From: an uncultured virus (IMG/VR IMGVR_UViG_2061766007_001878)
Taxonomy: Duplodnaviria > Heunggongvirae > Uroviricota > Caudoviricetes
Direction: 5' to 3' (one strand)
IMG/VR virus record: IMGVR_UViG_2061766007_001878
Length of the DNA: 20,000 nucleotides
The position numbers were made by a program, and so were the translations under genes. The notes beneath the pieces were generated by a model, which was not told the DNA's origin, made no database searches, and worked only from the letters and a program-made list of their open reading frames with translations. Positions 1-20,000 of this stretch are shown here, in pieces (position 1 is the stretch's first letter; every line of letters begins with the position of its first letter).

Positions 1-1
1 T

Positions 2-3000
2 TCGTTCGATGACAAAGCAAACCTCATCGCCAACCTGATGAACGACGGGAATCTTGAAAAAACCATCAACCTCATGATGAACGGCGCGTTCGGCGACATG
101 GAGGGAAGTGTCCAGTTGGATGCAAAGGATAAGGCTGTTATCGAGGCTCAGGAGAAGGCGAACGAGCTTCTGGATGACATCAAGGCTGGTCTGTACGACA
201 TGATTCCTAAGTCGATTGCATCGCAGGCTACTTATTACAGCAAGATGATTGGAAGTCTGACGAAGGGGTTGGCTTCGTTGCTCCAACTTTATATCATTAA
301 CAAGAATGTGGCGTTGATTGCTGGTAAGAAAGCTATTGGTGGTGTAAAGGATTTGTTCAGAAGAGCACCAGGAACATCATCTTCTTTAACGCATAGAGCA
401 AATGGAGGCATGGCTCTTGCTGGTAATGCTATAGGAGTTGGTCTTTTAGCAGAAGCAGTTACAATTGCCATTTCCAAAGGATTTGATTTATATGCTAAAT
501 CTAAGGCTAAAAAAGAACAAGGAGAATATAGACGAAATAAACAAGAAAATTTAACAAAATATGGAAATACTGTTGGATATGCTGGCACGTTTGAAAAAGC
601 CAAAGGAGGTGCTGAATCTTGGGAGGCAGCATCTAAGGCGGCTTTTGCTTTTGGTACTGGTGTTGCGGCAGNNNNNNNNNNNNNNNNNNNNNNNNNNNNN
701 NNNNNNNNNNNNNNNNNNNNNNNNNNNNNNNNNNNNNNNNNNNNNNNNNNNNNNNNNNNNNNNNTTGAAAGCAAACAATGCTTTTGTTGAAACAAAAAAA
801 AGAGATGGTGGAATCTTTAATCCTGCAACATGGGATTGGGCTGGTGGAAGTGACCATAAAATCGTTAAAGGAAGAATGGCTGAACAACGCAGTGCCAATT
901 ATGCAAAGGTACTTGAACGGCTTGATAAAAATGCTGAAAAAAGAGGAAACAAGTCAAGCAAAGGTATGTTGAAAGAGCTTGTTGCGTTAAATAAGCACGT
1001 TAAAGCCATAGAAATGGCTTCAAAAGGCAAATTTACTGCGTTTGATGAAAATAGTCTGAAAGCCAGTATGTCATTGATGAAGCAATTTTCTACTGTTGGT
1101 GGAACAAATGAACAATATCGAAACGTGAAGAATTCGGCTTTTGCTGAAAACAGGAGAGCATATGCCACTAGCATGAATATATTTAGCGATAGACGTTCAA
1201 GAATTATGAACGATGATAGAATGGGTACAGAGGCTAAAGCCAATGCTTTGTATAAAGTCATAGAAGAAGAAACCAAGATGCATGAGAAATTCATCAGTAA
1301 TCTTGATAATGTAATTAATACTCTTGGAAATGCACCTTCTATTATTGTGAATAATCTTAGACAGGAAATTCACAAGGCTTTTGCTGATTTCAATAATGCT
1401 GGTTTTGCTGGAAGTGATGCTTTGCAATTATATGAGGCAATGCAAGATGTTAATGGTTCTAGGGAAAATATGTCTAATCTTATGCAAGACCATCGAAGCA
1501 ATCTTGAAAATATTACAAATACTATTAATACTGTTCAAGCATATCAGAAAAACAATGAGGCTGAGTTTGAAAGAATAAAACAAGAAACAGGTATAAGCGG
1601 TGAACAAGAAGCTATATCAATTCGTGATGACGTGATGAGAAAAAATGCTGATGTGCTTGGAGACATGGTGGATTTGAAAGTGGATTTATCTTCAATTCAA
1701 GACCTTGCTAATGAGATGTATAATGCCTCGGAGAATCAAAAAGGGCAATCAGAAGGCGATAAAAACGCTGCTGATAAAGCCAGAGCAAATGCGTCATTGC
1801 GTGTGGAACAATTAAGTCAATTGAAAAAATACGCTATTGATACAGGCAATGATGATATGAGGGAGGAAATTGATAAACTGATAAAAGGATGGGAGCAAAT
1901 TTTAAATGATGAAACTTTAACCAATAAAGATGTTGTAAATATAGCTGCCCGTGACCACACCATTGCATCATACTTGCAAGATTTAATTAATCAAATGGAA
2001 GAAAGAAAAGGGCAGATGTCTGATGAAGACCAAAAGACAATGGCTGATGCTCAGAAGATAATCATGGCATCAAAAGCAATGTCTAGCGCAAATGATATGA
2101 AAGTTGCTTATGAAACAGCTCTTCATAAGGAAAACATGCGCTTTATTGAAGAAATGCAGAAACAGCTTAATAAAATTATTTCTTCAATGAAAAATGTTTT
2201 GGAAAGTTCTAGTGTTCAGCTTGCCAAAATTGTAAAAGACATTTTTGAAAAGTCACAGGAATTCAATGCGTTTGGAGGGGCAGATGCTGTTTTCAAAACA
2301 ATGAATGCATCGCTTGATGAATTGGAAGCTACTGCAAAGGCTCTTAATAATGCAGAAGAGTTATTAAAAAATAATAATAACGGTGAAGATGTATTTTCAA
2401 AAGGTTTTGATGAATTGATTAAAAAACAGCAAGAAGCTATTGCTGAAGAAGAAAGACAATTATATGGAAATGAAACGGAAAAGAAGACTCTTGATGTTGC
2501 AATAGACATATTGAAAGCCATAAAGAAGAAAAATATAGAAGAAGAAGCAAACAAAAAGAAAGAAGATATAGAAAATGAAGCGCGTGTCGATACAGTTACA
2601 GTTGAAGGAAACACAGGAACTGTTCTGCGGGATTTTACAAATACTACTTTATTTAATTCTGATGCTCAAAGATTAGGTTTTTCTAGTACAGAAGAAATGA
2701 ATGGATTAAGCTCTGAAAAATTTGGGGAAAAAATACTTGACAAGGTAGAAGAGCATATTAAATCTGTAATGGAGGGACAAGATTTAAAATTATCTGACTA
2801 TAATGTTACTTCAAATGAACAGATAAAAAAAGCATTTGCAGAATCGCAAAAGAAAAATGTAAAACTTGATTACGATACATTTGTTAAACAATATGTTCTT
2901 AAAAAATTTAGTGAACAATTTGTCGGTACTATGAATAATAGTAATGCGACTAATGATGCTAAGTTAAGGAATATGAGTATAGAAGACCAAGTAAGTGATG

Positions 3001-5831
3001 TTAGTAAGACATTATATGGTGGTTTGAGTAAACGCAGAAAAATAAATGAAACTAAAGATAAACGTCTAGAAGAAGCAGAGAATGAAAGAAAGAAAAAAGA
3101 AGCCAATGTTGATGAAGAGGCAAAAAAGGAAGCCACTGAAAGAGAAAAAGCTTTAAAACAAAAACAAAATGACCTTGAAGCTTTTAAAGATGTTGGAAAA
3201 GCAACACAAGTTTTAAAAGCACTTAGACGCAAGCAACTTGAGTCAGTTCATACTGGTGTTGGTCTTACAGATGAAGAAAAGAAACAAATGCAGGCATCAG
3301 AAGATAAAATTCGCGATGTTCTTAAAAGCAATAATGTATCTGAGACCATGAAAAATGAAATCAGTTCAATGTTGGCTGAACAATCCGCCGAGAATCAAGC
3401 TGCCAAGGAATACTACGATAAGGAAGCCCAGTTCAAACAGCAGTTCATGACGGTATTCAACAACATTCCTAAGATGTTGGATGCGGTTATCATGACTGGT
3501 AGGAACATTGCCTTGACCGCCAAGCAAGGTGCGCTTGAATCGAAGCAGACGTATACCAATAAATACGGAAGCGTCGAGGAAGCCATCAACATGCGTGGCG
3601 ATGTCATGAGCAACGCCGAGGAAGTGATGAAGAGCAAGATGGCTACCGTCAACAGCAGTGAGACCGTCAAGGCAGCGCAGGAGGCGAAGAAGCGTGCGAT
3701 GGAGATTGCGCGTTCACGACAGGAAAGCGGTAACATGTCGGCAGAGCAGTTGAAGAACTTCGAGATAAGCCTCGACCAGCAGATTATCAAAGCCAAGTAC
3801 GATGCCGAGTTGAAGATAAAGGACGAGTACATCAACAGTATCCAAAAGGCGGTGCAGGTTTCTATTGATGCGATAAACCGCTACACTGAAGGATTGAGCA
3901 TCCAGAAAGACTTGTTCGAGACCATCGGTGCCCCATTTGAATACATTTTGGATATTGAGCAGGAGATGGTCAGAAGCGCGAAGGCTGAAGCCGAGGTGCA
4001 GGAGGAATTGCTTGCTAAAATGGAAAAAAGTGGCACTACTGGTGCGGTTCTTGAAGAACAGAAGCTGAAGGTCATGAAGGCGAATGCTGCGGTGGTCAAG
4101 GCTACGTTCGGAGCACAGCGTGATGCCCTTGACAAGTTGCTCGGAAAGATGATGGGCGGATTCGAGCAGATTGGTGGCATCTTTGGTCCCGACAGCGACT
4201 TTATGAAGGCACGCAAGGCTGGTCAGGGGTTCACACAGCTTCCTTCTGGCATGATTTCCGCGTCTGGCGGTACGGTCACGGATTATGCGAACCGCGTTCA
4301 GGGGCTTGGACTGGCGGCGAAAATGGGTCGTGGGGACTCTGTGCTGACCAGAGGCATGCTTCCGAACGGTTTGGGTGGCATGTTTAATTCTGGCGGTGCT
4401 GGGACAGGGGAAGCCAAGACCGAGGAACAGGCTTCAACAGAAGTCAAGACCGAGGAAGAGCAACTTGCTGTGGAAGAAGCTAAAAATGAAGGAACCACGG
4501 CTGAGGCGAAGGCTGATGAAAAGATTGCTCCTGCTGGAAAACCAGTTCCTTTTGGCGGAATGGGGATTGAGGATGCACTCAAGCAATCTCTTGAACAATC
4601 TGCATTTGGAGTGGAACAGGAGAAGAAGGAGGAATCCACGACCGACAAGCTCCTTGCTTCGATTCTTGAAGATACGCACACCATCGTCAAGGGATTCGGT
4701 CTTGAAACCAAGAAGGAAGGCGGGGCGAAGGACGAAGTGAGCAGTGCCGTGCAGGAGACGACCGAGGCTCTTGCTGATGCAACGAAAGAAGCTGTCGTGG
4801 AGACTACGGCTGGCACTTCTACGGAACCGCAGGCGAATATCCCAGCACAGGAGGAGACAGTCAAGACTCCTACTAAGGAGGATGAAGTCAAGGCTCTCCA
4901 ACAGACTATTAATGACAATTACGGTATCGCAGAAAGGACTGGCGAGGCTGAGATGACTGAGGAACAGATTGCCAAGGTCGCCGAGGCGAAAGACCAGCTC
5001 GCTGGAAAGAAGATAGACGAGATGGTGGAAGCCAGTACGAAGAAGGAGCCTGCCACTGTCAAGGAGGAGATGGAGAAGACAAACGACATTCAATCCAAGA
5101 TGCTTCAATACGTTCAGATGATTGCCTCGTATGTCTGTGGAGGGAAGATAGGCGAAACTACTGGCGAGCAGGCTACCGAGCAATCCGTGAAGGAGCAGGC
5201 GGTCGCTGCTGAAAAGCAGGCTGATGCGACGGAGCAACTGGTGCAACAGAGTGAAACGACCGTGAAGCAGAACGACGAGGCGTTGAAGCAGAACGAAGAC
5301 ATAAAAACGCAGAGTGAAAAGACCGCCGAACAGGGAGAAGCCACGGCGAAAGCCATATTAGATTCGTCGGACAGTTCCAATGTGAAGACTGAGCAGGCTA
5401 CGGAAGCTGGAACACAGCAAGCCAACGCCGTCAATACTGGCGTTGCCCCTGCCCCCGCCACGGGCGTGGTGCCTGTCGCGACCGAGGTGGCTGGTGCCGA
5501 GAAGGAGCCTGATGCCGTGCACGAGGGCAACAAGGCGATGGAGCGTGCGGTATATGGACTCAGCGCACTTGAAGCCCAGACCAGAAATCAGGTGGCGAAC
5601 GTGCAGGAGCCTATCTCCCCGTCCAAAAAGACCGAAGGCGGGGAAGGTCAGCCAGCGATGAAAGCCACGGTTGACGTGAACGTGAAGGTGGATGCTGGTA
5701 AGCTGACGGAATTCTTCTTGGCGCAGGCGAAGGCGATGATAAATCAGACAGTCGGCGAAGGCGTGCGTGATGAGCTGAAGAAACCGTCCAATGGCTTGAA
5801 CAGACCAAAGACTCATGGAGTGACCGCATAA
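2..5831 (+). CDS. Very large alpha-helical/coiled-coil protein, probable phage tail tape-measure-like protein (5'-truncated; interrupted by N gap 672-764)
   Basis: The frame of ORF 38..790 is open from base 2 to the gap, and ORF 561..5831 is open from the gap to TAA 5829-5831. The frame offset across an estimated-length gap is probably an artefact, giving >1,900 aa. It is rich in A/E/K/Q heptads and has Gly/Ala hydrophobic patches (GGMALAGNAIGVGLLA). The C-terminal 'VDVNVKVDAGKL' resembles tape-measure C-termini. Function is inferred from size and composition. Confidence 0.6.
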
Positions 5832-5934
5832 TTATATATAAGGTATAGGCGATTCTTCATGAAAATTTTTTATTTCCAAAGGAGCGGAATGAAAAAGAAA
5901 AAATCATGTCATATTACAGGTGTTGATTGAAAAA

Positions 5935-5952
5935 TGACTTTTGGAAAAGTCA
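5935..5952. promoter_or_regulatory. Perfect inverted repeat TGACTTTT-GG-AAAAGTCA (candidate operator)
   Basis: 8-bp arms with a 2-nt spacer, too tight for an RNA terminator, in the intergenic region upstream of the SSB-recA operon. Confidence 0.4.
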
Positions 5953-6027
5953 AACAAAAAAGAAAAAATATTTCATCGAAAAAAGAAAATCGATGCCATA
6001 TTAAAGTGTCAATCAAAAAGATTTTAA

Positions 6028-6150
6028 TGCCACGCGCAAAAGGAAGGCGCACGGCAAAGAAATAAAAACCGAGCCGAAGACCTCATAAAGGAATGGGGTC
6101 GGGATGATGCTCAAAGAAACAAAAACAAACAAAAGAAAGGAAAAAGAAAA
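6028..6150 (+). promoter_or_regulatory. Structured leader plus A-rich unstructured tract upstream of the SSB (candidate translational autoregulatory operator)
   Basis: Stems TGCC..GCGC/GCGC..GGCA (6028-6056) and GACCTCAT/ATGGGGTC (6079-6100), then 38 nt with no T (6113-6150) that contain the AAGGA RBS. Confidence 0.45.
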
Positions 6151-7014
6151 ATGAGTGAAAATTCCCTCTCAAGACATGGTGCCGACGCACTGAAGAAATT
6201 CGAAACCACAAGCAACTCCTCAGAATTCACGAAGGATAACATTTGGTTCGACTGGGGCAACAAGGAAGAGCATGTCATCCGTATTGTTGGTGACTTCCGC
6301 ATCTCCCGCTCCCACTGGATTGGCGAAAGCAAGTTCGGCAACGACGTGGCTCTGCTTAATTCAGAAGCCTTCAAAGGCGACAAGAAACTCCCGATGACCG
6401 TCGCCTGCGGTAACTGGGATGCAGAATCCGAAACAGAAGACCCTGACGGCAATGCCTGCCCTGTCTGCCGTCTTGGTAAGAATGCCGACTTGATGCTGAA
6501 AAAGTATGGCAAAGAACTGGTCGAGACTGAAAAAGAGAAATTCAAAGCCATCCGCAGAAAGTGCCAGGCTAAGAGCCAGTACCTCTTCAAAATCATCGAC
6601 CGCGACAATCCTTACGTCGATGAGGAAAAGACCCGCAAGGGCTACAAGATTCTCCGTGCCCCTGAAAAGCTGTTGAAGGCTATTCTCGCCCTTTCCGACA
6701 GCATGGAAGGCATCGCCATCACTTCGCCAGATGAAGGAATCGACATCAAAATCAAGAAGACCGTTTCCGACAAGACGAAGACCGACGTGACTTATAGCGC
6801 ATTGGCTGTCATGGCTGGCGCGAAGGTCAAGCAGACTCCTTTGACAGATGAGGAAAAGGAATACCGCGACCTCGACTTGCTCAAGTTCGTCGGCAAGCCC
6901 GTTGACAAGGAGCGTTTCGAGGAAATGCTGTCGGACAAGAATTCCGTCCGCACGATTTATGAAAACGCCGACATTGACGCAGGCGATGACGAAGGCGGAA
7001 ACGCCCCGTTCTAA
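6151..7014 (+). CDS. Phage single-stranded DNA-binding protein, T4 gp32-like
   Basis: 287 aa. Has 'VIRIVG', a His...Cys...CPVC Zn-ligand pattern (SHW, VACG, ACPVC), 'YLFKIIDRD', 'EGIDIKIKK', and an acidic C-terminal tail ending in PF (DAGDDEGGNAPF). It lies directly upstream of recA. Confidence 0.8.
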   Translation: MSENSLSRHGADALKKFETTSNSSEFTKDNIWFDWGNKEEHVIRIVGDFRISRSHWIGESKFGNDVALLNSEAFKGDKKLPMTVACGNWDAESETEDPDGNACPVCRLGKNADLMLKKYGKELVETEKEKFKAIRRKCQAKSQYLFKIIDRDNPYVDEEKTRKGYKILRAPEKLLKAILALSDSMEGIAITSPDEGIDIKIKKTVSDKTKTDVTYSALAVMAGAKVKQTPLTDEEKEYRDLDLLKFVGKPVDKERFEEMLSDKNSVRTIYENADIDAGDDEGGNAPF

Positions 7015-7044
7015 GTCTCCAAAGACATCAAGTTTGGCTGATGC

Positions 7045-7080
7045 AAGCCCATGTGAGGAACAATTCCAATCATGGGCTTT
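7045..7080 (+). terminator. Stem-loop between SSB and recA (weak terminator or mRNA stabiliser)
   Basis: AAGCCCATG (7045-7053) pairs with CATGGGCTT (7071-7079). Only a short T run follows. Confidence 0.4.
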
Positions 7081-7112
7081 AATGGAAGAATTTTAAAAAG
7101 GAGATTTGGAAT

Positions 7113-7823
7113 ATGGCGAAAAAATTAGATGAATTGCTGAAAGGCAAGAAGGCAAGTGCTCCTGTCAATGCGAAGATGGCGAAAATCGCCGAGGCGTGCG
7201 CAATGCTTCAGAAGAAATTTGGTAAGGAAAGTGTCAATTTCCTTGGCAATAAGAAAGCGGAGCCATTGCCTCGTTTTTCAAGCGGTAGCATTGCGCTTGA
7301 CAAGATTCTCGGCGGTGGCTATCCAGAAGGTCGTATGATTGAAATCTTTGGACCAGCCTCCTCTGGTAAGACGACTATCTGTTATCATGCTCTTGCATCC
7401 ATTCAGAAGAAGTACCCTGACGACTGGTGCGGATTCGTGGATTCGGAGCAGTCTTTCGACCCGATTTATGCGGAATCCATCGGCGTGAACGTGGCTGAAC
7501 TCGTCACGGCACAGCCTGACACTGGTACGGATGCCTTCGGCATGGTTCAGGGCATGATTGAGTCTGGAGCGAAGGCGATTGTCATCGATTCCGTTGCCGC
7601 CATGATGCCAAAGGAAGAGGCAGAAGAGGAAGACTACGGGCATAATTCCATCGGTGCGCAAGCCCGAATGATGTCCAAAGGTCTTCGTAAGCTCACCGCA
7701 ATCGCTGGTAAGCACAAATGCACCTTGATATTTACTAATCAAATTCGTAATAAGATAGGTGTTATGTACGGTTCGCCCGAATGTGTGACGCTTGATACGA
7801 TGGTTGAAGTTGAATTTGAATAA
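7113..7823 (+). CDS. recA: RecA N-terminal half (223 aa extein) fused to a 13-aa split-intein N-fragment
   Basis: Walker A GPASSGKT, FVDSEQ, Walker B IVIDSVAA, QARMMSKGLRKL and LIFTNQIRNKIGVMYGSPE, then an abrupt switch to CVTLDTMVEVEFE-stop. AGGAG RBS lies upstream. Confidence 0.95.
   Translation: MAKKLDELLKGKKASAPVNAKMAKIAEACAMLQKKFGKESVNFLGNKKAEPLPRFSSGSIALDKILGGGYPEGRMIEIFGPASSGKTTICYHALASIQKKYPDDWCGFVDSEQSFDPIYAESIGVNVAELVTAQPDTGTDAFGMVQGMIESGAKAIVIDSVAAMMPKEEAEEEDYGHNSIGAQARMMSKGLRKLTAIAGKHKCTLIFTNQIRNKIGVMYGSPECVTLDTMVEVEFE
7782..7820 (+). mobile_element. Split intein N-fragment (IntN, block A only, 13 aa)
   Basis: Starts with Cys exactly after RecA ...GSPE. CVTLDTMV fits the block A pattern C-h-x-x-D-T-x-V. 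TAA follows at 7821-7823. Confidence 0.9.
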
Positions 7824-7835
7824 AAGTTTAACTTT

Positions 7836-7888
7836 TTGCTTATACTTCCAGTTATAGTATAAAATAACTATAACTGGAGGAATAGCAA
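7836..7888 (+). promoter_or_regulatory. RBS-sequestering hairpin with a TATAAAATA promoter-like element at its loop, upstream of the homing endonuclease
   Basis: CTTCCAGTTATAGT (7845-7858) pairs with ACTATAACTGGAGG (7867-7880) over 14 bp with one G-U, burying the GGAGG RBS. It can be extended imperfectly to the A of the ATG at 7888. Confidence 0.8.
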
Positions 7889-9240
7889 TGATTTTTTACT
7901 TTTATAAAATAACAAATCAAATCAACGGAAAGTATTACTTTGGTGTACATAGTACAAACAATATAAATGATGGCTACATGGGAAGTGGAGTCGCATTGAA
8001 ACGAGCATATAAAAAGTATGGGATTGGAAATTTTATCAAGGAAATTTTGTATTATTTTGACAATGCAGAAGAAATGTATGCGTTTGAAGAACAATATGTG
8101 AATGATGAACTTGTAAATGATTCTCAATGCTATAACATGGTAATTGGTGGTAGAAGTAAAAATACATCGATGCATTTGGGAAAATTGGCAAGTATTGCTT
8201 CTTCAAGAGAAGATGTAATTGCCAAAAGAAAAGAAAGCATTTATTTGTATTGGCATACAGGTGATGTAGAGGAGAAAAGGAGAAAGCAATCCGAAGGGAA
8301 TAAACGATATTGGACTACTGGTGATGTTGAAGCAAAAAAGCAACATCACTCAGAAGTTCAAAAAAGAAGTTATCAAGAACATCCTGAACGAAGAGAACGG
8401 ATACTTGCAAGATTAAAAGAAAGATATTCTGGTGAAGAAGGTGTGAAAACTCGTCGCAAGATAAGTGAATCACTTCGGAATAGTGAAGCTCATAAAGAAG
8501 CAATAATAAAATTAAAGGAAACTGCAAAAAGAGGAAAAGAAACAGCGGAATTCATTGTTCATTGGAAATCATTGTATGACCAAGATTCAGAAGAAATCTG
8601 TGAATTACTGAAACATTCCAATTTGCCAGAACGTTTTATTGTTGAAAAGCTTTATGGAAAGAAAGTTCATTTAGACCGATTGCTTTCTTATTATCATGAT
8701 GTCGGATTGTTGCCAGATGCCATTGATTCTGAAATCAAAACAAGATTTTTGAGATTGGATGATACAAATGGAAAAGGTCATAAAGACGGTACAAGTTTGA
8801 AAACTTTTTATACGAATGAATTGAAATACGATGTTTCTTTTTATTATGATGATTTTTTCAATCAATTTGAAATAATAAAGAAATTTATGCTTGATGATTC
8901 TATATCAGATAGTATGATTTTCAATAATGATGAGAACAGTAAACTCGTTCCAAATTTCAAACAAGTTGTTGAATATTTTCAGGATTTAGGAATTGTTTCC
9001 AATGTGCATGTCATATTAATACGAACACCAAAGACGGTACAAGGCAAGCATTTTACAGTGCCTGCCAAAAAAACCAAGTTTGATATTGATTACAAAGGTG
9101 TAAACAAAAAAATTCTAATTGACAAGGAGATGAATGAGTATGGAATTGATGACAATGGAAAAGCTTTTCGAAAAGGCAGGTTTGAACTGGAAATTAATGG
9201 AACAAAACGTTCCATACGATGTCAGTGGCAAAAACATTAA
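7888..9240 (+). CDS. Free-standing GIY-YIG homing endonuclease (T4 Seg-like) between the two split-intein halves
   Basis: The N-terminal YFYKITNQINGKYYFGVH..GYMGSG..LKRAYKKYGIGNFIKEIL..E..YN matches the Seg-type GIY-YIG domain. It is followed by basic helical repeats (YWxTGDVExK twice, 20-aa period). It is visibly AT-richer than the recA exteins. Confidence 0.9.
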   Translation: MIFYFYKITNQINGKYYFGVHSTNNINDGYMGSGVALKRAYKKYGIGNFIKEILYYFDNAEEMYAFEEQYVNDELVNDSQCYNMVIGGRSKNTSMHLGKLASIASSREDVIAKRKESIYLYWHTGDVEEKRRKQSEGNKRYWTTGDVEAKKQHHSEVQKRSYQEHPERRERILARLKERYSGEEGVKTRRKISESLRNSEAHKEAIIKLKETAKRGKETAEFIVHWKSLYDQDSEEICELLKHSNLPERFIVEKLYGKKVHLDRLLSYYHDVGLLPDAIDSEIKTRFLRLDDTNGKGHKDGTSLKTFYTNELKYDVSFYYDDFFNQFEIIKKFMLDDSISDSMIFNNDENSKLVPNFKQVVEYFQDLGIVSNVHVILIRTPKTVQGKHFTVPAKKTKFDIDYKGVNKKILIDKEMNEYGIDDNGKAFRKGRFELEINGTKRSIRCQWQKH

Positions 9241-9562
9241 GATTAAAAGTTTCAATCATCAGACAAATCAGAATGAAATGAAACGAATTTTGAACCTTGT
9301 TTATAAAGGTGATTATCCTATTTATAATCTTGTTGATAAACAGGGAGATATATTGCTGAAATGCTCTGGTGCTCATAGAATTTGGGATAATGCTACGGCA
9401 CAATATTATCATGTCCAAGATATTGAAGGCGGTACGGCTTTGACAAAGGCTGGTGAAAATGTTGAATTTTTTGTAAAACAAACAAAAGAAACTCATCCGA
9501 TTGTCGATATGGAAGTGGAAGGAAACTCCAATTATTTTACAAACGGAATTCTTTCGCATAAC
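9134..9562 (+). mobile_element. Split intein C-fragment (IntC; blocks B, F, G; no internal endonuclease)
   Basis: Ends with His-Asn (9557-9562), followed by the Thr +1 nucleophile (9563-9565). It lacks the N-terminal Cys and block A, which IntN supplies. Confidence 0.9.
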
Positions 9563-10063
9563 ACTACAACTGGTGGTAAGGCATTGGAATACTACGCTTC
9601 TGTCAGAATCCGCGTTTCCCAGTGCGGGAAGGTGGAAGACACGGTTGACGGCGAGAAGGTCATCACGGCTATTCAGACGCGCCTGACCACGAGCAAGAAC
9701 AAGACGTTTGCGCCGTTCAAGACTTGCGAAATCGTCATTCGCTTCGGTGAAGGCATCGACAACGACGCTGGCATCCTCGACCTCGCATTCCAATACGGAA
9801 TCATCACGAAGGGCGGTGGTGGCAACTACACCATCAACGGCGAGAAAATCAGAGGTCTTCCTGCATTGAAGGAATACCTTGAAAACAATCCAGAGCTGTA
9901 CGAGGAAATCAAGCAGAAGACCCGTGACGCGATGGAGAACGACAAGAAGGAGAACGTCGTGACGGAAGAGGAGGCTATCGATGCCGACTCCATGACGGAC
10001 GACGAAATCGCCGAAGCTGCCGAGGCAAGCGACAACGACGATGCCGAGACTGGCGAAGTCTAA
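9134..10063 (+). CDS. recA: Split-intein C-fragment (~143 aa) fused to RecA C-terminal half (166 aa extein)
   Basis: Intein block B-like LKCSGAHRIW and blocks F/G IVDMEVEGNSNYFTNGILSHN, then TTTGGKALEYYASVRIRV...KNKTFAPFK...FGEGID, which is the exact continuation of RecA after GSPE. It has an acidic tail and its own AAGGAG RBS at 9124-9129 (start 9134 or 9140). Confidence 0.95.
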   Translation: MSMELMTMEKLFEKAGLNWKLMEQNVPYDVSGKNIKIKSFNHQTNQNEMKRILNLVYKGDYPIYNLVDKQGDILLKCSGAHRIWDNATAQYYHVQDIEGGTALTKAGENVEFFVKQTKETHPIVDMEVEGNSNYFTNGILSHNTTTGGKALEYYASVRIRVSQCGKVEDTVDGEKVITAIQTRLTTSKNKTFAPFKTCEIVIRFGEGIDNDAGILDLAFQYGIITKGGGGNYTINGEKIRGLPALKEYLENNPELYEEIKQKTRDAMENDKKENVVTEEEAIDADSMTDDEIAEAAEASDNDDAETGEV

Positions 10064-10079
10064 TCCGAGTTGAAGGCAG

Positions 10080-10115
10080 AAAGGCAGGAGACCAGAGATG
10101 GAATCCTGCCTTTTT
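10080..10115 (+). terminator. Rho-independent terminator after recA-C
   Basis: AAAGGCAGGA pairs with TCCTGCCTTT, followed by a T run. Confidence 0.7.
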
Positions 10116-10128
10116 CGTAGAAGGAGAA

Positions 10129-10512
10129 ATGATGTTTATGTTCGCAATACAGGAATTGATACGGACAAGAATATCCAGAATCGCCAATGAGATGAATCAG
10201 GAATGGCTGAGAAGCAATGTGCGTGAATTGGATGATTCATTTCCGCAATTCGCAGTCATCTCTCTTGAAAAGAAGCATGAACTGGTTATAAAGCACAATG
10301 CCATTGACATGGACGCAAAGACGTTTGGATATAATCCGCTCGCCCCAGAATGGTTTTTCGTGTTCCACATAATTGGCTCGAAACGCATTTTGAAGAGGAA
10401 ATGGTCGAATCACATCATGGACGGAATAGAGTATTTCATGGCGAATCTTTCCCAGCGCGATTCGGAGACTTTGTGGCAATGGTATCTGGAGAATAACGGC
10501 GATGGAAGATGA
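10129..10512 (+). CDS. Hypothetical protein, paralog family A copy 1
   Basis: AAGGAG RBS. The C-terminal motif KWSNHIMDGIEYF...DSETLWQWY is shared with the next three genes. Confidence 0.8.
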   Translation: MMFMFAIQELIRTRISRIANEMNQEWLRSNVRELDDSFPQFAVISLEKKHELVIKHNAIDMDAKTFGYNPLAPEWFFVFHIIGSKRILKRKWSNHIMDGIEYFMANLSQRDSETLWQWYLENNGDGR

Positions 10513-10801
10513 TTTCGAAGAAAAGCTGTTCAGTGATTTTTTCCGTGAGCATCTGCGTCATATAGCCCATATCGAGCTGACGGACGGGGTTCTGAGCATC
10601 ATAAAGGATTTGAATGACGGGATGTACTTGTTTCTCTATAAGAAAAACAAATCTGAAACAATAGACGACATGTGGTACAACAATCTTTTTGAAGGCATAG
10701 ACGATTACGTGAATATGCTCGACGAAAAGGACGGCGAGCTAATATGGGAGTGGTATGGTTCTGGACAAGTGGAGGAAAATGATGAGCCTGTCGGAAAGTA
10801 A
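10502..10801 (+). CDS. Hypothetical protein, paralog family A copy 2
   Basis: Overlaps the previous gene. Motif MWYNNLFEGIDDY...DGELIWEWY. Confidence 0.8.
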   Translation: MEDDFEEKLFSDFFREHLRHIAHIELTDGVLSIIKDLNDGMYLFLYKKNKSETIDDMWYNNLFEGIDDYVNMLDEKDGELIWEWYGSGQVEENDEPVGK

Positions 10802-11171
10802 GAGGAATGAACTTATTGACAAGTTGGCGGACATGTTGAGGGATGACATCATCAAGGAACAGGACAGGTACTTTTCCGATGTGCTGGAAAAGAATTTCTT
10901 CGAGCGGGATTTGTTCTCCATCAAGCTGTCTAGGGAACGCACGCTGTATGTGAAGGTCATCGGCAATGGCGACAACGCGCATTATTCGTTCGACTTGTTC
11001 GGCGACAGGGACGGGTTCCCCATCATGGGCAAGTGGTTCAACGACCTGATGAGCGGAATCGAATACTGCATGAGCGAGCTGGAAGAGGACTGTGAGACCA
11101 TCTGGAATGCGTTTCTGGAATATAATGAGAAACATGGAAGGAATCATGCTGACAGTGCCGATGACAATTGA
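10779..11171 (+). CDS. Hypothetical protein, paralog family A copy 3
   Basis: GGAGG at 10771-10775 supports a start at 10779 or 10782 rather than 10755. Motif KWFNDLMSGIEYC...DCETIWNAF. Confidence 0.8.
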   Translation: MMSLSESKRNELIDKLADMLRDDIIKEQDRYFSDVLEKNFFERDLFSIKLSRERTLYVKVIGNGDNAHYSFDLFGDRDGFPIMGKWFNDLMSGIEYCMSELEEDCETIWNAFLEYNEKHGRNHADSADDN

Positions 11172-11475
11172 TGACTCCGACCTGCTGATGCTCAAGGTGG
11201 AGATTGAATATGCGATGCGTGGAATGGAATTGGTTGAACGAAACATCTTTTCATTGTCCAGCAGGCGGTTCAAGGCGAAAATCGGCGTGGTGGACAATGC
11301 AGGCAAGTTCGTGGAGCATCCAGCATACCATTTTGTCTTTTCGGAGAAGAACGAAGAGACTGGTCGGTGGTTTGAAAGGCTCTTCGAGGGCGTGGAATGG
11401 ATGATGCAGAAGGTGGACGGTAGGAATTGCGACAAAATCTTTGAGTGGTATACAAACTATGACGGAAAACATTGA
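11146..11475 (+). CDS. Hypothetical protein, paralog family A copy 4
   Basis: GGAAGGA precedes ATG 11146, in frame with ORF 11092..11475. Motif RWFERLFEGVEWM...NCDKIFEWY. Confidence 0.8.
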   Translation: MLTVPMTIDDSDLLMLKVEIEYAMRGMELVERNIFSLSSRRFKAKIGVVDNAGKFVEHPAYHFVFSEKNEETGRWFERLFEGVEWMMQKVDGRNCDKIFEWYTNYDGKH

Positions 11476-12292
11476 GAAAGATGAATTTCAGAAAAAGGCG
11501 TTTGAGTTGTGGATGGCGGTGACGATGTTCATATCGACGTACTCCAAGGAGAGCAACGGGATTGTCAGGAACGTCAGCGAGATGCTTCCGTATGCGTCGG
11601 ATTTGCAGAATTTCTGGAGCGCGTACCAGAAGGCATCGTCCAACGACCTCATCCGCAAATTGCATACGAAGGTCAGGTCGAGGGTGAAGCTCATGAAGGA
11701 CAAGCTTGACGAGTCCATCAGGCTTTGCGGCGACGACCAGAAGCTCCTTGACAAGTATTCCGAAAACCAAGGCTATATCGAACGCAAGCTGAACGAATTG
11801 CACGACATGATTCCGAGGGAGCCACGCAGGGTGGCGGAGCCAGAGCAGATGACGCTTGACTTCGATGCCGTCCCGTCGTCGTCTTCGAGTGAGGAGTCGT
11901 CCAGCAGTGATGCAGACAACCTGACGGCGAAATCCGAGAAATTCCTGAAACGCCTGAACGAACTGCGGGTGTCGGTGAACGGATTTCTGTCGTCGTATGC
12001 CGAAGCAGACAAGACCAACAGTGTCGTGAGCTACATCGCCGACATGGACGAATCCATCAAAGTGCTGGACAACCTGTGGAGGCGGTATGTGAGGGAGCAG
12101 TGGAACGAGCCAGTGATTGACGAAATCAACGCCTCGATGAAACGGTGCATCGCGTCGCTGAAAAGCCAGTGCGAGATGTCGATGCTGGTGCGTGATTCAA
12201 ACAAATGCCATGAACAGTATGCCCAGAACCACGATTACGTCGTGAAGAAGCTGGATGCGCTGGTAAGGGCGTTTCCAAATGGAACGCATTGA
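11459..12292 (+). CDS. Hypothetical helical protein made of two homologous domains joined by a Ser-rich linker
   Basis: The halves align by eye (FQKKAFEL/FLKRLNEL, FISTY/FLSSY, LQNFW/LDNLW, YSENQGYIERKL/YAQNHDYVVKKL). The linker is EQMTLDFDAVPSSSSSEESSSS. The start is uncertain (11441 or 11459). Confidence 0.8.
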   Translation: MTENIEKDEFQKKAFELWMAVTMFISTYSKESNGIVRNVSEMLPYASDLQNFWSAYQKASSNDLIRKLHTKVRSRVKLMKDKLDESIRLCGDDQKLLDKYSENQGYIERKLNELHDMIPREPRRVAEPEQMTLDFDAVPSSSSSEESSSSDADNLTAKSEKFLKRLNELRVSVNGFLSSYAEADKTNSVVSYIADMDESIKVLDNLWRRYVREQWNEPVIDEINASMKRCIASLKSQCEMSMLVRDSNKCHEQYAQNHDYVVKKLDALVRAFPNGTH

Positions 12293-13190
12293 GATGGAAC
12301 TTGACAGGATTTTTCTTGAAGACGGAATCGAAGGCGTGAAGAATTTGCCGAATGAATCCGTCCATCTCATCGCGAGCGACATACCTTATGGCATTGGTGT
12401 GGAGGAATGGGACGTGTTGCATGACAATACGAATTCGGCGTACATGGGTTCCAGCCCCGCGCAGAAAAAGGCTGGCAAGGTATTCAGCAAACGTGGCAAG
12501 CCTTTGAACGGGTGGTCGGAAGCAGACAGGCAGATTCCGAGGCAATATTACGATTGGTGCATGAAGTGGTCTAATGGATGGCTGGACTGCCTTGTGCCAG
12601 GTGGCAATGTGTTCATATTCGCTGGACGCAGGCTCGCCCACCGTTGCGTTTCCGCGATGGAGGACGCGGGTTTCGTGTTCAAGGACATGCTGGCGTGGGA
12701 CAAGACGACCGCGCCATATCGGGCGCAGAGAATCAGTATTGTCTATGACCGTAGGCATGACATTGAATCTTCGCAAAAGTGGGACGGTTGGCGAATCGGC
12801 AATCTCCGTCCGTTGTTCGAGCCGATACTCTGGTTCATGAAGCCATACCGAATCGGAGGCACGATTGCCGACAACGTGCTTGAACACGGGGTGGGTGCAT
12901 TCAATGAATCTATCCTGTCGAAATACAGCCAGACTTCCGACAATATTTTCCATGTCAAGTCTGGTTCTGGCGACAATGGGCTTCATCCGACGCAGAAACC
13001 GCTTGACTTGATGAAATTGCTGATTGAATTGACGACGGTTGAAGGTCAAATTATCTTAGACCCGTTTGCTGGAAGCGGGACTACGCTTGTCGCTGCGAAG
13101 GAACTTGGACGACATTACATCGGATTCGAGAATGACGAGCGGTATTTTTCAGTCGCCGATTCCCGTTTGAGTGAAATTAGATTGTTTTGA
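12279..13190 (+). CDS. Orphan beta-class N6-adenine DNA methyltransferase, M.HindIII-like (predicted AAGCTT)
   Basis: Motif IV SDIPY is N-terminal, and HPTQKP plus motif I LDPFAGSGTT are C-terminal (beta order). WDVLHDNTNSA, RGKPLNGWSEAD, AQRIS and NLRPLFEPILWF match M.HindIII as I recall its sequence. No adjacent restriction gene is recognisable. Confidence 0.9.
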   Translation: MERIEMELDRIFLEDGIEGVKNLPNESVHLIASDIPYGIGVEEWDVLHDNTNSAYMGSSPAQKKAGKVFSKRGKPLNGWSEADRQIPRQYYDWCMKWSNGWLDCLVPGGNVFIFAGRRLAHRCVSAMEDAGFVFKDMLAWDKTTAPYRAQRISIVYDRRHDIESSQKWDGWRIGNLRPLFEPILWFMKPYRIGGTIADNVLEHGVGAFNESILSKYSQTSDNIFHVKSGSGDNGLHPTQKPLDLMKLLIELTTVEGQIILDPFAGSGTTLVAAKELGRHYIGFENDERYFSVADSRLSEIRLF

Positions 13191-13242
13191 TTTTTATAGA
13201 TATAAGTAAATAACATATACAAGAAATCAATTTCTCTTTATG

Positions 13243-13275
13243 TCCGACGGTATAATAAGCTGTCGGATTTTTTTG
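13243..13275 (+). terminator. Terminator-like hairpin after the MTase, with TATAATAAG in the loop
   Basis: TCCGACGG pairs with CTGTCGGA (one G-U), followed by a T run. Confidence 0.6.
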
Positions 13276-13308
13276 TGTATTTAATCTAAAAACAAGGAGA
13301 AATTGAAA

Positions 13309-13746
13309 ATGAACAAAAACGTGAAAATCGCGAAGGAATTGGTGAAATTGGCGAAAAGTTTGGTGGCTGATGATGTCCGTGTTGCTGACAAAATTGGAGA
13401 AGAATATAAAGATTTTACTGGATGGATTAAATATAATGGTGAAAAAGTGTATGTATGTCGTGCTACATTTAAACTTGAATGGTATAAAGAATGGACACGT
13501 ATAATTTGGGAAGATGGTGAATGGTGTGATGGAGTTTGGTGTGATGGCATATGGAAAAATGGCACATGGGATGATGGAAGATGGATTGATGGCATATGGA
13601 AAAATGGTACATGGAGAAATGGCACATGGGAAGACGGAACATGGGAAGACGGCATATGGCATAGTGGTACGTGGATAGGTGGAACCTGGAAACATGGTAA
13701 AAATCAATATGGTGAAGAATATTCTAATTCTCCAAAAAATTGGTGA
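13309..13746 (+). CDS. W-x-x-G-x pentapeptide-repeat protein (probable beta-solenoid), copy 1
   Basis: AAGGAG RBS then ATG 13309. About 13 tandem repeats (WEDGE WCDGV WCDGI WKNGT ... WKHGK). Leader MNKNVKIAKELVKLAKSLVA. AT-rich codons. Confidence 0.85.
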   Translation: MNKNVKIAKELVKLAKSLVADDVRVADKIGEEYKDFTGWIKYNGEKVYVCRATFKLEWYKEWTRIIWEDGEWCDGVWCDGIWKNGTWDDGRWIDGIWKNGTWRNGTWEDGTWEDGIWHSGTWIGGTWKHGKNQYGEEYSNSPKNW

Positions 13747-13782
13747 AAATCTAATATATACAATAAGATATTGAAAAACATA

Positions 13783-13812
13783 CAAAAGCCACGGTTTTCA
13801 CCGTGGCTTTTG
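13783..13812. terminator. Bidirectional rho-independent terminator
   Basis: Perfect 13-bp inverted repeat CAAAAGCCACGGT-TTTC-ACCGTGGCTTTTG between convergent genes. Confidence 0.85.
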
Positions 13813-13824
13813 ATTTATATGGTC

Positions 13825-14502
13825 TTATTTGTCTATTATTTTCCATTTGTTAGGCGAAGCGTCCTTCGGATGCCATCCCTTCTTCTTGTCGTATCCGCCG
13901 TTCCACTGACCGCCGTTCCAAGTGCCTTCGTTCCACTGACCGCTGTTCCATACGACGTTGTTGAATTCGCCGTACCAGTTCAATCCGTCGTTCCAGATGC
14001 CGTTGTGCCAAGTCCCCTGCCAGAATGTCCCGTTGTCCCAGACCCCGTTCTGCCAGATGCCTTTCTCCCACCATCCGTTCAGGTGTATCCCGTTTTCCCA
14101 TACTCCGTTCTTCCATGTCCCGTCCTGCCAGACGGATGGGATTTTATCGTCAGCTTGTTTCCAGATGCCGTAATGCCATGTGCCGTACTTCCATGTACCG
14201 CTCATCCACAGTCCGTTCTCCCATTCTCCGACCTGCCATTCTCCAGCTTTCCACAAGCCGTCCTTCCAAAGACCGTAAGCCCAGACTCCGTTTTCCCAAG
14301 TGCCGTCCCTCCAGACGATTCGACCGTTTTTCAGCTCGAATATCGCGTTCGTCACGATTCCCTTCGTGCCGTTGTAATCGATGGTTCCAGCCCATCCGTG
14401 GTCTTTCTTCCCGTATTTTCCGTCCTTGTTGGCGACTTCTCCAGCCAGAAGCATCTTAGCGGTCGCCAGCATTTCCTTCGCTATCCTGATGTTTTCGCTC
14501 AT
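13825..14502 (-). CDS. W-x-x-G-x pentapeptide-repeat protein, copy 2
   Basis: GGAG RBS then ATG 14502. More than 20 WxxG repeats. Leader MSENIRIAKEMLATAKMLLA. The C-terminal SPNKW parallels SPKNW of copy 1. Confidence 0.85.
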   Translation of the reverse strand: MSENIRIAKEMLATAKMLLAGEVANKDGKYGKKDHGWAGTIDYNGTKGIVTNAIFELKNGRIVWRDGTWENGVWAYGLWKDGLWKAGEWQVGEWENGLWMSGTWKYGTWHYGIWKQADDKIPSVWQDGTWKNGVWENGIHLNGWWEKGIWQNGVWDNGTFWQGTWHNGIWNDGLNWYGEFNNVVWNSGQWNEGTWNGGQWNGGYDKKKGWHPKDASPNKWKIIDK

Positions 14503-14536
14503 TGTTAATCTCCAATATAAAGGCAAGCTAATTCCT

Positions 14537-14559
14537 GCTTATTATACGGAAGATATAAA
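14537..14559 (-). promoter_or_regulatory. Putative phage promoter TTTATATCTTCCGTATAATAAGC
   Basis: Matches TTTATGTCCGACGGTATAATAAGC (13237-13260, +), which lies upstream of the paralogous gene. Confidence 0.55.
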
Positions 14560-14560
14560 C

Positions 14561-14592
14561 AAAAAATCCGCATGTGATAAAACACATGCGGA
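14561..14592 (-). terminator. Rho-independent terminator (minus strand)
   Basis: 10-bp stem TCCGCATGTG/CACATGCGGA followed by T6 on the minus strand. Confidence 0.8.
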
Positions 14593-14612
14593 CTTCGGAG
14601 GAACATCAGGTA

Positions 14613-14837
14613 TCAGTGCCGTTGATTCCACTGTCGTTCAAAGCGGATGTCGGCTATCTTCTTCATAAGCGCGTTCAAAGTAATCGTAATCGGTATGGCG
14701 ATGAGAATGGAGCCAATCAGCAACGGAAGTGGTTGCATGATTACCACGGCGTAGATTACCAATGCGCTCCCGCCAATCATGCACAATGACAGCAGGATGA
14801 ATTTCCAAAGCGGTATCGTGTATTTTTCGTCGCCCAT
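14613..14837 (-). CDS. Small membrane protein (two predicted TM helices)
   Basis: 74 aa, with hydrophobic segments FILLSLCMIGGSALVIYAVVIM and LLIGSILIAIPITITL and a basic C-terminal tail. It abuts the upstream gene. Confidence 0.7.
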   Translation of the reverse strand: MGDEKYTIPLWKFILLSLCMIGGSALVIYAVVIMQPLPLLIGSILIAIPITITLNALMKKIADIRFERQWNQRH

Positions 14838-14838
14838 T

Positions 14839-15222
14839 TCACCACCTTACCTGAATGATGTGACCTATTTTACCAGTGGTGTACATTTCGTACTCGCCTT
14901 CAAACATGGAGCCACCGCACTCGAATTTCTGCGCGGAGTATCCGTTGTCATACAATATCTTTGCAAGACCGTTGATGATGGAGTCTGATACACGCTTGGT
15001 TGTCTGACGTTCAAACAGGCCTTTTTTCTGGCTTTCAATTCCTCCAACTAGGATTTCATTGCCTCCGACTGGGGAATAGATGAATGCTTCGACGAATTTC
15101 CGACCTTTCTTCGATGCTTCGACAATCAAAGATTCGATTTTCGGGATGAGTTGCTCGACGGTCTTCTTGTCGTCGGCAAGACCGCCTTCAGTGATGATAC
15201 GGGCTTCTTCTGCTTTAATCAT
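14839..15222 (-). CDS. Hypothetical protein
   Basis: AAAGGAG RBS supports a start at 15222 (MIKAEEAR...). No recognisable motif. Confidence 0.75.
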   Translation of the reverse strand: MIKAEEARIITEGGLADDKKTVEQLIPKIESLIVEASKKGRKFVEAFIYSPVGGNEILVGGIESQKKGLFERQTTKRVSDSIINGLAKILYDNGYSAQKFECGGSMFEGEYEMYTTGKIGHIIQVRW

Positions 15223-15284
15223 GTCTTTGTTCTCCTTTGACAATTGTTCAAAACTATGGACGATTTTCTTCCGTCTTGCCTTTT

Positions 15285-15312
15285 AATATACTACATATTT
15301 TGAAAAAGTCAA
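15285..15312 (-). promoter_or_regulatory. Sigma70-like promoter TTGACT-N16-TATATT
   Basis: Minus strand reads TTGACTTTTTCAAAATATGTAGTATATT, upstream of the 15222 start. Confidence 0.55.
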
Positions 15313-15324
15313 ATGAAAGGCAAT

Positions 15325-15360
15325 AAAAAAGCGTCCTGATTGATTTCAGGACGCTCTTTT
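15325..15360 (-). terminator. Rho-independent terminator
   Basis: AGCGTCCTGA/TCAGGACGCT stem with an A run on the left (T run on the minus strand). Confidence 0.8.
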
Positions 15361-15379
15361 GATTTAATTCAATTCAGGA

Positions 15380-16216
15380 TTATTGCCAGTCAACACAACT
15401 TGGGCAGTCTATCAGCATTTCTTTGTAGTCGTTGAGCGGGTCGCGGAACGAGTACATCAGTTTCGTGATGACACCATTTTCAACCGTCACATACTTCACG
15501 CAGAGCAGGGATTTCTCTTCGCCTTTGGCTTTGTGCTGGATGAGCCTTGTCACAAAGTGTTCGAGCGTCGTCGTGTAGTATTCGCCCGTGTCTTCGAATT
15601 TGTTGGAGTATCCGTCGTAGGTCAACAGCTTCATGGCGATGGAGAGTTGGTACGCGAAGTCCTGATTGCCAGCGAGGTCTTCGTACTTGCAGTTGCCGTC
15701 GCACTGGAACACGGCTTCCGCGCCTTCTTCCTTTTCCTTCTTCTCGATAAGCTCCTTCGCCTTGGCGACCGCCTTTTTGACGGCTTCGGCGATTTGCTCC
15801 ATAGCGGACTTGGACTTTTCTTCGCTGATGAGCGGGGCGGTCGTCACGACATCCTTTTCTTTGGATTCGTAGTATTTGACCAAGGAATCATAGTATGCCT
15901 TGGCGACTTCTGGATTTTCCTTTGCGAATTCGACCGCATAGCCAGTGACTTGCGGTGGAAGGGAGTATTCGACACTGCGAATACCTTTGTAAGTGTTGCT
16001 GGACGGGTCGTAGGTGAAGCCGTTGGTGGAGTCCAGTTCGGCTTTGAAATGAACGCCGTCCTTCGTCACGAACGTGCCGAAAAGACCTTCGCCGTAGGCG
16101 NNNNNNNNNNNNNNNNNNNNNNNNNNNNNNNNNNNNNNNNNNNNNNNNNNNNNNNNNNNNNNNNNNNGAACAAGAACGCTTACGATTGCCATTGCGATGA
16201 TGATTGTTTTCTTCAT
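15380..16216 (-). CDS. Exported or membrane-anchored hypothetical protein (N gap 16101-16167)
   Basis: AAGGAG RBS, then the signal-peptide-like start MKKTIIIAMAIVSVLV. Contains a central coiled-coil linker and Cys pairs (CDGNC, CPSC). Confidence 0.75.
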   Translation of the reverse strand: MKKTIIIAMAIVSVLVXXXXXXXXXXXXXXXXXXXXXXXAYGEGLFGTFVTKDGVHFKAELDSTNGFTYDPSSNTYKGIRSVEYSLPPQVTGYAVEFAKENPEVAKAYYDSLVKYYESKEKDVVTTAPLISEEKSKSAMEQIAEAVKKAVAKAKELIEKKEKEEGAEAVFQCDGNCKYEDLAGNQDFAYQLSIAMKLLTYDGYSNKFEDTGEYYTTTLEHFVTRLIQHKAKGEEKSLLCVKYVTVENGVITKLMYSFRDPLNDYKEMLIDCPSCVDWQ

Positions 16217-16339
16217 TGTTGTTGTTCTCCTTTTGCTTTTTCGAGAATGAAATCGCATTCTACTTTTAATTGATTGCTTGCTTAAAAAATCATGTCTGTC
16301 ATTATTATACCATTTATAATTAAAAAATCTTCTTTTGAT

Positions 16340-16367
16340 TTGCATTTTCTTAAAAATGGGGTATATT
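16340..16367 (+). promoter_or_regulatory. Sigma70-like promoter TTGCAT-N16-TATATT, probably driving the right-hand operon
   Basis: TTGCATTTTCTTAAAAATGGGGTATATT in the divergent intergenic region, with the same spacing as the 15285-15312 element. Confidence 0.5.
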
Positions 16368-16416
16368 AATATGGTATCGTAGTTTCAAAGGCAAATCTTT
16401 ACAAAGGAGAAAAAAG

Positions 16417-16765
16417 ATGAAGAACATGTTCGAATACCCTTGGATTATCGGAGACCCGTGGGGCGACGGTCATGGGAAGATTGACTTCCAGAACCTCATT
16501 ATCACGACTGAAATGGAGATGTGCGACTGCATCGACTATCTCAAGCACAAGTTCGAGAAAGACTGTGAAAGGCAGTTCGGTCTTCATGTGGACAAGTGGT
16601 TTGTCGATTATCAGGAAACCGCTTTCCCGAAGGAAGACTATGACAAGCTCGTGGAGATGAAGGTCATTGACGACACCGTGTATGACTGTGACGAGACGTT
16701 TGTCACGAGCGAAGCGTTCGCGGAGATATGGAGACGGCTCGTCCAGTTGACCAACCCCGCCATCA
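16417..16765 (+). CDS. Phage hypothetical protein (3' end lost in N gap)
   Basis: AAAGGAG RBS. Contains a GDPWGDGHGK motif and is open until the gap at 16766. Confidence 0.75.
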
Positions 16766-17096
16766 NNNNNNNNNNNNNNNNNNNNNNNNNNNNNNNNNNN
16801 NNNNNNNNNNNNNNNNNNNNNNNNNNNNNNNNNNNNNNNNNNNNNNNNNNNNNNNNNNNNNNNNNNNNNNNNNNNNNNNNNNNNNNNNNNNNNNNNNNNN
16901 NNNNNNNNNNNNNNNNNNNNNNNNNNNNNNNNNNNNNNNNNNNNNNNNNNNNNNNNNNNNNNNNNNNNNNNNNNNNNNNNNNNNNNNNNNNNNNNNNNNN
17001 NNNNNNNNNNNNNNNNNNNNNNNNNNNNNNNNNNNNNNNNNNNNNNNNNNNNNNNNNNNNNNNNNNNNNNNNNNNNNNNNNNNNNNNNNNNNNNNN

Positions 17097-17209
17097 ATGG
17101 CGACCGTGGTGGACTGGGAGTTCGGGGACTGCATCATAAAGGGCGGGTATTCCGACCGTTGCCCGTATCGGGTGGAGCACTGGATGAGCATGCTGTACAA
17201 GGGGGGCGG
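17097..17209 (+). CDS. Family B Cys/His paralog, C-terminal fragment
   Basis: ...DRCPYRVEHWMSMLYKGG, bounded by two N gaps. Confidence 0.6.
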
Positions 17210-17527
17210 NNNNNNNNNNNNNNNNNNNNNNNNNNNNNNNNNNNNNNNNNNNNNNNNNNNNNNNNNNNNNNNNNNNNNNNNNNNNNNNNNNNNNNNNNNN
17301 NNNNNNNNNNNNNNNNNNNNNNTTGTTCCTTTGCTCGGCACTAAAAACATGCAATACATCATCACGAAGGAAGGCGACGAGTTCAAATGCGTGTACAGCA
17401 GGGGTTTGATTCCGCCTTTCGGGGGCAATTCNNNNNNNNNNNNNNNNNNNNNNNNNNNNNNNNNNNNNNNNNNNNNNNNNNNNNNNNNNNNNNNNNNNNN
17501 NNNNNNNNNNNNNNNNNNNNNNNNNNN

Positions 17528-17870
17528 CGTATGCAGGAATTGCAAATTCGACAAATGCCTGATGGTCATGTTCGACCATTTCAAGGATGACGGGAGCAAG
17601 CCAGCCGTCATCAACTCTTTGGACAATCCGTTTGTCAAGACGCACGGTTATGATGATGTGGCTGAAGTGTCCATGAAATTGAAGGACTTAACGGAGTACA
17701 TCTTCGAGAAGGACGGGAGGGAATTCGTCTGCAAGTACCACAAGTCTCCGAATTTCACGTATGATGAATCCATGTATGAAATCTATCTGCCAGAAGGTGA
17801 TGAGAACAAGAGCGCATGCCCCTACTATGCCGAGCATCTGCTGAGTTTTCTGAATAGGGGGGCGAAATGA
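17528..17870 (+). CDS. Family B paralog (start in gap)
   Basis: VCRNCKFDKC...CPYYAEHLLSFLNRGAK. Confidence 0.8.
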
Positions 17871-18283
17871 ACGAGGAAGTTTGTCGTAACTGCCATGTGC
17901 CGTTTTGCAAGATGCTCTTCGACCTTTACATCTGGTTTGACGAGTCTTCCGAAACGCTGGAAAACGGGGTGACAATACTTAAATGTACGAGGAGGAAGGA
18001 GATAAGACATGTGCCTTTGATGATTTTCACCGACAGAAGGAAGTGGCTCCAGTTGCCGAAGAGATATTCATACTGCGCCCATACCATCATTCGGAAATCG
18101 AATGACAAGCTGTTGTTCGAGAAGAATGCATGGGTTGGGGATGTGGACAATTCATCGCGTGAGTTGTGCAGGAGATTTGATTTCGGCAAGTACATGCTCG
18201 ACAAGGAGAACGGGGTGAAGTGCCCTTGCTACGCGGAGCATCTGGTCTATGACTTGAACAAGGAGGGTGAAAATGAATCTTGA
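17867..18283 (+). CDS. Family B paralog
   Basis: MNEEVCRNCHVPFC...CPCYAEHLVYDLNKEG. ATGA overlap with the previous gene. Confidence 0.85.
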   Translation: MNEEVCRNCHVPFCKMLFDLYIWFDESSETLENGVTILKCTRRKEIRHVPLMIFTDRRKWLQLPKRYSYCAHTIIRKSNDKLLFEKNAWVGDVDNSSRELCRRFDFGKYMLDKENGVKCPCYAEHLVYDLNKEGENES

Positions 18284-18466
18284 TGTATGCAACAAATGCC
18301 ATGTCCANNNNNNNNNNATGAGTTATGCAGGAGATTTGATTTCGGCAAGTACATGCTCGACAGCGAGAACGGAATGAAGTGCCCGTGCTACGCGGAGCAT
18401 CTGGTTTACGATTTGAACAAAGGGGACGGAAATGAATCTTGAGGTTTGCAACAAATGTCATGTCCA
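18160..18466 (+). repeat. 148-bp direct repeat (18160-18307 and 18319-18466) spanning a gene junction
   Basis: Manual alignment gives about 17 mismatches in 148 nt with no indels. The copies flank a 10-N gap. Confidence 0.85.
18273..18442 (+). CDS. Family B paralog (middle lost in 10-N gap), or an allelic duplicate
   Basis: MNLDVCNKCHV-[gap]-ELCRRFDFGKYMLDSENGMKCPCYAEHLVYDLNKG. Confidence 0.55.
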
Positions 18467-18833
18467 GTTCTGCAAGATACTCTTTGATGTGCACGTTGAT
18501 TTCGAGGAATACACGATTATGCAGGGCGGAGTCCCTGTGACACGTCAATATACAGTTGACAAGGAATGGAAGTTCATTCCTCTTAAAATCATAACGGACG
18601 AGAAGAAATGGAGTGTGTTCTGGTCAAATTGCGCCAAAGTCGTTTTCTCGAAGGACGGTAGTTCCCTTGTGTGCAGGAAGAACAAGTACGGGTACAGGCA
18701 GGTCACGACGAACGGCATCACCCGATTCGTCCCGAACGGGTTCGACTTTGCGGAGAGAAATATGACCGAAGAGAACAAGAATGAATGCCCTTACTACATG
18801 GAGCATAAGATGACGGAATGGAACAAGGAATAG
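18432..18833 (+). CDS. Family B paralog
   Basis: MNLEVCNKCHVQFC...CPYYMEHKMTEWNKE. Confidence 0.85.
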   Translation: MNLEVCNKCHVQFCKILFDVHVDFEEYTIMQGGVPVTRQYTVDKEWKFIPLKIITDEKKWSVFWSNCAKVVFSKDGSSLVCRKNKYGYRQVTTNGITRFVPNGFDFAERNMTEENKNECPYYMEHKMTEWNKE

Positions 18834-19045
18834 AAAGGGATGTCGAGATATGCAAGAGGTGCGAGGAATTCATCATTTTCAAAGGGGAGCATGGAGTGGA
18901 ATGCTCATGCAAGGTGGAAAATGCGGAGCGTGTCGCTTTCTGCCAATGTTATCTCTTTCAAGCCAAGTGGTTCAAGGTTCCGAAGTCATGCCCGTTCTAT
19001 GTGGAGCATAAGATGAGCGTATGGAACAAGGAAAACGGGAAATGA
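18818..19045 (+). CDS. Family B paralog (short middle)
   Basis: DVEICKRC...CPFYVEHKMSVWNKE. The start codon is uncertain. Confidence 0.75.
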   Translation: MEQGIERDVEICKRCEEFIIFKGEHGVECSCKVENAERVAFCQCYLFQAKWFKVPKSCPFYVEHKMSVWNKENGK

Positions 19046-19497
19046 GAATTTGCAAAGAGATATGCAAGGACTGCGACATGGAGTGCTGGTTCTTCATGAA
19101 CGCTGACAATCGTGCGTTCTACCTGCTTTGCACGCAGAAGCCATTCCTTTCGAAGTGGCCTGCCTTCCTTGAGGACAGCTTTTACACATGCTTCCGAATT
19201 TCGACGCACTACATCAGGCATATCGGAAAGGAGTACAGGACGAAAGACAGCGAACGGTACGGATACGGGCATGGCTTCACGAGAGACAAGCCTTGGCGGG
19301 ACGAATACCAGTACAGGTACGACGGTTGGAATCCTTTCAAGAGGCTCAAGGCGTTTTGCTCGAAGAGGATGGTCGATTCCTACTGGAACTTACTGGAAGA
19401 GAGCAGGCAAGACACCATAGTTATTCCGAGCAACTTTTGTTGCCCTTATGAAATGGAGCACAGAATCGCCGAATGGAGCAAGGAGGGGCGGGAGTGA
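19042..19497 (+). CDS. Family B paralog
   Basis: MRICKEICKDCDMEC...CPYEMEHRIAEWSKE. ATGA overlap. Confidence 0.85.
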   Translation: MRICKEICKDCDMECWFFMNADNRAFYLLCTQKPFLSKWPAFLEDSFYTCFRISTHYIRHIGKEYRTKDSERYGYGHGFTRDKPWRDEYQYRYDGWNPFKRLKAFCSKRMVDSYWNLLEESRQDTIVIPSNFCCPYEMEHRIAEWSKEGRE

Positions 19498-19892
19498 ACA
19501 GGACGATATGCAAAAAGTGTGAAAAGAACTGCAATTGCATGATTTTCGCCAGAACCGTTGGCGGTCGGAAATACGCCCATGTCATGCAACACAAGGCGGT
19601 GAAAGACATGAAGGACACGAAGGAGGCGTGGCAGGACGGCGTTTTATTCGGCATATTCCTTGGAATGTCGGACTTTATCGTGTCGCAGAATCAAGAGATT
19701 GTCAGACAGCATGTCGGATACGCCAGATACAACGGGTTGCCCCCGCATGGCAGGCTCGATGAGCTTAAATGGGACACCATCACGGATGAGAACTGGTGGT
19801 TGGATGATTATCCCCCAGACAGGGATAGTCAGGACATGTGCCCGTACTACGCGGAACACATGATAAGCAGTCTTTCGGGAGGCGTGGAATGA
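19494..19892 (+). CDS. Family B paralog
   Basis: GTG start after AGGAGG (GTGA overlap). NRTICKKCEKNC...CPYYAEHMISSL. Confidence 0.85.
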   Translation: MNRTICKKCEKNCNCMIFARTVGGRKYAHVMQHKAVKDMKDTKEAWQDGVLFGIFLGMSDFIVSQNQEIVRQHVGYARYNGLPPHGRLDELKWDTITDENWWLDDYPPDRDSQDMCPYYAEHMISSLSGGVE

Positions 19893-19939
19893 ACATCGAC
19901 ATTTGCAGGCAGTGCCCCGTGAACAAGTGCAAGCTGTTC
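19889..19939 (+). CDS. Family B paralog, N-terminal fragment (runs into gap near the window end)
   Basis: GGAGG RBS and ATGA overlap. MNIDICRQCPVNKCKLF. Confidence 0.7.
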
Positions 19940-20000
19940 NNNNNNNNNNTAGGGGATGGACGAAGGAACAGTTTGATAAGGACGCTTATTGCATGTCTTT

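Follow-up and report, generated by a model that had tools for sequence, protein, structure and literature searches.

The recA locus and its interruption

The window, i.e. the whole 20,000 nt stretch of DNA analysed here, comes from an uncultured rumen phage whose gene for the RecA recombinase lies in two ORFs on the plus strand. The first (7113-7823, 236 aa) matches Pfam PF00154 over profile positions 3-203 of 262 (E 5e-67) and consists of a 223-aa N-extein (7113..7781; PHROG 97, UvsX-like, E 2e-58), which ends ...GVMYGSPE in the DNA-binding loop L2, and a short front piece of an intein (IntN). The second (9134/9140-10063) encodes 141 intein residues (IntC) ending SHN at 9562, followed by the C-extein of 166 aa plus stop (9563..10063), which starts TTTGGKAL and matches PF00154 at profile positions 198-262 (E 1e-11) as well as RecA_C (37.7 bits, E 2e-9). 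The two adjacent ORFs jointly cover the whole of RecA (profile 3-203 plus 198-262). Both score above the Pfam RecA threshold, and each piece alone misses the TIGR02012 equivalog cut-off of 325 (225 and 83 bits).

The interruption is a 1781-bp insert, in frame, at GSPE|TTTGG. The initial annotation had delimited an AT-rich block at 7782-9562, and these coordinates prove exact. GC content is 0.30 in IntN and the spacer behind it, 0.32 in the endonuclease gene and 0.34 in IntC, against 0.49 and 0.54 in the exteins; GC3 is 0.24 and 0.31 in the cassette against 0.53 and 0.70. The cassette is lower in GC than its exteins at all five loci where one of this kind was found (the window, L001, L002, L006 and L111). 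In a consensus scan sigma-70-like promoters were not in excess (13, against 8.3 +/- 3.3 expected) and no terminator was seen, and no tRNA genes are present in the window, L001, L002 or L006.

An intein broken after thirteen residues

IntN comprises 13 codons (CVTLDTMVEVEFE) and a TAA stop (7782..7823, plus strand). The same length and a near-identical sequence are found in L001, L002 and L006, with Cys1 invariant in all four. IntC (9140..9562, plus strand; alternative start at 9134) carries blocks B, F and G and is matched by NCBIfam intein_Cterm (24.7 bits, cut-off 15.6), while Pfam Intein_splicing remains below threshold on the intein (18.1 vs 35.8). All 19 homologues in alignment A1 share S76-x-x-H79, D123, H140-N141 and a Thr at +1. 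Position 1 Cys, block B, the block F Asp, the terminal His-Asn and the +1 nucleophile are those of a class 1 intein (HINT domain). Among solved chains IntC comes closest to the Spl DnaX mini-intein (E 9e-4), and no LAGLIDADG family matches IntC, as had been noted from the sequence at the outset. The start ATG at 9140 (MELMTME...) is kept in L001, L002 and L006 and, within A1, in 10 of 19 rows; the Shine-Dalgarno that precedes it, AAGGAG (9124..9129, plus strand, read from the sequence), lies inside the endonuclease ORF.

Eight relatives (P0008, P0023, P0041, P0045, P0052, P0062, P0064 and P0066) have unbroken inteins, to which the 13-aa IntN and the 141-aa IntC can be aligned over their full length. 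All eight run uninterrupted through the break point, as in P0008 (...TMVEV-N-MELMTMEKLF...). The AlphaFold (AF2) model of P0008, of moderate quality (mean pLDDT 67.6; 65-84 around the break), places a strand at 228-231 (MVEV), a strand at 234-237 (ELMT) and a helix at 238-244, with the break at 231/233. As modelled, the intein is broken in the beta2/beta3 turn, directly after strand beta2, i.e. at the atypical split site S1 as this is defined in the available text of PMC13014065.

The endonuclease gene, its overlap and its hairpin

Between the intein parts begins a free-standing GIY-YIG homing endonuclease gene (7888..9240, plus strand, 450 aa). The protein has an I-TevI-like catalytic domain (about residues 1-90), a helical linker and a family-specific C-terminal half. 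The evidence for its class is threefold: a match to PHROG 314 'homing endonuclease' (E 8e-36), a gene start whose first 240 nt are approximately 70% identical to seg-like genes of the T4 type, and a fold match to I-TevI. It is because of these, and not of Pfam GIY-YIG PF01541, which stays below threshold (15.8 bits vs 22.6), that the assignment is made. In an AF2 model (pLDDT 87) the N-domain aligns over 82 residues with 1ln0_A, the catalytic domain of I-TevI (VIA Z 7.1, rmsd 3.0), and Foldseek relates the catalytic domain to 1mk0 with probability 1.00. Residues Y6, Y17, E67 and N83 are near-invariant in an alignment of 22 endonuclease sequences. The Seg-like GIY-YIG ORF of the initial annotation is thus retained in type and length, with the qualifications that the Pfam score is sub-threshold and that the ORF does not lie wholly between the intein parts, its 3' end overlapping IntC.

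The C-terminal half (about residues 225-450) gives no Pfam or NCBIfam match, PHROG matches stop by about residue 230, and Foldseek against the PDB returns nothing past the I-TevI domain. Winged-helix-like rows only, at Z 4-5 (VIA-align), are obtained for residues 220-312 and are at most suggestive of a DNA-binding function. Only 19 clusters among 5.8 billion proteins are homologous to this half, and at least 8 of them derive from a source contig of equal size to that of a split RecA hit. A homologous N-domain occurs in 79 viral loci, of which 77 match that domain alone and two reach only residue 247; recA and the C-terminal half are absent from all 79. The C-terminal half was found only beside split recA inteins.

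The last 101 nt of the endonuclease gene (9140..9240, plus strand) are dual-coding, lying in the +2 frame relative to IntC over its first 33 codons. Equivalent overlaps measure 89 nt in L001, 89 in L002, 137 in L006 and 68 in L111. In the window, L001, L002 and L006 the overlap frame is open for 28-44 codons and then meets 8-23 stops over the rest of IntC, and the tail motif YGIDDNG...F.L.I.G is conserved.

Upstream of the endonuclease start lies an RNA hairpin (7837..7887, plus strand) whose 3' arm (7867-7880) holds the Shine-Dalgarno GGAGG of that gene (7876-7880). Its folding energy is -25.3 kcal/mol (z -6.8), a stability reached by 0/200 shuffles. The equivalent hairpins of L001, L002 and L006 give z of -5.0, -8.2 and -4.6 with differing stem sequences; the hairpins are conserved in structure and not in sequence. 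I-TevI has its translation restrained by an RNA hairpin, and it cleaves 23-25 nt upstream of its insertion site. In L001 the endonuclease gene is interrupted by 11 in-frame TAG codons, mostly at positions where homologues have glutamate.

Split, unbroken and empty alleles

The same kind of cassette, in which a homologous GIY-YIG gene follows an IntN of 12-13 aa and overlaps IntC, is present in L001, L002, L006 and L111, the last with the 12-aa IntN, although the N-exteins of these four are just 44-76% identical to that of the window. Among 104 protein hits, eight are RecAs with an unbroken intein and about 50 begin inside the intein; these protein clusters count as further members with the split form. 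Metagenome loci, gathered with the N-extein as query, show no intein in 69 of 70 cases, and the six closest of these relatives (81-95% aa identity) are all intein-less. One intein-less locus, L091, is collinear with the window at 84-89% nt identity and differs by a clean indel. L091, L086 and L088 have Val at +1, and L087 is a further empty allele. The search for empty, contiguous and split alleles proposed with the initial annotation returned all three: the six closest empty, eight contiguous and four further split contigs. A single IntC-RecA protein as query of viral contigs retrieved no relatives, and an alignment-based search was needed; none of 50,697 GenBank phage records was matched by tblastn with IntC or with the C-terminal half of the endonuclease.

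Intein and extein similarity are discordant, as is shown by P0019 (IntC 83%, C-extein 52% identical), P0008 (82% and 52%) and P0004 (74% and 83%), and the intein is conserved better than the C-extein. In the intein tree split and contiguous forms are interleaved. Branches with strong support require at least 3 changes between them, and parsimony counts 6-7; a single clade for the eight contiguous forms is rejected (p-AU 9e-5). In L003 a related intein holds an unrelated 321-aa ORF at the corresponding break point, which has no match in Pfam, PHROGs, NCBIfam or PDB sequences. In its motifs this ORF may be similar to the Vsr-like endonucleases known from fractured genes (Dassa et al. 2009).

The split arose before this phage, which received an already-split cassette, and the split form is the prevailing one in a large family. 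The proposal made at the outset, that an endonuclease had invaded a mini-intein directly behind block A, agrees with the eight contiguous relatives and with the P0008 model, but the split was not born in this phage.

The empty allele and a patch beside the insertion site

The N-extein is identical to the intein-less RecA P0017 at 220 of 223 residues, and all three differences fall at -7, -6 and -3. By our own arithmetic the chance that three differences lie within 7 residues of the junction is about 3e-5. The C-extein is identical at 159 of 166 residues, the first difference being at residue +88. At the DNA level, a contig from DNA run X9 tracks the window up to 7717 with 6 other letters in 185, then diverges, and rejoins at 9569; its letters just before 9569 read G-I-L-Y-G-N-P-E-T-T. 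The stretch between 7717 and the junction is a probable co-conversion tract (7718..7781, plus strand), the last approximately 64 nt of the N-extein, with AT-rich third codon positions and dense differences from the empty allele. By our count, 23 of 60 visible letters differ there between X9 and the window, compared to 0.4-3.8% in the flanks, and the changes are mostly synonymous.

Such a patch beside the insertion site is probably the co-conversion signature of homing, a reading based on a single lineage of empty alleles (P0017 with X9) and on 60 letters of its DNA; a synonymous patch could also come from recombination unrelated to the endonuclease. The initial annotation had suggested that intein and endonuclease home together into intein-less recA, and both the six closest empty alleles and the patch lend support to this idea. 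DNA run X4, from an independent study, yields contigs reading across each of the two junctions of the occupied allele. RNA-library contigs X3 and X5 hold endonuclease parts and the IntC-extein junction, which may be DNA carry-over and is no proof of transcription. In the four runs no joint across the cassette is reported, and the empty allele appears as loose ends only.

A probable mobile cassette with predicted trans-splicing

Taken from the sequence, 7782-9562 is very probably one mobile cassette: a class-1 mini-intein broken at S1 by a GIY-YIG gene, with predicted trans-splicing and homing as a unit. The predicted products are RecA(1-223) carrying the 13-residue IntN and the 141-residue IntC carrying RecA(224-389). 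IntN would dock into IntC, the HINT domain would reassemble, and trans-splicing would give the normal 389-aa RecA. The endonuclease may cut the uninterrupted recA of a relative, probably no more than about 64 nt upstream of where the cassette inserts, and repair from the occupied allele would then bring in the whole cassette together with a short stretch of flanking extein. Judged from sequence and folding, the hairpin that buries the ribosome-binding site may hold down translation of the endonuclease, while IntC is predicted to be translated from its own Shine-Dalgarno inside the endonuclease ORF.

A possible but rather unlikely alternative is that the endonuclease homes alone, on the unbroken intein gene at the beta2/beta3 turn and not on empty recA, the intein spreading otherwise and the two being only loosely associated. 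The interleaving of split and contiguous inteins, with rejection of one contiguous clade, fits this, as does the placement of the endonuclease at the identical intein point in all five GIY-YIG loci, with the unrelated ORF of L003 there as well. Against it, the alternative allele in the lineage of the window is without any intein, and the differences sit in the extein; therefore, in this lineage the cassette must have travelled, or been lost, in its entirety. Solo homing on the intein and homing of the unit do not exclude each other.

That the two RecA pieces work unligated, in non-covalent association as is reported of NrdA in phage Aeh1, which is split by an endonuclease, with the intein parts as relics, is improbable. 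Endonuclease-fractured genes without an intein do exist (PMC2677866; PMC3045599). Here, however, all splicing residues, Cys1 included, are invariant among homologues 45-95% identical, the intein is better kept than the C-extein, and the break falls within L2, a conserved loop. More improbable still is that the arrangement is a chimera of the assembly, or that recA is in decay and without function: the window does come from an uncultured metagenome assembly with a masked N run elsewhere, but the X4 contigs from another study bridge the same junctions, the cassette is seen in four other contigs of different collections, and both exteins are undamaged, with 96-99% identity to an uninterrupted RecA. 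Least credible is a group I intron with a GIY-YIG ORF and restoration of the intein frame in the RNA; phage group I introns often house GIY-YIG genes and recA introns are known (PMC2677866), but the stop after IntN is conserved, a separate Shine-Dalgarno and ATG serve IntC, about 100 nt at the end of the endonuclease ORF lie within IntC, the would-be exon, and a Rfam 15 scan of 7600-9700 with permissive filters and E up to 10 found no intron family and no group I intron core.

An extension of the cassette reading is offered tentatively, and is doubtful at present: the break may be both reversible and regulated. The endonuclease would enter and leave the same turn repeatedly (at least 3, probably 6-7 switches), with a functional intein, split or unbroken, as the outcome every time, its expression would be gated by the hairpin shared by four loci, and the L001 copy would be TAG-gated, either dependent on suppression or read with TAG as Glu. 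No handle for natural trans-splicing shorter than these 12-13 aa pieces would then be known.

Comparison with known systems

Fractured genes, with a split intein and a free-standing endonuclease of GIY-YIG or Vsr-like type, were described by Dassa et al. 2009 (PMC2677866). In those as here, a phage DNA-metabolism gene lies in adjacent ORFs with IntN and IntC and an endonuclease gene between, and that paper likewise notes overlapping frames, and hairpins ahead of the endonuclease gene. The initial annotation had recognised this layout, which is borne out by the two RecA ORFs, the IntN/IntC pair and the endonuclease ORF. The endonuclease type is not new, GIY-YIG being already among the fractured genes of that paper. 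The difference lies in the host genes, which in the available text of PMC2677866 are gp41, IMPDH, DnaE, NrdA, NrdJ, ligase and terminase, and here RecA; in the literature searched no fractured or naturally split recA was found.

By the position of the break, the nearest counterparts are the S1-split natural inteins VidaL (16-aa IntN) and PolB16 OarG (15-aa, sheep gut metagenome; PMC13014065, PMC10189870). They share with the recA intein a break right after beta2, a very short IntN, a long IntC and a metagenomic, phage-like source, and PolB16 and the recA intein family both come from the ruminant gut. In contrast, AceL NrdHF is split canonically, with a 98-aa IntN and a 48-aa IntC (PMC7891396), where the present break follows 13 residues. 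The front piece of 13 aa (12 in L111) lies below the natural range of 15-37 aa given in the available text of PMC13014065 and PMC10189870. Split inteins with natural front pieces of 15-16 aa and artificial ones of 11 aa do splice (PMC13014065). The recA intein further differs from the cysteine-less PolB16 in its Cys1/Thr+1 and in its host gene.

Actinobacterial RecA inteins, e.g. that of the Micromonospora locus L012, sit in the same L2-loop segment of RecA. The L012 intein lies three residues upstream (MFG|SPETTTGG, Ser +1), is contiguous and has a large internal insert, with about 440 residues overall; it is a different intein family. Two phage relatives, P0044 and P0010, have their inteins at this upstream site as well. 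The endonuclease resembles I-TevI and the T4 Seg-type enzymes in its catalytic fold and in its two-part build of catalytic domain and separate C-terminal half, but differs from them in that its own C-terminal half (about residues 225-450) is without a library match.

The locus is a well-supported instance of a known layout, to which it adds recA as a host, front pieces of 12-13 aa and clear traces of a probable recent homing event. The loci form a large undescribed family in which stages of a homing cycle stand side by side, namely empty alleles, contiguous mini-inteins, split inteins with an endonuclease and a TAG-interrupted endonuclease copy, and in which a probable co-conversion scar is visible in a natural phage population. 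With these the gene-breaking model of Dassa et al. 2009 (PMC2677866), which was built on far fewer loci, becomes testable. Short front pieces are sought in protein chemistry because they can be synthesised chemically; against a natural minimum of 15 residues in the available published text, the family offers pieces of 12-13 residues in dozens of variants. The L2 loop of RecA emerges as a hot spot, in which at least two intein families occupy three neighbouring positions.

Organization of the split recA locus

The window looks like a portion of an uncultured phage genome. It includes a tape-measure-like ORF of 1756 aa, within which a masked run of N (672-764) is translated as X, and a gene for a gp32-like single-strand-binding protein (6151-7014) upstream of recA. 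The first recA ORF (7113-7823; Pfam RecA, E 5e-67) encodes RecA residues 1-223 (ExtN) and then, from 7782, 13 intein residues (IntN), CVTLDTMVEVEFE, followed by a stop. The second (9134/9140-10063) encodes 141 intein residues (IntC) ending in GILSHN at 9562, then TTTGGKAL and the remainder of RecA (ExtC) with the RecA C-terminal domain. Between the two lies an endonuclease ORF of 450 aa (7888-9240), within which the IntC Shine-Dalgarno is located. The limits of the block proposed in the initial annotation, 7782-9562, proved exact to the base, and the block is AT-rich as claimed, with GC of 0.30-0.34 (exteins 0.49 and 0.54) and GC3 of 0.24-0.31 (exteins 0.53-0.70).

At 10129-11475 are four successive, partly overlapping small ORFs (127, 99, 138, and 127 aa), all ending in a similar Trp/Tyr-rich motif and by appearance tandem paralogues. 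The two scanned had no Pfam match; against PHROGs, the 99-aa ORF gave a weak match (phrog_18290, E 0.004) and the other three gave none.

The endonuclease

The Pfam GIY-YIG model was sub-threshold on the 450-aa ORF. Its reading as a Seg-like GIY-YIG endonuclease is nonetheless supported by PHROG 314 ‘homing endonuclease’ (E 8e-36), by 66-71% identity of the first ~240 nt of the gene to seg-like genes of T4-type phages, and by a predicted structure (pLDDT 87) in which residues 2-86 match the I-TevI catalytic domain (Z 7.1, rmsd 3.0; Foldseek probability 1.00). In the predicted layout the catalytic domain is followed by a long helical linker and a C-terminal half with weak, winged-helix-like fold matches (Z 4-5). 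This half is rare, with 19 homologous clusters among 5.8 billion proteins, all of 310-463 aa, at least 8 of which come from contigs equal in length to that of a split RecA match. None of 79 viral loci with a homologous catalytic domain carried recA or the C-terminal half; 77 match the N-terminal domain only, and the other two match only to residue 247. Neither IntC nor the C-terminal half had a match in 50,697 GenBank phage records. We infer that the C-terminal half sets the target specificity of the endonuclease.

At 9238 the endonuclease stop TAA reads CAA in runs X3 (RNA) and X4 (DNA), so that the ORF reaches deeper into IntC, as it does in homologues P0105-P0108.

Empty alleles and traces of movement

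In the six closest recA relatives of the metagenome collection (81-95% aa), ExtN runs straight into ExtC in every case, and among 70 metagenome loci only L111 has the cassette. One empty contig, L091, aligns collinearly with the window (84-89% nt on either side) and is missing exactly 7782-9562. P0017, an uninterrupted RecA, is identical to the window at 220 of 223 ExtN and 159 of 166 ExtC residues; counted from the insertion point, its three differences on the N side are at -7, -6, and -3, and the earliest on the C side is at +88. DNA run X9 agrees with the window, apart from 6 letters in 185, as far as 7717, then diverges and rejoins at 9569, its letters before 9569 reading G-I-L-Y-G-N-P-E-T-T, the P0017-type empty junction. 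Within the X9 patch, 23 of 60 visible letters, counted by eye, differ from the window, nearly all of them synonymous, and the flanks differ by 0.4-3.8%. The corresponding window patch is AT-rich at third positions, cassette-like. Such a patch would be expected from gene conversion following a double-strand break, with the cassette copied together with ~64 nt of upstream extein from the donor and no more than 6 nt downstream. This asymmetry suggests cleavage on the upstream side of the insertion site. In I-TevI, the cut lies 23-25 nt upstream of the enzyme's own site.

Similarity to the window also disagrees between IntC and ExtC, at 83% versus 52% in P0019 and 82% versus 52% in P0008, a relative with an unbroken intein; in P0004 and P0002 IntC is 74-75% and ExtC 83%.

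Three of the six closest empty alleles (L091:4670, L086:4676, L088:995) have Val for Thr at the would-be +1 position (PE|VTTGG). By its residues, such a site would not allow an intein to splice unless the Val were co-converted, and these alleles may thus be refractory.

Split and unbroken inteins

A search of 5.8 billion proteins gave 104 matches, of which 8 are RecAs of 504-534 aa with the same intein unbroken and ~50 begin within the intein, like the second ORF of the window; the others are intein-less or have a different intein. With the six empty alleles, all three states that the initial annotation proposed to seek in relatives (empty, contiguous, and split) were found. The alternatives over which ALTERNATIVES stands are a group I intron, unligated RecA, an assembly artefact, and an endonuclease directed at the unbroken intein and not at empty recA; the last is possible as a second route.

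On a first tree, built from the IntC-equivalent region with 53 split and 9 contiguous rows, contiguous forms are scattered, with at least three state changes forced by branches of at least 95% support and seven by parsimony, and P0008 groups with the window in a 98% clade. In a second tree, built without the columns of IntN and the linker and without rows L003, L111, and the two longest of the P series, a single clade for the 8 contiguous forms costs 154 log-likelihood units (p-AU 9e-5). The endonuclease gene has thus entered or left the intein turn several times, gain and loss not being distinguishable on a tree with no reliable root. The proposal that the endonuclease caused the split accordingly holds at the level of the family and not for this individual phage. 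In L003, a viral contig, a related intein in a UvsX-like gene is interrupted after 16 residues by a 321-aa ORF with no match in any library searched; this structural point thus accepts different inserts.

Intein anatomy and the break site

Cys1 is invariant in 4/4 N-pieces, as are S76-x-x-H79 (block B), D123 (block F), H140-N141, and Thr+1 in 19/19 homologues (45-95% identical). Together the two parts hold all residues required for class-1 splicing. IntC passed the cut-off of the NCBIfam intein C-terminal model, the window intein was below threshold for Pfam Intein_splicing, and among solved chains the nearest in sequence is the Spl DnaX mini-intein (E 9e-4). A RecA working as two unligated pieces is unlikely, since the splicing residues are invariant and the break falls inside loop L2. 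A group I intron was rejected: Rfam gave no match, and the stop, the Shine-Dalgarno and ATG, and the overlapping ORFs count against it.

The unbroken P0008 reads TMVEV-N-MELMTMEKLFEKAGLNWK, in which window IntN residues 1-10 are joined almost directly to the window IntC start. In its AlphaFold model (mean pLDDT 67.6; 65-84 around the break site) MVEV and ELMT form consecutive strands and MEKLFEK a helix, so the break sits in the turn after beta2. Modeled in this way, the break is the S1 position of PMC13014065 (2026), the same break that this paper describes for VidaL (16-aa IntN) and PolB16 (15-aa IntN). There, natural atypical front pieces span 15-37 aa, with 15 called the record, whereas the front piece has 13 aa in the window and 12 in L111.

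The cassette at other loci

Contigs from the independent DNA run X4 span both junctions of the occupied allele at ~96-97% identity; these and four other cassette contigs rule out an assembly artefact. The four are viral contigs L001 and L002, L006 (binned with a goat-stomach Victivallales MAG), and metagenome contig L111. All have recA-N with a 12-13-aa IntN and a homologous GIY-YIG gene whose 3' end overlaps an IntC starting MELMTME or similar, yet their ExtN is only 44-76% identical to that of the window. The overlap is 68-137 nt. In the window, L001, L002, and L006, 28-44 IntC codons can be read in the endonuclease frame without a stop, and 8-23 stops follow across the remainder, a pattern that argues for maintenance of the tail. 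Its motif YGIDDNG..F....F.L.I.G is conserved. A strong hairpin lies upstream of the endonuclease start in 4/4 loci, its 3' arm containing the endonuclease Shine-Dalgarno (z -4.6 to -8.2; shuffles as good, 0/200 in each). The stems differ in sequence between loci, thus the structure is what is kept. Cassette GC is below extein GC in 5/5 loci, e.g. 40% in the L006 endonuclease gene and 62-69% in its exteins.

The L001 endonuclease homologue (L001:2749-4089; contig 27% GC) has 446 codons with 11 in-frame TAG, no TAA/TGA, and no frameshift; recA, IntC, and the SSB gene of the contig are without in-frame TAG. In a 22-sequence family alignment, 101 of the 226 filled cells in the TAG columns are Glu (background 8%) and just 8 are Gln, and the gene uses GAA 19, GAG 1, and TAG 11 times. 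It may be suppression-dependent or imported from a recoded phage, or TAG may be read as a Glu-like residue. The same recA N-piece has a second, contiguous intein (L001:702-2687) in the Walker A motif (GPASSGK|C...HN|TTFCYHA; Pfam LAGLIDADG_3 E 8e-17, Intein_splicing E 3e-16), making two inteins in one recA.

Relation to known systems

The split recA cassette is real and well supported, and belongs to an already known type. The fractured-gene layout recognized in the initial annotation matches Dassa et al. 2009 (PMC2677866), who already place GIY-YIG endonucleases among fractured genes, note such hairpins too, and name as hosts gp41, IMPDH, DnaE, NrdA, NrdJ, ligase, and terminase. AceL NrdHF (PMC7891396) is a further GIY-YIG case. 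As far as literature searches show, recA as a fractured host gene, the PE|TTT insertion site, the family size, the dedicated endonuclease C-terminal half, and the visible co-conversion scar are new, as is the 12-13-aa front piece relative to literature other than the original VidaL description. The chief value of the family is as a rich natural series in which the breaking and re-joining of inteins by endonucleases can be studied, and as a supply of natural split-intein handles of very short length.

Neighboring insertion points in the L2 loop

The L2 loop is thus a hot spot for inteins, which use at least three neighboring insertion points in it. The window site, PE|TTT, is three residues downstream of that in Micromonospora RecA (L012:2156-4534), P0044, and P0010, which have a different intein at MFG|SPE with Ser+1. 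P0044 and P0010 are close phage relatives of the window recA (88% identity for P0010 across the C-terminal portion that aligns), and some inteins at this site have a large internal insert with LAGLIDADG-like sequence, identified by eye. In the 184-kb contig L003 (1539-4669) the UvsX-like gene has two related inteins separated by seven residues, the first being the split one and the second contiguous, at the site equivalent to that of the window (DPY|TTSGG). In P0041 (contiguous) and L111:128-2868 (split, 12-aa IntN) the same intein family lies two residues on (ETT|TGG versus PE|TTTGG), apparently sliding along the Thr-Thr-Thr run with Thr kept at +1.
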